Source: a virus (lineage: Duplodnaviria; Caudoviricetes). From it: a stretch of 64,000 nucleotides of DNA. The stretch is from IMG/VR virus record IMGVR_UViG_3300025605_000004, positions 1-64,000 of that record. One strand, written 5' to 3'. Position 1 is the stretch's first letter, and each line of letters begins with the position of its first letter. Under the pieces are notes generated by a model. The model saw nothing but the letters and a program-made list of their open reading frames with translations. It searched no databases and had not been told where the DNA came from. Shown here one piece after another: positions 1 through 64,000 of this stretch. The position numbers and the translations under genes are program-made.

Positions 1-1
1 C

Positions 2-106
2 AGCCTACCAGACATGAAGATAATAGAGCAGATTGACGGAGTGACACCTATTGCCACATCTGCAAGTAGGACAAATAGCCGACTGCTCGAATTAGAAGAA
101 GATTAG
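2..106 (+). CDS. 3' end of a CDS truncated by the window edge
   Basis: Open frame from the window start to TAG at 104-106 (SLPDMKIIEQIDG...LEED*). Confidence 0.4.
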   Translation, partial: SLPDMKIIEQIDGVTPIATSASRTNSRLLELEED

Positions 107-115
107 ACTAGAGAC

Positions 116-144
116 TTGACCTAACCTTCGGCATCAGTTATAAT
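116..144 (+). promoter_or_regulatory. sigma70-type promoter, probably giving a leaderless mRNA
   Basis: TTGACC(116-121)-17 nt-TATAAT(139-144); ATG at 151 is 6 nt downstream with no SD. Confidence 0.8.
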
Positions 145-150
145 GCAAGT

Positions 151-735
151 ATGCTGAACGTCATACTTGCAAACGTCGGTGGCTCTATAGGGAAATCTGT
201 ATGCGAGGTGCTTGGGAAGCTTGCTTCAAAGGTGCCTAGCAATGGAGCCATACTCGACCTCAATTGTGGCGAAGGTAGGTCTACCCTCGTGCTTGCGGCG
301 GCCCTGGAAGCCAAGGGCAAAGATGCCCTGGTTATGGCCGTCGATACCCACATCATTAACCCGTTTTCTGAGACCCCTTACCAGGAAGGCACAGCCCTGA
401 AACTTCTGGTCAATGCTCGCAGGTTCCGGTTGGCTCACAAGGTTGTCCCTATCGTCTGTGCTGCGGATGTAGCCGGGCGAGTGTTGGGCAAACGAGCGGC
501 CAACCTTGTAGTTGTTCAGTCGCCTAAAACCGTTCACAGTATATTCTCCGCAGACGCCGTTGCTCAGGCCATCGAGGTCGGCAAGGTGGCGTTGAGGTCA
601 AACGGGGCCATTGCGCTCGTGTGCCCCAATCCTGCCTGTCGGAATGAGTTCAACGCCATCGCTGCCAGCCACTTCGGAAAAGGCTATGTGAACGTCGTGA
701 ACGGCGAGGACATTAAGGTGTTCGAGGCAGCTTGA
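151..735 (+). CDS. Class I SAM-dependent methyltransferase-like protein (Methyltransf_24-like), possibly inactive
   Basis: Motif I-like ILDLNCGEGRST, then VMAVDTH and a later LRSNGAIAL; the usual IDGxH motif is not present. Confidence 0.65.
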   Translation: MLNVILANVGGSIGKSVCEVLGKLASKVPSNGAILDLNCGEGRSTLVLAAALEAKGKDALVMAVDTHIINPFSETPYQEGTALKLLVNARRFRLAHKVVPIVCAADVAGRVLGKRAANLVVVQSPKTVHSIFSADAVAQAIEVGKVALRSNGAIALVCPNPACRNEFNAIAASHFGKGYVNVVNGEDIKVFEAA

Positions 736-736
736 C

Positions 737-930
737 GTGTGGGTTTGAATATCATAGAGATGGTGTCGGTAGCTTCAATATCAGACAAAAGTATCTGGGA
801 GAAATCCCAGTAGTTGGGCTTATGGCATGCCCCATAGGGCTAAGGTACAAACCTCATGCTCTATGTAGCTCGGTGGTTGTATGATTGCCGAGAAAGAATC
901 CCCCGGATTTATCCGTGGGGAGAATGTCAA
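737..930 (+). mobile_element. IS200/IS605-family remnant: tnpB 3' fragment plus right end (omega-RNA scaffold region)
   Basis: 738-884 translates as CGFEYHRDGVGSFNIRQKYLG...* (TnpB Zn-ribbon/RuvC-III HRD..NI); right-end hairpin GAATCCCCCGGATTTATCCGTGGGGAG followed by TGTCAA(925-930); TTGAC at 732-736 immediately 5'. Confidence 0.85.
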
Positions 931-994
931 CCGTGGAAAGGTTCACCGTCTGCTGGAACCACGGTAGTCAAAGGAACGGAAAGGAGGTACCTTC

Positions 995-1324
995 GTGGAG
1001 GAACTATACAGCAAGTGGCTCACCCCTGAGTATGCGGCGATGATTGCGGTTATCGCCTTCACACTCAAGATACTGTTCGTGCCCATAGTTAAGGGGTTCA
1101 TCCCCGAGACGCATTATAAGGGTTACACCCCTGTTCTGATTGCGTTCATCGGTGCCGTCATCTTGAGCTTCCTGTTCAAGGTGTCTATGGGCGTGGGTGC
1201 GTGGGACGTTAAAGACATCGTCATGACGCTATTTGTGGCCGTCTTCTCTGCTACTTCTGCAATTGGTCTTAACGTAACTACTCAGGCCATGCAGGGCAAG
1301 AACGTATCCATTAATGACGGGTAA
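995..1324 (+). CDS. Membrane protein, holin-like
   Basis: 109 aa with three hydrophobic segments; AGGAGG SD before a GTG start. Confidence 0.55.
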   Translation: MEELYSKWLTPEYAAMIAVIAFTLKILFVPIVKGFIPETHYKGYTPVLIAFIGAVILSFLFKVSMGVGAWDVKDIVMTLFVAVFSATSAIGLNVTTQAMQGKNVSINDG

Positions 1325-1330
1325 CTAGAC

Positions 1331-1708
1331 ATGATACAGGAACACCCCTTCCCATTTTGGTGCTCTGAGCAGGCGGTGACATATACGGAGTTACAAGCTA
1401 TCTGCCGGGAAAAGTACCGACGAGAAGGGCCAGCCCTGATTGAACGGTGCAAGCAGAACATCGAAAGGTATGGTCGGATGACCGACAGACGGGAAGCCCT
1501 GAATGTGCTGCTTGCACTGGACAACGACAGTTTAGAGTTGTCGGCTCAAAACTCGATATGGATTGACTTTTCAGTGGCCGTCTTCGTTGTGCTGCTCTTA
1601 CCTTCTAGGTCGAGCATAGCGTGGACGGCCCAATATCTTAGGGACATATTTAACTCTACGCTCAGGAGAATAGAGAATGGTGATACAGAATGCACAGCAA
1701 TCAACTGA
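1331..1708 (+). CDS. Hypothetical protein
   Basis: Fits the packed + strand gene run. Confidence 0.55.
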   Translation: MIQEHPFPFWCSEQAVTYTELQAICREKYRREGPALIERCKQNIERYGRMTDRREALNVLLALDNDSLELSAQNSIWIDFSVAVFVVLLLPSRSSIAWTAQYLRDIFNSTLRRIENGDTECTAIN

Positions 1709-2051
1709 GATGACACCGGAACCGAAGGTCATCCAGATTGAGGTTCCTGGCAACTCAGCACTATGGTACTTCGAGGGTGGCGTTAAGACTGCCATCGAGA
1801 CGATGGAGACGACTAAACACTACCTGGAGAACTCGGGTGACTCGGCTGGAGTCGAGAGGATGAATGAGGCCCTGTCTTCGATGACGGCCCTGCTCGACGT
1901 GACCCGTCAAGTGAAAACCGACCTCATGACCGAGGCTAATCAGCGGGCTATGGCGTCAGTGGCGGCTCAACACCAGCAGGAACATCCCAATGGCGTTGCG
2001 GCAGACTTTGCTCCAAGGATAGAGGAAGCTACTGAGGCTGAGGACGAATAG
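1677..2051 (+). CDS. Hypothetical protein
   Basis: SD-like AGGAG upstream; converges on the minus-strand operon. Confidence 0.6.
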   Translation: MVIQNAQQSTEMTPEPKVIQIEVPGNSALWYFEGGVKTAIETMETTKHYLENSGDSAGVERMNEALSSMTALLDVTRQVKTDLMTEANQRAMASVAAQHQQEHPNGVAADFAPRIEEATEAEDE

Positions 2052-2679
2052 CTGCCCGTAGGCGGGCGTGAAGCTCTTTCTGCCTTTCTTCGGAAAGCTC
2101 TTTGACCCTCTGTTCAATCGGGTCTACACCTTCATCTTCTGGCTTTATAACCTCTTTCTTATCCAGTGTGAGGCCCTGGAGTTGAGTTAGCTGGTTGACC
2201 ACATTCATCTTCAGGGTCAGCATCCTGGCTTTATCAGCAGACGTTGCCCCCATCATCGCTTCCTCAATCTCGGCCTTCAGCTTTAGAAGCTCGGAGACCA
2301 TCCGGCCCCTGGCAATCTCCCTTTCCTCGGGCGTCATCACCCGTCCGAGATTCTGCCATTCGGAGTTCAGAGCTTCCAGGTGCTCCTCGACATCCTCCTT
2401 GCCCATCGCCAAGACCGAGGCAATTTCCTCGGCAGGGAGCCGATACAAGACAAACAACTGCTCTATTTTAGAACGTGTGGGCAGATTCGGCTTGATACCA
2501 TATTCAACCCAGATACGTTCGTTGAAGGTGAAGCCCATATCGTCGTCATCTGTTACCTGGGGAAATAGACGGGGCCTGCGGCCCTGTTGGGCCGCCTCCA
2601 ATACCTCCATCTCCGGGTCAAACTCCTCGGAAGTGGGGTCTATTCTTTTACGTTTTCTGATGTTGCTAACTTCAGACAT
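2029..2679 (-). CDS. HTH protein, candidate terminase small subunit
   Basis: HTH-like PAEEIASVLAMGKEDVEEHL followed by helical segments ending QLTQLQGL, a TerS-like layout; start overlaps the primase stop. Confidence 0.5.
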   Translation of the reverse strand: MSEVSNIRKRKRIDPTSEEFDPEMEVLEAAQQGRRPRLFPQVTDDDDMGFTFNERIWVEYGIKPNLPTRSKIEQLFVLYRLPAEEIASVLAMGKEDVEEHLEALNSEWQNLGRVMTPEEREIARGRMVSELLKLKAEIEEAMMGATSADKARMLTLKMNVVNQLTQLQGLTLDKKEVIKPEDEGVDPIEQRVKELSEERQKELHARLRAAIRPQPQ

Positions 2680-5461
2680 CCTCGAATCCTTCTGCGCCTT
2701 TCCACTGGTCGATGTTTATGCCATAGCGTTCCCGCACCTTGGACAGGTCTATTTGGACACAGGATTTGGTGAAATATGGATGGTTCGGGAAGCCCATGAC
2801 CGGAGAGTTTTCCTCCCCTGCGTGGTCTTTGAGCAGTTCCAAGAATTGTGTCTTGTCTGTAAGGGCAGCCGCAGACGACATGTTTCCACCATACCCAGTC
2901 AGATGCCTGAACCAGCGGCCAGTATCGAAGTAGGCTATACTACGGTCTTCAGTGTCATAGGTAAACACATAACCCTCAAGCGAGGTATTCTGCCTAAGAG
3001 CATTCATGATGGCAAAGTCGGTGGCCTCGAACAGGGTACGCATTGTCTCAGTGTCATACTCTCCTGCGTCTGCCAGTTGAGTATCTGCTGTATACAGTGA
3101 CTCTCTGAGCAACTTGTCGGTAAGTGGGTAGTGTAAGCCGTAGTGCTTGTAGATAGCTTTTAGCAGGAAGTGCCCCGCAACAATACCGACGAATGTCTTA
3201 AACTTCCTATCCACCTTTCTAATCGGACAGGTAGCATCTACCCAAGCAATGGCGTCTGATATGATGTCATTCACCTTGTCAAAATTGTTTCCTACCCAGT
3301 GAATGATAATCTGACCCATTTTACCGATGTTATCCGGGTTGTTACTCGCGTATAGCCATTCTCTCTCCAATCTTAGTCGTCTTTGTTCTTCTAATGGTAG
3401 GGTCTTGATATGGTTCAAGTGAGCGCGATTTAGACGGATGGTAAAGCTTCGCTGGGTGCAAGCTTCATCCGAATAATAGCTCTCCCCAATTATACACAGC
3501 GGTGTGGCGAAATCGCCTTTCACCAGCTTTTGACTCGATGTACCCGAGGCTGTGCCATTCCGGTCGAATAGACACCGAACGATGGCTTGTAAGTCTTTAG
3601 CCTTCTTGTCATCTTGCACCCTACCGTCAATTCTGAACTCATCGAGCACGAACGGGCAGATGTTGTTAGACAGTAGCATAGTCCTGACAGCATAGGCCGT
3701 CGTGCCAGGATATGAGTGAACTTTCATGTGGCCAAAGTGCGGCCCCAAGATGTGTTCAAACAGGTCGGTCTTACCAGAACCAGACAGACCACAGACTTGC
3801 AAAATTGGGAAGCCATGTTGTTTTTGCCAGATAAGTTCCGAAATCATAGCTCCGGCGAACCATCCCAGAGACGGCCAAATGAATCGAGGCTCGTGGAAGT
3901 TGGCATAGTATCGAGCAAACTTATCCAGATATTCAATTGCGTCTTCCGTGGTCGGGCAGCGAGCATATATTTCAGGCCGAGCCGTGTCTTCCCCACCCGT
4001 CCATACATAGTTCTCATGAGGTATACCAGGTAACAATAGAGTTGGTTTCCCTTTATCGGCATCGAGAATACCATACATCCGTGATTCCAACATCGTTATT
4101 GGTGGGCAAGTAGTATCCAACCACGCAATATACTTGTTCCAGAGGGCAGGTACTAGCACGGATAGCCCTACAGGAACATCGGTATTGAACTTTTGCCACG
4201 TGGATAGTTTCTCGGCGGGAATCTCTACCACAGTTGGTTGGTCACCTTGTTTTTTGATACAAGCCAACCAACTAGTCTGGTGGGTGTCAGCTTTAACTAC
4301 CTTACCTTTAAGTTCCACGATGAAATTACTGAAGATGGCTGGTTGTCCATCTGCACCGTTGTACCATGTTTGTAAGTCTCGGTGTATGAAGTCTCCCTCG
4401 GGAGTCTGGGGTGCGGTCGGGTCGTAGTTTTCAGGTATAAACTCGAATCCGCGCTTCTTGCAGTATATCTTCTTCAGTTTGACCCAAAAGGCAACCGCTT
4501 CATCCACTGCCTCATGGACTTCTGGATACTCAGAGTAGAGAGTAGCAATCCCCTCCATCGGGTTTTCATAGGTGGTGGCAACTGCTGTGAGCCGGTCGTC
4601 AACTTCCTGGTCTTCGTAGTATTGGCAGACCTCTTTACACAGGTTTTCGCAGGCCCCCCGGTTAATTCCGGCCTTGCGAACAGTGCCCGCAAGATATAGA
4701 TGTAAGTCGTGCCTGTTACCCCTGTCATAAATGTCTGCAAGCGCACGATTAACCGCAAAGAGAACGAGTCTCGGCACTATATCCGGGTCTGTCTTGAACC
4801 GGTTGCGAAGTTCTTTTAGTGTATAAACATTGTCCCGGTAGATACGGGCCTGGGCCATGTAGTGTGTGTCATACTCAGGCTTAACATTCAGGCTGCCTGG
4901 AAGCCTCATCAGGTTTCCGAGTCTAACAACCTTGTCGTCTCCGCCATAATACAGCATCATGTCCCACAGGATAGGAGCTATGGTCTCTTTGAATAGCTCC
5001 TTATCACCGTTCACCTCAAAAGGTTCATCCAGTTTGAAGAATGCCTGAATGCCATTCTTCGATGAACGAGTGAAACAGGAGACCTCCTCCGTATCTTTCA
5101 GTTCTCCGTAGAACTCATCGCCTGGAATCCCGAGTTCCTTACAGCCGTCAATGTCAACCCACAGAGCCGGAATACTTACGGTGTTAAGTTGATTGCTCTT
5201 TTCTTCTCTTGTTCTTGTAGTCGCCGTGCAAAAGACCATGCCCCACAGGTGGCCTTGTTCCGACCAGAAGGAGTTGTCAATCTTCTCCGGTCTGGAAAAC
5301 GAGGCTGGACGAACCTCAAGTTTTCCTTGCCTTGCCTCCATCGGGTCGGATGAGGGTCGCTGCCGTAGGACATATATAAAGCCGTCTGGTTTTTCCCCAA
5401 AAAACCATGATAAGAAGTCAATTGCATGAGCGACATCTGGTGCAGTCTTCAAAGTCATCAA
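2672..5461 (-). CDS. Primase-helicase: RepB-like AEP primase plus C-terminal P-loop helicase (DUF927-like)
   Basis: ALWVDID, SSKNGIQAFF and LMRLPGSLN primase motifs; Walker A GLSGSGKT; Walker B FVLDEF. Confidence 0.85.
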   Translation of the reverse strand: MMTLKTAPDVAHAIDFLSWFFGEKPDGFIYVLRQRPSSDPMEARQGKLEVRPASFSRPEKIDNSFWSEQGHLWGMVFCTATTRTREEKSNQLNTVSIPALWVDIDGCKELGIPGDEFYGELKDTEEVSCFTRSSKNGIQAFFKLDEPFEVNGDKELFKETIAPILWDMMLYYGGDDKVVRLGNLMRLPGSLNVKPEYDTHYMAQARIYRDNVYTLKELRNRFKTDPDIVPRLVLFAVNRALADIYDRGNRHDLHLYLAGTVRKAGINRGACENLCKEVCQYYEDQEVDDRLTAVATTYENPMEGIATLYSEYPEVHEAVDEAVAFWVKLKKIYCKKRGFEFIPENYDPTAPQTPEGDFIHRDLQTWYNGADGQPAIFSNFIVELKGKVVKADTHQTSWLACIKKQGDQPTVVEIPAEKLSTWQKFNTDVPVGLSVLVPALWNKYIAWLDTTCPPITMLESRMYGILDADKGKPTLLLPGIPHENYVWTGGEDTARPEIYARCPTTEDAIEYLDKFARYYANFHEPRFIWPSLGWFAGAMISELIWQKQHGFPILQVCGLSGSGKTDLFEHILGPHFGHMKVHSYPGTTAYAVRTMLLSNNICPFVLDEFRIDGRVQDDKKAKDLQAIVRCLFDRNGTASGTSSQKLVKGDFATPLCIIGESYYSDEACTQRSFTIRLNRAHLNHIKTLPLEEQRRLRLEREWLYASNNPDNIGKMGQIIIHWVGNNFDKVNDIISDAIAWVDATCPIRKVDRKFKTFVGIVAGHFLLKAIYKHYGLHYPLTDKLLRESLYTADTQLADAGEYDTETMRTLFEATDFAIMNALRQNTSLEGYVFTYDTEDRSIAYFDTGRWFRHLTGYGGNMSSAAALTDKTQFLELLKDHAGEENSPVMGFPNHPYFTKSCVQIDLSKVRERYGINIDQWKGAEGFEDV

Positions 5462-5555
5462 GTGGCCTCTTCTTCAGTGTTGTGCGTAATTATCATTATA
5501 CACAATTTTCTGGACTTGTGAAGTACCCACTTGGGAAACAGGTAATCGTACCAGC

Positions 5556-5584
5556 TTGACTGTCGATGATTGTCGAGGTATACT
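5556..5584 (+). promoter_or_regulatory. sigma70-type promoter of the replication operon, divergent from the primase gene
   Basis: TTGACT-17 nt-TATACT; a minus-strand TATAAT lies at 5495-5500. Confidence 0.75.
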
Positions 5585-5593
5585 CATAATGCA

Positions 5594-7189
5594 ATGATAC
5601 GACTTCCAATGTGGGATAAACAGAAAGAATCCCTACGCACCTTAAAGCGCAGGTCGAGGGAGGGCAAAGGTAACTGTCTTTTCGCCGAGATGGGCACAGG
5701 TAAGTCCAGAACGGTAGTCCACTGGATAGAGTGGCTATTCGGCAAGGGCTGTAAACTCTGCTACATCGTTGGGCCTCTCTCGGCTCTCCACGTCTGGGTT
5801 GCGGAGTGGGATTTATGGGCCACTTACCCAGTCGCATTTATTGACCTCCACGAGACCGGTTCTGCCGGTATACGGGAGGCACGGCGACTTGCGAAGGGCG
5901 GTTATCCTGTTATTTGTCTGGTCAATTATGAGGCCGCTTGGCAGATAGGAATGCAGCGGGTTAAGCGTATGCGCCACGGTGAGGAAGTCACCGTCCTAGA
6001 GAAGGCTGATACTACTCTCTCCGACATTCGATGGGACATAGGCATTCTCGATGAGAGCACTACCATCAAAACACCGGGGAGTAAGGTATCGAAGTTCTTC
6101 AGGCGCAAGATGGCACCAAGAACCACACATCGGTTGGTGATGACCGGCAGTGCATACACGAAGCGGCCTTTGGACGTGTGGGCACAGGTCAACTTCGCCT
6201 GCGGTGCCGAAGTATTTCCGCCCATTTATGCCCCATTCCGAGCCATGTATGCTATCCCGCACCCCACTATTCGTGGAGCCATAGTCGGCTATCAGAATCT
6301 AGATGATTTTGTTAGCCGACTGTCCAAGTGTGCTATTCTCCTGAAGAAGTCTGATGTGCTTGACCTCCCTCCGGTGGTTCACGAGACTCGGCAGGTACCC
6401 CTTTCTTCCAAGAGTCGGCGTATCTACGATGAACTCAAGGATGAGATGGTAGCCGAGCTTAAGGCGACTGAGGTCAGAAGTGCCGAATACAAGGCCCTTA
6501 AAGCTCAGTTTGAAAAGCTCGATGAGGAAGACCCTGAAGCTCAGGCCATAGCTGAGAGAATGGAGGAATTGAAGGCCGAGGGGCCTGTGACCATCACGGC
6601 AGAGCACGTATTCACCAGGATACAGAAACTCGGCCAGATATGCTCAGGCTTCATTTACCCTGACCCCACAGAGGTCGATGAGCGGGGCAGACCTATTCGA
6701 CCTGAAGCCATTCGGCTTGGAACTGAGAAGCTGTCTGTTCTGATGGAAGTCCTGGAGAATCGGGCAGGAGAGCCAACCATCATCGTTACGCAGATGGACG
6801 AGGAAGAAAAGATAATCTCCGAGGCCGTGAAGAAGCATTTCAAGTTCACTCCTAAGATACTGAACGGTTCCGTGACTGGGGCCGAGGCTCGCCACAACAT
6901 GATTGCGGCTGCGGCCAAAGACCCCTGTTTCATAGTTAAACAGTCGGTCGGTGCCCGTGGAGTCGATATGCGGTGGGCTGACATGATTATATTCTTCAGC
7001 CACAACTACAACACCGAGTTCTACGAGCAGATGCTTGCTCGCAATCATAGAGGTGGTCAAACTAAGCCGATTACTTATCTTCACATCCTTGCTCGTGACA
7101 CCGTTGATATGAAGATAATGCGGGCACTGGAGAGAGACCTGAACCTTGCACGGTCTATAGAGCATGATTGGCGGGAGTTGTTCACATGA
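5594..7189 (+). CDS. SNF2-family (SF2) helicase
   Basis: AEMGTGKS, ILDES, MTGS, GARGVDM and QMLARNHRGGQ motifs; start moved to ATG 5594, downstream of the promoter. Confidence 0.9.
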   Translation: MIRLPMWDKQKESLRTLKRRSREGKGNCLFAEMGTGKSRTVVHWIEWLFGKGCKLCYIVGPLSALHVWVAEWDLWATYPVAFIDLHETGSAGIREARRLAKGGYPVICLVNYEAAWQIGMQRVKRMRHGEEVTVLEKADTTLSDIRWDIGILDESTTIKTPGSKVSKFFRRKMAPRTTHRLVMTGSAYTKRPLDVWAQVNFACGAEVFPPIYAPFRAMYAIPHPTIRGAIVGYQNLDDFVSRLSKCAILLKKSDVLDLPPVVHETRQVPLSSKSRRIYDELKDEMVAELKATEVRSAEYKALKAQFEKLDEEDPEAQAIAERMEELKAEGPVTITAEHVFTRIQKLGQICSGFIYPDPTEVDERGRPIRPEAIRLGTEKLSVLMEVLENRAGEPTIIVTQMDEEEKIISEAVKKHFKFTPKILNGSVTGAEARHNMIAAAAKDPCFIVKQSVGARGVDMRWADMIIFFSHNYNTEFYEQMLARNHRGGQTKPITYLHILARDTVDMKIMRALERDLNLARSIEHDWRELFT

Positions 7190-7440
7190 GCAAAGTTGAG
7201 AATTGCCCGGCCAATGTGGTTATCCGAGACAAGGATGGTAACGAGTTTCGCTGCAAGGGCCGTTACTATGGTGACGGTCGGGTTCTTGTGGAACATGAGG
7301 GTCGTTTACTTATGTGCGACCCATCATGCTTTCACGATGATGACCCTAAGCGACTTTTCGACTATCATAAAGACCGCTGGACAAAGTATAGAATATCGTC
7401 TATACTCTTGGTATCGACATTCATCCGCAAAAACAAGTAA
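7186..7440 (+). CDS. Hypothetical protein
   Basis: ATGA overlap with the helicase stop; GGAG SD. Confidence 0.55.
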   Translation: MSKVENCPANVVIRDKDGNEFRCKGRYYGDGRVLVEHEGRLLMCDPSCFHDDDPKRLFDYHKDRWTKYRISSILLVSTFIRKNK

Positions 7441-7520
7441 CAGTACTAGGTGACTTTTCAAGTCGGATAATGTATACTGCTTCATGTTAGGCAACTCATC
7501 ATATCGCTGGAGGTAAACGA

Positions 7521-8453
7521 ATGAGCAACAAAGAACTGCTTAGGTTTTGCAACCTGAGCGAAGACAAGCAGGCGACGAAGATGGAAGCCCTCCGGGAGAA
7601 CATCCTCGAAGAGGAAGACTTCCGTTTTCCTCGTATCAAGCTTGACTCCAGGAAGCCTCGCTACGAGCTTCCTATGCCCGTAAAGGGTGACCCTGACAAC
7701 TGCGAGATAGAGCCGTCCTTCCAGGGTGTCGTTCTGCTCGCAAAGAAGAACTTCTACCAATCCGATGAGGATAGGGAAGCAGGCAAAGACCCGAAGGAAA
7801 AGAGGGCACTCTATATCCTTCGCCTGGGCCGCTATGTGCCTGACCTGTTCTACATCAGCCCCACGGCTGTTCGGAACTGGAAGTACTTCGTCCGCGACGT
7901 CGTGAAGGGTGGTTACGAGTACTTCGGTGTTCTGGTAGAGTTCTCCGCTGAGGTTGTCCGAGGCGATAAGTATACCTGGAGCAAGCCCAAGTTTTCCGTG
8001 GTTCGCACCCTGACTGACGAGGAGTACGCTCACGTTACAGAGCTTCGCGATATTATCAGTGAGCGTGTTTCCCAGTGGGAGGCTGACGCCGACCTCGACA
8101 AGTACGAGGATGAGGCACTGTCGGTTGACCGCAAGAGCGACAGGGTTGAAGAAGTCGATGACGAGCGGCAGATGCGGAAGCGGCAGGCCGAGGTCGAGGA
8201 TGACGATGAGGAGACCCCAGCATCCCCGGTCGGCGGCAGAGGCAAGGGTAAGCCCAAGTTCGATGAGGATGAGGAGGATGAGAAGCCTCGAAAGGCTGCA
8301 TCCCGCAAGCAGGAAGACGACGACGAAGACGATGAGCCGAAAGGCAAATCCAAGTCTCGCTCTCGCAAGCAGGAAGACGACGACGAAGACGATGAGCCGA
8401 AAGGCAAGTCCAAGAAGGGTTCCTATCCCTCTCTTGACGACGATGAAGACTAG
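7521..8453 (+). CDS. Probable ssDNA-binding protein with long acidic, repetitive C-terminal tail
   Basis: GGAGG SD; located between helicase and polymerase; beta-rich core and D/E/K-rich tail. Confidence 0.55.
   Translation: MSNKELLRFCNLSEDKQATKMEALRENILEEEDFRFPRIKLDSRKPRYELPMPVKGDPDNCEIEPSFQGVVLLAKKNFYQSDEDREAGKDPKEKRALYILRLGRYVPDLFYISPTAVRNWKYFVRDVVKGGYEYFGVLVEFSAEVVRGDKYTWSKPKFSVVRTLTDEEYAHVTELRDIISERVSQWEADADLDKYEDEALSVDRKSDRVEEVDDERQMRKRQAEVEDDDEETPASPVGGRGKGKPKFDEDEEDEKPRKAASRKQEDDDEDDEPKGKSKSRSRKQEDDDEDDEPKGKSKKGSYPSLDDDED
8304..8414 (+). repeat. 60-bp-period in-frame tandem duplication (RKQEDDDEDDEPKGKSK twice)
   Basis: CGCAAGCAGGAAGACGACGACGAAGACGATGAGCCGAAAGGCAA at 8304 and 8364. 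Confidence 0.95.
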
Positions 8454-8482
8454 CATCGTCGGTCTTGTCTGAGATTCTTCGC

Positions 8483-8539
8483 AGGCCCGGAAATGCTACG
8501 GCTGCCTCCGGGCCTTCTTATCATTATTTTTTTTTTTTT
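8483..8539 (+). terminator. Hairpin followed by a T-rich tract including a T13 homopolymer
   Basis: AGGCCCGGA...TCCGGGCCT stem (8483-8515); T13 at 8527-8539. Confidence 0.6.
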
Positions 8540-8556
8540 ACTGCTGACGAGAGCCT

Positions 8557-11313
8557 ATGAGAAATCCTACTTGTGCCCTGTGTACATTCGGGGCGAACAA
8601 CATAAGAGTGCCAAAGAACCCGTGTCTGATGCCAGCGGTGGAGGACATCAAGCCTTTGCCAGTTGCAATCATAGCCGAACAGCCCTATCAGCAGGACGAT
8701 ATTTATGGGCAGATATTTGTTTCTAAACAACTGGCAGAGATTCGGAAGTTCTTCAAAGACAAAGGCATACAGGCTTACTGCACCTATGCCTTGAAATGCC
8801 CACGCCCACATAAGGACATCAAGCCGAATGAGAAGGCCATCAAGGTCTGTGCTCATGGCATTAACCTTGAAACCAAGAAACAGGAACGCACAGGTTATCT
8901 TCAGGCAGAGCTTGCCTTGGTGAAGCCAAAGCATATCATCACTCTCGGGGCTAATGCCTTTTACGGTGCTACAGGCCAGAAGCAGGGCAGTGTTCGACCG
9001 AACGGAGGGAGATACCTCGATGAGAAGACAGGCGTTTACCTGTATCCCACGATTCACCCGCTTCAGGCATCATATAGTATCCAGGCTAAAGAGACTCTGT
9101 GGGCTGACCTTCGCCGTTTTGCAGACTGGATTCAGTGTGGTTATGAGGAATCGGTGGAGTTCAATCCACCTGTCTACGTGGCAGATACGCTCAAATCCCT
9201 ACGTGCTCTACAGAAACGAATTAGGGCTGCTGGAGGACTGGTGGCCGTTGATACGGAGACTCAGGGCCTTAATCCTTACGTTTACGGCAAGCACGTCAGG
9301 TCGATTCAGTTCTGTTGGGATGAGGACTTCGGCGGCGTGTTCGTGCCTCTCAAACTTGAGGAAGACTGCTACTACACGGATAAGAGCAACCGTGCAAGCT
9401 TCTGGACTGATGAGCCTCTTTCAGAGGCAGTAGAGATTATCAGGGAGATTCTGTGGGAGTCTCGCTGTATCTGGCATAATGGCAAGTTCGACCGGTTATG
9501 GCTCTATATGTGGGGCCTTCGGGAGTTCGGTGAGCCTATCCCGGCACCGAACATCTATATGGATACCCTCCACGTAGCGCACAACTTGGATGAGAACCGG
9601 GTGCTCAAACTTAAACAGTTAATCACTTCCGAGTTGGGTTACCCGACTTACGACATTCCTGACAAGCTGACAAAGAACCTTGATGTTCTGATTCCATACG
9701 CTGTAAAGGATACCGTCTGTGACCTTCTCCTTGCGAAGAAGTATGCAGGCATCCTGGAAACTGACAAATACCGAGACACCAGACGGCTCTATGCCTGGCT
9801 TCTCCGGCCAGTGGACAAGCTGTTCACGAAGATGGAACTCCGAGGCTGGCCCGTCGATAAGGATACGGTTCTGGAAGTCAGGAAGCTTGTCACAAAAGAG
9901 TTCGTTAAGACCGACCGCAAGCTTCACGAGCTATTGCTGGAGAAAGGCATAGTCCTCGGTTTCAAGAAGGGCATAGTCACGAAGGTTATCCGGGGCAGGG
10001 AAGTTCAGCGGGAGGACAATGTACCTGTAGACCAGGATGATATTCGTTACCTTCAGAAGCACGGACTCGATGCTTGCAAGGAACTGGGCATTACTCTGGA
10101 CAGCCGGACATTCGCTTCACCTCAGAAGCTTGCCACATTGCTGTTCAAGACGTTGGGTTACCAGCCATCCAGCGATAAAAGCGTTGCTTACACCGAGTCC
10201 GGTGGGCTGGCAACCAGCGAGGACGCCTTGGTGCATCTCAAGGGTGACCCCTTCATTGACACTTTGTTCGAGTGGAGGGGTCACGCCAAGGCTCGCTCAA
10301 CCTATGTTGAACCGATGCTCGAAGCTGCCGAGACCCGAGGCAGGCTGACTACCAGCTACAAGATTCACGGCACGGCAACCGGCAGGACAGCATCGGGCAA
10401 GGAGAACGAGAAGAAGACCTCCGGCAAAGAACGGGGCGGTATGAACCTCCAGAACCTTCCATACGATACGTATGGGCCGAATAAGCTGTCCGTTCGACAC
10501 TGCATCAAGGCTAGGCCGGGCTGGAAGATAGTGGAGGCCGACTTCAGCCAGATTGAGCTTCGTGTCGCTGGAATGCTCTCCCAAGACCCGTTGTTCCTGA
10601 AGGCTTACAAAGAAGACAAGGACATTCACGCTATCCGTGCTATGAGGGTTGCCGGTTATACACCGGAAACCTGGGCCGAGCTTTCCAAGGAGAAGCAGAA
10701 GGAACTCAGGCAGAAAGCAAAAGCGGTCAACTTCGGGTTCCTCTACGGGATGTCTGCTCGAACGTTCAAGAAGTATGCTCTTACCAACTACGGTGTGGTC
10801 TTCACGATGGATGAGTGTAACAAGATTCGTGAGCAGTTCTTCAAAGACCATACCGGACTTGAAAGGTGGTATGCCCGACAGGAACGGGAAGCCCTGCGTA
10901 AGGGTTACGTTGAGAACCTGACCGGCAGACGGCGACACCTCCCGGACATCAAGTTCGAGAATGCCACTTCCAAGGAGCAGAAGGCCAAGTATCGGGCTGC
11001 CGTCCGAATGGCAATCAACACGCCGGTTCAGAGCTTCGCTTCCGACCTGAAGCTTATGTCCCTGCTGGCTGTGGACAAGGCGATAGACGAAGAATACGCC
11101 TACCTATTTGGCGAGGTTCACGATTCTATCTTGCTCGAAGTCCGGGATGACATGCTGGATGAGGTTATTGAGAAGGTGCTTAACATCATGTCTCATCCTC
11201 CGCTTCTGGACAAGTTCGGAATTGAGATGACCATTCCTATCAAGGCTGAGGTCAAGGTCGGCCAGAGCCTCGGTGAGGCCAAAGAGTATACACCGATGAG
11301 GAAGGCTGCCTGA
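8557..11313 (+). CDS. polA: Family A DNA polymerase with N-terminal family-4 UDG-like domain and 3'-5' exonuclease
   Basis: CxxC...AEQP...KC.RP...ITLG...IHP UDG-like domain; DTET ExoI, HNGKFD ExoII; ADFSQIELR motif A, KAKAVNFGFLYG motif B, VHDS motif C. Confidence 0.95.
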   Translation: MRNPTCALCTFGANNIRVPKNPCLMPAVEDIKPLPVAIIAEQPYQQDDIYGQIFVSKQLAEIRKFFKDKGIQAYCTYALKCPRPHKDIKPNEKAIKVCAHGINLETKKQERTGYLQAELALVKPKHIITLGANAFYGATGQKQGSVRPNGGRYLDEKTGVYLYPTIHPLQASYSIQAKETLWADLRRFADWIQCGYEESVEFNPPVYVADTLKSLRALQKRIRAAGGLVAVDTETQGLNPYVYGKHVRSIQFCWDEDFGGVFVPLKLEEDCYYTDKSNRASFWTDEPLSEAVEIIREILWESRCIWHNGKFDRLWLYMWGLREFGEPIPAPNIYMDTLHVAHNLDENRVLKLKQLITSELGYPTYDIPDKLTKNLDVLIPYAVKDTVCDLLLAKKYAGILETDKYRDTRRLYAWLLRPVDKLFTKMELRGWPVDKDTVLEVRKLVTKEFVKTDRKLHELLLEKGIVLGFKKGIVTKVIRGREVQREDNVPVDQDDIRYLQKHGLDACKELGITLDSRTFASPQKLATLLFKTLGYQPSSDKSVAYTESGGLATSEDALVHLKGDPFIDTLFEWRGHAKARSTYVEPMLEAAETRGRLTTSYKIHGTATGRTASGKENEKKTSGKERGGMNLQNLPYDTYGPNKLSVRHCIKARPGWKIVEADFSQIELRVAGMLSQDPLFLKAYKEDKDIHAIRAMRVAGYTPETWAELSKEKQKELRQKAKAVNFGFLYGMSARTFKKYALTNYGVVFTMDECNKIREQFFKDHTGLERWYARQEREALRKGYVENLTGRRRHLPDIKFENATSKEQKAKYRAAVRMAINTPVQSFASDLKLMSLLAVDKAIDEEYAYLFGEVHDSILLEVRDDMLDEVIEKVLNIMSHPPLLDKFGIEMTIPIKAEVKVGQSLGEAKEYTPMRKAA

Positions 11314-11627
11314 TGGGATTCTTTGAGTCTGGCATCCAGACAAATATACTCAACTACTTAAAGGCCAAGGGTGCCTATGCCGTCAACATTCACGGCGATG
11401 AATATCAGAAAGGCGTACCGGATATTCTGGTTTGCTATAAGGGCCTGTTCCTCGGGTTCGAGGTTAAACAGGCCGATGGCACCATATCGAAGATACAGCG
11501 AGTCCACCTCCAGAAGATTCGCAAGGCTGGTGGAATTGGTGAAGCTGTAAGGAGTTTGAAACGTGTCCAAGAAATCATCGAGTGCATTGATAGAGGAGAA
11601 ACCTGGGTCAACACCCCACTGCCCTAA
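11313..11627 (+). CDS. VRR-NUC domain nuclease (Holliday junction resolvase-like)
   Basis: E..IQ, GVPDI, FEVK, S..Q motifs. Confidence 0.85.
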   Translation: MGFFESGIQTNILNYLKAKGAYAVNIHGDEYQKGVPDILVCYKGLFLGFEVKQADGTISKIQRVHLQKIRKAGGIGEAVRSLKRVQEIIECIDRGETWVNTPLP

Positions 11628-12453
11628 ACCCGAGCAGCCTGACGGGGTGACCATCACCGTAGACGGTGAGGACTTTCACCTGGGTTATTCTCGAATAAGT
11701 AAATACCTTGACTGCCCAAAGCAGTTCAAATACTGCTACGTCGATGGCATGAAGGTCGAGGGCAAGATGCACATGCGCCGGGGCAATGCTTATCACGACT
11801 GTCTTGAACAGATGCTCAAGTACAAGATAGAGAAGGGTAAGCTTGCTGCCCTGCATAGGTGCGAGCGTCTTGCCGAGTTCTGCGGGGAGAAGTGGAACCT
11901 CTCCGAGTGCGAGACTAATAAGGTCATCGAGGCCGTAAGATACTACCATAACCATAACTACGTAACGCATAAGCCACTTGTCGTTGAGGAAGCCTTTGAA
12001 ATTGTCCGAGGTGGGGTTAAGATAACTGGCCGTATCGACCTTATAGAAACCGATGGTTGGATAACTGACCATAAGTTTTCCAACGACATCTGGGCAGAAG
12101 CACGTGCCAAACACGGCCCACAGCCAATCATCTATCAGTGGGCTGGGATAGATTACGTGTCTCCTAAGTACGGCATTCCGTATAGTGGTTTTCGGTATAA
12201 TATTATGCGGTTATGGCCGTTCCCCGTTATCCAGGCTATCGAAATTGCACCTGTCTCACAAGCAGAGTCGGACTGGTGGGAGGAGCAGATTGCTGCGATT
12301 GCTCATAACATCCGGTCAGGTGCTTTCCCCGCTCGGGCTGATGATAAGACCTGCAAATGGTGCGACTACAAGAAGCTCTGTGCTCCTTGCATATACAACG
12401 TGAAGATGCCTGAGATAAAGGACGACATAGATGACTTCAATGATTGTGATTAA
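11563..12453 (+). CDS. PD-(D/E)XK Cas4/RecB-like exonuclease with Fe-S cysteines
   Basis: YLDCPKQF, GRIDLI, DHK, Q..IY, CKWCDYKKLC. Confidence 0.85.
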   Translation: MSKKSSSALIEEKPGSTPHCPKPEQPDGVTITVDGEDFHLGYSRISKYLDCPKQFKYCYVDGMKVEGKMHMRRGNAYHDCLEQMLKYKIEKGKLAALHRCERLAEFCGEKWNLSECETNKVIEAVRYYHNHNYVTHKPLVVEEAFEIVRGGVKITGRIDLIETDGWITDHKFSNDIWAEARAKHGPQPIIYQWAGIDYVSPKYGIPYSGFRYNIMRLWPFPVIQAIEIAPVSQAESDWWEEQIAAIAHNIRSGAFPARADDKTCKWCDYKKLCAPCIYNVKMPEIKDDIDDFNDCD

Positions 12454-12464
12454 CCAGGAGTAAG

Positions 12465-15392
12465 GTGAAGATGGAACGCTTTCGTCTGACAGATGACTTC
12501 CTAGCCAAGTATAAGGAAGTCAAACCCCCATTTGGTTTCAACGGCCTTGGGGAACTCGCATATTTACGCACTTATTCAAGAATCAAGGAAGATGGCTCAA
12601 ACGAGGTCTGGTGGGAGACTTGCAGGCGTGTTGTAGAGGGAACCTACAACATGCAGAAAGCCTGGATTGAAATGAACGGCCTCGGCTGGAACCCGCAAAA
12701 GGCTCAGTTCTCCGCTCAAGAGATGTACGACAGAATGTTCCACATGAAATGGCTGCCACCCGGTAGGGGTCTCTGGGCGATGGGAAGCCCAATAACCGAG
12801 GAACGTGGTTGCTATGCTGCCTTGAATAATTGTTTTGCTCACGAAACAGAAATAATCACTCGGGAAGGGATTAAGCGAATCGGTGATTGCGTGGGTACTA
12901 TTCAAACCCTACTGTCTCGAAATGGGAAATGGATAAAATCACCTATCCAAATTTTTGGTATTCGCCCATTACGAAAAATAACATTCCGGCGTCAAGGTAG
13001 GGATATGATTGTATATGCAACTCCCGACCATCGCTGGTTCGCTAAATCACCGTCGGATGTTAGCCACAATAAGGGTTTTAAGGAATATGTAACAGATGAA
13101 CTGAAGCCCGGCTATAGAATGCAGTATATGTTCGGCCAGGGCATTAAAGACTTGGAACCTAATCCATTCGGCATTGCTCACGGCATAGCTTTTGGCGATG
13201 GTACAAAGTCAAGCAATGCTCACCTTTATCTGTGCGGGGAAAAGGCTGATTTAGCAAAATGGTTCCCACTGAATCACGCAACCCCAGCACTGGACAAAAA
13301 TGCAACACGGATTAGTAATATTCCGCTTGGTTTTAAGAGATTACCCGACTTGAGCGAGCATAGAACCTATCTTCTGGGTTGGTTGATGGGTTACTTTGCT
13401 GCTGATGGTTGTTTGACCGAGGCGGGACAGGCAATTATTTGCAGTTACACGAGAGAAAATCTTGAGTTTGTAAGGTCTGTGTGCGCTATTCTCGGCATTG
13501 GCACTTTTGATATACGTGAGGAGAGAGTCACCAGCAACCTTGATGGTGAGGACTACATCTCTTACAAGATTCAGCTTATGTTGCAATTCCTGACTGAAGA
13601 CTTTTTCCTGCTTTCCAAACACAAAGAACGGTTTAAGCAGCTAGAAGTAGAAAGTCGTCATTTCTGCAACTGGAATGTAGTATCTGTTGAGGAAACGGAT
13701 AGAGTTGAGGAAGTTTTCTGTGCCACAGTCCCCGATGAAGGCGCATTTACTTTGGCAGGAAATATCCTAACAGGTAATTGCGGTTTTGTATCGACTAAGG
13801 ACATAGCCACAACGGGCAGTGACCCGTTCTGCTTCCTGATGGATGCCAGTATGCTCGGGGTCGGCGTAGGATTCGACACCAGGGGAGCCGGAACCATCAC
13901 CATCCGTAAACCCAGACCGGTTGTCGAGACCATGGTCATCCCTGACAGCCGGGAGGGATGGGTAGAGTCAGTTAGGCGTCTGCTCGACTCCTATTTCAAG
14001 GGCGGCCCTACTATGGAGTTCGACTACTCCGAAATACGTCCTGCCGGGGTGCCCATTAAAGGGTTCGGCGGCGTTGCCTCTGGGCCGGAACCTCTGAAGC
14101 GGTTACACGAAGACCTCCGCAAGATTCTCGATGCCCACGATTGCAAGGAAATCAGCAAGAGACTCATCGTGGACATTATGAACCTCATCGGCAAATGTGT
14201 TGTCGCAGGTAACGTGAGGCGCACGGCTGAGATAGCCATAGACTTCGATTGGGATGATATGGACTATTTGACACTCAAGCATTATGAGACCAACCCCGAC
14301 CGGGCCGAATATGGTTGGGCATCCAACAACTCCGTAGCAGCCCCGCTTGGTGCTGATTATTCCCAGTCTGCTAAGTTCGTCCGGTACAACGGTGAGCCGG
14401 GTTATGTCTGGCTCGATAACATCCGAGGTTATTCTAGGATGAACAATGGCCCGGACTTCAAGGACAAGAGGGCCGATGGATGTAACCCCTGTGTGGAGCA
14501 GAGCCTTGAGTCTCATGAGCTTTGCTGCCTCGTAGAGACGTTCCCCAACAAGCATAAGGACTTGGCCGACTACAAGAGAACGCTCAAGTTCGCCTATATG
14601 TATGCCAAAACTGTCACCCTTGGCAAGACTCACTGGCCCGAGACCAACAGGATTCTCCTTCGCAACAGGCGTATCGGGTGCTCAATGAGCGGTATTGTGC
14701 AGTTTATCGCTTCCAGGGGCCTGCATACCTTGAAGGAATGGGCAACTGCGGGCTATGCGACCCTTGAATACTACGATGAAGTCTACTCGGACTGGCTCTG
14801 TGTGCCTCGGTCTATCAAGATGACATCCGTCAAACCTTCTGGCACTGTGAGCCTCCTAGCCGGAGCTACACCCGGTATGCACTTCCCTGAGAGTCGTTAC
14901 TACATCAGGCGGATGAGGATAGACAATAAGTCCGAGCTTATCCCGGCCCTGGTCGAAGCTGGCTACAAGGTTGAGCCTTGCATCGGACAAGAGGACAGCA
15001 CGGTTGTTGTCGAGATTCCCGTTAAAATCGAGGAGAACGTGAGAACTGTCTCTGAGGTTTCAATGTGGGAGCAGTTGGCTCTCGCTGCTTTCCTCCAGAG
15101 GTATTGGGCAGACAACCAAGTGTCCTGCACTGTGACCTTTGACCCTGAGACCGAGGGAGCACAGATAGTCAATGCCCTCAACTTCTATCAGTATCAGTTA
15201 AAGGGTGTCAGCTTCCTCCCAAGGTCGGAACGAGGTGCATTCCCTCAGATGCCTTACGAGGAAATCTCTGAGGAACAGTATGAGACCCTGGCTGCCAACT
15301 TGAAGCCATTGGACTTCTCCAAGGTGAGAGGTGAAAGGGCAGACGTTGAGCGGTTTTGTGATGGCGATAAATGCACGATAGGAGCACACTAA
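12465..15392 (+). CDS. nrdJ: Class II (AdoCbl-dependent) ribonucleoside-triphosphate reductase with intein
   Basis: PPGRGLW, ALNN|C, VAGNVRRTAE, NPCVEQ, VKPSGTVS, C-terminal CDGDKC. Confidence 0.93.
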   Translation: MKMERFRLTDDFLAKYKEVKPPFGFNGLGELAYLRTYSRIKEDGSNEVWWETCRRVVEGTYNMQKAWIEMNGLGWNPQKAQFSAQEMYDRMFHMKWLPPGRGLWAMGSPITEERGCYAALNNCFAHETEIITREGIKRIGDCVGTIQTLLSRNGKWIKSPIQIFGIRPLRKITFRRQGRDMIVYATPDHRWFAKSPSDVSHNKGFKEYVTDELKPGYRMQYMFGQGIKDLEPNPFGIAHGIAFGDGTKSSNAHLYLCGEKADLAKWFPLNHATPALDKNATRISNIPLGFKRLPDLSEHRTYLLGWLMGYFAADGCLTEAGQAIICSYTRENLEFVRSVCAILGIGTFDIREERVTSNLDGEDYISYKIQLMLQFLTEDFFLLSKHKERFKQLEVESRHFCNWNVVSVEETDRVEEVFCATVPDEGAFTLAGNILTGNCGFVSTKDIATTGSDPFCFLMDASMLGVGVGFDTRGAGTITIRKPRPVVETMVIPDSREGWVESVRRLLDSYFKGGPTMEFDYSEIRPAGVPIKGFGGVASGPEPLKRLHEDLRKILDAHDCKEISKRLIVDIMNLIGKCVVAGNVRRTAEIAIDFDWDDMDYLTLKHYETNPDRAEYGWASNNSVAAPLGADYSQSAKFVRYNGEPGYVWLDNIRGYSRMNNGPDFKDKRADGCNPCVEQSLESHELCCLVETFPNKHKDLADYKRTLKFAYMYAKTVTLGKTHWPETNRILLRNRRIGCSMSGIVQFIASRGLHTLKEWATAGYATLEYYDEVYSDWLCVPRSIKMTSVKPSGTVSLLAGATPGMHFPESRYYIRRMRIDNKSELIPALVEAGYKVEPCIGQEDSTVVVEIPVKIEENVRTVSEVSMWEQLALAAFLQRYWADNQVSCTVTFDPETEGAQIVNALNFYQYQLKGVSFLPRSERGAFPQMPYEEISEEQYETLAANLKPLDFSKVRGERADVERFCDGDKCTIGAH
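12831..13778 (+). mobile_element. Intein with LAGLIDADG homing endonuclease in NrdJ (316 aa)
   Basis: Starts CFAHETEI; block B ATPDHRW; GIAFGDG and GYFAADG; ends ILTGN|C; visibly lower GC than the flanks. Confidence 0.93.
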
Positions 15393-16018
15393 TGCCAATA
15401 GTCATAGGACTCGGATACCAGAAGCGAAGCGGTAAGGACACTTGTGCTCAAATGATACTTGAACTGGCAAAGCAGGCTGGAATCCCGGCTTCTCGTCGGG
15501 CATTGGCAGATGCGCTCAAGGAGGAGTGTGCTGCCTATTTGTCTCCCATCATGGGCATTCCGTATGAGGAAATCCTCCGGCAGATGCACGGCACGACTGA
15601 GGAGAAAGCTCGCTGGCGGCTCATCCTCCAATGGTGGGGAACAGAGTTCAGGCGAGAACAAGACCCGGACTACTGGATTAAGCTTCTTCGGAATTGGATT
15701 GAAACGAATTGCAAAGACCTGAACCACATAGTTGTCATACCCGATGTGAGGTTTATCAACGAAGTGGATATGTGCAAATCGTACCCTGTTGGATTTGCGA
15801 TAAACGTCATACGCCCCGGTCTTGAAAGTTTCGATACTCACGAATCGGAGACTGAGCTTGCAGACTACCAAGGCTGGAGTGGTATAATAGTGAATGACGG
15901 TGACCTCACTGACCTAGAAGCCAAAGTGAAAGAGGCGTTCATCTATATGATGACGTTTTCCATGACCCATGAGGAATGTAATACTACCAGTCACAGCAGG
16001 TGTGCTGTGCCACAATAA
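15392..16018 (+). CDS. Deoxynucleoside monophosphate kinase
   Basis: GLGYQKRSGKDT, ADALK, LQWWGTE, IPDVRF.NE, HESE, NDG. Confidence 0.9.
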   Translation: MPIVIGLGYQKRSGKDTCAQMILELAKQAGIPASRRALADALKEECAAYLSPIMGIPYEEILRQMHGTTEEKARWRLILQWWGTEFRREQDPDYWIKLLRNWIETNCKDLNHIVVIPDVRFINEVDMCKSYPVGFAINVIRPGLESFDTHESETELADYQGWSGIIVNDGDLTDLEAKVKEAFIYMMTFSMTHEECNTTSHSRCAVPQ

Positions 16019-16397
16019 GCTAAGTGTCCAAGACCTGGTACCCGGTGATTGTGTAAGTGGCTATGATACCTACAATCGCCGGGTAACCATGGCCCGGATT
16101 GTATCTATCGAGCCACTGCCTCCTGTCCCCAAGATACGGGTTCCTCTTACTCGCCTTATGACGGTCACTCTGACAGCTAAGACGGTCATTCTGACCCCGA
16201 ATGGTGAGAGGACGCTGGCACAGAATGTCAACCGGATAACCGGCTACTGCTATAAGAACCCCAAGAACCTCCTCGTCAGAGAAGTGGACGCCATTATGGA
16301 GTGCAAAGAGACCGTCGAGGTCGTGAGGCTTACCTGGGATGAACCGGACTACATCTGGACTGACGGAATCCTGGTGGGAGCCAAATGGACATCGTAG
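15969..16397 (+). CDS. Stand-alone Hint (intein-fold) protein lacking all catalytic residues
   Basis: Aligns by eye to intein blocks: SVQDLVPGDCVSGYD (block A/N2), TLTAKTVILTPNG (block B), VEVVRLTW...IWTDGILVGA (blocks F/G). Confidence 0.65.
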   Translation: MRNVILPVTAGVLCHNKLSVQDLVPGDCVSGYDTYNRRVTMARIVSIEPLPPVPKIRVPLTRLMTVTLTAKTVILTPNGERTLAQNVNRITGYCYKNPKNLLVREVDAIMECKETVEVVRLTWDEPDYIWTDGILVGAKWTS

Positions 16398-19075
16398 ACA
16401 GACTAACTGAAATCTATATCAACAACCCTGATGAGGGAGAAGCTATAGCCAGAGAGTTTGGCTTGTGGGATAGCATCAAGGACAGACTATTCAAGGCTCT
16501 GAATGTCTACGTCTGCCAGAACGATGTAAACAGGTTCATCGAATATGTCTTCATTGACCCTGAAACCGGCGACTACCTCGAACAGCAGGACTTCCACGAG
16601 GAGTGGCAGCATCTCGTATCTAACCACGACAGGGTGCTTATTGCGGCCCCGAGAGGTCACGGTAAATGCTTGGCCGGGGATACAAAGATTACCCTAGCTG
16701 ATGGTAGCCGTAAAATAGCCTCAGATATTCCTCTTAACACACCGTTCGAGATTTTGTCTTGGGACGAAAATGAAGGTTACAGCATACGCACCGCTCGTAT
16801 ATGGCGCAACATCGTACAACCGATAGTTCATATTAAAACTGCTTTCGGAAGAAGCCTTCGTGTTTCTCCTGAACACCCGTGTTGGAGTGCTACAGGATGG
16901 AAAACAGCAAAAGATATTCAAGTAGGTGACCGGTTAGGTGTAGCTCTCGGTAGTCCTTTTGGTTCCAAGAGCGTAGACTTGGATAAAGCCTGGCTTCTTG
17001 GATTCCTTATCGGTGACGGCACTTTATCTAGGTTAAAGGCCAAGTACATCAAAGGCAGCGTTCAATTTACGTGTGCAGAAAGCGAGATAATTGACCGTGT
17101 AACTGCTATATGTAATCGTCAAGGCTGGAAACTTGAACCGCTGAAATATAACAAGTATGGCTGGGAAATCCGAAAATGTCGTGACTTGGTTGCCTGGCTA
17201 AAAAGACTTGGAATTGCAGGTACGAACTCTCACGATAAGTTTGTTCCAGAAGACATATTTACATGGAATCAAGAATCTGCGGCAGCCTTTATTGAAGGGT
17301 ATTTTGATTCTGATGGGACAGCGTGTTACCCAGGGGGCCGTTATCGACACGTAGCATTTAACAGTGTTTCCCGAGAGCTTTTGGAAGGTATTCAAACTCT
17401 ACTCCTTAGATTTGGTGTTAGCTCTCAGCTAACACCTAAAGACGTAGTGCCTTCCTGGGTTTTGGTTATTCACGGTAGTAGTATAAATCAGTTTTCCTCA
17501 ATTCTATCTCCTTGCTCTAGGAAGAATCAGAATATTCGGCAGATGAGCGAGGGCATAGTAACCAATGATAACGTTGACCTTTTTGGGCATCATAGGTCTC
17601 GAATGCTTGCGTATGCTGCATATGCGGGCAACGAGGTCTTTGCCAATAACGCACGGCTTCAATGGGACTACGTAACTGAGGTCATCTTTGAAGAACCTGA
17701 GATGACTTATTCAGTGGAGGTAGAGGGAACACACGTCCACATTACAAATGATTTTGTGACACACAATACTGTCCAAACCATCGGTAGGATAGTCTGGGAG
17801 CTTGGGCGCAACCCGGAAATCAGGGTCAAAATCATCGGTTCCTCCGACGACAAGGCCAAAGAAATCCTGGGCCTTGTGAAGGAAGTCATCGCCACATCTG
17901 AGCGAGTCCACGAGATATTCCCGAACCTGGAGATAGATGCCACTCGTGGAGACACCAAAACGGCATTCTTCGTCAAGAGACGCATTCCTCAGAGAGACCC
18001 TTCTGTGGAAGCATCGGGTGTTCTCTCGACTGGTGCTGGAGGTCGTGCTGACCTCCTGGTGTGCGACGATGTTGTTGACCTCAAAAACGCAGTCATCAAC
18101 CCTGCCCAACGTGAGCAGGTTATCAAGGCTATCGAGGAAACGTGGTTTTCCCTGGTTGCCTCTAAGGGTCGAATCATTTGGATATGCACCCCTTACCACG
18201 TTGCTGACGCCACACACGTCCTGAAGGCCAGAGGCACATTCACCGTCTGGTGGACTCCGGCCATCGAATACAAGATGCACTTCGAGGACGACGGTACTCC
18301 GATTGTTGACCCTGAAACCGGGCAGCAGAAGGTAACGAAGAAAATCCTGTGGCCGAGCAAGTGGTCTGAGGAGAAGCTGAAAGAGAGGGAGGCCGAGGTC
18401 GGCACCCGAGCATTCGCAAGGCAGTATCTCCTCAATGCTATGTCCGACGAAGAAAGGACGTTCCCCGAGAAGTCCCTGGAGAAAAGCTTTGACAAGACCA
18501 TTGCTGACATCGGTGAGGACATCGAGGATACTTGGGCAACTTATGGCGGCGTAGACCTCGCAACGGCCCTTGGTAAGAAGAATGCTTGGACAGTCATCAC
18601 AACTTTGGCGAAGTCGCCGTATGACTCCAGGCTCTACTTCAAGGAGATATATCGCCGGAGGATGCCGTTCTCTACGACCATCAAGTGCATCCTGGAGCAG
18701 TATCGAAAGCACAACTGGAGAATGGTCTACGTCGAGAACAACCAGTATCAGCAGGCAGTCATTGACGCACTTGAGGAGATAGATAAGTCCTTGCCGGTCT
18801 ACTCGTTTACAACGGGCACCAACAAGGCCGATGAGAAGGTCGGGTTGCCCGGCCTCAACGTTGCCTTTGAAAAGGGCCATTTCGCCATACCTGCGGCCAA
18901 GTTCCCTCTGGCCGGTGACGAAGTATCACCTTTGGCAATCCTGATGAACGAGCTTAGAACACACCCCGGAGGGGAGTTCTCCGATACTGTGATGTCACTA
19001 TGGTTTGCATGGTCGGCAGCAGTGAAAGGTTCCGGCGACTTTGAAGATGCATATATCGAAGCAGTAGCCTCATAA
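16385..19075 (+). CDS. terL: Terminase large subunit with intein
   Basis: Walker A APRGHGK|T split by the intein; GGRADLLVCDD Walker B; ICTPYH; nuclease GVDLA, VENNQYQ, FSDTVMS. Confidence 0.93.
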   Translation: MDIVDRLTEIYINNPDEGEAIAREFGLWDSIKDRLFKALNVYVCQNDVNRFIEYVFIDPETGDYLEQQDFHEEWQHLVSNHDRVLIAAPRGHGKCLAGDTKITLADGSRKIASDIPLNTPFEILSWDENEGYSIRTARIWRNIVQPIVHIKTAFGRSLRVSPEHPCWSATGWKTAKDIQVGDRLGVALGSPFGSKSVDLDKAWLLGFLIGDGTLSRLKAKYIKGSVQFTCAESEIIDRVTAICNRQGWKLEPLKYNKYGWEIRKCRDLVAWLKRLGIAGTNSHDKFVPEDIFTWNQESAAAFIEGYFDSDGTACYPGGRYRHVAFNSVSRELLEGIQTLLLRFGVSSQLTPKDVVPSWVLVIHGSSINQFSSILSPCSRKNQNIRQMSEGIVTNDNVDLFGHHRSRMLAYAAYAGNEVFANNARLQWDYVTEVIFEEPEMTYSVEVEGTHVHITNDFVTHNTVQTIGRIVWELGRNPEIRVKIIGSSDDKAKEILGLVKEVIATSERVHEIFPNLEIDATRGDTKTAFFVKRRIPQRDPSVEASGVLSTGAGGRADLLVCDDVVDLKNAVINPAQREQVIKAIEETWFSLVASKGRIIWICTPYHVADATHVLKARGTFTVWWTPAIEYKMHFEDDGTPIVDPETGQQKVTKKILWPSKWSEEKLKEREAEVGTRAFARQYLLNAMSDEERTFPEKSLEKSFDKTIADIGEDIEDTWATYGGVDLATALGKKNAWTVITTLAKSPYDSRLYFKEIYRRRMPFSTTIKCILEQYRKHNWRMVYVENNQYQQAVIDALEEIDKSLPVYSFTTGTNKADEKVGLPGLNVAFEKGHFAIPAAKFPLAGDEVSPLAILMNELRTHPGGEFSDTVMSLWFAWSAAVKGSGDFEDAYIEAVAS
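16667..17767 (+). mobile_element. Intein with LAGLIDADG homing endonuclease in the TerL P-loop (367 aa)
   Basis: CLAGDTKI...VSPEHP...LLGFLIGDG...FIEGYFDSDG...VTHN|T. Confidence 0.95.
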
Positions 19076-19162
19076 AGACGCCATCAATCGGCACTACTAT
19101 GTTATGATATAAGCAGTCTGTTGCAAACGCCTTACTTCCATGCTATAATGAGGATAGTTGCC

Positions 19163-20947
19163 ATGAACTCACCTTTTGATATACAAAAGCCGAAGCGACA
19201 ACCGGTTACATACTGGGCTAAGAAGATTGGGCGAGCGTTGAATGAGCTATTTGATACTGACTCGTCTAACCCACGACACGCCGTTCCTCGAATCAAGGAT
19301 TCCAACTCTCTAACTGACACGTTCTTTGCTTCGGCTAATCCAGCTTCCATTCCGAACCTGTGGAGAACCCATCAGACTCGGAAGGCTGTCTATCAGGACA
19401 TAGAGCGGATGGACGCCGAGGATGAGACGGTGGCAACGGCCCTCGACATCATAGCTGATTGTTCAGTTTCCTACTCTGAGACTCAGAACATTCCTCAGTT
19501 CAATATAGTGTCCAAGGACGCAAGAGTGCAGAAGATTCTCAGCGACCTTTCCGCACGACTTGACCTTCCGGGCGAAATATGGCAGATTGCCAGAGATGGT
19601 GTGAAGCAGGGCAACGAGTTCAGAGAGGTCATCATCGACCGGCAGGCGATGAAGATTATAGCCCTGAAGCAGACCATCTCGTATCAGATTTACCCGAAGA
19701 CCAATGAGAGGGGCGACAAGCTGCCCGGATGGATAGCTCTCAAGGATGGAGACCTTTATGGCACTGAGGCCGGGAGAGAGCTTGAGGAATGGCAGATAGT
19801 GCCGTTCCAGTTCGGTCACAAACGGGGCTTCCTGACGGTGCCTCCGCTGGCCTCGGCACGACGCAACTGGATTCGGCTTTCAAAGATGGAAGACGGCATG
19901 GCAATCGCAAGATTGACCCGTGCTTACGATAAGTTGGTTCACCGTATTCCGGTCAAGCCCGAGATGAGCCGTGAGGAAGTCATGGCCCGCATTCGGATGT
20001 ATAAGGACAGCATCACTAAAAAACGTATGCTGAACTCTGAGGGTTTGCTGGAGCAGACGGACAGCCCGCTTGACATACAGTCCGACTTTTACCTCCCGGA
20101 TACTGGAGATGGCCGTGGAGGAGTTGAGCAACTATCCAGTAACAATGCACAGCTTGGAAACCTGAACGACATCATCTATCATCGTGAAAAGCTTCTCACC
20201 AGGCTCCAGGTTCCGATTGCTTACTTGCAAATCACTTCGGCACAGAAGACTCACCTGACTGCCGGTAGTAACAAGGGCGATGTTGAGATTCAGTTTGCAA
20301 GAATGCTCAGGAGAGTTCAGCGGATGCTCAAGAAAGGTCTGCGCCGGGTGTGCGACATCGAGCTTATGCTCCATGGCATAGCCCCGAGTGAAGACCTGTA
20401 TGAAATCCAAATGACCCCTATCAACACCAAAGACCTCCGGGAAGACGCCGAAATCGAGCTTACCTACGCTCAAGCGGCTGTGTATTTCCTGGAAGCCTTC
20501 GGTGCTCTGCCGCCTGAGTTTGTCGCTGAGAAGTTTATGCACCTTGATACGGAACAGACCGATGTACTTGAGCAGTTCCTCAAGAAGTATTCTGACCGTA
20601 TCACTGAGGCCCGCGTGAAGGCTATCGAGAATGCGGCCATTCCGAAGTCTGATTTGATTAAGGACAGGCTGCCGGGCGACTCCCAGAAGGGCAGAGGCAG
20701 TGGCAACCAGAACAAAACGCGAGGCAGTAGGACAACCGAGCAAAAGGGCACTGCGGAAGCACAACAGTCTGTGCCAATCGAAACTTTGGTAGACATCATC
20801 TACGAACTTCAGGAGGCAATCTACCAGGACTTCCGTGACCAGGGAATCCACGTTCCCGAGATAGACGAGATTAGTCAGCGGAATGTCATTAGAGCAGGAC
20901 TTGCTCAGGTAGCAAAAACACCGGATGCAGAGCTTATCGTCAACTAA
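19163..20947 (+). CDS. Portal protein, T4 gp20-like
   Basis: ALDIIAD, MEDGMAIARLTRA, DFYLP, LGNLNDIIYHREKLLTRLQVP, FARMLRRVQ; follows TerL; TGCTATAAT at 19141 supports ATG 19163. Confidence 0.85.
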   Translation: MNSPFDIQKPKRQPVTYWAKKIGRALNELFDTDSSNPRHAVPRIKDSNSLTDTFFASANPASIPNLWRTHQTRKAVYQDIERMDAEDETVATALDIIADCSVSYSETQNIPQFNIVSKDARVQKILSDLSARLDLPGEIWQIARDGVKQGNEFREVIIDRQAMKIIALKQTISYQIYPKTNERGDKLPGWIALKDGDLYGTEAGRELEEWQIVPFQFGHKRGFLTVPPLASARRNWIRLSKMEDGMAIARLTRAYDKLVHRIPVKPEMSREEVMARIRMYKDSITKKRMLNSEGLLEQTDSPLDIQSDFYLPDTGDGRGGVEQLSSNNAQLGNLNDIIYHREKLLTRLQVPIAYLQITSAQKTHLTAGSNKGDVEIQFARMLRRVQRMLKKGLRRVCDIELMLHGIAPSEDLYEIQMTPINTKDLREDAEIELTYAQAAVYFLEAFGALPPEFVAEKFMHLDTEQTDVLEQFLKKYSDRITEARVKAIENAAIPKSDLIKDRLPGDSQKGRGSGNQNKTRGSRTTEQKGTAEAQQSVPIETLVDIIYELQEAIYQDFRDQGIHVPEIDEISQRNVIRAGLAQVAKTPDAELIVN

Positions 20948-21809
20948 GGCAAGAATCGACCTCTATAACGAGGATTGCCTGACCGGAATGAAAGAGAAAC
21001 TTGCCGCCAAGTCGGTTTCTCTCATTGTCACTAGTCCACCTTACAATATCGGGATAGAGTATGGCACCGAAGGTTATGACGACCACATGCCCAGGGCCGA
21101 TTACCTGGACTGGATGGTTGATGTTTCCTACGAGATGCACCGAGTCCTTGCCGATGACGGCAGCTTGTTCCTGAACCTCGGGAGCAAGCCGACTGACCCC
21201 TATATCCCGCATGATGTACTCAATATCTTCCGTCGATGCTGGCACCTACAGAACACTTTTCTGTGGGTCAAGAGTCTCTACGTTGAGGACATTGAGACCA
21301 CGGTAGGGCACTTCAAACCGATTAACTCCCCACGTTTCGTCAATGACTGTGTGGAGTTTATCTACCAGCTTACCAAGACCGAGGATACACCGAAAGACCA
21401 GGGGTTCGAGTATGTCTTCCACCTGACCAAGGATGGCAAGACCCCAGTTGACCGGCTGGCCCTCGGAGTTCCTTACGAGGATGCTTCCAATCGGAAACGA
21501 TGGAAGAATGGCAGTCTCGGGCTGCATTGCCGAGGCAATGTGTGGGTCATACCTTATAAGACAATTCAATCCAGAGACAAGGACAGGGGAGGCCATCCGG
21601 CCACATTCCCTCCTCAACTTGCGATGAATTGTATGCTGGCCCACGGCCTGGACAGAATCAAACTGGCCCTTGACCCGTTCAATGGGGAAGGCAATTCGGC
21701 GATAGCTGCCGCCACCCTCGGTGTAGACTTTGTGGGCTTTGAGCTAAATGAACAGACACACAAGAATGCCCTAATCAACGTCGGATTGGTGGAAGAAGAA
21801 GTAGCATGA
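20925..21809 (+). CDS. DNA methyltransferase (N4-C/N6-A, beta class; SPPY suggests m4C)
   Basis: VTSPPY motif IV precedes HPATFP and LDPFNGEG motif I. Confidence 0.9.
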   Translation: MQSLSSTKARIDLYNEDCLTGMKEKLAAKSVSLIVTSPPYNIGIEYGTEGYDDHMPRADYLDWMVDVSYEMHRVLADDGSLFLNLGSKPTDPYIPHDVLNIFRRCWHLQNTFLWVKSLYVEDIETTVGHFKPINSPRFVNDCVEFIYQLTKTEDTPKDQGFEYVFHLTKDGKTPVDRLALGVPYEDASNRKRWKNGSLGLHCRGNVWVIPYKTIQSRDKDRGGHPATFPPQLAMNCMLAHGLDRIKLALDPFNGEGNSAIAAATLGVDFVGFELNEQTHKNALINVGLVEEEVA

Positions 21810-22090
21810 CTGTAAGACGATTAACGGTTGCGCTCGTCATCCTGGTAGTCTTATGTCTATGTCTTGCTCGTAGAACCGAAAGCACGGCAACTACGAGCAG
21901 TTTGACCAAACAGGAGATGGTAGCCGTATCGCAAGAAGCAACACCGGATGTGTGGACGGTTTCCACTCCGTCCTGCGATGTTGCGGGCGTTGAGCTACCC
22001 GCTGACCTTGCACTAGCAGGTGAGGTCAATGTCGTGAGTTCCGGCATACCTATGGAACCCTACTGCCGGAAGAAATGGTTGCCTCCGTAG
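21806..22090 (+). CDS. Small protein with N-terminal signal or TM segment
   Basis: RRLTVALVILVVLCLCLA; ATGA overlap. Confidence 0.55.
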   Translation: MTVRRLTVALVILVVLCLCLARRTESTATTSSLTKQEMVAVSQEATPDVWTVSTPSCDVAGVELPADLALAGEVNVVSSGIPMEPYCRKKWLPP

Positions 22091-22135
22091 CGTTGATAAT
22101 CTGGTATCAGATTAATCATGTGAATAACCTCAAGG

Positions 22136-22164
22136 AAGGCCCTGTGTGATTCGCAGGGCCTTTT
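22136..22164 (+). terminator. Rho-independent terminator
   Basis: AAGGCCCTGTG-TGATT-CGCAGGGCCTTTT. Confidence 0.8.
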
Positions 22165-22287
22165 GCTTACCACGTATTTCCGTACCGGTACCAAGCAGCC
22201 CTCACATCGTGGACACTTGCAGTCTGCGAAAGGTGGGGCAAGTGTGATAGTATAAATATAGGCAGATAGTGCTTGGAGGGCAGTAGT

Positions 22288-23505
22288 ATGGCTTGGAAAC
22301 CTGTCTCAGTAGTCAACTTCGTAACAGACTACCTCGAAGGGAAATCCGACAATGACCTTGCTCTAAAATACGGAGGCACCATCGACCAAGTAAAATTTCT
22401 GATAGCCCGTCTTCGCAAAAGCGAAGGTCTACCTACCAGGGATGAACTTCGTGCCGGGGTCTCATTCGAGTATAAAGCAGCCCAAGAACGACAAGCATTC
22501 CGTAAGTTCCTCCTTCGAGCAAAGACCTTCCCCGAAATCCGAGCAAAGTTTGGTGACCTATCTGAAACTCTCCTGGCCGAGAAGCATCCTGGACTAAACC
22601 TCTTTGAGCAGATAAACAACTTCGGTGAGAAGATATACATTCTATTACCAGAGGTTGGCGAGGAAGACTGGCGGGCACTGGTCAAGGAACGAGTCTGGGC
22701 CTACCACACGTCCGAAAGTCTGGAAGGGCCTTGGAAGCAGCCATACCAGGTGATACAGATGCCAGATGATGCTTTCCTGGACGATGAGATTATCATTGCC
22801 CCGATATACGACGCACACCTAGGCCACTACGCACACAAGCGGGAAAAGTTGCTCGCTTATATAAGGTGGATAGAGGAGACACCGAATGTCTTCACGTTCC
22901 TGGGCGGTGATTTTGAGGAAAATGCCCTGGACGATGGTAGAGGGATGACCTACTCCCAGCAGGTTCCTCCGTCACTGCAAATCAAGCGTTCCTGTGAGCT
23001 TCTGGCCCCGATAGCCCACAAGATTCTGTTCACACTCTCGGGCAACCATGAGCTTCGGACAGAGAAGCGGGCGAACATCGACCCCTCTGCGGTCGTAGCT
23101 AGCTACTTGAACGTTCCTCACTATGCCGGGCCGGTCTATTGCACGATTCTCGGCAAAGGTCGAAGGTGGAAGATATACGCTTTCCACGGCAACACTAGCT
23201 CTCAGACCAAGGGAGGTAAACTCAACGCTGCCGGTCGGCCTCGGAGATTCACCGACTTCGTTCACTTCTATGTGAGCGGCCACACTCACGACCCGATGGT
23301 AAACAACGAGACCTGTCTGGTGGAAGACCCGGAACGCTGCCGGTTGACCTACCAAACACAGTGGATAGTTACCTGCCCATCTTTCCTCGGTTGGGAAAAC
23401 ACTTACGCCTATGTTGCAGGTTGGCCTCCTCCGGGCAAGGGAGGAGTCGCTATACATTTATATGGTACCGGCGACTACGAGGCCATAGCAAGGGACAGAC
23501 GATAA
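22288..23505 (+). CDS. Calcineurin-like metallophosphoesterase with N-terminal extension
   Basis: DAHLG, GGD, GNHE, FHG, GHTH motifs; GGAGG SD before ATG 22288. Confidence 0.85.
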   Translation: MAWKPVSVVNFVTDYLEGKSDNDLALKYGGTIDQVKFLIARLRKSEGLPTRDELRAGVSFEYKAAQERQAFRKFLLRAKTFPEIRAKFGDLSETLLAEKHPGLNLFEQINNFGEKIYILLPEVGEEDWRALVKERVWAYHTSESLEGPWKQPYQVIQMPDDAFLDDEIIIAPIYDAHLGHYAHKREKLLAYIRWIEETPNVFTFLGGDFEENALDDGRGMTYSQQVPPSLQIKRSCELLAPIAHKILFTLSGNHELRTEKRANIDPSAVVASYLNVPHYAGPVYCTILGKGRRWKIYAFHGNTSSQTKGGKLNAAGRPRRFTDFVHFYVSGHTHDPMVNNETCLVEDPERCRLTYQTQWIVTCPSFLGWENTYAYVAGWPPPGKGGVAIHLYGTGDYEAIARDRR

Positions 23506-23528
23506 CTAAATAAGGGCAAGTGAATAGT

Positions 23529-23562
23529 AAAGAGACCGGCGATTATCGTTGCCGGTCTCTTT
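23529..23562 (+). terminator. Rho-independent (possibly bidirectional) terminator
   Basis: AAAGAGACCGGC...GCCGGTCTCTTT. Confidence 0.85.
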
Positions 23563-23630
23563 GCATTTATTCCACTTATCAAGTCGGCCTAGTACATATA
23601 CCTGATTATTGTTAAACGCCCCACTTACTG

Positions 23631-23659
23631 TTGACTTTGATTATCCACTCAAGTATACT
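23631..23659 (+). promoter_or_regulatory. sigma70-type promoter
   Basis: TTGACT-17 nt-TATACT. Confidence 0.8.
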
Positions 23660-23712
23660 GAAGATGTTAGCCATCCAAACAACTACATTCATACACTATG
23701 GAGGTAACGACA

Positions 23713-24735
23713 ATGGCAGTAGTAGAGACAAGAGAGATGAAGAAGAACGCAAGAGTTGACTCGCAGATTGTGATGGCCGGTGACATCGGCAGCGTCTACG
23801 GCGGCAAGATTATCGACTCCAAGATGAGCCTGAACGAGGCCATAGTGGAGGCTGGTCTGGACTTCGAGGTTGCCCTGGAGAGGATTCGCATAGCCAAGAA
23901 GGTCGGAGGAAAGGTCATCCCTGGTTACTTCGTAACCTATCGCACTGACACCGGAGACCCGCTCGGAGTCGTCAAGAGTCGCTACGTTCCGATGCAGAAC
24001 AGAGACGCTTTCAGGCCGTTTGAGGCATTCATCGGCAATGAGGCTTGCGTCGAAAGTGCAGGCGTATTGCATGGTGGCCGATATACGTGGATGTGCCTCG
24101 ACCTCGGTAGCTTCGACATTCTGCCCGGCGACACTATCAACAAGCATCTGCTCATCATCAACTCGCACGACGGGTCGAGTAACATCCTGGCTCAGTTGAT
24201 GCCGAATAGACTGGCCTGCCAGAACATGCTCAACTTCTCGTTTGGTGCCGGTGGCGGCAGTGAGCCGTTCAAGATTCGCCACACGGGTTCGGCTCTCATC
24301 AAGCTTGAAGAAGCCCGCAACGTCATGTCGATTGCAGCCGATGGGTTCAAGAAGGTGCAGGAAGCGTTCTCGCTGATGAAGGACACCCGTTGCTCGCAGG
24401 AAGACCACAACCTCATCGTTCGCAAGTCCTTCGGGGTCACGGATGAGGATATGGAGAAGTTCCTGGCCGGAGACTACGTGAAGACTCCTCAGTGGGTTGG
24501 ACACGCGAAGGAGATTGATAAGGTCTACGAGATTGGGCCTGGTATGGACATCCCCGGAGTCCGTGGAACCGTGTGGGGAACGTTCCAGGCAATCACTACC
24601 TACTTCGACCACTTCAGACACGTTCGGGGCAGCGGCAACAACCCGGACACTGCCATCGAGTCCAAGCTTCTCGGTCACGCCGCCGAGAAGAAGATTGCAG
24701 CGTTCAAAGCCTGCATGGATTTCTGCCGAAACTAG
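23713..24735 (+). CDS. DUF932 / phage-plasmid TIGR03299-family protein
   Basis: AGLDFEV, RTDT..LGVV..RY.PMQN, SAG.L.GG, INSHDGS, R.ACQN, IRHT, GT.WG.FQA.T.Y.DH; GGAGG SD. Confidence 0.85.
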   Translation: MAVVETREMKKNARVDSQIVMAGDIGSVYGGKIIDSKMSLNEAIVEAGLDFEVALERIRIAKKVGGKVIPGYFVTYRTDTGDPLGVVKSRYVPMQNRDAFRPFEAFIGNEACVESAGVLHGGRYTWMCLDLGSFDILPGDTINKHLLIINSHDGSSNILAQLMPNRLACQNMLNFSFGAGGGSEPFKIRHTGSALIKLEEARNVMSIAADGFKKVQEAFSLMKDTRCSQEDHNLIVRKSFGVTDEDMEKFLAGDYVKTPQWVGHAKEIDKVYEIGPGMDIPGVRGTVWGTFQAITTYFDHFRHVRGSGNNPDTAIESKLLGHAAEKKIAAFKACMDFCRN

Positions 24736-24760
24736 CCCCGGTCAACCTTCCAACCTCAAA

Positions 24761-24790
24761 ACAAGGCCACCCTATGCAGGGTGGCCTTGT
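24761..24790 (+). terminator. 13-bp perfect hairpin, likely terminator
   Basis: ACAAGGCCACCCT-ATGC-AGGGTGGCCTTGT. Confidence 0.75.
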
Positions 24791-24814
24791 CGCATTTATC
24801 TAACTCCGCAACTA

Positions 24815-24889
24815 CGCAATTCATCCCAGTAAATTTTTTTATAATGTGGACACCCTACAGTTGCGCTCTTTTGCTACAGTATATTCAGC
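24815..24889 (+). promoter_or_regulatory. Candidate late promoter, copy 1 (capsid gene)
   Basis: Gapless match to 33904-33978: CGCAAYTYATC-N8-TTTTTNT-N3-ATGTGGACACCCT-N18-TASAGTATATNNAGC. Confidence 0.65.
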
Positions 24890-24910
24890 AAACCTTGTGT
24901 GAGGTCAGAC

Positions 24911-27900
24911 ATGCAGAAACTCCTAGCAAAGCCCAAGTCACGGCTCCTGCTCTCAAGGCTGGAGAAGCGTGACACGGCACTCATACAGAGTGCCCGGCAA
25001 GACAGGGATTCGCTGTTCGCTGACCCGACGAACCAGCGGTATCCCCTGGATACTGTGGAGCACATCCAGTCTGCAATCGAGTTGATTCAGGCTCCGGCCA
25101 ACGCCGCCGCTTGCTCTGAGAGCGAGATGAAGGCAATGAAGGCTCGAATCAAGACTGCGATGCTCAAGCACAGTATGAAGGTGCCCACTGAGAAGCAGGG
25201 TTGGGAACACGACCCCATCCTGCCCCTCACGCAAGACCACTACACGGTGGATGGTAGTGCTGAAGAACTGCTCGCCAAAGTGCGACACGCCTTCAAGGAG
25301 TGGAGGAGTAACCAGAGTGATTATTCAATCCGCTGGTCTTGCATCCTCGCTACGTTCGCCAACAGCATTCTCATCTACACCGACGAGTGGGATTCGGACA
25401 CCGAATACTATCTGGTCGGCTACACGGTCGATGAGGCCGGAAAAGTCGCCATAACCGGTGAGCTTACTCGGGTTGATGTCAAGATGGTCGTCTCGGCCCT
25501 TGGCGTGGAGCAAGCCACAAACGGAGAGGAGCAGACCGCAATGCAGACAGACGAGACAAAACCGAAGACTCAGGACGCCGTTCCTGACGCCACTCCGGTC
25601 GCTGACATTGCTGCTGCCGCAACTCCTGCCAACAAGTCGGACGATAATCCGACGCTGGAGGAGAAGAAAACGGACGCTGAGTCTCCTGGAGTCTCTATCG
25701 CGGAACCCGCTGATGAAGCAACAAGCGATTCCCCGGCAGAGAAATCCGATGAGATTCCGGCAACCCCGGCAGCCGATGACGGCGGCACGTCCGACGCAGT
25801 GAAGTCGGCCATGGGCAAGACGGCCTCTGGTACGAAGCAGGATGAGCCTCAGAGCTTCGATGAGTCGAAGCTTCTGCAAGGTGACTCCTACGACTACGGC
25901 AAGCTGCCTCTGAGCTTCATCCAATCGGCAACGACTGAGGAGAGCAACGGCAGCAAGCTTATGCGTATCCAGGGTATCGTGACCCGTGGAAACATCGTGA
26001 ACTCGAAGGGCGAAGTCTACCCGACTAGCGTCTGGGAGAAGAACCTTGACCAGATGAACCAGGCTGCCAAGGCCGGAAAGTTCCTGGGCAAGCTCGAACA
26101 TCCCGACTTCGAGCAGGGCTTGGTAGATGCTGCTATCAAGTTCGACGAGTTCTGGCTCCAGGGTGATGACCTCTGGGCCAAGGCCACAGTCATTCCGACT
26201 GAGCCTTACGGCAAGAACCTGCAAGCCATGATTGAGGCCGGAGTACAGGTCGATTTCTCCAGCCGAGGTTACGGCAGCAAGGTAGTCCAAGACTGGCGCG
26301 GGGTTCAGCGGCCAGTTATCCAGGACGACTTCGTGTGCGTGGCATTTGATGCTGTGTGGCACGGAGCCTCTACTGGTAGCGGCGTGAAAAGCGTCGAGTA
26401 CCAGAGCGACCCGAACCCAACTACTACTACTATATCTGAAGGAGATGCACCTACCGTGGAAAAGGAAAAGAACGAGACCCAGACCCAATCCGCAGTTGAG
26501 GTCAAGGCCGCTGAGATTAGGGCCAAGGCCGAACTGAAGCAGACTCGGGTTGCTCTGCTCGACAGTGCCAACCTGAACGAGGTCGGTATGAGGGCTTACC
26601 AGACCGCACTTGAGAAGTGCGACACTCTGGAGAGCCTGATTCAGACCTCCGAGAGCCTGCTGCCGCACCTGGAGGCCACCTTTGGCAAGTCCGAGGAGGC
26701 CGACAAGACTGAGACTCAGAGTGTGACCTATATGCCGCACTTCTTCGTCAAGCAGTCTCAGGAGGAACTTGCTCCTCAGACCGTTGGCGAACTGTTCAAG
26801 AGAATGGTTCAAGACCTTCCCGATGGCCCTGCCAGACCGGGCGTTCCGAACCATTTCACCAGCCCTCGTATGGCTTGTTACCAGATGCTCTGCAACATCG
26901 CAAGAGAGCAGCAGGGCACCTTTGATGGTCGCAGAGCGGCCCTCGGTCTCCTGGCCCTTGAGCAGGGCAAGATTGACCGGGCGAAGGACATTCTGGAGCA
27001 GAGCCTCCCGACTGGTGCGACCGTTGCCAACGGCAATATCGATGGAGATGGTGCTCCTCTGAGCAACTATCTCATCTTCCCCCTCGTTCGTCGGGTATTC
27101 CCGATGTATATTATGAACGAGATTGCCTCCATCCAGCCGATGGACAGGCCCGAAGGGAAGATTTTCTACCTCGACCACTACCGAGTTGATGGGGAGGCGA
27201 ACGAGACGAGGCTTGACCTCAACACTTCGTCCAACCCGTTCAACTCCAGTTTCAGCGACAATAATACTGAGGGAGCCCCCGCTCTCCAGATTCGTCTCAG
27301 ACTGTCGAGCCAGCTTGTTCAGGCGCACACCAAGAAGCTTGGTGCAGCGTGGTCTATCGAGGAAATGCAGGACTTGAGAGCCTACCACGGCCTCGATGCT
27401 GCACAGGAACTCCTCGGTGGCATCGCTCGTGAAATGGCCCTGGAGTGGAACATGGAAGTCCTGAACGACATGCTCGCTCAGGCCACAGCCTGTGCTCTGA
27501 CTTATGGAACCCAGCGTCCTGCAAATGGATTTGACAGTCAGAAAGACTGGGATGAGTATATCTGGAACTATATCCAGAAGCTCGACAACATGATTTTCGC
27601 CAAGCGGAATGGTGGAATGACCCACATCGTCTGCGGTGTGGACGCTGCTCTCGCACTTGCCAAGTCGATGAGGGGCGCGTTCACTATCGGCGGCAGCGAT
27701 GGTAGAGCCGAGGAGATGGAGATGTATCCTGGAACCACGTTCTATGGAAACATCTCGACTCCGAACGGTAGCCGCTATCGGGTGCTGAAGACCAACTTCT
27801 GGGGCACTGGCACGACCAACGGCTCCAAGATTCTTGGTCTTCGCAAGGGTACCGAGTGGTCTGATACGGCCTACATCTGGGCACCGTACACCGACTACGT

Positions 27901-28033
27901 GACTCCTATGCTCACCGACCCTTCCGACTTCTCCCAGAAGCAGGGTGTTGTGAGCCGAGCCGCAAAGAAGGTCGTCGTTGCCGATGCGATGGGCTACATC
28001 ACCGTAACCAACGCGTCTGGCGAACTCGTATAA
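24911..28033 (+). CDS. Head polyprotein: N-terminal domain, T4 gp21-type prohead protease, scaffold region and T4 gp23-type major capsid protein
   Basis: Protease: N.KGEVYP, GKLEHP, FSSRGYGS, AFDAV. Capsid: FPLVRRVFP, IQPMDRPEGKIFY, KLGAAWSIEEMQDLRAYHGLDA..EL, IWAPY. GAGG SD before ATG 24911. Confidence 0.9.
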   Translation: MQKLLAKPKSRLLLSRLEKRDTALIQSARQDRDSLFADPTNQRYPLDTVEHIQSAIELIQAPANAAACSESEMKAMKARIKTAMLKHSMKVPTEKQGWEHDPILPLTQDHYTVDGSAEELLAKVRHAFKEWRSNQSDYSIRWSCILATFANSILIYTDEWDSDTEYYLVGYTVDEAGKVAITGELTRVDVKMVVSALGVEQATNGEEQTAMQTDETKPKTQDAVPDATPVADIAAAATPANKSDDNPTLEEKKTDAESPGVSIAEPADEATSDSPAEKSDEIPATPAADDGGTSDAVKSAMGKTASGTKQDEPQSFDESKLLQGDSYDYGKLPLSFIQSATTEESNGSKLMRIQGIVTRGNIVNSKGEVYPTSVWEKNLDQMNQAAKAGKFLGKLEHPDFEQGLVDAAIKFDEFWLQGDDLWAKATVIPTEPYGKNLQAMIEAGVQVDFSSRGYGSKVVQDWRGVQRPVIQDDFVCVAFDAVWHGASTGSGVKSVEYQSDPNPTTTTISEGDAPTVEKEKNETQTQSAVEVKAAEIRAKAELKQTRVALLDSANLNEVGMRAYQTALEKCDTLESLIQTSESLLPHLEATFGKSEEADKTETQSVTYMPHFFVKQSQEELAPQTVGELFKRMVQDLPDGPARPGVPNHFTSPRMACYQMLCNIAREQQGTFDGRRAALGLLALEQGKIDRAKDILEQSLPTGATVANGNIDGDGAPLSNYLIFPLVRRVFPMYIMNEIASIQPMDRPEGKIFYLDHYRVDGEANETRLDLNTSSNPFNSSFSDNNTEGAPALQIRLRLSSQLVQAHTKKLGAAWSIEEMQDLRAYHGLDAAQELLGGIAREMALEWNMEVLNDMLAQATACALTYGTQRPANGFDSQKDWDEYIWNYIQKLDNMIFAKRNGGMTHIVCGVDAALALAKSMRGAFTIGGSDGRAEEMEMYPGTTFYGNISTPNGSRYRVLKTNFWGTGTTNGSKILGLRKGTEWSDTAYIWAPYTDYVTPMLTDPSDFSQKQGVVSRAAKKVVVADAMGYITVTNASGELV

Positions 28034-28058
28034 TCTCCAGTGTGAGATGAGTGCCTAG

Positions 28059-28094
28059 AATGGCCCCGGTGAACTTTGCCGGGGCCATTTCTTT
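28059..28094 (+). terminator. Rho-independent terminator after the capsid gene
   Basis: AATGGCCCCGG...CCGGGGCCATTTCTTT. Confidence 0.85.
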
Positions 28095-28118
28095 GCCAAA
28101 GTGTGCTATAATATCAGT

Positions 28119-28322
28119 ATGAACTCTTATATCTACAACCCGCTAAACGCTCCGCAGTTTGTGGGTAGTAACATGTTCCCACCTCGGACTTATGTAGTTG
28201 TTGATGAGGCTACGGTAGCCCGATTAAAAGCAGGTAATGTGGATGTCCACATTGAGGGAGATGACAAGTTTAGACCCTTATTCGTCGTAAACATTCCGGC
28301 GAAGATACCTAACCAACTCTAA
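28119..28322 (+). CDS. Small hypothetical protein, probably leaderless
   Basis: TGCTATAAT ends 6 nt before ATG 28119. Confidence 0.55.
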   Translation: MNSYIYNPLNAPQFVGSNMFPPRTYVVVDEATVARLKAGNVDVHIEGDDKFRPLFVVNIPAKIPNQL

Positions 28323-28339
28323 TAAGGAGGACATTCAAG

Positions 28340-28696
28340 ATGTCAAAAGTATCGACGGCTATAGACCTCATCATCTCGTGGTTGGCGAAGTCCCTGGCCT
28401 GCCTGCTTGACCTCGTTAAGTCTGGGCAGGCTGACAAAGCAGGTCTACTCATCCTGGACATTCAGGATGTCATCAGCAAACATCTGCTTGCTGTCAAGGC
28501 TTTCATCCCTGAGAAGCCCATCGGCAAGGTGCCAGGTAACTTCTTCGCCAAAATTGCATGGATACTCAAAAACTCCGCTTACTTGAATATCCTTGCTGCT
28601 CTAGCAATTGACTTTGACCCGTTCGAGGAAGCCAAACTAACAGCTAAATCCGTTGCTATGAAGTGGGGTTTCTACAACGAGGTCTATGGAGGATAA
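28340..28696 (+). CDS. Hypothetical protein
   Basis: AAGGAGG SD. Confidence 0.65.
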   Translation: MSKVSTAIDLIISWLAKSLACLLDLVKSGQADKAGLLILDIQDVISKHLLAVKAFIPEKPIGKVPGNFFAKIAWILKNSAYLNILAALAIDFDPFEEAKLTAKSVAMKWGFYNEVYGG

Positions 28697-29622
28697 TGAA
28701 GATGAGACTGATACCAGCCATTTTGACGGCTCTGTTTGTTTGTACTACGGCCTGGGCCAGAGTAGATAAGCTCCCGTCATATCACGACGAAAATGTTGCC
28801 AGGACAGAGGCTGCTAGAAATGCACCTCCTTCAGACCCGCCATGGGATGGAAGGCCCGGCACTATCAAACATGCAATGGAACAGCCAGACGGAACGCTCG
28901 TAATACTCGACTGTGTTCACGTAGGGGCCATCTACAAGGAACCCCAGAAATACATAGTTATCTATGACTGGTATACATCCTGGAGAACCATGATTGTAAA
29001 CATTCCTGCGACTCCAGAAATGAGGCCAGGCCAAGTAATTGATGTTATCGGCACGATGGCCACACTATCCGATGGTAGACGCCTTGTTGAATACCCTACC
29101 ATCTTGGGCTACTCAGATAAGCAAGGAAAACTTCTTGTCCAGGGAGGGCCGATGATAAAAGGTATATCCCAGGCCATTCCTTGGGCCTATAAGATTCAGC
29201 TTACCAAGATAGATAAGCCTGAAGGAAAGGGAAAAACTACCACTTCGACTGGAATTAGGGCAGCGGATGCAACTACTATTAGTGACTCCATTATCAGAAT
29301 CAAAGACCTGACCACTTATGACTCTGTTGCAGAACTTCTTGCTGCCAAGCCCACGGAAGGTAAGTGGGTTCGACTCCTAGACCGTAGAGTTTACTGCATT
29401 GGTAAAGACGACATTGGAACATTTATCGTCGTTAGAGACGGAGATAGTGAAGACAAACTTTTGCAAGTTTACACTACTGCCAGGCCCAAAACTAAATCAG
29501 CCAATGTGACTAGAATCATCGGCAAAGTGCATGTCAAAGACGGTTCTATTGTATTGGAAACTGATATAGGGTCAACCATAGACCCACAAATCGCCGTGGG
29601 TTCTGTGGCAATAATAGACTAA
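28696..29622 (+). CDS. Secreted protein with OB-fold-like repeats (Armatimonadota-type)
   Basis: Signal peptide ...VCTTAWA; AMEQPDGT..LD, PGQVIDVIGT; GGAGG SD and TAATG overlap. Confidence 0.6.
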   Translation: MKMRLIPAILTALFVCTTAWARVDKLPSYHDENVARTEAARNAPPSDPPWDGRPGTIKHAMEQPDGTLVILDCVHVGAIYKEPQKYIVIYDWYTSWRTMIVNIPATPEMRPGQVIDVIGTMATLSDGRRLVEYPTILGYSDKQGKLLVQGGPMIKGISQAIPWAYKIQLTKIDKPEGKGKTTTSTGIRAADATTISDSIIRIKDLTTYDSVAELLAAKPTEGKWVRLLDRRVYCIGKDDIGTFIVVRDGDSEDKLLQVYTTARPKTKSANVTRIIGKVHVKDGSIVLETDIGSTIDPQIAVGSVAIID

Positions 29623-29632
29623 GGAGGCAACC

Positions 29633-30757
29633 TTGAGAAGACTACCAATAGTTCTTCTGCTACTGAGCCTGTTCGTATCAATGCCCGCTCAGGCTCAGTT
29701 TATTCCTCCACCCGATGGAGGAGGCATTGAACCCCTGCCGAGTGCTCTTCCGGCTATCCATACTATGGCTTGGGCCAAAACTCAGCCGGACGGAACTCTA
29801 TTAACAGAGCCTATGGCGGGCAAGGTGGTAACCAGGGTCTTTCCCGACTTCGGTTATTTCTATATTTCAAAACCAGACCGAAGTATGGGCATACGTGTCA
29901 AGGCCGCCGAGTGCCCTAACCCAGGCGACATCATAACTGTAACTACCGGGGTTATGAACACCGATGAGCTTGAGAGGTTCATTGATAACGCTTCATATAG
30001 CATAGACGGACACGGTGACCAGATTCGACCTCTTGGAATGTCCAATAAGAGCTACGGAGGTGGGGATTTCTACTATGACCCTGGCCCTCCGGCAACTGGG
30101 CAAAAGGGATTCTGGGATGGAGTCGGATTAAACAATATAGGCTCTCTTGTGAGAGTATGGGGCAAAGTCACGGAGATAGACGTTAGACCGGTTCCTCTTT
30201 ACTTCTATGTAGACGATGGCTCCGGGGTTGACATGGCTATCGACCTGGAAGTAGCCCCAGGGCAAGCTATACCGTTTACACATCAAATAGGCGACTATGT
30301 AGCTTTTACCGGAATCAGTTCGTGCCTCGATGTGGATGGTTGGCATGTCCGTGTGATGAAGCTCTCGGCTCCTACTTTGAAGCTTTCAAAAGCCGTAGGG
30401 CAGACAGACCCGGCGTCAAAGGGGCCTATACGGTTCAAAGCCGTATTCAGTGAACCTGTAACAGGATTCACTAAAGACGATGTTATCATATCGGGAAGTG
30501 CCAGACCTTTAGATGTGATAGTCACCGATAGTGGCGACCACAAGACATATACAATCGAAGTGTCCGGCATGTCGCAAGCTGGCACCGTTAGTATTCGGGT
30601 CAACCATGGTGCTGCCAAAAGTATCAACGAAGACCTCAGCCTGGCTTCCCCTGATAACGGCATCGTTGTAAATTACAAACCTTTCGTGCCTTATAAAGTG
30701 CTGAACAAAAGAATGGGCATAGGGACGGGTAGATACCAGCGAAAACCTGTAAAATAG
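29633..30757 (+). CDS. Secreted protein: Armatimonadota-type OB-fold domains plus bacterial Ig-like domain
   Basis: Signal peptide ...MPAQA; GLNNIGSLVRVWGKVT...FYVDDGSG, FTGISSC; Ig-like FSEPVTGFTKDDV. Confidence 0.7.
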   Translation: MRRLPIVLLLLSLFVSMPAQAQFIPPPDGGGIEPLPSALPAIHTMAWAKTQPDGTLLTEPMAGKVVTRVFPDFGYFYISKPDRSMGIRVKAAECPNPGDIITVTTGVMNTDELERFIDNASYSIDGHGDQIRPLGMSNKSYGGGDFYYDPGPPATGQKGFWDGVGLNNIGSLVRVWGKVTEIDVRPVPLYFYVDDGSGVDMAIDLEVAPGQAIPFTHQIGDYVAFTGISSCLDVDGWHVRVMKLSAPTLKLSKAVGQTDPASKGPIRFKAVFSEPVTGFTKDDVIISGSARPLDVIVTDSGDHKTYTIEVSGMSQAGTVSIRVNHGAAKSINEDLSLASPDNGIVVNYKPFVPYKVLNKRMGIGTGRYQRKPVK

Positions 30758-30773
30758 ATAGGGGTATAGTCGG

Positions 30774-31736
30774 ATGAATGTAGTACAGAATCGGATAGAA
30801 TGGTTACCAGGTCTTCTTCAGACCAAAGATAACGGAGAGGGCATTGTAGGTGTTACCTATAATGCTGCGAGTCTTGTCGTCAAGTATCAGAAGACCGGAG
30901 GCCCGATACAAACCAAGATTCTGACTGCTGATGATTGGACAGAGGGAGTAGATGGTTCCTACAACATCCGATTTCTGCCAGAAGAACTGGATACTCTTGG
31001 CCTTTTCAGCTATTGGATTGAGTATACGAACTCCCTGACTTACATGGGAGCAGTGACCGTGGTAGAAGAAATCGACTTCAACCCGAACATCACTGTCAAT
31101 CCTCCAGAGGTCATTGTAAACCCTACCCCAGTTACGGTCACACCGCCTGAAGTGGTAGTTAATCCTACCCCAGTTACGGTGAACGTTCCCGCTGGAGCCG
31201 GATATTCCATGAACGTTACACAGAGACAACTTACCTGGCTGCCTGTCAGATTGACCAAGAAAAGTGACAGTCTGGGTTTAACAGGAGTAGCGTTTACGGA
31301 GGTCTCGGTAGCCTATCAAAAGGCCGAAGGGGGAGTAGTATCAAAGACTCTTACCGATATGGACTGGTCTGAAGGTGTAGACGGTGCTTACAGTTTGCGC
31401 TTCTTACCGGAAGAACTCGACAGTAGAGGGTTATTCCAGTACTGGGTAACACATCCAGACTGCTTTACATACCCAGGTGTAGCTCAAATCACTAAAGCTG
31501 ATTCCGGGCCGGGATTTACCGAAAGAGTAGCCCGTATTGCAATAAACAACCAGCCCATTGAAGGAGCCGAGGTGTGGATAAGCTCGGACGAGGCCGGTAG
31601 AGACATCATAGCGGGAATTAAACTCACTGATGCTCTGGGCCTGGTAAGATTCAACCTTGACCCCGGCGACTACTGGATACACTGGCGTAAAGCCAGAGTC
31701 CTCAAAGAGGGCAAGAAACTATGGAGAATAAGCTAA
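30774..31736 (+). CDS. Putative virion decoration protein with two homologous ~95-aa domains and a Pro/Val linker
   Basis: DW.EGVDG.Y..RFLPEELD..GLF.YW twice; PPEV.VNPTPVTV twice (42-bp period, 31122 and 31164). Confidence 0.65.
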   Translation: MNVVQNRIEWLPGLLQTKDNGEGIVGVTYNAASLVVKYQKTGGPIQTKILTADDWTEGVDGSYNIRFLPEELDTLGLFSYWIEYTNSLTYMGAVTVVEEIDFNPNITVNPPEVIVNPTPVTVTPPEVVVNPTPVTVNVPAGAGYSMNVTQRQLTWLPVRLTKKSDSLGLTGVAFTEVSVAYQKAEGGVVSKTLTDMDWSEGVDGAYSLRFLPEELDSRGLFQYWVTHPDCFTYPGVAQITKADSGPGFTERVARIAINNQPIEGAEVWISSDEAGRDIIAGIKLTDALGLVRFNLDPGDYWIHWRKARVLKEGKKLWRIS

Positions 31737-31737
31737 A

Positions 31738-32520
31738 ATGACGGACATAGATATTCAGGGTCAACCAGTAGACAGTGGCGGTCTGACAATAGCCGACATC
31801 AAGAAGCATCTGGAGGGTCGCAAGTTCCCGTCCATCCTGAGTGAGGAGGACTACACGGAAATTGTAGAAGCTTCCCTGCGTGAGTTGAACAGGTATATAC
31901 CTATCACCCGTTACGTGTCGTTCAAGACACGGGATGGGGTGCAGGACTACAAGCTGTTCGACCCTGACGACCCTATCACTGCCGGTGTCGGTGCCGGAGC
32001 CGTAGAGGTCAGAGATGTGTTCTGGAATCCGGGAGGGGATTGGTCGAGCTTGAACATCTTCTCTCCCGGATGGACACTCCTCTCACAGATGGTCTTATTC
32101 ACCGGCAGCTACTTCCACCAGCCTTCCCAGATGATGGTTCTCCGGCAGAAGCTCGATGCTTGGAGGCAGCAATTTGGCAGCACGGGCTTTGAAGTCATCG
32201 GTCTTGTGGGCGCAAAGGACTCTCTCTTGAGACTCTACCCAGTGCCAAGGGCCAATGACAACAACGTGGTAGTCGAGTTATCGGTCAACATGACCCTCAA
32301 TGACATCAACGATGCTATCATAGACAATTTCTGGCGGTGGACTGAATACTACACTGCCGATGCCCTGGCAAACCTGTATGCAACTACAGCAGGTGTCAAC
32401 CTCCTGAACTTCGCTGACTCGAAGGATGCGATGAAGTATTGGCAAACCAAGGCAGACCGCTACTACAGCAAGGCCATACATATTATGAGCGGTGTTTCTG
32501 GAGCCGCAATGCGAGGATAA
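31738..32520 (+). CDS. Head-tail adaptor / neck protein
   Basis: Position after the head genes; LRLYPVP motif typical of neck proteins. Confidence 0.55.
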   Translation: MTDIDIQGQPVDSGGLTIADIKKHLEGRKFPSILSEEDYTEIVEASLRELNRYIPITRYVSFKTRDGVQDYKLFDPDDPITAGVGAGAVEVRDVFWNPGGDWSSLNIFSPGWTLLSQMVLFTGSYFHQPSQMMVLRQKLDAWRQQFGSTGFEVIGLVGAKDSLLRLYPVPRANDNNVVVELSVNMTLNDINDAIIDNFWRWTEYYTADALANLYATTAGVNLLNFADSKDAMKYWQTKADRYYSKAIHIMSGVSGAAMRG

Positions 32521-32524
32521 GAAG

Positions 32525-32974
32525 ATGCCCAACTCCAAAGAGAGCTTGATGAGAGACCGGCTACTAAACGTGTTAGAGGTCTCGGCCCTACAGTTCCCGT
32601 CGATGTCCGTGACAATAGACCTGTGGCGGCCCAAAGTCGTCTCTCGTGGGGAGTTTGCCGATGAAGGTGTGGAGGTCTGGATTCGTCTTGACGAGGAAGT
32701 GCCCGCATTCTTCATCGACAAGATGAGCCGGTGGTTCGATGAGGTCGTGGGCATTATTGAGCAGACTACTAACTCAATTGTGCTGCCAGGCGGCCACATT
32801 CTCAAAGTGGATGACCATATCATACTGCAAGGTGAACCCTGGATTGTCATAGGCGTTCAGGACATCGGTGGTATCTGTGCTGCCCGAATAGACAAGCAGA
32901 AATCTCGATTCCAGATGCCCGCCCGGACTGTGCCGACTTACCGGGAGATAGGAATGAAAGCAAGGATAGCCTAA
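32525..32974 (+). CDS. Putative head-closure protein
   Basis: Synteny; LKVDDHIILQGEPWIV beta pattern; GAGG SD. Confidence 0.5.
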   Translation: MPNSKESLMRDRLLNVLEVSALQFPSMSVTIDLWRPKVVSRGEFADEGVEVWIRLDEEVPAFFIDKMSRWFDEVVGIIEQTTNSIVLPGGHILKVDDHIILQGEPWIVIGVQDIGGICAARIDKQKSRFQMPARTVPTYREIGMKARIA

Positions 32975-33480
32975 TGGTAGACCTGACAATCAAAGTTCGG
33001 TGGACGAAGCTCAACGTGAACCGCATGATGTCAGCGGTTGAGGCTGAAGCTGTGTCTGCGCTGAACGGTGCCCGAAGTTTGGCCCGTTCTATCCTCATAA
33101 GGAACATTGGCACACAGTACTTCAGCCTGCAACAATTACGAGGTCTCGGTCACCCCTACTCCTGGTTTGGCTCCGGCAGGCCCGGTAACCTTCCGGCAGG
33201 CGTAGTCAACCGACAGAGCGGCGGTTTCTACCAGTCGTTCTTCATCAGAGTTGCGCCGACCGGCAAGAGGGTTTCACTGCTCGTGGGCCAGACCGGGCCT
33301 GAACAGATGCAGGGCCTCTGGCTGTCTGAAGGCACTTCCCGGATGCGAGGGAGAAACTGGCAGGGACACCTCCGGGCAGAACTAGCCCGAGTCATCCGGC
33401 CTTACATTGCTAAGAACCTGGAGCAACGCTTGAAGCTCACAGTCAAAGCATACGGAATTAACAGTTTCTCGAAAGGATGA
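32974..33480 (+). CDS. Putative neck/tail completion protein (HK97 gp10-like)
   Basis: Basic protein; RQSG..YQS and EGTSRMRGR motifs. Confidence 0.6.
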   Translation: MVDLTIKVRWTKLNVNRMMSAVEAEAVSALNGARSLARSILIRNIGTQYFSLQQLRGLGHPYSWFGSGRPGNLPAGVVNRQSGGFYQSFFIRVAPTGKRVSLLVGQTGPEQMQGLWLSEGTSRMRGRNWQGHLRAELARVIRPYIAKNLEQRLKLTVKAYGINSFSKG

Positions 33481-33487
33481 TAGATAG

Positions 33488-33892
33488 ATGGCTGATACGA
33501 CTGCTTTCATCAGACATATAAAGACCAAACTCTCTGGGGCTGACTGGTTCGCCTCTCAAGGCTTCAGCAACCAACAGGTATACCGGCAATATCTTCCCCA
33601 GGTCAAAGAACCTATCTATCCTTGCCTGACACTCTCCTATGAAATAGATGAGAGGGCCGTGTTCGCCAACATAGACAACCTCCGCTTGTTCGTCTCCGTA
33701 CACGCCAAGGAGTTCGATAAAGTGGAGGAAGTCGCCAAGCAACTCAGCGACTTACTGCATAAGTATACTTACTCAGATGAGCAGTTGACCATCTATAAGT
33801 GTTACGATGTGGGCGTTCCTACAGTGCCTTCATGGAACAAAAACCTTAATGTTTGGGAAGCGGTGGTTGAGTTCGACTGTCAAGTAGGATAA
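33488..33892 (+). CDS. Putative tail terminator protein
   Basis: Directly before the tail tube; P..YP.LT pattern; typical size. Confidence 0.6.
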   Translation: MADTTAFIRHIKTKLSGADWFASQGFSNQQVYRQYLPQVKEPIYPCLTLSYEIDERAVFANIDNLRLFVSVHAKEFDKVEEVAKQLSDLLHKYTYSDEQLTIYKCYDVGVPTVPSWNKNLNVWEAVVEFDCQVG

Positions 33893-33903
33893 ATACCATA
33901 CTT

Positions 33904-33978
33904 CGCAACTTATCTGGTTCTCTTTTTCTTGCATGTGGACACCCTTCTAAGTCCCGAATGTAGTAGAGTATATGTAGC
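33904..33978 (+). promoter_or_regulatory. Candidate late promoter, copy 2 (tail tube gene)
   Basis: Gapless match to 24815-24889. Confidence 0.65.
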
Positions 33979-34020
33979 TTAAAGCACACATTCGAAAACT
34001 CTTGCCAGAGGAGAACCAAG

Positions 34021-34620
34021 ATGCCAATAATCAACAAAAACAACATCAGCCTCGGCATCGGCAACCTTGAGTTTGGTGATTACGTCAATGACGTTTTCAC
34101 GAGCTACGTGGATGTCGGTGCAATCAAGTCCGAGGTCAACATTGAGCACACGAGAGAGGTCTTGGACTTCGAGAGCGGGCGGCCCCTGGTGGTTATCCTC
34201 CAGGAAGTCATCCGTGAGCGAGTCACACTGACCGCGACTCTCGCAGAGTTGACCGTAGCCACCCTGAAGTCTGCCCTTGGTCAGGGCAACATCACGAGCA
34301 ACACCATTCCGACCTTCCTGGACAGCACTTCAGTAGCCCTGAAGGGCACACTGGAGACTGGTACTAGCCCGGTTACGAGTGGAAACCTGCTCAAGTTCGG
34401 TGGAATCGCTACCCACAACTATGTCGGCATTCGCTTTACTCACGTAAAGGCGAATGGTAAGCGGCAGATTTTCGAGGGTTACAAGGCCAGTCCTTCTGGA
34501 ACCCTGACCCTGCCGTTTAGGGAGTCCGATTGGAACCTGTATCAGGTATCCTTCCGACTCCTGGCTGACACGAGCAAACCTGCTGGTGAGCAGTACTACC
34601 AACTGTTCATCGAACAGTAA
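34021..34620 (+). CDS. Major tail tube protein
   Basis: ISLGIGNL, DVGAIK, TATLAELT...ALG, F..LADTSKP.G; GAGGAG SD; precedes chaperone and tape measure. Confidence 0.8.
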   Translation: MPIINKNNISLGIGNLEFGDYVNDVFTSYVDVGAIKSEVNIEHTREVLDFESGRPLVVILQEVIRERVTLTATLAELTVATLKSALGQGNITSNTIPTFLDSTSVALKGTLETGTSPVTSGNLLKFGGIATHNYVGIRFTHVKANGKRQIFEGYKASPSGTLTLPFRESDWNLYQVSFRLLADTSKPAGEQYYQLFIEQ

Positions 34621-34727
34621 TATGCAAAGTGCATAAGTTGCACGGTCGGACAAGTATGTGGTAAACTGTAGCTGGTAACTTGCTCAATGGTTACCAGCTA
34701 TATTCTTATCAGGAGGCAACTCAGACA

Positions 34728-35234
34728 ATGACCAACAAGTTCCAGTGGGATGATTCTGCACTCGTGCCCGACTCGATAGAGATTAACTATCCAGTCAAGT
34801 TCAACGAGGACGGCACTGTGGCCGAGACCGAAACGGTGCGCCACTTCGAGCTTGCAAGACTAGACCTCGTAAAGTTCATCGCCGATGCTCTGGACAAGAA
34901 GTTTGTCCGTGAGGTCGAGGTAGAGGAAGACGGTCAGAAGGTAACCAAGGCAGAGCGGGTTCCATTCCTGGAAGTTGAGGAGGAGCAGCGCAAGCTTCTG
35001 TTCGACGGTCTTGCGAAGACCACGAGAGGCAAGAAGGACGCTAAGTTCTTCGAGAAACTGACCATCGGCGCACGAGGGATGGACGCCCTCGTGGAGATGT
35101 TCTTCGAGCTTAACCACATTGAGGAAGTGACCGCAACTGGGGGAAACTGGCTGATGCTTCCGACAGTCCGAGAAGCGATGTCGGAGGCAGAGGCCGGAAG
35201 CTCAGAATCCCCGAGTGCGACTTCGGAAGTATAG
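34728..35234 (+). CDS. Tail assembly chaperone (gpG-like)
   Basis: AGGAGG SD before ATG 34728; contains slippery G GGA AAC. Confidence 0.75.
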   Translation: MTNKFQWDDSALVPDSIEINYPVKFNEDGTVAETETVRHFELARLDLVKFIADALDKKFVREVEVEEDGQKVTKAERVPFLEVEEEQRKLLFDGLAKTTRGKKDAKFFEKLTIGARGMDALVEMFFELNHIEEVTATGGNWLMLPTVREAMSEAEAGSSESPSATSEV

Positions 35235-35491
35235 TCGAGGCTCTTTCCGAACGGGGGTGGAGCATCGAATATATCTGTTCCCTGACCTACCGGCAGGTTG
35301 GACTTCTGTGGGAGAGGTACTGGGACAGAAAAGTGTGGGACATAGAAGCTCAAGTCATAACGAATCCGCTTCTCAGTCTGGGTGGCGGTAGCGGCGACTC
35401 AGACCCCGAATCCGGCCCAATAATAGACGCAACAACTGATGCCGGGATAGACAAGCTAGAGAGCCTAGGGCTACCTGTAAAGAGGATTTGA
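35141..35491 (+). CDS. -1 frameshift extension of the chaperone (gpT-like part of gpGT)
   Basis: Heptamer GGGAAAC 35141-35147; -1 frame open to TGA 35489-35491 (...GWSIEYICSLTYRQVGLLW...). Confidence 0.85.
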   Translation, partial: GKLADASDSPRSDVGGRGRKLRIPECDFGSIVEALSERGWSIEYICSLTYRQVGLLWERYWDRKVWDIEAQVITNPLLSLGGGSGDSDPESGPIIDATTDAGIDKLESLGLPVKRI

Positions 35492-35492
35492 C

Positions 35493-38400
35493 ATGAGCAA
35501 CCCAATAGTCTTCGATGCCAGCATAAATACAGCGGGTATGGCCGCTGGTGCGAATCAGGCCGAGGCTATCATAAATAAGATGGCCGCCCAAGTTCAGGCC
35601 AAGGTCGCCACCATGAATAAAGTTATGGGCACCATAACCATGGGTGGCCTCACTGGACTGAATACGTTCGGAGGCTATATCAACAGTGCTGAGAAGGCCA
35701 TCAACGTTACTGGCCGTCTCTCTCAGGCTCTCAATCGCATGACTGGTATCTTCAACGGTGGCCTTGGTATTGGCATTGCTGTGGGCAGCTTGGCCGCCTT
35801 GGTCGGCGGTTTTACTAAGGCCATCGAGAAGGCCAGGGATTTTGAAGTAGCACAGCTTTCCATCGGTGCTACCATTCAGTCTGCCTACAAGATTGTAGAT
35901 AAGTACGGAAAAGAACTCAGGGGCCCCGATGCTTTCGCCATCGCTCAAAGAGAAGCCAAATACCTCAACAGAGACATCATTGAGCGTCAACGAAAGAACA
36001 TCCTCACTTACGAAGAAGAACTCCAGGCATTCCAGGCTGCCCTTATGGCCGGTTCCCGAAAGGGCCTCAACCTGAAGAAGGTACTGGATGTAGCTGAAGC
36101 GGCAGGCATTGTCGCCAAGTCTACGGGAGCGCACGGGGAGGAAATCGGACACGCCGCAAGACTTATTCTCGGCGGCGGCGTAAACGTCTCCAGGTCTCGA
36201 ATTGGGCAGTTGCTCGGTCTTTCAAACCAGGACATCAAGGGCAAGCAGGGCCAGGAATACTATGACTTCATCATGGAAAAGATGAAGGGTTTCACTGCTC
36301 CCGAGATGACCAAATCCTTCTCCGAATCCATCGAAGGTATAACCTCTACTTTGGAATCCCAGTTCGACGTGTTCTGGGCCAGAGTCGGTAAGGGCTTCAT
36401 AGACAAGGTTACTCCTGCTATGCAGAAGCTCGGAGATTTCCTGGACGGCCCTGGGGGAGACCAGCTTTCAGATTCGTTTACCAAGCTCTTTACCGGGATG
36501 TTCGAGGCTTTGGAGAAGATAGCCGGTTCTCCTGCTATCCCACTCCTGATGAAACTCTTTGAGTTCCTGGCACAGAACGCAGACAAGATTGTTATTGTGG
36601 CTGCTCTTACCAAGCTCGTTCAGATTCTTGGAGCCGTGGGGGGAGCCACTAAGGAACTGATGGCGTTCTTCGGAGGTCTTGGTGCCAAGGCTACTGAGGC
36701 TTCCCGGGCCGTTGATAAGTTGGCTGCCTCGAACGCAAATCTCGCTAAGGCCGAAGCTTCCGTTATGGCTGCCGGAGGTGGAAGGGCTATAGGCCCTATA
36801 GCAGCAAAAAAAGCTGCCGCTCAAGCCGCTCTTAGAGAAGAAGAAGCTATCCTGGCTGGCATGGGGCCTCTCGCTATGATGCCTGCTGCCGGAGCGATTG
36901 GTCTTACGGACAAACAGCGCAAGGCTCTAGCCAATATGCCTCTTGCAAAGCGTGATGCTGCGGCAGGCAAGTTCATGGCTCAAAACTTGAACATGGAAGC
37001 CTTTGCCCGGATGGAGCAAGAAATAGAAATGGTTCGAACCTGGCAGATGGCTCAAGTTGCTAAAGTTGCAGAGCTTCGTGCTGCCTCAAACGTCCGGGTT
37101 CCCCTTGGGGAGCGTATGGCTACGGGTTGGGCCAACATGAAGATGGCCGGAGCAGCCGCCTTGCCTATGCTCGGTAAAATGGGAGGCAACGCTCTTAAGG
37201 GTGTCCTTATAACTCAGCTTGGCGACTTCATACTGCCTGAGAACATAACCAACACTGAAGCCTGGAACATGGCTCAGTGGGGAATCCCGATTGGTTATGG
37301 CCTTGCTCCTGCTATACCTGGTTTGATAACCAAGTCTAAACAGCTTGGGCCTATGAGTACCACTGGTCTGCTTAAAAGTGCCGGAACTAAAATCGCTGGA
37401 GGAGCGAGTTCGCTTTGGGGGAGTGCTGCCGCTACTATAGCCGGGGCCGGAGGAGGTCTTGCTGGACTAAAGGCTCTCGGAGGAATCACCTTATCTGGAG
37501 CCGGAGCACTAGCAGCGGTTGCAGGGGTACCCCTAATTGGCATAGGTTCTATAATAGCCATGCACCATTACGCAAGAAGCATGAACAAGGCGTTTGAGCA
37601 GGAAGCAGAAGCTACCAAAGCTGCTGCTGATATAGTAGAGGCTTACCCTGTTGCCGCAGAGATTGCGAAAACCAAAAGACAGCGACAAATGCTAGCTGAA
37701 GACCTTAAAGCTGGTCTTACTGAATCTCGATCTGGATTGAATTTAGAAGATGGACGGGGTGAAAGATTCCTTAAAAATTATGATGAAAAACTAAAAAAAC
37801 TTCAAAAAGAAAATAAGTTTGCGGCTATAGAACCCGATAATCTTGTCGGTAGGGGTAAGCAGATGGAGGCACAAGCAAAATATCTAGCAACACTGGCGGG
37901 AGTAGGTTATGGCCCTGAACAGTTTGGTAGACAGCTAAGAGCGGAGTCTGCTCTGAGAAAAGCAAAAATTGAGCAGATGTATATTGATGAACAAATCACT
38001 GATGCTCAAAAGACCAAACTACAAACAGAAGTCGATAACTGGGCCAAAGACCAGAGAACAAAAGAAAGCATAGACAAGAAGCGTCTGGAGGCCAGCTTGA
38101 AGGCTCCATCACTCCAGAACAAGCTCTCTGAGGGCCTGCTAGGTGTCGAAGCTGCAATGCTGCCGTGGAAATCCAAGCTTCCGGCAGAGGAGTATCAAAA
38201 GTTCCTTGCGACTGCCAAGAAGCGGTTCGAGGAAGACTTCAATATGCCCCTCAAGAAGACTGAGCAAGAGATTTCTGCTCTGTCTATGGGCGTCTCCTCT
38301 GAGAACGTAGCTGAAAGCGTAAAGCTCGCTTACAAGGCGACTGAACTAAAGCTCAAGGAGATGCGGGATGTCTCCCAAGAGGTCAAGGATAAGGTTCTGA

Positions 38401-39218
38401 AGCAGCGGTTTGCTCAGATGGAAGTTGACCTTGCTCTGTTCCAGGACGCCATGCATAACCAGAGCTTCGGCAGGACGGATATTGCACGAATCTACGGACG
38501 TGGCGACCAGCAACTTCATCTAGCCTCTTACAAGAGACAGCAGATGCTTGCTGGGGCCGCCAATATGAATATGCTCCAGCAGGCCCTAGCGTTCGGTGAG
38601 GACATCCAGAATGCCCGGTCAGTGCTGGCACCTGAACAACTGTGGCAGTATGCTCAGAATCAGTATAGGAACACTCGCTCAAACATCAAGTCTCAATTCT
38701 TCAACATGGGTGAGCAGCGGTGGCAGTTGGAGATGCAGGCACGGCAGGCTGCTACAGCGGCTAGAACCTGGAATTGGAACTTGACCGACTTCGACCAGAT
38801 GGCTATGGACTTTGCCCGAAAACAAGCTGCTTGGGAAGAAGCTGAGAGACGTGGGCCTATCGACTACGAAGACCTGCTGGAAATGGCAAGACAGGAACTT
38901 CGTGACCAGAAGTCGGCGGCAGACCATGCCAGTGCTCAGGCAAGTAAGGCCCTTCAAGAGTTCAATACGAAGTTCCCCACAGGCCAGGTAGCCGAGGACT
39001 TCAACAAGGCAATGGAGGCAGCTACTAAAGCCCTGAACGACCTTGCTGACGACATTGGCAGGGGTCAGGCGAAAGGTGAGACCGGTAGAACCACAAACAA
39101 CTTTGACATCAAGATTGACCCCAAGGTTGGGCTAACTGATAAGGAGAAGGTCTCCCTGGCCGAGGAAGTCAAACAGCGGATATGTCGAGAACTGAGGGCA
39201 TCAGGGAGCAGAGGATAA
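35493..39218 (+). CDS. Tape measure protein
   Basis: 1241 aa, Ala/Gly-rich and helical, hydrophobic stretches, canonical position. Confidence 0.9.
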   Translation: MSNPIVFDASINTAGMAAGANQAEAIINKMAAQVQAKVATMNKVMGTITMGGLTGLNTFGGYINSAEKAINVTGRLSQALNRMTGIFNGGLGIGIAVGSLAALVGGFTKAIEKARDFEVAQLSIGATIQSAYKIVDKYGKELRGPDAFAIAQREAKYLNRDIIERQRKNILTYEEELQAFQAALMAGSRKGLNLKKVLDVAEAAGIVAKSTGAHGEEIGHAARLILGGGVNVSRSRIGQLLGLSNQDIKGKQGQEYYDFIMEKMKGFTAPEMTKSFSESIEGITSTLESQFDVFWARVGKGFIDKVTPAMQKLGDFLDGPGGDQLSDSFTKLFTGMFEALEKIAGSPAIPLLMKLFEFLAQNADKIVIVAALTKLVQILGAVGGATKELMAFFGGLGAKATEASRAVDKLAASNANLAKAEASVMAAGGGRAIGPIAAKKAAAQAALREEEAILAGMGPLAMMPAAGAIGLTDKQRKALANMPLAKRDAAAGKFMAQNLNMEAFARMEQEIEMVRTWQMAQVAKVAELRAASNVRVPLGERMATGWANMKMAGAAALPMLGKMGGNALKGVLITQLGDFILPENITNTEAWNMAQWGIPIGYGLAPAIPGLITKSKQLGPMSTTGLLKSAGTKIAGGASSLWGSAAATIAGAGGGLAGLKALGGITLSGAGALAAVAGVPLIGIGSIIAMHHYARSMNKAFEQEAEATKAAADIVEAYPVAAEIAKTKRQRQMLAEDLKAGLTESRSGLNLEDGRGERFLKNYDEKLKKLQKENKFAAIEPDNLVGRGKQMEAQAKYLATLAGVGYGPEQFGRQLRAESALRKAKIEQMYIDEQITDAQKTKLQTEVDNWAKDQRTKESIDKKRLEASLKAPSLQNKLSEGLLGVEAAMLPWKSKLPAEEYQKFLATAKKRFEEDFNMPLKKTEQEISALSMGVSSENVAESVKLAYKATELKLKEMRDVSQEVKDKVLKQRFAQMEVDLALFQDAMHNQSFGRTDIARIYGRGDQQLHLASYKRQQMLAGAANMNMLQQALAFGEDIQNARSVLAPEQLWQYAQNQYRNTRSNIKSQFFNMGEQRWQLEMQARQAATAARTWNWNLTDFDQMAMDFARKQAAWEEAERRGPIDYEDLLEMARQELRDQKSAADHASAQASKALQEFNTKFPTGQVAEDFNKAMEAATKALNDLADDIGRGQAKGETGRTTNNFDIKIDPKVGLTDKEKVSLAEEVKQRICRELRASGSRG

Positions 39219-39222
39219 CTAA

Positions 39223-39657
39223 ATGGGAGAAACACCAACATATACAGGCGTATCACAAATCAAGCTCGACGGCATACCTCTGGACATTGACCCGGAGAAA
39301 TACACGATGCTCGGCGGCAAGCGGCGAGGCTCTGTTCACAGAACGATAGATGGCGGCACTGTCTATCAGGACAGAGGCTTCTCTGCTACCGACATGAGTA
39401 TCCTGCTCTCCGGCAGGCTAACCGATGTCACAACGCTTCGTGCCTTGTTTGCCATCTACCGGAAAACTGGATACACATTCAACTTCGAGGACTTCAAAGG
39501 TAACATCTTCGTGGTCTGCTTCACGCCTGGAGTAGAGTCATTCTCTGCTGAACCTATTCACGGTTCAAACCGAGCCTACGCATTCCAAATATCGTTGTCC
39601 GTAGTATCGGTAACTAAGTGGCTTAACGATGAGGGTGGTTTGCCCACTAGCGAATAA
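39223..39657 (+). CDS. Putative distal tail protein
   Basis: Follows the tape measure; HRTIDGGTVYQD motif. Confidence 0.55.
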   Translation: MGETPTYTGVSQIKLDGIPLDIDPEKYTMLGGKRRGSVHRTIDGGTVYQDRGFSATDMSILLSGRLTDVTTLRALFAIYRKTGYTFNFEDFKGNIFVVCFTPGVESFSAEPIHGSNRAYAFQISLSVVSVTKWLNDEGGLPTSE

Positions 39658-39698
39658 CGATACTTTGTGCTATACTGGGTGTGGGAGGATAGACCAGT

Positions 39699-40661
39699 AT
39701 GCGCGTATGTATAATTAGGCAACGTCCGGCCATAGGTGATTGTCTACTATTGGCCCCTTTAATCTCGCAAGTACGCAGGAAGCATCCCAAACCCACTATC
39801 ACCGTCATCACCGACCCCGCCTATATGTGTGGCGCATTGCCCACCGTATTCGGTGGCATTCCCGGAGTAGACAGGATAGAGTGCATTGACTCTCAAGAAT
39901 GGACGACTGAGGACAATCGCAGAATCGACGCACGACTTCAAGGTGCATCGACCACGGAAACGCCTTACTCCGTAAAGAACGCCGACCTTGTGCTGAACTG
40001 CAACTCCGCTTTCATGGAGTTCGAGCGGGAACATAACGGAAGGCCGCCTTACGGAATTGCTGAGTTTTGGCTCAAGCATCATGGATACTATGAGGAGGGT
40101 GTATCCCTTCTCCCTCAATATGAGGTTTCCAAAGAACGAGCTATCGAGGTTGAACACTGGCTTGAATTAAACAATCCGAATGACAAGCCAATGGTAGGCA
40201 TCGTTGCTCGTGCCGGTGACTCTGCCCGTGACTGGGATTATGACGGCAAATCCAGCAGAGTAGCCGACTGGCTGCATACCTCCGGGTATCTGCCCATAGG
40301 CATCGACCCTTACAAAAAGATAGCCAGCCCCTATGCCATCAACTGCATAGGCCACAAAATCGACTTCGTAGCAGCACTGCTCGCAAGGATGCGCTTGGTG
40401 CTCACCCCTGACACAGGAATCTTACACCTTGCACAGGCCGTAGGAACGCCTACAGTGGCCCTGTGGGGCATTATGCCACCTGAACTCCGTGTCAAGGGTT
40501 ACGACTGCATTGTAGTGCCCAAACGGTCACTCGGCTTCTGTCAGAGCCAGGATGAGCTACGACACTGCCAGTGTAGATGGAAGTTCCAGCGATGGAGTTG
40601 TCTGCACAGACTGACTCTGAATATGATTATCGCTGGGCTGGAAGAAGCACTCAGTAAATGA
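39699..40661 (+). CDS. Glycosyltransferase family 9 (heptosyltransferase-like)
   Basis: AIGDCLL, PDTGILHLAQAVGTPTVALWG, C-terminal Cys cluster; own TGTGCTATACT promoter at 39666-39676. Confidence 0.9.
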   Translation: MRVCIIRQRPAIGDCLLLAPLISQVRRKHPKPTITVITDPAYMCGALPTVFGGIPGVDRIECIDSQEWTTEDNRRIDARLQGASTTETPYSVKNADLVLNCNSAFMEFEREHNGRPPYGIAEFWLKHHGYYEEGVSLLPQYEVSKERAIEVEHWLELNNPNDKPMVGIVARAGDSARDWDYDGKSSRVADWLHTSGYLPIGIDPYKKIASPYAINCIGHKIDFVAALLARMRLVLTPDTGILHLAQAVGTPTVALWGIMPPELRVKGYDCIVVPKRSLGFCQSQDELRHCQCRWKFQRWSCLHRLTLNMIIAGLEEALSK

Positions 40662-41395
40662 AAAGCCCTAGCGTTCTCACCGAGGAGAAAGTTATACAGA
40701 TACTCGACTTGCTCAGGCAAAGGGTTCCTCAACGGGTCATAGCCGAGAAGTTCGGAGTGTCGAAGAAAACCATCAGCCGAATCAATACGGGTGAGACTTG
40801 GCGAGACGTGTCCCTTCGTTACAATCAGCGCAGTCCCTCTACACATGTACAACTACCCAACTTGAACATCGTTCCGGTGTCACCTGAGACAGCAGACCTC
40901 ATGGACGAATTGGTAGGAGTGAAGAACGCCTTTTGCCTCGATTTTAAGCAGCCCATCTACTGGGGATGGTTTGAGGGCTGGGATGGTGTTCACTCGGTCG
41001 TCTCGGACGGTTACATTATCTGGGAGTCCACAGACCTTGTAGCTTATGCCCAAAAGCTCGCTGCTACGAATATAGAAGGGTATCCTATATACGCTGATAA
41101 AGCCGAAGAACTACCAACATTTGAGTTGGAAGACATAATGACACTTAACCCAGGCGAGAAATACACCATTGACGCCACTGCTGGTGATGTTGTAAGATTA
41201 GTAAGTAAAGACAAGGCTGTTTGTCTAAGGCAGAAATATGTAAACCTTGCTAACCGTATGAGGTTGGACATTAGAGTAGCGGGCAAGTCGGATGATTATG
41301 TATATCTTACCCGCAATAAACCAAAATCTCCCAATGACCCGTTGCCGATTGTCATAGCCTGTGTATCCACAATCAAGGAGGCAACTGATGAGTAA
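40658..41395 (+). CDS. HTH DNA-binding protein with unknown C-terminal domain
   Basis: LTEEKVIQI...PQRVIAEKFGVSKKTISRINTGETW. Confidence 0.7.
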   Translation: MKSPSVLTEEKVIQILDLLRQRVPQRVIAEKFGVSKKTISRINTGETWRDVSLRYNQRSPSTHVQLPNLNIVPVSPETADLMDELVGVKNAFCLDFKQPIYWGWFEGWDGVHSVVSDGYIIWESTDLVAYAQKLAATNIEGYPIYADKAEELPTFELEDIMTLNPGEKYTIDATAGDVVRLVSKDKAVCLRQKYVNLANRMRLDIRVAGKSDDYVYLTRNKPKSPNDPLPIVIACVSTIKEATDE

Positions 41396-41684
41396 CACTG
41401 GACAGAAATGCGCCGTACCCGAGGAACAGGATGGCATCAAAGTCATCCACAAAACTGAATCCATCACCATCCGTGAACGCACCGAGGTCAATCAGTTCAA
41501 GGTCGAGGCCATGAAAGATTTCCTGGACGTAATCGCGGATGAGGACGTGGACACAATGTTCCTTGCAATGCTGGAAGCTGGAAAGCAACTCGGATACAAC
41601 CTGAAGGGAGAGCCTGAGACTATCCTGGCAGCAGTGAACAAGGGGTTCAGCGGTGGGCAGGAAACCGTACATCCTGGTAGTTAG
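41388..41684 (+). CDS. Hypothetical protein
   Basis: AAGGAGG SD before ATG 41388. Confidence 0.6.
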   Translation: MSNTGQKCAVPEEQDGIKVIHKTESITIRERTEVNQFKVEAMKDFLDVIADEDVDTMFLAMLEAGKQLGYNLKGEPETILAAVNKGFSGGQETVHPGS

Positions 41685-42651
41685 GCAGCTTGGAGGCATC
41701 GGCGATGTCCTGATGCTATCCTGTGTCTTCCGGGGCCTCCGGGAGAAGTTTCCCAAGCATACCCTAAAATGTGTAACAGCCGAGGTCTACCTTGCTGGAG
41801 CACTGATGGACTTGGTTACCCACAATCCCCTGATTGATGAGGTCATAGCTATCGAGCCTTGGGATATGACCGGGAAGCGCACCCGTGAGGTCTGGAACCG
41901 TTACTATGCTGGTTCTTCTCCCCTGGAAGATGAGCTTCTATGGACTATGGCTGATGAAGCCTATGACCTCAATACACCTTGCGTGGAGTATGAGTGGGAG
42001 GCAATGAAGAATGGTGGAATCAAGAAACCCAGATACCAAATCTGGTGCGATGCTGCCGGAGTCGTTCCTTCAAGCTATGCCCCGATTTATCGAGTGCGAC
42101 CTGAAGAACGTGCTCGTGCCGAGTCTTATGCCGAGGAGCACTGGCCCAAAGGAAAACCCGTTGTCGGACTGGCCCTCACTTCCTGCGATAAGCGTCGAGC
42201 GATGCCCGTTGGTAAGCTTCAAGACATCGCTCGTGGTCTCACTGGACGAGGGCTTCATGTCGTCACCATTGACCCAACGGCTAGACTTGATGGCGTTGAT
42301 TCAATCGTCGGCAAAAGAATTAGTGAACTCATGGCTCTCATCGAGCGAATGGACGTTGTTATCTCACCCGATTCGGGAGTCTTGCACATGGCTGGAACCC
42401 TCGGAGTCCCAGTCGTCGGAGTTTTCGGGCCGACCGACCAGAGTATGCGAATGGGAAACTATCTGGGCAGTGCGACCGACTCTAAGTACCTCGTAGACTG
42501 CGCTTACTGTTGGTATGAATATCCCTGCCTTGGTAGTAGTGGCAATGGTCATAAGCCTTACGAATGTATAAGTCTCATCTCAGCAGATGTGATAGTTGAG
42601 GAGACAGTCAGATGGGCTACTCAGCGCACTGAATACAGGCGCAAAGTGTAG
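41653..42651 (+). CDS. Second glycosyltransferase family 9
   Basis: GIGDVLM, NPLIDEV, PDSGVLHMAGTLGVPVVGVFGPT, CAYC...C...C. Confidence 0.92.
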   Translation: MGRKPYILVVRQLGGIGDVLMLSCVFRGLREKFPKHTLKCVTAEVYLAGALMDLVTHNPLIDEVIAIEPWDMTGKRTREVWNRYYAGSSPLEDELLWTMADEAYDLNTPCVEYEWEAMKNGGIKKPRYQIWCDAAGVVPSSYAPIYRVRPEERARAESYAEEHWPKGKPVVGLALTSCDKRRAMPVGKLQDIARGLTGRGLHVVTIDPTARLDGVDSIVGKRISELMALIERMDVVISPDSGVLHMAGTLGVPVVGVFGPTDQSMRMGNYLGSATDSKYLVDCAYCWYEYPCLGSSGNGHKPYECISLISADVIVEETVRWATQRTEYRRKV

Positions 42652-42675
42652 ACCCTATGGTATAATGAGGATACT

Positions 42676-43041
42676 ATGGCTGCGAATATCGAAATACAAA
42701 ATGATGCAGGAGTGGCACTAACGTCATTCGACTTCGGTGCGATAGGTGGAGGCCAAAGTGGTCAGTATAAGTTCCGTGTCCAGAACGTAGGCGATACGGA
42801 AGCTACTTCAGTATCCATCTATCTTCAACGCCTCTCAGCAAATGACGGCATAGACTATGCCCTGATTGCTGAGGACATTGACGGCAATCCCGGCGCATTC
42901 GCGGCCAACGTTCTTAACGTCGGCACCCTTGCTCCAGGAGCATACGTCTACTTCTGGGCCAAGGTTATAGTGCCTGCTGGAACGACACCAGCAGGCAACC
43001 CCCGACAATTTGATGCCGTTGTGCAGTATACGGGAACTTAG
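42676..43041 (+). CDS. Small Ig-like beta protein, probably virion-associated
   Basis: DFG.I, VQNVGD, GTLAPG..YFW; TGGTATAAT promoter upstream. Confidence 0.6.
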   Translation: MAANIEIQNDAGVALTSFDFGAIGGGQSGQYKFRVQNVGDTEATSVSIYLQRLSANDGIDYALIAEDIDGNPGAFAANVLNVGTLAPGAYVYFWAKVIVPAGTTPAGNPRQFDAVVQYTGT

Positions 43042-43052
43042 GAGGAACCACG

Positions 43053-43556
43053 ATGCCTGCCACCTTTTCATGGGCACAGACAGTAGGTGCCCCGACAGGC
43101 ACGAGGCAAGACCTGGGCAGTTCGGGTAACCTCGTGAACTTCAAGAACATAGACAGTATCGGAACGAGTGATTATGCTCAGTATCCGGTGCCCGCTGGTA
43201 GCAACAGCTATGAGGTCTGGCTCCAGGGTCATTTTACTGGCACATTCAACAGTATCTATGACCTGCGGTTCTGGATGAGCACGGATTTCAGTCCGAATAC
43301 CGGACTTATCGTCAAGGCCAACACTCAGCAGCAACTCTACTGCCAGCCGACAAACGCTACGTCGTCGATAGCTACAAGCACGATTGGTACAAGCGACCCA
43401 GGAACGGCCAATGTCACCATAGGTGGTAGCTTGACCTCCTCGCTGACAACCAGCGGATATACAGACTACATCGTGCTCCAGCTTCAGACCACGACAGCGG
43501 CACCGGCAGGAGATACGTCCTTGGCGACATTCTCCCTGTCTTACATTGAAACATAA
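43053..43556 (+). CDS. Thr/Ser-rich beta protein, probably virion-associated
   Basis: S/T-rich; YIVLQLQT..A.AGD motif; AGGAGG SD. Confidence 0.6.
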   Translation: MPATFSWAQTVGAPTGTRQDLGSSGNLVNFKNIDSIGTSDYAQYPVPAGSNSYEVWLQGHFTGTFNSIYDLRFWMSTDFSPNTGLIVKANTQQQLYCQPTNATSSIATSTIGTSDPGTANVTIGGSLTSSLTTSGYTDYIVLQLQTTTAAPAGDTSLATFSLSYIET

Positions 43557-44391
43557 TCAATCATCTATCTTGGAGGCAACATTGATAGAAGCAAAGCAAC
43601 TCGTAACGGAGTCTGAGGCTGATAAGCTTGTGTCGTTCAGAGACGACCTAAGACCTCCCAAGGTGGTCTTTGGCCGATGTGCAATCACAGGTGAGTGGGG
43701 CAAGTGCGTCACTATCGACCTTGGCGACATCTGCTTCCAGGCCCCGGATACCGAACGAGGAGTTGAATACGACCCGAAGACGGGTGATGTCAGATTTACA
43801 ATCTGGAAGCCTGCGGTGTTCAACAATCAGCTAACAATCTCTGAATTGGGGCTGAAGCGGCTTCTGGAATATGCGGAGAGCCAAGAGAACCCGATTCCGG
43901 GAATAACCCCGGAACTGGTCTACAAATGGCAGGTTTCCTACCGAGACGGCTCCGCACTTACACAGTTCAGGATGGAAAACGATGAAGAAGTTGAGGTCAA
44001 TTCTCAGGAGATTGTTTTCTCGGAGGTTGCTCAGTTTAGCCTAGTGCCCCGGTACCCTGGGGGCAGCTTGCCAACGTTTACCTTTGTTAAGGAGACAGGC
44101 AAGTTCTTCTGCAATGGTGCTGAAATCGACACCATGTATGATGGGCCTTACTTCCCTGAGTCAGAGTTGGTTTACTGCCGCAAGGTGGCCCATACTTGGG
44201 GTTCCGGCGTAGGCCCGAATGGACTTGATAGACAGATAACCAACGTCTATACGAATGTCCTTCAGATATTCGGATGGCGTGTTGGTGGTTTCACGGCGTT
44301 CGTTGAGAAGCATGACACTCCGGGCTGCATTATCGCCGTGGATGAGCGGGGCAACTGGAGACCCTACGACTATACGTTCGAGCATAGGTAG
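43546..44391 (+). CDS. Hypothetical protein
   Basis: Fills the gap in the structural operon; true start may be TTG ~43582 after GGAGG. Confidence 0.6.
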   Translation: MKHNQSSILEATLIEAKQLVTESEADKLVSFRDDLRPPKVVFGRCAITGEWGKCVTIDLGDICFQAPDTERGVEYDPKTGDVRFTIWKPAVFNNQLTISELGLKRLLEYAESQENPIPGITPELVYKWQVSYRDGSALTQFRMENDEEVEVNSQEIVFSEVAQFSLVPRYPGGSLPTFTFVKETGKFFCNGAEIDTMYDGPYFPESELVYCRKVAHTWGSGVGPNGLDRQITNVYTNVLQIFGWRVGGFTAFVEKHDTPGCIIAVDERGNWRPYDYTFEHR

Positions 44392-44396
44392 AGACG

Positions 44397-44981
44397 ATGC
44401 CGACCAACTTTCCAACCAGTTTAGATGTCATACCGAACCCTGGAGCAGTCGATGCGCTGGACAACCCAAATCCAGCCCTAAAACACGCTACTCAGCACGA
44501 AACGGCTAATGACGCTATTGAGGCACTGGAAGCTAAAGTCGGCATAGACAATTCCGAGGATGCCAATTCACTCGATTATAAATCACGGAACGGGTCATTC
44601 CTCCGAAGAACCGTCACTGTTACGTCCAACTTGATAGCCCAAAACGCTTCTGATTCAGGGAAGGTCATTGCCCTTGGGAAAGCATGTCTTGCGGTCAAGA
44701 TTGAAACCGACTACCCGGCCTGGGTTCGGATTTATTCGACAGCGGCAGCCCAAGCAGCGGATGCAGCAAGGACTATTGACACTGACCCCACTGGTGAACA
44801 CGGCGTTCTCCTGGAGGTTTTGACCACGAACTCGAACCTTGCTTTGAACCTTTCACCGGCTGCGGCCTGCTTCTCTCTGGAGGATACTCCAGGCACGACG
44901 CTGCCGGTCACCATAGTAAACAAGGATTCAGTAGAAAGGGCCATCACCGTTACTGTCACGGTGATTCCTATAGAGGGTTAG
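44397..44981 (+). CDS. Virion appendage protein A1
   Basis: N-terminal NFPTSLD...H..QH...ND.IEALEAKVGIDNS shared with 46964..47767. Confidence 0.7.
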   Translation: MPTNFPTSLDVIPNPGAVDALDNPNPALKHATQHETANDAIEALEAKVGIDNSEDANSLDYKSRNGSFLRRTVTVTSNLIAQNASDSGKVIALGKACLAVKIETDYPAWVRIYSTAAAQAADAARTIDTDPTGEHGVLLEVLTTNSNLALNLSPAAACFSLEDTPGTTLPVTIVNKDSVERAITVTVTVIPIEG

Positions 44982-44982
44982 C

Positions 44983-45894
44983 ATGGCTAGAACATTTTTC
45001 AACGGTAGAGGCTACATAGGCGGTGGCGATGCGGAGTTTAGGGTGCTCGGCAAAAGCATCTCGGATGCTCTGGCAGCCGTTGGCTTGGTTAAGTGTGCTG
45101 ACACAGGACAGCTAGATTGGGATACTGTTACAAAACCTGCTACGGCTAACACACAGACTGCCTATGAAATATGGCGATTCGCTGACTCGGAATACCAGAC
45201 GGAATGTCCAGTGTTTCTCAAAATTGCGTATGGCACCGGAGCTTCAACCAACACATTCGGTATATCGGTAACTGTATGCCGAGGCACCGACGGAGCAGGT
45301 AATGTAGTTGGAGACTACATTACTTATGTCAACATCACAAGCACCAGTTCCGGGGCTTACGACCGAAACCAGAACTTCATTTCCAGTGATAACGGCATCT
45401 CCAGACTATCTTTGATGCTGTTTGTGGGAGGTAGCTACGGAGGCATTAGTGACCTTCAAGTTATCACCATAGACCGTCTGAGAGACGCTGACGGAAATCC
45501 CACAGCAGAAGGTGTTCACTTTATAAGTGTTCAGAACACTTATAATCAGACAAGTAACTGGAACCAGTCAGTTCTTCCAGTATACGGGGCCAAGTTCCCC
45601 AATACGCCTCTAACAAGGCCGATGTGTCTAATGCCTCCTTTGTGCTCCGATACTTCCGCGCCTAAAACAAGTAAGCGGCCCTGTGTAAGCTACATATATC
45701 CCTATCTGGGGCATCCCGGTAACCCGGACATGAACGTATTTATATATCCAAATGAAATCAATACCACAGGGCAGGGTATGCTGGTCAAATACCCATTCTA
45801 TGGGAGTGAGCATACATTCATTCTTAGCGGGCAAGCGGCTGCAATGTATGTCAATGGTGATGCCACTGTGGGAATTGGGGTGATATACGAATGA
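44983..45894 (+). CDS. Virion appendage protein B1
   Basis: SDAL..VG.VK..DTGQLD...YEI...P..LKI.YG.G shared with the next gene. Confidence 0.65.
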   Translation: MARTFFNGRGYIGGGDAEFRVLGKSISDALAAVGLVKCADTGQLDWDTVTKPATANTQTAYEIWRFADSEYQTECPVFLKIAYGTGASTNTFGISVTVCRGTDGAGNVVGDYITYVNITSTSSGAYDRNQNFISSDNGISRLSLMLFVGGSYGGISDLQVITIDRLRDADGNPTAEGVHFISVQNTYNQTSNWNQSVLPVYGAKFPNTPLTRPMCLMPPLCSDTSAPKTSKRPCVSYIYPYLGHPGNPDMNVFIYPNEINTTGQGMLVKYPFYGSEHTFILSGQAAAMYVNGDATVGIGVIYE

Positions 45895-46769
45895 GTAAAA
45901 TTGCTTTTCAAGCAATGGGGACGAATAACAACGTAGCCAACTTCAAGGATTGGGTTCAGAAACTCTCTGACGCCCTAACAACAGTTGGGTTCGTTAAAAC
46001 CAATGACACCGGCCAGTTGGACATCGCTGGTATATCTGCCGTTCCTTCCACCAATACGTATGCCGGGTTTGAGATTCGCAAACTCGATGATAGCCTGTTT
46101 GCTGCCAACCCGATTCTGCTCAAGATAGAATATGGGTCGGGCAGCAGTTCAACGAACTATCCAGGCTTACGATTGACTATGGGACATGACACAGACGGTG
46201 CGGGGAACTTAGTAGGACAAATAACCGATTCCTCAGTGATTAACTTTCCCGATTATTACACCACAGCTCCACTGGATTGTTATGCTTCCTGTGGAGAGGG
46301 CTACGTATCTGTTGTAATGTTCTGCGGATATCGACATGCGTGTGGCTTTTACATTGCTCGTTCATCTGACCCTGCCACAGGCATCCCCAATGCGTATGGT
46401 GCCCACCTTGTATGCGATGCTGGAAGAAACGGTCTACGGCAGCAGGGACTCCGAGGCATAGACGGTGGTAAGATGCCATCGTCACCGTTTCTTTCTCCAG
46501 TTTGTGCTGCACCATACTCGGGCAATGGCACGTATGGAAACAACATAGGTGTCTTTCCTATCTTCTTCTACGACGGCTATCCTGTAGGCCCCGACTATAC
46601 CGGTGTTGCCTATTTCAATGATGACATACAGGCAAGCGGCACTCAGTTTACTTTGACCATTAACGGCATCACACGAACGTTCGTAACAATTGGAGGGCAG
46701 CCAACCAGCAACAGCGGGAAGTTGAACGGTAACTCCCTTATAGCAAGCATAATGGTGAGGTACGAATAG
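45891..46769 (+). CDS. Virion appendage protein B2 (paralog of B1)
   Basis: Same N-terminal motifs; both end in YE*. Confidence 0.65.
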   Translation: MSKIAFQAMGTNNNVANFKDWVQKLSDALTTVGFVKTNDTGQLDIAGISAVPSTNTYAGFEIRKLDDSLFAANPILLKIEYGSGSSSTNYPGLRLTMGHDTDGAGNLVGQITDSSVINFPDYYTTAPLDCYASCGEGYVSVVMFCGYRHACGFYIARSSDPATGIPNAYGAHLVCDAGRNGLRQQGLRGIDGGKMPSSPFLSPVCAAPYSGNGTYGNNIGVFPIFFYDGYPVGPDYTGVAYFNDDIQASGTQFTLTINGITRTFVTIGGQPTSNSGKLNGNSLIASIMVRYE

Positions 46770-46963
46770 TGGCAGATGTGAGTGTAGGCGCATTCGCCGG
46801 ACAATACAACAACCTGGCAATCAGTGGGGAAATCCAAGTGGTTACCCCAAAGCTTATGCCCGAACCTTATATTTTTCATACAGGTTTCGATGTTGAAGTA
46901 GGTTCCGGCTCTGGCTCCACAAGACCTCAATCCGGTCAGCTTTTCCCGAGAGGAGATAAGTAA
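46769..46963 (+). CDS. Small structural-region protein
   Basis: Tightly packed; ends RPQSGQLFPRGDK. Confidence 0.5.
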   Translation: MADVSVGAFAGQYNNLAISGEIQVVTPKLMPEPYIFHTGFDVEVGSGSGSTRPQSGQLFPRGDK

Positions 46964-47767
46964 ATGGTCAACTTTCCAACCAGTCTTGATACGCTGACTA
47001 ATCCGCAAGCATCCGATGCTATGGATACTGCCGGAGTTGAACACGACATTCAACACGCCAACCTTAATGACATCGTGGAAGCTCTGGAAGCTAAGGTCGG
47101 CATTGATAACTCGAATGATACAGGCTCCATAGATTACCGACTCAGGGCTGTGGAAGCGGCTCTGGGCAGTGAGACAGACCCATGGAGTGATGAGTTCAAT
47201 GGAGATGAATTGAACATTTCTAAGTGGGCAATACTTAACCAAGGTGTAGCCGAAGTATCTCAATCAGATGGATGCCTACTCATCACTCAACCGGCTCACG
47301 GTTCCACTGACGATGTAAAAATGGTCGTCCAAACGGCCCCAACAGGCACCTGGAAAGTTCGGGCCAAGCTTGCTATGGCTTTCGACTTAGAGGAATCTGC
47401 ATATCCTGGAGTTTATCTTGGCTTACGCGAAAGCAGCACAGGTAAAATCGAGATGATTGGTATTAACTGGAGGTCTGGTGTTAATAATCTCATACACTTC
47501 CGGTACAACAGTTTCTTTAGTTATGCCTCCACAGGCTGGAGCAATTCGCGATTTCCATTTGGAATCTACTACTTCGAGGTTGAAAAAACAGAGACCGACC
47601 TAATATGGAGACTGTCTATAGAAGGCCAGTTTTTCCGGCAAGTTCTCTCTAAACCTATCACAACATTCTTTACCTCTGGCCCTGACCAAATCGGGCTGTG
47701 TGCCAACTGCTTCAACACACCCTATGAAATGGTAGCAGTCTGTGACTGGATACGGAGAATAAGTTAG
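46964..47767 (+). CDS. Virion appendage protein A2 with lectin/glycoside-hydrolase-like beta-sandwich C-terminus
   Basis: Shared A-type N-terminus, then WSDEFNG..L...KW...DWIR. Confidence 0.65.
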   Translation: MVNFPTSLDTLTNPQASDAMDTAGVEHDIQHANLNDIVEALEAKVGIDNSNDTGSIDYRLRAVEAALGSETDPWSDEFNGDELNISKWAILNQGVAEVSQSDGCLLITQPAHGSTDDVKMVVQTAPTGTWKVRAKLAMAFDLEESAYPGVYLGLRESSTGKIEMIGINWRSGVNNLIHFRYNSFFSYASTGWSNSRFPFGIYYFEVEKTETDLIWRLSIEGQFFRQVLSKPITTFFTSGPDQIGLCANCFNTPYEMVAVCDWIRRIS

Positions 47768-47775
47768 GTATTCAA

Positions 47776-48699
47776 GTGACTATTCGATATAGGGAACCTG
47801 GAAAACCGTATAGAACGAACGTCAACTACGACGGTTCCGGTGGCAGCTTCAACGGCAGCCAATCACTCTTGGTGCTCTCCTGCATCGGGGAGGCTTTAAC
47901 GGCTTACGATGAAGTAGGCTTGACCTATAACGACAGCTTCTATACCTACGACGGTAACTTCACTGGAACGGCGAGAAAAACCGTCAGAACAGTCAGAGTC
48001 AAAGCAAGTATACGCAATACGGTCTCACGCTCGCTCTCTGTTGGGGCTAATATCTACCGCAGATTTGAGCAGACAATCACGGCCAAAGCCAGTGTGCGGA
48101 ATACGGTCACACAATCATTCCAGGGAAAAGCCTATATCATTACCCAAAAGCAGATAATGCTCAGAGGCCGTATCATCCCCACAATCTCCCTGAAAGCCCG
48201 CCTGAGCAGGCAACAGGGAGGTATAGCCCCTGGACACGAAGACCCAGGCTACATGCTCTGGACGGATACGAGCCTCAACACCAAAGCAAACCTGTATCAC
48301 TACATTGGTTATCCAACTTATACAGTACAGTCCAAGGGCCGTGTACTGCCTATCCGCACGAATAAATTGGATACTCGGGTACGGATTGTAGGCGGGCAAG
48401 TTATCGGTGCCAAAGCATACATACGTCCACTATGGTCATACTGTCACGTTCCTATGAGTTTCCGGGTCAGTCAAATGGCACGACAGCGAGCAACTATGAT
48501 ATTCTATACAGAGGGAAGGGTAACAACGCCTACTGTTACCACGAAGGCATATATCGCAAAACGGATGTCTGCCAGAGTGACCGGGCACTTCCTCGTAGCA
48601 ATGACCCCGACAGTTGCAGGCGTCATGCATGTAGACAACCCCACAACAAAGGCAAAGACACTCTCACTCCTAAGTATGAGAGCTTACATAGCGAGATAA
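47776..48699 (+). CDS. Virion appendage protein C1 with repeated K/R-A-x-I strands
   Basis: KASIRNT/KAYI repeats; C-terminal TGHFLVAM.P...RAYIAR shared with the next gene. Confidence 0.6.
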   Translation: MTIRYREPGKPYRTNVNYDGSGGSFNGSQSLLVLSCIGEALTAYDEVGLTYNDSFYTYDGNFTGTARKTVRTVRVKASIRNTVSRSLSVGANIYRRFEQTITAKASVRNTVTQSFQGKAYIITQKQIMLRGRIIPTISLKARLSRQQGGIAPGHEDPGYMLWTDTSLNTKANLYHYIGYPTYTVQSKGRVLPIRTNKLDTRVRIVGGQVIGAKAYIRPLWSYCHVPMSFRVSQMARQRATMIFYTEGRVTTPTVTTKAYIAKRMSARVTGHFLVAMTPTVAGVMHVDNPTTKAKTLSLLSMRAYIAR

Positions 48700-48702
48700 A
48701 CT

Positions 48703-51357
48703 ATGGCAATCATTGACCAACAATATAATCATATAGGCATTCAAACCTGGGAAACCAAGTTCGGTGCTGATGTCATGGGAGGCCGGGGTGCTATGGTGGG
48801 ACACCCTGACGGATACACCTATGCCATCTTTGCTCGAAACTATCAAAATGGGGTCAGCGAACGCAGACTCTATATGACCCGGACAATGGATAAAGGTGTT
48901 ACCTGGTCTGACCCTATCCAGATAACAGCAGGGGCATGGGATGACGACCCCCGCGCAATAGTCCTGGATGAAAACGACGTGGCCTCCGACATTGGAATAG
49001 CGTTCGTTCGCAACGGTTATCTCATGAGGACTACTATCAATAAAGAGACCGGGGCAGCCTCCGCAATCGACTACATTGACCCTGTAAGTCCTGCAAATGT
49101 CAAAGAAATTATGTCACCGACTTTGATAAGGACTCTGGATGGTGGCTATGCCATCTTCTATCTTAACAATAGGTCAGCAATATACACTACCGTAAGAGTA
49201 GCCCGCAACGCTAATGAGTTCACAATGAACAGCTGGGTTCTGAGCGATTATAGTAACCCACGGCTGTTTCCGGCTGACAACACACCCTACAGCCTCAGCG
49301 TTAAAAGGATGCTCAACGGCGACCTCATGATGCTTCTCACTGTGAGAACTGCTCTCAACGGTGTCGCTAGTGGTGAATATAGCAGTAAAGGATGGTCAAA
49401 CATTGCCAGAGGCATCCAGCAGACCAATATTATCGTTTTATTCTCATCAGACGACGGCATAACTTGGACTGCTCCAGACCAACTAACTAATTATGCCAAT
49501 GACACAAGCTTCGGATTGGATGGATTTGACAGTGTAGCCAACTGTGACTGTGTTCAGCTAACAGACGGTAGGGTTGTTGTCGCCTATGAGGAACATAAGG
49601 CACCAATCCTGTTCAACTCAGAGACGGCCCCGAACGTGCCTTCAATCTGGGGTGACACATTCAATGTGAAATATCACGAGGAGAAAGACCTCATATTCTA
49701 CAGTGGCTCAAACAGTAGCACGGGCGGCGTATTCTATTTTAACAAAAGCAACTATAACGGGGTTCATCGAATCTCTACAACCTCGACCCCGTATATCTGG
49801 ACAAATGACATCAGCACTTTCGACATAAGTCCTGACGGAACGCTTCTAGTTACCGGAAGCTGGACAGGTGGTCTCACACTCATTGACATAGCTGACCCTG
49901 ACCCGGCAAACTGGAAAACACTCTACTGTCTCCATTACCTTTCCGACCCTGGAGACCAGCTCTCATTACTTAGCTCTAATATATTCCTGGTTAGATTTTA
50001 TGATAACAACACTGTGGTTTTCTCGTATAACGAGTACACAAATTTTCATATTGCCGGGGGAATCTGGAGATTCAAACTTGACTCAGAGCGAAATATCATC
50101 ACGACAGGGGATGATAAACATACGTTGACTCCCTGGCAGACACATGCGCCTTATAATACCCGCGAAGTGGCATTTGTCCTTCAAGGAGGCCGCATTGTGG
50201 CCGTAGACCATTCCGGTATTGCCTCTATAAGCCTTGAAACTGGGGAACTTCAAAGAGTTACTTATTGCTCACAAGACGTTGACCGTATTGCGTATGACCA
50301 GACCCACAACCTATTCATAGCTGCCACCTATAACAGCATTCATTTCTTCACAGATGATGGGAACAACTTCGATGAAATCGACTATATGAATGCTACTACC
50401 AACCCTGCTTGGCCTGGAGTCTCCAGCGACAGCTTGTTCAAAATAGCCGACCAAGGAATGCTAGGCTTCAGGGATGGTAGACTTAACTGGATTTCTCTCA
50501 GCAATCGCAAGTGCGCCGGGTATAGAAATATCAAGTCCTACCTCCGTCTCGGAGACAACTTCTATAGTGGTGAGCTAGACTACGCAGGAATCAACATTCC
50601 TGGCTGGCTTACCCTTGCTTCCTCGCACCAGATTATCTTTATACCAATCACCAAAACAGGTAGGCTGCGTTACGCATTCTTTACCTATGATGCCGAGAAC
50701 AAGGCCCTCAACAAAGCTGGAGTTGACTGGTACGACGTGTGTAACGAGATTAAGATGGGAGATGAGGTCAACCGGGTTCACTTCTCATCAATCATTCGAG
50801 ACCTGGACGACCGGCTCTACCTGTATTGCACCCGGTATGACTACTACCATGACGGCAATGAGTTTGGAGTGCTTGTAGGCGTCATCGAGCCTGACGTGAA
50901 GAAGATAAACGCCAAGGCCCGGATTCAGAATACCTATATCAGCAACGTCCTGGGTAAGAGCCGTATTCAAAATACCTATAGCTCAACATTTAACCTTCGG
51001 GTAAGGGTCGCGTTCGCACAATGCTTCAAGGCCAAGGCTAGAATTGTCCCTCATGTCAATAAGACATTCTCAGCAAGGGCCGCTATCAAATCACGTAAGT
51101 CAGCCAATACTCCAATGTTCTTTGATGTCCTCGGGACAAACATCACACGGCGTTGCAGATTGAAGTTCATAGCCCAAACAGGGTATAATAGAACCATCGG
51201 ACTGACTGCAAAAACATATATTGCTAAGACACAGACAACACGCCTAACAGGACATTTCCTGGTTGCAATGCCGCCAAGTGGGGAACATAAGCCATCTTGG
51301 AATGTGAAGAATATCCCACAGGCCGGTATTCAAATTAGGGCATGGATAAGTAGATGA
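48703..51357 (+). CDS. Putative receptor-binding protein C2: Asp-box (BNR) beta-propellers plus C1-type C-terminal module
   Basis: TMDKGVTW and SSDDGITW Asp-boxes; DISPDG; TGHFLVAMPP...RAWISR. Confidence 0.7.
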   Translation: MAIIDQQYNHIGIQTWETKFGADVMGGRGAMVGHPDGYTYAIFARNYQNGVSERRLYMTRTMDKGVTWSDPIQITAGAWDDDPRAIVLDENDVASDIGIAFVRNGYLMRTTINKETGAASAIDYIDPVSPANVKEIMSPTLIRTLDGGYAIFYLNNRSAIYTTVRVARNANEFTMNSWVLSDYSNPRLFPADNTPYSLSVKRMLNGDLMMLLTVRTALNGVASGEYSSKGWSNIARGIQQTNIIVLFSSDDGITWTAPDQLTNYANDTSFGLDGFDSVANCDCVQLTDGRVVVAYEEHKAPILFNSETAPNVPSIWGDTFNVKYHEEKDLIFYSGSNSSTGGVFYFNKSNYNGVHRISTTSTPYIWTNDISTFDISPDGTLLVTGSWTGGLTLIDIADPDPANWKTLYCLHYLSDPGDQLSLLSSNIFLVRFYDNNTVVFSYNEYTNFHIAGGIWRFKLDSERNIITTGDDKHTLTPWQTHAPYNTREVAFVLQGGRIVAVDHSGIASISLETGELQRVTYCSQDVDRIAYDQTHNLFIAATYNSIHFFTDDGNNFDEIDYMNATTNPAWPGVSSDSLFKIADQGMLGFRDGRLNWISLSNRKCAGYRNIKSYLRLGDNFYSGELDYAGINIPGWLTLASSHQIIFIPITKTGRLRYAFFTYDAENKALNKAGVDWYDVCNEIKMGDEVNRVHFSSIIRDLDDRLYLYCTRYDYYHDGNEFGVLVGVIEPDVKKINAKARIQNTYISNVLGKSRIQNTYSSTFNLRVRVAFAQCFKAKARIVPHVNKTFSARAAIKSRKSANTPMFFDVLGTNITRRCRLKFIAQTGYNRTIGLTAKTYIAKTQTTRLTGHFLVAMPPSGEHKPSWNVKNIPQAGIQIRAWISR

Positions 51358-53687
51358 ATCTCCGAATAACCGAAGTCAAAGTAACGGACGCCATGAACGA
51401 ACGGGCTAAGACCTGTACACTTACGCTTGCCCCTCCAGATGAGGACAGGCAAAACCGCTCGGTCGCTGAAGTACGCCATCCCGGAGACACACAGAGCATA
51501 GTAGCCACCAATATCCGGCCAAACAACAGTATAGTGGAAGTCCGTGCCGCTTTCGGTGGCTTGCCGTCTCATACCATATTTGCCGGAGTCGTTGAGTTGA
51601 TGGACGACTTGGAAGACCCGGACAAGAACCTGTTTGTCATCGAGCTTTCTGCTACTCCCGCTAATCAGGGACACAGGAAGCGAATCAATATGCTCCGTAA
51701 CTCTACGGTGCCTACATCTTACTCGTCATCCAGGTCTGTATTCAATGTCTCCTCTGGCGCTGGAGTTGGTATAAACAGGGTATCTGTTTCCCGTCCGACC
51801 GGCCTTGACCGCTGGACTTCGACCAACCTGCTCAATCAGGTATGCCAAAAGGCAGGCATCAAGCTCGGACGCAATGACCTGCCGACACACAACATCTGGG
51901 GCACATACGAGGTCATCAGAAAGAACCCTATGGAAGTGGCCGAAGAATTGTGTGCGCCATTCAACACATTCGACTTCCAGCGGTACTTCGTCCGGTGTGA
52001 CGAGACCAATGGCCTTCAGATAATCAAGGTAGACTACACCAAAGGGGCGGGAGTAACAAATCCCTACCCAATCCAAAACCTGGAGCAGAAATCCCGTTCC
52101 TATGCTCGCTACATGCCTGAAAACCGGATAGGAGACAGCGATGTGGTCTGCCGGGGTGCTGACATCTATGGCAATGACGCTATATTAAGTACTGCCGCGA
52201 ACGTCGTCAACAAGGAAGACACGGGAGAAGGAGACCCTGACCCCAATGCTTCCAAGAGACAGGGCAAGACCGTTCGCCGTATAGCCGAACATACTTACAG
52301 AAGCAGCAGCGAATCAGATAACTACAACCCATACGGCCCTGAAGATGAGAACCCCACTGACCTGGGCGACTCTAAAACCGAAACGGAGAGTGTCGTATCC
52401 TACGTCTGTATGGTAACAATGCGTCCCGAGGTTGAAGACGGGGCGTTCACGCATTATAACCAGACTGACGGTTCCTGCACAACTGCCGACGACCCGGATG
52501 CTGTCGAGGTTCAAAACCCTTATTATGACCCGAGTAATACGGATGACAGTGGGGGAGATGAGCCACTGTCGCTCATCTTTGACCCCCCAAGAGACATAGA
52601 CACCCTGATTGGCAGGCTTGCCGAAGGTAGATATACGAACATCTCCTTGAGCGGCCAATATGTGCGCTCTACCAAGACCCGAGTCGAAACCAAAGCGAAA
52701 AGCATGACACATGTAACTGAAACTACGTCTACGTTTAATTATGATGTTCGCCGGTTTGACAATCGGATTTATAAGGGTAACGACGCAGATGTAGTGCTCG
52801 TAAGCGATGAAACCATAACCTCAGTCACCATCAACAATAACGGTAAGCTTCGACCTATGTCAAAAGTGAACCGAAGCTACAAGTATTCATCTTTCGGCGT
52901 CCAGTCCTCGATAACTACCAAGACTTACACATACACCCCGAGAGATACCTGGGCCTTGGTGAACGTTGAAGTGCAGTTCCCGGATGGCTCTGCGGCAACC
53001 GGTGCTGAAATCGCCTACTATGCTGACCGCAACGCTGAGGCAATGAAGGAACGGGAGAAACGGTGGAGAGAGGCTTATAATGAAGCCCTGGAACGGGGAA
53101 TGACCGATGATGCTGCCAAGGAATACGCCGACAATCAAATAGACCGCGCCATCACGACGGGAGGCATCAGCCGTTCCTCCACGGGCTTTGACAGCACTTC
53201 TTCCGAGGACAACCGTGTTCCGATAGGTCGCTACACACTTCTAAATGGGCACCCGGTAAATGTGTCATCCGGGGGCAACCTGGCCTCAAATGTCATCGCG
53301 GTCGAAAACGGATTCAGACCGACCAGCAGAATGACATACGTCAATGTCGTAGACAACAGCCGCTACCAAATAGCGAGTATTCGACGCAACACTTTACGGC
53401 AAACCGACCCAGAAGACCGGCTGAAAAGTGCATTTGAAATAAACGTGCCCTATATGGACTTGTCCGGCCTGATGCTGCTCTGGAACCTCGCTCAGAAACA
53501 GAAAGAGCTTGAGAAGAACAACGCTTACTGGGAAATAGTCCGGGGCACCTGCCCAATAGACACTACCCCTGCTGCTGGGGCCTCGGTAAATATAGACGGT
53601 AGTGGAGGTATCGCCGAGTCGGTCGTACACATCATCACCGAAGATGAGGCAATGACTACCGTAGAGCTTAGGAGGCTGGTCTGGTAA
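51354..53687 (+). CDS. Putative baseplate hub / tail tip protein
   Basis: IFAGVVE, LL..VC.KAGI hub-like pattern; position. Confidence 0.5.
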   Translation: MNLRITEVKVTDAMNERAKTCTLTLAPPDEDRQNRSVAEVRHPGDTQSIVATNIRPNNSIVEVRAAFGGLPSHTIFAGVVELMDDLEDPDKNLFVIELSATPANQGHRKRINMLRNSTVPTSYSSSRSVFNVSSGAGVGINRVSVSRPTGLDRWTSTNLLNQVCQKAGIKLGRNDLPTHNIWGTYEVIRKNPMEVAEELCAPFNTFDFQRYFVRCDETNGLQIIKVDYTKGAGVTNPYPIQNLEQKSRSYARYMPENRIGDSDVVCRGADIYGNDAILSTAANVVNKEDTGEGDPDPNASKRQGKTVRRIAEHTYRSSSESDNYNPYGPEDENPTDLGDSKTETESVVSYVCMVTMRPEVEDGAFTHYNQTDGSCTTADDPDAVEVQNPYYDPSNTDDSGGDEPLSLIFDPPRDIDTLIGRLAEGRYTNISLSGQYVRSTKTRVETKAKSMTHVTETTSTFNYDVRRFDNRIYKGNDADVVLVSDETITSVTINNNGKLRPMSKVNRSYKYSSFGVQSSITTKTYTYTPRDTWALVNVEVQFPDGSAATGAEIAYYADRNAEAMKEREKRWREAYNEALERGMTDDAAKEYADNQIDRAITTGGISRSSTGFDSTSSEDNRVPIGRYTLLNGHPVNVSSGGNLASNVIAVENGFRPTSRMTYVNVVDNSRYQIASIRRNTLRQTDPEDRLKSAFEINVPYMDLSGLMLLWNLAQKQKELEKNNAYWEIVRGTCPIDTTPAAGASVNIDGSGGIAESVVHIITEDEAMTTVELRRLVW

Positions 53688-53882
53688 ATGGCAGAGCAAC
53701 TGGTAACTATGGGCGTGGCTGAAGCATTCGTGCCCGGAACAACTTCATTCGTCATCATTTCCGATGGTATCTATCAGGTTCATGCTTATATACCGATTGG
53801 CGTCAAGGTAGTCCTTGGACGGGCCTACACTGTCCACAAGACCGGCAACACCTACTATGTGGGCGTAGAGGTAGCAGTCTAA
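53688..53882 (+). CDS. Small protein (OB-like), tail tip region
   Basis: AGGAGG SD; tight packing. Confidence 0.5.
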   Translation: MAEQLVTMGVAEAFVPGTTSFVIISDGIYQVHAYIPIGVKVVLGRAYTVHKTGNTYYVGVEVAV

Positions 53883-56800
53883 TGACGAATATAAGCTGTG
53901 AACAGTTCGCCTGCGTCGTCTGCGGGTTCTGTAATAAGAAGCCTGGTAACAAGCCCGGAGAGTCCAACAAACCCCTCGGGAAGAAAACCGGAAGCAAGGG
54001 TAAAGACCGAGGCTTAGGAGATATGCAGCAAATAGCTGACGCCTCCATCGTCTTCGTGCTCGGCACCCTCGATGGTGTGAAGCAGTTGGATGTCTACTCA
54101 GGTAACAACGGCTACCACATGCACACAATCCCTGGCCGTAGATGGAAAAACCCTGTCAAGATTGGTGCGGGGTCTGGCCTGCTGGCTGTCGTAGACTCGT
54201 TCCAAGACAACGACATTATCCGTGTCACGGACAAATATGCCGGTGCCGGTAAAGATGCCTTCGATGCTAACGGGCAGCCCAAAGACGAGATAAATTGGGA
54301 GGAAGTCAAAGACATTTGCCAGATTCCGACCGAAAGTGGCTGTCGAGTTAAGGGTCTGACTATCTTGAGTCAGGGTATCCTCATAGCCACCATTGACGAC
54401 GGTTCCGGCGTAGGCAAGTTCCTGCGGGCCGATGTGTTTGGCCGGATGAACAACAAACCCAATGAAGCCTTTGAGGGAATCGTACAGATGTGGCCTGACG
54501 CAGTGAACTGCTATGGCCCGCTCAATGGTTCACCTGTTGCCAAAGAGACGGATATCCATGAAGACATCTTCTGCTTCCTGGCACTTGCAGAAGGAGACGA
54601 GGGTGCCTCCTGCTCAATCATTGATTGCAGGAATGGCAAGGTTCACGCCATGCTCGCTATGCCCAAGGGCCTAATGGGAGTGGCCTACTCCAACAACACG
54701 GTCACGGTAGCAACTGGTGAGGATGGTGTCGTAAAAACACTTTACCGGTTCATAATAGAGAAGGACACGTTCCTTATGACCGGAGCTATCTCAGTCAAAA
54801 ACTGCCCTGAACCGGAGGAATATACCGTCTCTGTCATGCCTGCCTACCAGGACTTCAAAAGCGAAGTTGGTGAAATACATGCAAACATCCGTAAGTATTG
54901 GAATATGGCCACTACGGTCAACGAGGGACGATTAGGGCCGGAACGTGTAATGCCGAATGAGGTCAATCTCAGGAAGCTCAAGGAACCGAAGTCTGCTACA
55001 GAGCTGAACGACAACCGGAAAAGTGTCATTGGAGAGATTAAGAGCAATGCCTATGGCGGTGCCTCAATCCCTATCACGGAAATCTCCTGCCCGGATGGTC
55101 TGAGACTTGTCGGCATCACCTCCAACTTTGGTGTCATAGCCGAATTGTTCCAGAGAGTCGATAATGAAGGCCAACCTAGTGTCACACAGCCCTTGTTCCG
55201 GCTCATACACGGTGACAACTATGACTTCCTCCTGGATGGTGGCTGGACATACGGTTCGCTGGACAAGGAGACCAAAGAAGAATATGCCATCACCAATGGC
55301 CTCGTAGGACTGGATATAGCCATTGACAAGGACTATGACTTCGGAAAGCTGAAAGGCGTAGACCTGAAAGTAGCAATGATAGACGACCTGACCGGCTTGA
55401 TGGTGTTTCGCACTCCAAAACCCCTGGGCAAGTATAAGCTCTACTCTGGCAAGTATGCGGGCCTCAAGCCTTATGACCCTACTGGTAAGACAATCAAGCG
55501 AACACAAGCTTCAAATGAACTGGATGCCATAGCAACAGAATTCGATGGTATTGCCCGACCGGAAAGGATGGCGAAGCGAGACCCGGAGACCCTGGAACCT
55601 GATGGCGACATGTATCCTGTCGCTGCCTTCGAGAATGATGAAGACTGCGATGAGGCATGGGCATTGTTTATGCGTCGTGTCCAGGCCCCGCGAAAGGTCA
55701 CCGTGACCCCGTGTGAACTTGAATGGAATATGCGGGAACTCGACCCCGTAGGAATGGGGCTTGGAGCTTGGTGGACGGAGTATCGTGACCTCAAATCCCC
55801 AATGAAGGTGAGTGGGCAGGAGGCTATGCACTATCCTCCAAGGTCACACAATACGAACCCTACCAAGTTCCAATACAGTGCTGGTGGAGGCTACTTCGTT
55901 CCTAACTGGCCGATGGAGAACACTACCGATTTTGCTGTCTGGGAGGAGCAGATTGCAGACCTCCAGGAGGAGAATGCACGTTTGGCTCAAACAGCGGGGA
56001 ATGAAGCCAAAATAGCGGCCAACAACGCTCAGATTGAACAACTCCGACAGAGGATGTCCGGCACCGACCCTGACACAGGAGAGCCGAGAAAACCCAGCCT
56101 TGTTGTTCGGGTGCCTAGTTCCGTCCTCAAGCATCAATTCAGCGGTCTTGAACTCAGTCCAGGGCAGATGTTCGACACTGAAAAGGGAACCTATGACAAA
56201 GAGCAGATGCGGGGCAAAAAGGTCTCACCGTGGGAAGTGACGACCATCGGAGAAGATGACAAGAAGAAACGAGCGGTCGCATTTACCTCCGATTGTAGGA
56301 CTTGGATAGTTATTGATGTAAAGCTGGACAGGGGCGGTGTCATCACTGATGGAGTATCTTCATGGACTCAGCCTGCGGCTCTGACCAACGGCCTTGGTGT
56401 CCCTGTAGGCGCATTCGACTTTGAAAGTATGCACTCTGAGTATGCACGGGCATTCAAGATAGTTGGCGGCAGTATCTATGAGTATGGCTACCGGTCTTAC
56501 TGGGATATGGACGGTGCTGAGGGTCGCTGGACTCTTGACATCGAGATTGACGGAACGGACTACCGGGTGCTCCAAAAACAAGGGAGGCTTCATAAGCCCA
56601 CTTACTGGGAGATATACTACCGTGCTCCCTTGGAAATGCAGCGGTATCTCCTTGAGATGTATACGCTGGGTATAGATGAGATGGTCGGAGTCACCCCAGA
56701 CCGAGGATGGCATCCAATCAGAATCTTCTACATGAAGGAACCAATAAAGTCAATCACCGTTACGGCCAAGCTCTGGAACGATGCTTTCGACGTATTCCGT

Positions 56801-57139
56801 GTAGGCGGGAGAACTATCGACATAGACGAAGCCGGGGGCAATCCGATATGCCCGAAAGCTGACCCCGGCTACAGAGCTGGAGACAACTGCGAAGGTTCTG
56901 CCTGCGGCAATTTAACCTGTGGCTCTGCGATGTTCGGTACCAGGCACAAGCTCTACTCCACTGACCCGACATATCCAGTAACTACCCAACTTGTCTGGGA
57001 AGGAAGGGCAACTTACACTTGGATAGATGACTGCCCATATGAGAAGCGGGGCATCCTCATGGGTAAGCTCTGGGACTGCTACATGGACTTTGACCTGAAC
57101 AACCCAATGAACGCTTTCGCCGTGGACATTCGACCATGA
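53882..57139 (+). CDS. Large tail-associated protein
   Basis: 1085 aa; Cys clusters at both ends; internal coiled coil. Confidence 0.55.
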   Translation: MTNISCEQFACVVCGFCNKKPGNKPGESNKPLGKKTGSKGKDRGLGDMQQIADASIVFVLGTLDGVKQLDVYSGNNGYHMHTIPGRRWKNPVKIGAGSGLLAVVDSFQDNDIIRVTDKYAGAGKDAFDANGQPKDEINWEEVKDICQIPTESGCRVKGLTILSQGILIATIDDGSGVGKFLRADVFGRMNNKPNEAFEGIVQMWPDAVNCYGPLNGSPVAKETDIHEDIFCFLALAEGDEGASCSIIDCRNGKVHAMLAMPKGLMGVAYSNNTVTVATGEDGVVKTLYRFIIEKDTFLMTGAISVKNCPEPEEYTVSVMPAYQDFKSEVGEIHANIRKYWNMATTVNEGRLGPERVMPNEVNLRKLKEPKSATELNDNRKSVIGEIKSNAYGGASIPITEISCPDGLRLVGITSNFGVIAELFQRVDNEGQPSVTQPLFRLIHGDNYDFLLDGGWTYGSLDKETKEEYAITNGLVGLDIAIDKDYDFGKLKGVDLKVAMIDDLTGLMVFRTPKPLGKYKLYSGKYAGLKPYDPTGKTIKRTQASNELDAIATEFDGIARPERMAKRDPETLEPDGDMYPVAAFENDEDCDEAWALFMRRVQAPRKVTVTPCELEWNMRELDPVGMGLGAWWTEYRDLKSPMKVSGQEAMHYPPRSHNTNPTKFQYSAGGGYFVPNWPMENTTDFAVWEEQIADLQEENARLAQTAGNEAKIAANNAQIEQLRQRMSGTDPDTGEPRKPSLVVRVPSSVLKHQFSGLELSPGQMFDTEKGTYDKEQMRGKKVSPWEVTTIGEDDKKKRAVAFTSDCRTWIVIDVKLDRGGVITDGVSSWTQPAALTNGLGVPVGAFDFESMHSEYARAFKIVGGSIYEYGYRSYWDMDGAEGRWTLDIEIDGTDYRVLQKQGRLHKPTYWEIYYRAPLEMQRYLLEMYTLGIDEMVGVTPDRGWHPIRIFYMKEPIKSITVTAKLWNDAFDVFRVGGRTIDIDEAGGNPICPKADPGYRAGDNCEGSACGNLTCGSAMFGTRHKLYSTDPTYPVTTQLVWEGRATYTWIDDCPYEKRGILMGKLWDCYMDFDLNNPMNAFAVDIRP

Positions 57140-58419
57140 GACTGACAACGACATTCAGAGACCTCATCTCCTACGAAGTAGATGAGAAAACTCTACAAGC
57201 TATAGAGAAGGTAACTGGTTCCAGGGCAACCTACGGCATCGACACGGAGATAAGCTTGGGAGACCTCCTAAACACTGTTTCCCTGCCCGTTATCTGCACC
57301 TTAATGGGCCTCTGCCGTGAGGACAGTAAGGCATTGCAGCAGAATATCGCTCTGGAACTTGTCCGAGCCAACATGTTCATCTGGGAGGCCAAGCTGGGTG
57401 GTGCTCCAATCTACCGGTTACTGGACTACTGTGCAGCCTTCCTTGAGGCCCCTACGGTCGAGGAAGAAGTGAGAAAAGACTACTGTGGCGACCCCATTCC
57501 CGGCAGCGGAATCGCTGACTGGAAGTCTCGTATTCTCGGGCAGATAGACTATGTGAACAGTCTAATAGAGGGCATAGACTCCTCGGAAAGCCCCAAATAC
57601 AGCTACTCCTACTGGATGACCAATGGTGCGCCCTATGATGAGGAAAGCTTCGACTACTGGGATTGGCTTGGAGCCGGTCGATGGGTAGTAGACCGAGAGC
57701 ATGTCAACCAGCGTGACCCGGTACACAACATTTACAGGGCAGGCAATCTGCCAGGCTACAACCCTAACCTAATGATAGATAATCAGCTATCTGAAGACCC
57801 GGACACATTCTTGAAGCAATCAGAACAGTATGACAATGTGATTGTGCCTAACTACACCGCCTACGCCAGTATCATCCGGGTAACCTGGGATAAGTCAGAC
57901 GGCTCTTTACCTGACCAAGGTGCCGAAGGTGCCCGACTTCTGGGCAATGCTGCCGTTTCTTGTGCTTTCGGCGTTGCCAACAATATCGGCCCCCTTGCAA
58001 GTGTGGTGAGCCTTATCAGGAGTGCCCGTGCCGGATATGTTGCCAGTGCCCGGTATCCCATAGCATCTCAGATGGCTCGCTTCAGGGCACTATCCCTTGA
58101 AGGTGTTTATGTCAATTCATACTCGGATGACCCGGCTATCCAGGAAGCGGAAAGACTCATCAAACAGGCAGGTGATGATTATCGAGTATCGTGCTTGAGA
58201 AATCCTGATTGGATTAAGTCTTACGATAAAGACCTGGATGGTAAGATGAGTGCATCTGAGCGAGCCAATATGGAAATAGACCTACGCAAAGGCATTAAGA
58301 ATATCCGAGAAGCAGCAGCGAAAAATGCCTATAATGAGGCCCTTGAACGTATGAATGCCCTCACTGAGATGGATTCAGAAAAACCGCTTGTGGACATCAT
58401 TCAACCCTACCTCTTATGA
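57136..58419 (+). CDS. Hypothetical protein with EF-hand-like loop
   Basis: DKDLDGKMSASE matches DxDxDG..S..E. Confidence 0.55.
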   Translation: MRLTTTFRDLISYEVDEKTLQAIEKVTGSRATYGIDTEISLGDLLNTVSLPVICTLMGLCREDSKALQQNIALELVRANMFIWEAKLGGAPIYRLLDYCAAFLEAPTVEEEVRKDYCGDPIPGSGIADWKSRILGQIDYVNSLIEGIDSSESPKYSYSYWMTNGAPYDEESFDYWDWLGAGRWVVDREHVNQRDPVHNIYRAGNLPGYNPNLMIDNQLSEDPDTFLKQSEQYDNVIVPNYTAYASIIRVTWDKSDGSLPDQGAEGARLLGNAAVSCAFGVANNIGPLASVVSLIRSARAGYVASARYPIASQMARFRALSLEGVYVNSYSDDPAIQEAERLIKQAGDDYRVSCLRNPDWIKSYDKDLDGKMSASERANMEIDLRKGIKNIREAAAKNAYNEALERMNALTEMDSEKPLVDIIQPYLL

Positions 58420-58431
58420 TAAAATGCCAGT

Positions 58432-58827
58432 ATGAAAGCGGCAAAACGTATCTCCGATATACTCCTGCGGTCTGACACCGAATACACTGAGTTCATACTG
58501 GGAATCATCTCGTTCCTAACAGGCATTTGGCTATTCCTGCCATTCTGCCACCCTTATTTCATCGGAACTATGGGCCAAGCCGCCAAGCCCGAAGTTTGGG
58601 GCACAATGTTGGTGTTCTCAGGGGTTACCAAGTTCATCGGAGTGCTTCGAGGCAGGCTAGGACTTAGACAAGTATCCTGTTTCCTGGCCCTTCTAGTCTG
58701 GTGGTTCCTCGGTGTTGTTTTCGTTACAGGCCCATGCCTGACAAACCCGCTTGGACTGCTCATGTTCGTCTTTGGCATGTTCAATGCGTTCATCTACATC
58801 AAACTCACGTTAGTTGCTCGGCCATGA
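58432..58827 (+). CDS. Four-TM membrane protein, holin candidate
   Basis: Four hydrophobic segments; TGATAAAAT 6 nt upstream of ATG. Confidence 0.55.
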   Translation: MKAAKRISDILLRSDTEYTEFILGIISFLTGIWLFLPFCHPYFIGTMGQAAKPEVWGTMLVFSGVTKFIGVLRGRLGLRQVSCFLALLVWWFLGVVFVTGPCLTNPLGLLMFVFGMFNAFIYIKLTLVARP

Positions 58828-59135
58828 ATGAATATATAACCCCGGCAGCGGTAGGCATACTGGGCGGCCTGGCTGTCCAGTTGATAAGCGTCCTACTGCA
58901 AAGAAAGAAGATAACTGTAGATGACAACGCTTCTCTGCGGGCTGCCCTCATGGATGAGCGTAAGGGCCTTGTTGCAGAGATTCAGAACCTATCTGACCGA
59001 TGTAAGAAGCTCGAAGATGAGCTACAGACGGCTAAGGAAGAAATTATCGAACTCAAGCAAAAGAATGCAGAGCTTGAGATTGAGATACGTGAATTGAGAG
59101 GCAACAATGAAGATTCCAAGACCCCAGATACTTAA
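58824..59135 (+). CDS. Single-TM plus coiled-coil protein (holin/antiholin-like)
   Basis: ATGA overlap at 58824; TM segment then heptad repeats. Confidence 0.6.
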   Translation: MNEYITPAAVGILGGLAVQLISVLLQRKKITVDDNASLRAALMDERKGLVAEIQNLSDRCKKLEDELQTAKEEIIELKQKNAELEIEIRELRGNNEDSKTPDT

Positions 59136-59349
59136 CTCCGAAGGCGAACGTCAAGAGGAGTTCTCCACATATTGCCCCAAATGCGGTTGCCACAAGATTG
59201 CTAAGAAAGAACTGGGAGGCCATGACTTCGATGAAAATGGCTGGTACCAGATACAGAACTTCCAATGCCTCGACCCTAAATGCTTGCATAAGTGGGGAGA
59301 GAAGGTCATCATAGCTACTGGTGGCACTACGTTTAAGCACTCAATCTAA
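59107..59349 (+). CDS. Zinc-ribbon protein
   Basis: CPKC...CLDPKC.H.W. Confidence 0.6.
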   Translation: MKIPRPQILNSEGERQEEFSTYCPKCGCHKIAKKELGGHDFDENGWYQIQNFQCLDPKCLHKWGEKVIIATGGTTFKHSI

Positions 59350-59405
59350 AATCACGCATTTGTACTAGCTTCCAACCTTGGCGATTATGTGCTATACTAC
59401 TGGTG

Positions 59406-59855
59406 ATGATACGGACACTTGCGATTGCGGCAATGTTTCTAGTTTTCTCACCGACAACAGTAAATAGGTCGTACCATGAGAAACATATAGTAACGCCAAG
59501 ACCGAGCCTTCAGCAAACAGAGGAAAAGGATAAAGAGCCGCACTGGAATACAGGCACGGTCACAGTCTATGCAGACTACTTCGAGGGCAGGCCCATGGCG
59601 AACGGGAAGACCTTCCGGCATCGTGACAGGGTTGTAGCCTGTAAGGGCGGGCAGCTTAACCGGAAGGTGGAAATACGCTATGGGCAAAATGGTAAATCCA
59701 CCGTCGTTGTCTGCGACCGGGGAAGATTGCCTCTACACCGTGAAGACTGCTGGCAATTCGACGTTACAAAGACTGTGGCCCGAGACCTGGGCTTATACCG
59801 ACTGACGAAAGACGGTCGGACTGACCGGAAGATAAGTTGGAGGTATGTGGATTGA
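59406..59855 (+). CDS. RlpA-like double-psi beta-barrel lytic transglycosylase with signal peptide
   Basis: G.V.VY...EGRPMANG..F, V.V.DRG, DVTK.VA..LG. Confidence 0.75.
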   Translation: MIRTLAIAAMFLVFSPTTVNRSYHEKHIVTPRPSLQQTEEKDKEPHWNTGTVTVYADYFEGRPMANGKTFRHRDRVVACKGGQLNRKVEIRYGQNGKSTVVVCDRGRLPLHREDCWQFDVTKTVARDLGLYRLTKDGRTDRKISWRYVD

Positions 59856-60112
59856 AGCTGTTTTGGCTTGGGGCCATTCTAGGCCCTTTAGTATGGTATG
59901 TCGTCCTCAAGACCGTCTGGTTTATCTTCATCAAGCAGTGGAGAGCGATTAAGGACTGGTACCTTGGCCTGCCGCTCGTGCAGTGGCCTGCGATGCTGTT
60001 GCTCATCATCGGCACAAAGGTCATCCGCAAGAAGCACTGTGAAGTGATGAGATACAACGGGCGAATCTGGTATTCCCCAAAGGTTGCCGGATTCGTGATT
60101 GAAGACGACTAG
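59852..60112 (+). CDS. Small membrane protein
   Basis: Hydrophobic segments; GGAGG upstream; exact start uncertain. Confidence 0.45.
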   Translation: MKLFWLGAILGPLVWYVVLKTVWFIFIKQWRAIKDWYLGLPLVQWPAMLLLIIGTKVIRKKHCEVMRYNGRIWYSPKVAGFVIEDD

Positions 60113-60117
60113 AGAGT

Positions 60118-60261
60118 TGGAGGTCACCGGCTGTCTCCCAACAGTGGGAGGCTGACGGCCTTGTTCAAGGCAGCCGTAAATGCAGACGGGTCGTCATTGC
60201 TCGTTAAACATCCTGCGGTCGGGTGTGTGCTGCAACGTAATCCCGGTACCGGCGACCTCCA
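60118..60261 (+). ncRNA. Unassigned multi-stem structured RNA
   Basis: Closing stem TGGAGGTCACCGG / CCGGCGACCTCCA enclosing four hairpins; strand inferred from context. Confidence 0.55.
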
Positions 60262-60277
60262 CACCTAACAATTTCAC

Positions 60278-60351
60278 TTCCCGGTAGTGCAATGGCAGCA
60301 CATGAGGCTTTGGCCCTCATAATCCTCGTTCGAGTCGGGGCCGGGAAGCCA
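60278..60351 (+). tRNA. trnQ: tRNA-Gln (TTG)
   Basis: Acceptor TTCCCGG/CCGGGAA, anticodon arm TGAGG-CTTTGGC-CCTCA, T-loop TTCGAGT, G discriminator, encoded CCA. Confidence 0.93.
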
Positions 60352-60370
60352 TTCTTACTGGAGGCAACGG

Positions 60371-61600
60371 TTGTATCCTATGATTATCTATGAAACTCCC
60401 GTTCTGGAGTGCTTGAATAAAAAAGGTCAGCGACAGTTCTGGCAAGCTGTCGGATGCAGAAAAGAAACAGAAGCTCAGGAAGGAGCCTCCCTCGAAATCT
60501 GCACTTGTTATTACTATTATACCCTTACCTGGCACGAACTGTCTGACGGCACACTCTCAGCCCGCACGAACTCCGTTCCTACCAAAGTCATCGGCAAGAA
60601 CATAGGCCGGGCAAACGAAACCACGGACGAGGAACAACTGATATTCGAGATTGGCATCCTGGAACGCAAGAAGCGTGAGGAAGGTTATCACGAAGAAGGA
60701 CAGGAACCCTCAACAGTATATCCTCTGCCAATGCTGGCCCACACTTACTTCGACACAATAGGCTCCAATGGCAAAATCAAGAAAGGCCACAAGTCAAAGA
60801 TAGTCTGGCCCTGCTACGCACAGCCTAAGTATGATGGTTTCCGCTGCCTGATGAGTGGACGCAAAGGGTGTGCCTGGAGCAGAAAAGGCAAGCTCTGGAA
60901 ACCCGAAGTGATGGCTCACCTGATGTTCGACACCAACGGGAGCATCCTGGACGGCGAGTTGATGCTACCCCTAGACATGGAGTTCGAGCTTTTAAAGACA
61001 GCCACCAGCAACTATGTTGAGGGTCTGACCGACAAAGTAGGCTACCACGTCTATGACTGCCTCCCAGATGGAGAGAACATCACCGAGGAGACTCCATACG
61101 AAGACAGATATCGGTATCTTCAGTATCTATTCAACTCTGCCGAGACTGCTGGACTGCTGCCGGAGAACGTCTACCTCGTCAAATCCACCCTCTGCGAGAG
61201 TGCTGAACACGCCGAGGAAGTTCTCCTGCCCAAAGCCCTGAAGTTTGGCTATGAGGGAATTATGCTTCGCAACGCCAAGGCCCCTTATATTCTAAAGCAT
61301 CGAAGCTACGACCTTCAGAAAGTCAAGCTGTTCCAGGAAGCGGAGTTCAAGATTATCAACTGTGTGGACGGCAAGGGCAGCGATGAGGAGGCCATCATGT
61401 ACGTCTGCGTCAACAAAGATGGCCGAGAGTTCAACGTGAGACCCAAAGGCAGCATCCCAAGCAGGAAGAAGCTCTGGTATGAGTTCTGCGTGGGCACCTT
61501 TAACCCCATCGGCAAGATGCTCACAGTGGAGTTCTTTGAATACACCAAGTACGGGGTTCCACGGTTCCCTAAAGGTAAAATAATCCGAGACTACGAGTAA
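60371..61600 (+). CDS. ATP-dependent DNA ligase
   Basis: QPKYDGFR, LDGEL, YHVYD, EGIMLR, KVK, VPRFP. Confidence 0.93.
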   Translation: MYPMIIYETPVLECLNKKGQRQFWQAVGCRKETEAQEGASLEICTCYYYYTLTWHELSDGTLSARTNSVPTKVIGKNIGRANETTDEEQLIFEIGILERKKREEGYHEEGQEPSTVYPLPMLAHTYFDTIGSNGKIKKGHKSKIVWPCYAQPKYDGFRCLMSGRKGCAWSRKGKLWKPEVMAHLMFDTNGSILDGELMLPLDMEFELLKTATSNYVEGLTDKVGYHVYDCLPDGENITEETPYEDRYRYLQYLFNSAETAGLLPENVYLVKSTLCESAEHAEEVLLPKALKFGYEGIMLRNAKAPYILKHRSYDLQKVKLFQEAEFKIINCVDGKGSDEEAIMYVCVNKDGREFNVRPKGSIPSRKKLWYEFCVGTFNPIGKMLTVEFFEYTKYGVPRFPKGKIIRDYE

Positions 61601-61649
61601 AAAATGCCAAGAAACCCGATTATCAGACAACGGAGGTAAGAAAACCGCA

Positions 61650-61883
61650 ATGAATAAGAAGCCATCATTAACATTTGTACTCGACGGAGCTTCTTTGCTA
61701 GTCGGGGTCACTAATACCGACGGTATCTTTGAACCCTGCGGGATAATTCCTGCCGATGCGCTGGAGGAACTGTCTTGCGTCAAAGACGGCAAGCGACATC
61801 GGTTTATCCCCAAAGATGGCATAATTCAGCACATAGAGGAAGACAAATGGTACAGAAGCGGAGTTATAGAAAGAGGAAACTGA
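61650..61883 (+). CDS. Hypothetical protein
   Basis: GGAGGT SD. Confidence 0.55.
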   Translation: MNKKPSLTFVLDGASLLVGVTNTDGIFEPCGIIPADALEELSCVKDGKRHRFIPKDGIIQHIEEDKWYRSGVIERGN

Positions 61884-61887
61884 GTAA

Positions 61888-62079
61888 ATGGCTATCTATC
61901 ACTATTCATTCTACACACAGAATCCAACCTCGGAAAACGAGGAACCTGACCAAGTTGGCACCATCGAGGCCGACAGTCAGAGCCAAGCACTGATGAAGCT
62001 TGCCAAGAAACACGGACGGCTCATCAAGCCCCGTGTAGTAAGTGAAGCAGAGCAGTGGGGAGGTAGTAAGAAGCGATGA
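61888..62079 (+). CDS. Hypothetical protein
   Basis: Packed small ORF. Confidence 0.5.
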   Translation: MAIYHYSFYTQNPTSENEEPDQVGTIEADSQSQALMKLAKKHGRLIKPRVVSEAEQWGGSKKR

Positions 62080-62100
62080 TGACCTGTCGGAAAAAAGTCG

Positions 62101-62298
62101 ATGAGCGAACGGGCTAAAGTTGTGTTGGAGGCCATCGAAGAAGCCAAGGCTGCCGGTCTCGACCATCTCACACTCAAACTCGATGATGACGAAGACTTGT
62201 TTACAGAGCTTACGAGTTTGGGGCTATCTGTCGAGAATTGTGCGCCGGGCGAATATCATGTTTCCTGGATGGCCCCTTGCCAAGACACAGGGAGTTAA
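62101..62298 (+). CDS. Hypothetical protein
   Basis: Packed small ORF. Confidence 0.5.
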   Translation: MSERAKVVLEAIEEAKAAGLDHLTLKLDDDEDLFTELTSLGLSVENCAPGEYHVSWMAPCQDTGS

Positions 62299-62317
62299 TA
62301 TAAAATGCAGAGAGGCG

Positions 62318-62446
62318 GTGATAGTAGATACAAGGGAGGTAGAAGCCCTTGACCTTTGCTTCGGTGATGAGCGTGTGGCCGAAGCTTATGAGGAAGCAGC
62401 GCGACATTGTGAAGCTTTCCCAGAGAACGTTTACACGCTAAGTTAG
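62318..62446 (+). CDS. Small hypothetical protein
   Basis: 3' part of ORF 62120..62446; GAGG before GTG 62318. Confidence 0.4.
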   Translation: MIVDTREVEALDLCFGDERVAEAYEEAARHCEAFPENVYTLS

Positions 62447-62457
62447 GAGGAAACGGT

Positions 62458-62796
62458 ATGAACGAGCGCGACATAAAAGAAGAAATACTGACCCAGCTAT
62501 TCGGGCCGCCTTATTGGGCACTTACGGTGCCCGAAGAAGTTGTGGTTATAGAAGGCTATGGTGACTTCTACACTCACAAGCGGTCTGAAGATAAGCTGAA
62601 CCCAGTAATCGTCTTCTCGGATGAGGAGATAGCATGGCAATTCATTGAGGCCCTAGAAGACAATGAGTATCGACCCCGGCGAATGCTGAAGCAGGAAGTC
62701 ATTGACTACGTGCTGAAGTATCAGCCACTCGTTGATGCCCTGGTGCTCCTGGACATACCGGAGAGACCGGTGTTTCAGCAAATCAAAGACCTGTAG
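62458..62796 (+). CDS. Hypothetical protein
   Basis: AGGAGG SD. Confidence 0.65.
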   Translation: MNERDIKEEILTQLFGPPYWALTVPEEVVVIEGYGDFYTHKRSEDKLNPVIVFSDEEIAWQFIEALEDNEYRPRRMLKQEVIDYVLKYQPLVDALVLLDIPERPVFQQIKDL

Positions 62797-62801
62797 GTAT
62801 A

Positions 62802-62829
62802 GTAAACCCTCGGTTAGCCGGGGGTTTAC
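62802..62829 (+). terminator. Hairpin ending the + strand transcription unit
   Basis: GTAAACCCTCGG...CCGGGGGTTTAC. Confidence 0.6.
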
Positions 62830-62847
62830 CTGTAGCTGGGGGTTTCG

Positions 62848-62906
62848 GTTAAGGCTGTAAGTCTGTTAAGGCTGTAAGTCTGTTAAGGCTGTAAATCTGT
62901 TAAGGC
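62848..62906. repeat. 17-bp tandem repeat, 3.5 copies
   Basis: GTTAAGGCTGTAARTCT at 62848, 62865 and 62882, partial at 62899. Confidence 0.95.
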
Positions 62907-63013
62907 GCAGGACAATTTCCGCCGTGGTCAGAGTGTAAGGGGTGCTCCGGCCCTCGTGAGATTACTGGGGTATAGGGGATTTGCCCTGGTACTTTTACTA
63001 GGTTTTTTGATAT

Positions 63014-63040
63014 AGAAGAAACCCAGTATTTCTACTGGGC
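63014..63040 (-). terminator. Terminator for the minus-strand genes
   Basis: Minus strand CCCAGTA-GAAA-TACTGGG then TTTCTTCT. Confidence 0.7.
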
Positions 63041-63055
63041 TTCAGGGAATATGTG

Positions 63056-63412
63056 TCAGAACTTTGACAAAAATTCTTTGAATCTTCTTACCATGGTTTT
63101 GTCATTGTGACGCCATTGTAACAACTTGCGTATAGGCATCTTAACATCCTGCCATACCTTTGACAATTGCAGGGCCGTTTTCTCCCAATCGCTCAAATCC
63201 GCATCAATTATGGCGTTTAAGTACTTCTCGCCAATCGGCTTACCCGTTAAACGCTGATATACTTCGCAGGGCCTAATATCTAGTACTGCTTGTATATCTT
63301 CCTCTGAGGATACTGCTAGAATTGCTAGGGATTTCAGGATTATATCAGCAGAATGGAACTTCTGATACTGGCCCTTCCCCTCCATGTTTAACTTGTGGTA
63401 CTTGCTAGTCAT
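63056..63412 (-). CDS. Hypothetical protein
   Basis: GGAGG SD on the minus strand. Confidence 0.65.
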   Translation of the reverse strand: MTSKYHKLNMEGKGQYQKFHSADIILKSLAILAVSSEEDIQAVLDIRPCEVYQRLTGKPIGEKYLNAIIDADLSDWEKTALQLSKVWQDVKMPIRKLLQWRHNDKTMVRRFKEFLSKF

Positions 63413-63499
63413 GTTACTACCTCCGTTAGAATTGTGCTTACGTATACATTATTCCATGTATACAGTAGATAGTTAACTGTAAAAAATACTAGGTTTTGC

Positions 63500-63598
63500 T
63501 TATTTCACCATGCCTGCAATTGCTACAAGGGTACCGATTAAGCCGTACCCGTAAACGCATGCCATGATGACTCCTAGGATGATGATCGCTCTAACCAT
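63500..63598 (-). CDS. 32-aa hydrophobic peptide (not in the ORF track)
   Basis: MVRAIIILGVIMACVYGYGLIGTLVAIAGMVK*; GGAGGG SD. Confidence 0.6.
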   Translation of the reverse strand: MVRAIIILGVIMACVYGYGLIGTLVAIAGMVK

Positions 63599-63623
63599 GT
63601 TAGTTACCCTCCATTTGAATTAT

Positions 63624-63661
63624 TGGCCCTACATGTAAGTTATTCCGCACATGTAGGGCCA
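63624..63661. repeat. 13-bp perfect inverted repeat
   Basis: TGGCCCTACATGT-N12-ACATGTAGGGCCA. Confidence 0.8.
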
Positions 63662-63676
63662 TTCTGCCTAGTATAA

Positions 63677-63955
63677 TCACCAGTTTATAAACTCTCTCAG
63701 TTCATGGCGTAACCTTGCTTGTTGTAATTCGTGGTCAGTTATATCAATTAGGTAATGGTACGTGTCAATGGCATAATCCCCATGGTTATTGACCATGAGT
63801 ATACCATTCTCAACGCGCACGATTTGACCGTTAGGGCCCTTGACATGTTCCCATGTTACTTCCTCGCCAATTGCCTTCTTTACGGGCCGTACATGGCCGT
63901 TTATGGACAATCCCGCTTCTAATCGTTCCTTCTCAACTAGGTAGTAGTGATTCAT
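63677..63955 (-). CDS. Hypothetical protein
   Basis: GGAGG SD on the minus strand. Confidence 0.65.
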   Translation of the reverse strand: MNHYYLVEKERLEAGLSINGHVRPVKKAIGEEVTWEHVKGPNGQIVRVENGILMVNNHGDYAIDTYHYLIDITDHELQQARLRHELREFINW

Positions 63956-64000
63956 GGTTGCTTCCTCCGTTATGCGTTATTATGCTTACATTAACGTTAT

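Follow-up and report, generated by a model that had tools for sequence, protein, structure and literature searches.

The closest described relatives of the locus analysed here are IS200/IS605 elements such as ISDra2 and IS608, which have subterminal imperfect hairpins, insert 3' of a specific 4-5-nt target (the TAM) and leave no target duplication. The TAM of ISDra2 is TTGAT, the corresponding sequences of IS608 are TTAC/TCAA, and the omega-RNA shares sequence with the 3' end of tnpB and continues into the flank. The reRNA of ISDra2 is ~150 nt long with the guide included (PMC8612924). TnpB processes long transcripts at the 5' side and tolerates extra 3' sequence, and AmaTnpB trims such transcripts to 126 nt (PMC10278001). 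An omega-RNA that is supplied separately from TnpB works (PMC8612924; PMC10691335), and protein-less derivatives of IS200/IS605 elements that are used in trans have been described as stand-alone omega-RNAs (Altae-Tran 2021, summarised in PMC10691335) and as PATEs (Meers 2023, PMC10055086), the use of stand-alone omega-RNAs with compatible effectors having been shown experimentally in those other systems (PMC10691335; PMC10055086). Two further systems bear on a phage-borne guide. TldR-guide RNA pairs are nuclease-dead TnpB repressors with their guides, some of them on prophages (PMC10705468), and in T4-like phages free-standing homing endonuclease genes bring about intronless homing and localised marker exclusion (PMC13565253).

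The window, the 64,000-nt stretch of DNA analysed here, makes up the initial 64 kb of a 98,174-bp IMG/VR virus record. The record has a 41-nt terminal repeat, which is a mere assembly overlap since other assemblies continue straight past its 'end'. Near the start of the window, directly 3' of a weakly methyltransferase-like ORF, we found a 194-nt insert (the cassette) that is probably a young and immobilised 3' remnant of an IS605-family element with a latent capacity to act as a guide RNA. The features of the locus, and of two further remnants of the same IS in the 98-kb genome, are as follows.

116..144, + strand: sigma-70-like promoter, TTGACC-17 nt-TATAAT, matching 11 of 12 consensus positions
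151..735, + strand: 194-aa ORF, weakly methyltransferase-like, with its TGA stop (733-735) within the TAM
732..736, + strand: TTGAC, TAM and insertion target, adjoined by the insert here and by CCGTGG in the empty allele
737..930, + strand: 194-nt insert, nt ~1488-1681 of a ~1681-nt IS605-family element (tnpA + tnpB)
738..884, + strand: last 48 tnpB codons (Cys338 to the end, with the RuvC-III HRD motif) and the stop codon (882-884)
~788-930, + strand: conserved predicted omega-RNA core, AAAGUAUC followed by five hairpins and a tail ending in GUCAA (covariation, fold)
795-810, 816-832, 833-865, 869-892 and 899-921, + strand: the five predicted hairpins of the core
899..921, + strand: right-end subterminal imperfect hairpin with a bulged T, TnpA recognition element and last stem of the omega-RNA
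927..930, + strand: TCAA, right-end cleavage tetranucleotide and element boundary
931..950, + strand: guide-encoding flank CCGTGGAAAGGTTCACCGTC, unchanged in the empty allele, in which it follows TTGAC
931..971, + strand: native intergenic inverted repeat CCGTGG...CCACGG of the target site, lengthened by TTGAC/GTCAA in the empty allele
995..1324, + strand: gene for a hydrophobic 109-aa protein of no Pfam family, with the RBS AAGGAGG 5' of its start
~83.15 kb of the record (outside the window): scar 2, in which 11 nt from the tip of the left end are joined to the right-end hairpin
~88.49 kb of the record (outside the window): scar 3, ~60 nt of the left end running into the last right-end bases

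The locus is like ISDra2 and IS608 in its type of subterminal imperfect hairpin, in the insertion 3' of a 4-5-nt TAM without duplication, and in a predicted omega-RNA that covers the 3' end of tnpB and extends into the flank. As in IS608, the right end TCAA is preceded by GAAT, and the scaffold of ~140 nt is close to the ~150-nt reRNA of ISDra2 (PMC8612924). Unlike in ISDra2 and IS608, only the last 194 nt of the element are left and the TAM is NTGAC; the IS family itself resides on the chromosome of an Armatimonadota MAG and on phage-like contigs, and it has no matching Rfam RNA family. With the stand-alone omega-RNAs and PATEs, the remnant shares a scaffold and guide with no adjacent effector or transposase and a predicted need for a TnpB made elsewhere, the nearest effector being found not in the same genome but in the presumed host and in other phage-like contigs. 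However, PATEs keep both ends and are mobilisable, whereas the remnant lacks the left end and is fixed, and its guide still perfectly matches a natural empty allele. True PATE-like minis do occur on another viral contig (L009, L017), and the remnant is unlike them. The locus thus adds an IS family of Armatimonadota and their phages to the known class of IS605 remnants and stand-alone omega-RNAs.

The origin of the insert is evident from its comparison with intact copies of the IS. Positions 738-930 are 98.4% identical over 193 nt to an intact element that carries a Y1 tnpA and a 385-aa tnpB (L047), with three differences only (758, 776 and 782), and the match stops at TCAA (927-930); the identity of the insert to two other copies is 92.8% (L049) and 89.7% (L048). 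The 48-aa scrap encoded at 738-881 is 100% identical to residues 338-385 of the 385-aa TnpB (P0001), which settles its assignment to tnpB, as a Pfam scan of the scrap alone gave nothing at E<=0.1 and a PF07282 search of the genome gave a weak 14-bit match to it. At 48 codons it is too short for a working protein. The boundary at TCAA is common to 14 intact or truncated loci with 11 different right flanks and recurs in three further intact IS copies. The hairpin at 899-921 shows a compensatory A-T to C-G change in L049, and together with the GTCAA tail motif it occurs in 36 IMG/VR contigs, mostly right after full-length tnpB ORFs (360-454 aa). These matches to L047 and P0001 bear out the initial annotation, which had read the last 48 codons of a tnpB, the right-end hairpin and TCAA from the letters of the window.

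Neither a left end nor tnpA nor tnpB codons 1-337 remain in the insert, which so lacks both the pair of end hairpins that the intact relatives carry and a tnpA or full tnpB gene. In the whole 98-kb genome, no Y1 transposase (PF01797) was matched and no TnpB beyond residues 338-385 was found. Since the left end is gone and tnpA and tnpB are missing from the phage, the remnant is immobile. The earlier statement that left end, tnpA and full tnpB are all absent is right for the window; in the rest of the genome, a left-end remnant lies at ~88.49 kb and a hairpin remnant at ~83.15 kb.

A natural empty allele defines the insertion. The protein of the upstream ORF recurs unchanged in 17 contigs that belong to the same phage and come from many samples (exact-protein look-up), and seven of these contigs were examined at the insertion site. 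The cassette is present in five (L152, L153, L154, L156 and L157). In L155, which is without it, TTGAC is followed by CCGTGGAAAGG (junction sequence GCAGCTTGAC then CCGTGGAAAGGTTCACC), and comparison with the occupied allele shows that the insert spans exactly 194 nt (737-930) and that the target was not duplicated, that is, an insertion 3' of a specific short target as IS200/IS605 elements make it. This allele confirms the empty site TTGAC/CCGTGG that had been proposed from the occupied sequence. The seventh contig, L158, a Logan contig from a third sample, ends exactly after TTGAC, which is consistent with two alleles coexisting in that sample. The flanks of L155 are ~1% divergent from the window, with an identical upstream protein and seven differences in the ORF that are all synonymous, and the cassette-bearing strains differ from the window by only ~0.1%. 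No contig with a full-length IS at 732-736 was found. The 43 nt from 931 to 973 are identical in L155; together with the preceding TTGAC, TAM and guide thus match perfectly there.

Beyond this allele, the search for targets was negative. With up to three mismatches, the phage and the Armatimonadota MAG, which is incomplete, gave no TAM-plus-guide target other than the occupied site, and the guide 16-mer had seven matches in IMG/VR, none after TGAC and none in a related sequence. Accordingly, the search of relatives for TTGAC plus the guide, which had been proposed earlier, succeeded with L155 and found nothing in IMG/VR, the phage or the MAG. By a rough, uncomputed estimate, the seven IMG/VR matches are no more than would be expected by chance. 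We also considered the inverted repeat at the empty site as a meaningful structure. Removal of the insert does rebuild a longer hairpin, as had been noted, but its stability is no different from that of shuffled sequences (z -0.66).

The TAM of the IS family is NTGAC. TGAC precedes 11 of 12 independent insertion sites, the left flanks of which read TTGAC (four), ATGAC (four), CTGAC (two), GTGAC (one) and GCGAC (one). The set is made up of intact copies from phage-like contigs, the copy on the MAG chromosome, the derivative L048 with tnpB only, the window, the two other scars and L059; L049, which would read TTAAC at a boundary that is inferred only, was left out. The TTGAC of the window, for which a TTGAC-like TAM had been expected, fits this motif. 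Because this TAM contains TGA, the insertion sits on a stop codon: TGA at 733-735 terminates the upstream ORF within TTGAC (732-736), an overlap that had been recognised correctly, and the TGA of the TAM is likewise often the stop of the upstream gene elsewhere, as in the Dcm, VRR_NUC and PfkB genes.

The kept piece contains the whole predicted omega-RNA scaffold. The core at ~788-930 (143 nt) is 100% identical to the scaffold of the intact L047, which agrees with the initial estimate that about one scaffold length had been kept. We aligned the 3' regions of intact relatives whose TnpB identity ranges from 100% down to 57-61%, and the start AAGTATC is conserved in every aligned member and, by eye, also at ~40% TnpB identity. 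Over 25 base pairs, 97% of the cells are paired compared to 82% in column shuffles and 28-51% in slid controls; compensatory changes occur in 15 of the 25 pairs and are abundant in four hairpins, and none of 500 shuffles was as good. The single-sequence fold of the core gives five hairpins at -57.6 kcal/mol (z -4.45). Stem 4 (869-892) lies in poorly aligned columns outside the 25 covarying pairs and comes from the single-sequence fold alone. Judged by the published reRNA lengths, the retained 194 nt span the whole scaffold with 50 nt upstream to spare. The RNA thus has the properties of a TnpB omega-RNA, as it overlaps the 3' end of tnpB, stops at the right end, takes its guide from the flank and has a conserved structure that is complete in the window copy. 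As read from alignment and fold, the remnant is a complete predicted omega-RNA gene reading into the flank CCGTGGAAAGGTTCAC. The covariance-model search that had been suggested gave no omega-RNA family in an Rfam scan of 1-3000 at E<=1, so that no public model detects the omega-RNA at 788-930, and a scaffold 24-mer specific to the IS family had no match in IMG/VR.

The context of the cassette would allow it to be transcribed. The promoter-like site at 116-144, the sole + strand candidate 5' of the cassette, ends 6 nt 5' of the ATG at 151, which makes a leaderless mRNA probable. No + strand terminator-like site is present in 1-1500, and no + strand hairpin is followed by a T-tract; both the near-consensus promoter and the lack of an intervening terminator had been noted from the sequence and hold up here. 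With this promoter and no terminator-like site up to 1500, the cassette would be read within the operon transcript, and the upstream ORF, the cassette and the 109-aa gene would form one transcription unit. The upstream ORF had been called a methyltransferase gene; its placement and stop are correct, while its Pfam matches to methyltransferases are all sub-threshold. It has no relatives in IMG/VR, and among INPHARED phages neither 1-3000 (megablast) nor this ORF (tblastn) found a match.

A cognate nuclease exists outside the phage. The proposed search for a full tnpB and its TAM led to the 385-aa P0001 with NTGAC. The P0001 cluster has 30 members, one of them annotated from an Armatimonadota MAG, and an intact IS copy (98% identical at the nucleotide level, with 97% amino acid identity of TnpB) is located terminally on a 26-kb contig from that MAG, which is chromosomal since it carries dnaA, recF, rtcB and other housekeeping genes. 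Other intact copies, 99.6% alike, are found in phage-like contexts adjoining VRR_NUC, VanY, XhlA, MT-A70 and SSB genes. Within the sequence sets covered here, the IS occurs only in metagenome contigs and the one MAG. In an alignment with solved structures of TnpB and Cas12f, P0001 retains D, E and D at the RuvC positions, which makes it a nuclease-type and not a TldR-type protein. Armatimonadota is the likely host phylum of the 98-kb phage, a view supported by the IS copy in this one MAG, from which we also infer that the cognate TnpB is present in the actual host. The remnant could thus, as far as its sequence tells, guide a TnpB made in trans against a naturally existing target.

The edges of the deletion suggest how the remnant arose. 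A full IS would first have landed just 3' of TTGAC, where the upstream gene has its stop codon, and a single event would then have removed all sequence from base 1 of the left end through tnpB codon 337. The left edge of this deletion is the exact TAM/IS boundary (TTGAC then G-TGTGGG), and the right edge lies after an internal CCAA, which resembles the TCAA after which the right end of the IS is normally cut: in the IS, TTCCAA precedes the kept part, and the base after it is G in the variants L048 and L049 but C in the copies closest to the remnant. Base 737 is G as in L048 and L049, with which the remnant shares two other variant bases. An independent remnant, L059, has a similar joint, in which ATGAC is followed by GGAGAT where the IS reads CTCAA then GGAGAT. 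Two independent remnants thus join a TGAC TAM to the base after an internal xCAA. If TnpA exchanged strands of the left-end cleavage site with those of a pseudo right-end site, the donor would keep a joint of this kind, and on the basis of the two junctions the deletion is most likely a TnpA-type partial excision; the two xCAA junctions are suggestive of a TnpA origin and not proof of it. A random deletion is disfavoured because it would rarely start at the IS boundary. Microhomology-mediated deletion was rejected, as no sequence is common to both edges, and so was incomplete repair after TnpB-driven homing, which would not set the left edge exactly at the TAM.

The other remnants of the IS family have decayed in different ways. 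Each of the two further scars in the 98-kb genome adjoins its own TGAC, and the scaffold is kept in only one of the three scars, at 737-930. In related contigs, the remnants start at IS nt ~203 (L059), ~471 (L062), ~678 (L050/L051) and ~1073 (L060), and in the lineage of L050, L051, L060 and L066 nt ~1225-1620 are deleted, so that most of the scaffold is gone and the terminal hairpin is kept. The initial annotation had named random deletion endpoints in relatives, a truncated scaffold and an ill-fitting TAM as marks of a decaying IS scar. The endpoints do vary among the relatives, largely as such a scar would have it, while the scaffold is not truncated and the TAM fits. Between sub-strains, two of five substitutions in 4585 nt fall within the 194 nt of the cassette (binomial P = 0.016). 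They are G784A, 4 nt before the core, and T878C, which changes a predicted U-G to C-G. This signal is weak either way, as both changes appear harmless to the predicted structure, and since neither of these later substitutions breaks it, there may be weak constraint on the scaffold. Because the cassette is confined to near-identical strains, its retention is uninformative about selection.

The question is then whether the remnant does anything for the phage. Its one predicted activity is that of any IS605 omega-RNA: given a cognate TnpB in the infected cell, encoded on the host chromosome or by a co-infecting phage, the transcript would be processed at the 5' side and loaded, and it would direct cleavage of the empty allele TTGAC+CCGTGG in the sister lineage. 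We take this capacity to be latent. A stronger reading makes the remnant a working guide that is kept by its own drive or by selection and borrows TnpB from the host or from sibling phages. In mixed infections it would cut empty-site relatives and either convert them by recombination, as a homing but immobile cassette, or exclude them. Many of the parts for this are present. The scaffold is whole and does not differ from that of intact copies, the cassette lies on the strand of the upstream gene, downstream of a consensus promoter with no terminator-like site in between, the TAM and 43 nt match perfectly in a natural sister lineage, and the break of L158 right after TTGAC fits a coexistence of the alleles. 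A cognate TnpB with an intact catalytic triad is encoded on an Armatimonadota chromosome and several phage-like contigs, target and nuclease occur in similar engineered anaerobic habitats, which makes activity during co-infection plausible, and experiments on other systems have shown that stand-alone omega-RNAs can be used in trans (PMC10691335). The outcome would be analogous, though not homologous, to homing in T4-like phages, since an element-less allele in a co-infecting relative would be cut and then converted or excluded, with the difference that the phage here would contribute the RNA specificity module only and borrow the nuclease. Nevertheless, we regard this reading as unlikely. The cassette is so young that its retention says nothing on selection, its substitution density is higher than that of the flanks, the other two scars in the genome have no scaffold, searches of the phage, the MAG and IMG/VR gave no further target, and the TnpB of the actual host is deduced from one MAG. 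The broader proposal of an RNA-only drive or marker exclusion, in which immobile cassettes made by TnpA would recruit a foreign TnpB to convert or exclude empty-site sister phages in a natural Armatimonadota phage population that has both alleles, seems to us similarly doubtful.

The structured RNA might alternatively serve independently of TnpB, as a cis element of the upstream operon that stabilises the mRNA, marks a site for its processing or terminates part of the transcription. Five stable predicted hairpins do lie between co-oriented genes, and the scar at 83.15 kb likewise keeps a hairpin right after a gene stop, but the empty-site lineage does without the cassette while its upstream protein is identical, no + strand hairpin is followed by the T-tract of a terminator, and the covariation of the omega-RNA in intact elements fully accounts for the structure. 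A cis-acting role is therefore very improbable. The cassette had also been proposed as a decoy or as a guide for a TldR. It would then soak up host TnpB, or guide a nuclease-dead repressor to a host or phage promoter; the sole precedent for such a role is a general one, namely that some prophages carry TldR-guide pairs (PMC10705468). What the locus shares with these pairs is a TnpB-type guide RNA on a phage genome; in place of an adjacent dead TnpB and a promoter-matching guide, the phage has no TldR or other TnpB-like gene, the cognate TnpB keeps its RuvC triad, the guide is the original flank and was not re-aimed, and neither the phage nor the (incomplete) MAG holds a TAM-flanked match to it. 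Phages are not known to be attacked by TnpB, so a decoy would have nothing to counter. We give hardly any credence to either the decoy or the TldR role, and both drop out of the earlier interpretation. As far as sequence comparison can tell, then, the cassette is best classed with the other two scars as an immobilised remnant, and its latent guide capacity is regarded as a by-product, not as a demonstrated phage adaptation.

What the locus offers is a natural test set that consists of an empty allele, an occupied allele, an intact parent, a TAM, a predicted omega-RNA structure and a likely host nuclease; even if the remnant is no more than a scar, it is an uncommonly clean one. It bears on the trans use of gene-less phage omega-RNAs and the bias in inheritance that they might cause between competing strains, and also on how IS605 elements decay. 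The new point is that deletion edges at the TAM/IS boundary and at an internal CCAA suggest TnpA-type partial excision. If true, partial excision would systematically leave guide-bearing right ends behind, which could explain recurrent orphans on phages; if it is wrong, the remnant is that of an ordinary transposon.

Some further observations concern the other sites of the IS in this genome. The left end at 88.49 kb and the right end at 737-930 are 10.6 kb apart across the record end, and we considered whether they are one split element. This was ruled out, as the left end stops at nt ~60, the right end starts at nt ~1488, and the two have separate TAMs. Next to position 61,862 of the window, look-ups for a strain with a full IS gave IS-free contigs only, and a short contig (L061) is the only evidence for a polymorphic insertion there. 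Finally, the scar at ~83.15 kb lies directly 3' of a low-GC cassette of Xre and Dcm genes.

Two further scars of the IS605-family element lie in the phage record outside the window (whole-record coordinates):

Second scar, G000:C1 ~83,145-83,190 (= L002:1495-1540): same IS
Third scar, G000:C1 ~88,487-88,547: same IS

The second scar consists of ATGAC, which includes the stop codon of the Dcm gene, followed by the left-end tip CAAAAATCCCC joined to the right-end hairpin, and its end is degenerate. This scar terminates a low-GC cassette that contains an HTH gene of the Xre type together with a C5 cytosine methyltransferase gene (PF00145, E 8e-105); a promoter-like site and the gene for a pfkB-family kinase lie shortly downstream of the scar. 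In the third scar, GTGAC precedes a left-end stretch of ~60 nt that still contains the IS left-end hairpin; past this stretch, the sequence reads AAAGTC|AA and then continues into unrelated DNA. This arrangement looks like a deletion running from the left end up to the final bases of the right end.

The intact IS copies in L052-L057, L169 and L170 share the end of a VRR_NUC gene as their single left flank, and at least four different sequences flank them on the right. This combination of one left flank with several right flanks indicates that the IS sits at a junction of phage genomes, either a recombination or a mosaic boundary. Many of the TAM-guide pairs found there may never have been present as empty sites. 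A 1653-bp metagenome contig (L061) matches window 61,862-63,384 at 99.9% identity; to the left of ~61,862, it has, in place of the window sequence, a right end belonging to the same IS family (97.6% identity to window 806-930). By this alignment, a sibling strain carries a polymorphic IS insertion at ~61,862, at a mosaic boundary. On contig C29 of the Armatimonadota MAG, the likely host (L148-L150), the IS copy lies 3' of a pfkB-family gene, with dnaA and recF within a few kb. The tnpB of this copy reaches the end of the contig, so that the right flank, namely the guide, falls beyond it.

Two PATE-like mini-elements were found in one 148-kb viral contig, IMGVR_UViG_3300033802_000252:

L009:2432-2692: PATE-like mini-element
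L017:13975-14224: PATE-like mini-element

Each comprises ~50 nt of left end and the last 164 nt with the omega-RNA scaffold, and both descend from another IS, which is present intact in L010.

Upstream of the first scar, the 194-aa ORF (window 151-735) is preceded by a consensus promoter, TTGACC-17-TATAAT (window 116-153 region). Since only 6 nt separate the promoter end from the ATG, the mRNA of this ORF is probably leaderless. Compared with the ~1%-divergent sister lineage carrying the natural empty-site allele (L155), the ORF has seven nucleotide differences, and all seven are synonymous because the encoded protein is identical, which shows that this gene is under strong purifying selection.

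Follow-up and report, generated by a model that had tools for sequence, protein, structure and literature searches.

The gene at 15969..16397 of the window (the whole 64,000-nucleotide stretch of phage DNA analysed here, to which coordinates refer and in which all features named lie on the + strand) encodes a stand-alone, splicing-dead Hint-fold protein of 142 aa, and it is well supported that the Hint fold has here been exapted, or domesticated, for a non-splicing role. Domestication had been suggested in a preliminary description of this DNA, and it is borne out by an intact ORF under purifying selection, by the maintenance of the family in 31 sequence clusters, by the loss of the catalytic residues throughout that family and by the occurrence of the gene as a single copy in all four complete genomes examined. 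For the function of the protein, the best reading, which we hold tentatively, is that it partners the large terminase TerL from the slot usually taken by the small terminase (TerS), directly upstream of terL. The window derives from a virus record of 98,174 bp that is complete and bears terminal repeats.

The ORF at 15969-16397 is a genuine gene on which purifying selection acts. It starts inside the 3' end of a dNMP kinase gene (15371..16018; PF21448, E 2.4e-16; phrog_139, E 1e-37), with a 50-nt overlap, and its end overlaps the start of terL by 13 nt as read from the sequence, so that both overlaps of the preliminary description were found. The latter junction (16376..16397) comprises a GGGAG at 16376-16380, which falls within the codons for the C-terminal L-V-G-A of the Hint-fold protein, the terL ATG at 16385 and the Hint-gene stop codon TAG at 16395-16397. 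Pairwise dN/dS within the family ranges from 0.09 to 0.35 for unsaturated pairs (dS < 1), and the comparison between the window gene and that of the related locus L001 gives 0.07. The N-terminal M-R-x-V-I-L-P and the whole frame are kept in relatives, whose substitutions within the N-terminal stretch are synonymous or conservative. Public gene calls for this gene, which start at internal Met codons and give proteins of 102 or 79 aa, are too short. Between the genes, neither promoter nor terminator signals exceeded chance expectation.

Searched exhaustively with phmmer, 1.84 billion representatives yield matches to the protein in 31 clusters at 50% identity. Nearly all matches are 123-166 aa long and aligned end to end, family members being typically about 137-145 aa, and this whole-length frame is kept down to about 25% identity across the 31 clusters. 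Three long matches were spurious and correspond to repeat-rich surface proteins. An over-called ORF, or a decaying mini-intein remnant without function, would fit the disappearance of all catalytic residues (see below), the absence of a strong Shine-Dalgarno sequence in front of ATG 15969 and the disagreement of gene callers about the start. However, dN/dS is well below 1, the frame has been conserved over the divergence just described, the invariant L-V-G codons of the family show synonymous changes and the structural model of the protein is very confident. The purifying selection acting on the gene thus rules out, for all practical purposes, its being a relic, a reading that we find scarcely credible.

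By its predicted fold, the protein belongs to the HINT (Hedgehog/intein) superfamily. With the family alignment as input, AlphaFold2 returned an all-beta model of this 16-kDa protein with a pLDDT of 96.2 and a pTM of 0.89. The model is a horseshoe Hint fold with pseudo-two-fold symmetry, for which Foldseek ranked mini-inteins first, with the NpuDnaB intein as top match (TM 0.83). Aligned to that intein (4o1r) with VIA-align, the model gave a Z of 18.0 and an rmsd of 1.9 Å over 134/142 residues. When 48,161 PDB representatives were scanned exhaustively and independently of Foldseek, all 32 representatives with Z >= 5 were HINT domains (intein, BIL, Hedgehog or Vint), whereas the best match outside HINT domains reached a Z of 3.0; no TerS was found among the structural matches in these 48,161 representatives. 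The preliminary description had read the whole 142-aa ORF as following a mini-intein pattern, and the model indeed superposes end to end on mini-inteins. All solved Hint domains that match the model, i.e., inteins, BIL, Hedgehog and Vint domains, are autoprocessing elements.

The residues required for such autoprocessing are missing throughout the family. In many alignment rows, model residues 5..138 correspond to the first through the last residue of the intein, and only about four residues on each side of the Hint module stand in for exteins in the ORF, in agreement with the earlier observation that exteins are absent. Residue counts cover 38 non-identical members. The equivalent of the intein Cys1/Ser1 is I5 (15981..15983), a position occupied by I, L, V, R, K, M, Y or T and never by Cys or Ser (0/38). 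The block B TxxH motif corresponds to T69-A-K-T72 (16173..16184), in a register, T-x-x-[H>T]-x-h-L-T-x-x-G, that was read from the sequence: the region reads T-A-K-T-V-I-L-T-P-N-G, with T72 at the place of the His, and this position is Thr in 35/38 members and His in 0/38. The block F Asp (F:4) is replaced by R120 (16326..16328), whose register comes from the profile alignment to BIL2 (see below) and where E, R, I, Q, V, K, L and M occur in the family but Asp does not (0/38). The penultimate His and terminal Asn correspond to G137-A138 (16377..16382), with Gly at 137 in 38/38 members and Asn at 138 in 2/38, and the +1 nucleophile corresponds to K139, a residue that varies across the 38 members. 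The four replacements listed in the preliminary description (Cys1 by Ile, TxxH by TAKT, the block F Asp by Arg and HN by GA) are therefore in the correct register, and the losses extend over the whole family. Since the residues at position 1, in blocks B, F and G and at +1 are missing family-wide, the known Hint chemistries leave the protein no route to splicing or cleavage.

Hint domains use varied active-site combinations, for example in class 3 inteins and BIL domains (PMC7664689), and the protein could in principle still be an enzyme in which non-canonical residues, namely Cys94, Thr72 and Arg104, drive cleavage, thioester or transfer chemistry on the protein itself or on TerL. C94 (16248..16250), within a G-x-C-x-x-N-P motif, is invariant (Cys 38/38) and occupies no canonical intein position, and Thr72 and Arg104 are each kept in 35/38 members. 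By the motif register, Cys94 probably flanks the loop in which mobile inteins carry their endonuclease. Against such chemistry, no His, Asp or Asn is conserved among the 38 members, Cys94 does not lie at F:4, and the Trp-Cys-Thr triplet of class 3 inteins is absent in the motif register (B:12 is I74, F:4 is the variable R120 and G:5 is V136). Moreover, the protein lacks exteins and fused cargo, and the 1.84 billion representatives include no fused form of it. We consider a residual enzymatic activity improbable. Because the protein lacks the catalytic equipment for known Hint chemistry, a binding role is the most economical reading, and Cys94, together with the other conserved residues of the family, Arg104 (35/38), Trp123 (37/38), Tyr128 (32/38) and Trp130 (32/38), might form a new interaction site.

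Among known systems, class 1 mini-inteins (NpuDnaB, Ssp DnaB, gp41-1 and NrdJ-1) resemble the protein over its whole length, with the same horseshoe and the same domain boundaries (Z 16-18, rmsd 1.8-2.2 Å). In contrast to them, it does not reside within a host protein, its splicing residues are all missing family-wide and its gene is inherited vertically with TerL instead of occurring sporadically. The sequence patterns of intein blocks B, F and G are still recognisable in the protein, and these residual patterns, together with the intein-like domain boundaries, suggest that it arose from a class 1 mini-intein; derivation from a mini-intein thus appears more probable than persistence of an ancestral form. 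BIL, Hedgehog and Vint domains share the superfamily fold, with Z values of 15.8 for Tetrahymena BIL2, 15.3 for a Clostridium BIL, 15.2 for Hedgehog and 8.9 for Vint. BIL, Hog and Vint domains carry an attached cargo and retain the Cys1 nucleophile for cleavage or transfer, whereas the phage family has neither cargo nor a nucleophile at position 1. Lacking every defining feature that was tested, it belongs to no intein, BIL, Hog or Vint family. As a concept, a domesticated intein without splicing has its closest precedent in the yeast HO endonuclease, a VMA1-type intein that does not splice and has acquired a stand-alone cellular job. HO keeps its LAGLIDADG endonuclease, adds a zinc-finger region and functions in DNA cleavage, whereas the phage protein is a bare Hint module without endonuclease or added domain.

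The preliminary description knew of no phage family of this kind, which agrees with the outcome of database and literature searches. The single sequence gave no match in Pfam or PHROGs, nor with phmmer among PDB sequences, no single family member reached the threshold of a Pfam Hint model (best Hint_2, E 0.11), and two family members used as tblastn queries matched none of 50,697 phage records. A search of the literature found nothing relevant on stand-alone or inactive phage Hint proteins or on any link of such proteins with small terminases. At the level of a family profile (25 members), the best match among PDB sequences was to the BIL2 Hint domain of Tetrahymena (6y75, E 2.8e-4), in two co-linear stretches. 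Structure databases hold unnamed stand-alone Hint ORFs of other phages, which are likewise small, single Hint-domain viral proteins (128-172 aa in BFVD, 128-182 aa for the ESM Atlas clusters); by the same tblastn search of 50,697 phage records, these have no detectable sequence link to the present family, and the literature search turned up no description of any of them.

In a clade of uncultured phages whose genomes measure about 100 kb, the Hint-fold gene belongs to the core and is passed on vertically. Loci were gathered in two independent ways, with the Hint-fold protein and with TerL as query, and 21 distinct pairs of the Hint-fold gene and TerL were compared. In all 21 distinct checkable loci the gene lies directly upstream of terL, which is followed by a T4-type portal gene (19121..20947 in the window, assigned from PF07230 matches of orthologues and from synteny). 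The Hint-fold gene and terL overlap at stop and start by 1-17 nt in nearly all loci, mostly as ATGA. The upstream neighbour is the dNMP kinase gene in most relatives, often overlapping or abutting; a dGTPase-like gene takes its place in L005, and five small ORFs separate it from the Hint-fold gene in L022, where the contact with terL is retained. Pairwise identities of the Hint-fold protein and of the TerL C-extein are correlated (Pearson r 0.91 over 210 non-independent pairs), with the Hint-fold protein evolving faster, at about 40% identity where TerL has 70%. The clade is without a cultured relative; identity to isolates reaches no more than about 31% for TerL and about 24% for the portal.

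In the window, the gene lies between two genes that carry full inteins, as stated in the preliminary description. Upstream, the NrdJ intein (12831..13778; C123-N438) ends in Gly-Asn followed by Cys; it gives weak LAGLIDADG_3 and Intein_splicing matches, and its boundaries were taken from the sequence. Downstream, terL (16385..19075; 896 aa; phrog_38, E 8.5e-63) contains an intein with a LAGLIDADG endonuclease (16667..17767; C95-N461; Intein_splicing, E 6.4e-10; LAGLIDADG_3, E 2.2e-16), inserted right after the GHGK of the Walker A motif. Its boundaries were set by comparison with the 529-aa TerL of L001, and the PF14890 match covers 16781-17767. This placement between two intein-bearing genes, and the fold shared with their inteins, could point to an accessory of the inteins, i.e., a regulator, decoy or helper of NrdJ or TerL intein splicing or homing. 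However, the Hint-fold gene stands beside an intein-less TerL (529-536 aa) in at least 17 distinct loci, and among the loci examined a TerL intein is present only in the phage of the window, L007 and L022. Furthermore, the complete genomes G002 (112 kb) and G003 (114 kb) carry the gene and have no match to PF14890 (Intein_splicing), PF07591 (PT-HINT) or PF05203 (Hom_end_hint), nor, for G003, to PF14528 (LAGLIDADG_3); the same intein models do detect the inteins of G000 and G001. The gene also co-diverges with TerL, as described above, instead of behaving as a mobile element, and the protein shows no specific similarity to the resident inteins. Since the gene is present where inteins are absent, a splicing regulator or decoy, as proposed in the preliminary description, is unlikely, and an accessory role of any of these kinds appears very improbable. 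Recent derivation from the resident inteins was likewise rejected: within the genome, the family HMM matches nothing but the Hint-fold gene itself, and an hhalign comparison with the TerL intein gave a probability of 0.3.

Of the roles put forward in the preliminary description, that of a packaging cofactor fits best, owing to the invariant adjacency to terL and the overlap with it, and is plausible. The overlap with terL implies co-translation. The Hint-fold protein would be made from the same operon as TerL, and the putative ribosome binding site and the start codon of terL lie inside the last codons of the Hint-fold gene. A frameshift fusion with TerL or with the dNMP kinase was considered as well and rejected, as the overlap contains no slippery heptamer and the exhaustive search recovered no fused proteins. 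According to our preferred, though tentative, reading, the protein would act through binding and join TerL in near-stoichiometric amounts during DNA packaging, either as a small-terminase analogue or as a factor in the regulation or assembly of the motor. Several observations weigh against a TerL partner. Adjacency to and overlap with terL demonstrate co-expression and not function, and the all-beta model contains neither an HTH nor a helical oligomerisation region. The family is also near neutral (median pI 6.1, net charge -1), which argues weakly against DNA binding.

The likeness to small terminases is one of gene position only. TerS proteins such as T4 gp16, T7 gp18 and P22 gp3 occupy the same slot upstream of terL, to which they are coupled, and are of similar size (about 140 aa). 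In contrast to them, the Hint-fold protein is all beta, has no HTH or helical core, matches no TerS family of Pfam or PHROGs and is near neutral. Six Pfam small-terminase families found no member in the complete 98,174-bp genome, and a PHROGs scan of ten other ORFs of the window yielded no small terminase. Small terminases are very hard to detect and are easily missed, and one possibly lies elsewhere in the genome, which again speaks against the partner reading. In the nearest outgroup phages (TerL 26-29% identical), a 168-aa ORF (2815-3321 in L039, 2839-3345 in L041) overlaps the terL start instead, and the family HMM finds no Hint-fold gene in these loci. A low-confidence model (pLDDT 54) of the outgroup ORF is all-helical with an HTH-like N-terminus, and its look-alikes in the Atlas, which serve as leads only, belong to HTH families; phmmer detects no homologue of it in the window genome. 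The Hint-fold protein may thus occupy the slot of a helical, HTH-like protein, although at this pLDDT the outgroup protein is only a putative small terminase. That a mini-intein was exapted into a non-enzymatic packaging subunit and displaced an ancestral helical small terminase in this clade is doubtful, as is a non-orthologous replacement of TerS by the Hint-fold protein.

The dNMP kinase gene is a near-constant neighbour too, so a link with nucleotide metabolism also competes with a TerL partnership. More generally, the protein might be a binding module with a job unrelated to packaging, for example as a partner of the dNMP kinase or a host-takeover factor, its adjacency to terL reflecting a conserved gene order at the border between replication and packaging genes. 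The frequent contact with the dNMP kinase gene immediately upstream, the near-neutral charge of the family and its lack of small-terminase features would suit such a role. Yet the contact with terL is kept where that with the dNMP kinase gene is lost (L005 and L022), and the overlap with the terL start is nearly universal. We consider an unrelated job the less likely, and partnership with TerL remains the reading that we favour.

Inteins are usually seen as selfish passengers. A single-copy, splicing-dead Hint gene that is independent of inteins and under purifying selection indicates that evolution can put this fold to non-catalytic use, and bears on whether and how inteins become domesticated. 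The origin of the HINT fold is unresolved (PMC7664689), and a Hint family that is both free-living and non-catalytic matters for this discussion. Partnership with TerL would additionally bear on what takes the place of TerS in the many phages in which no such gene can be recognised. If a mini-intein did displace the helical small terminase in this clade, the protein would be the first terminase partner with a Hint fold, and also the first case of a bare Hint module turned into a viral core gene. For annotators, the clade, whose members come from sludge, digesters and landfill, offers a new family to be named. A near-identical phage is present in contigs of three independent metagenome studies (landfill and anaerobic digesters), among which the ORF differs only by L63F.

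The packaging module of the window (16385-20947) looks chimeric in its sequence matches. The nearest matches of its TerL (16385-19075, plus strand) are the terminases of T7-like phages, at 26-31% identity, and the portal protein encoded downstream (19121-20947, plus strand) is of the T4 type (PF07230), with about 24% identity to those of jumbo and T4-like phages. These comparisons revealed no cultured relative.

The TerL intein (16667-17767, C95-N461) interrupts the Walker A P-loop (region 16640-16670) directly after the residues G-H-G-K, and the +1 residue at this site is Thr in the window's phage, whereas intein-less relatives carry Ser. Among near-identical phages from landfill and digester metagenomes, the length of this intein varies in-frame within 17581-17623: one variant bears 90 additional letters between 17581 and 17582, and another lacks 15 letters at 17608. 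The NrdJ intein (12831-13778, C123-N438) ends in the pair Gly-Asn rather than His-Asn and is matched weakly by the Pfam intein models. Close relatives differ in intein content, as illustrated by two complete genomes carrying the Hint-fold gene: G001 contains an intein-like insert (Hom_end_hint plus LAGLIDADG_3; C1:41500-42270) within an 880-aa frame, whereas G002 shows just a free-standing LAGLIDADG-like ORF of 139 aa (C1:93503-93742).

Outgroup phages such as L039 and L041, whose TerL proteins share 26-29% identity with that of the window, possess an unannotated 168-aa ORF that overlaps the terL start (L039:2815-3321 and L041:2839-3345). Its product belongs to no Pfam or PHROGs family and is predicted to be all-helical and HTH-like; it is a candidate small terminase.

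In the public annotation by JGI, the Hint-fold gene orthologue of the relative L001 (protein P0002, L001:2100-2408) is started at an internal Met, giving 102 aa, and is named "spore coat polysaccharide biosynthesis protein SpsF", a name that no result of the present analysis supports. Additionally, the DNA polymerase A gene of the window (8557-11313) encodes an N-terminal uracil-DNA-glycosylase-like domain in fusion with the exonuclease and polymerase domains, a layout taken from the Pfam listing of the identical JGI gene.
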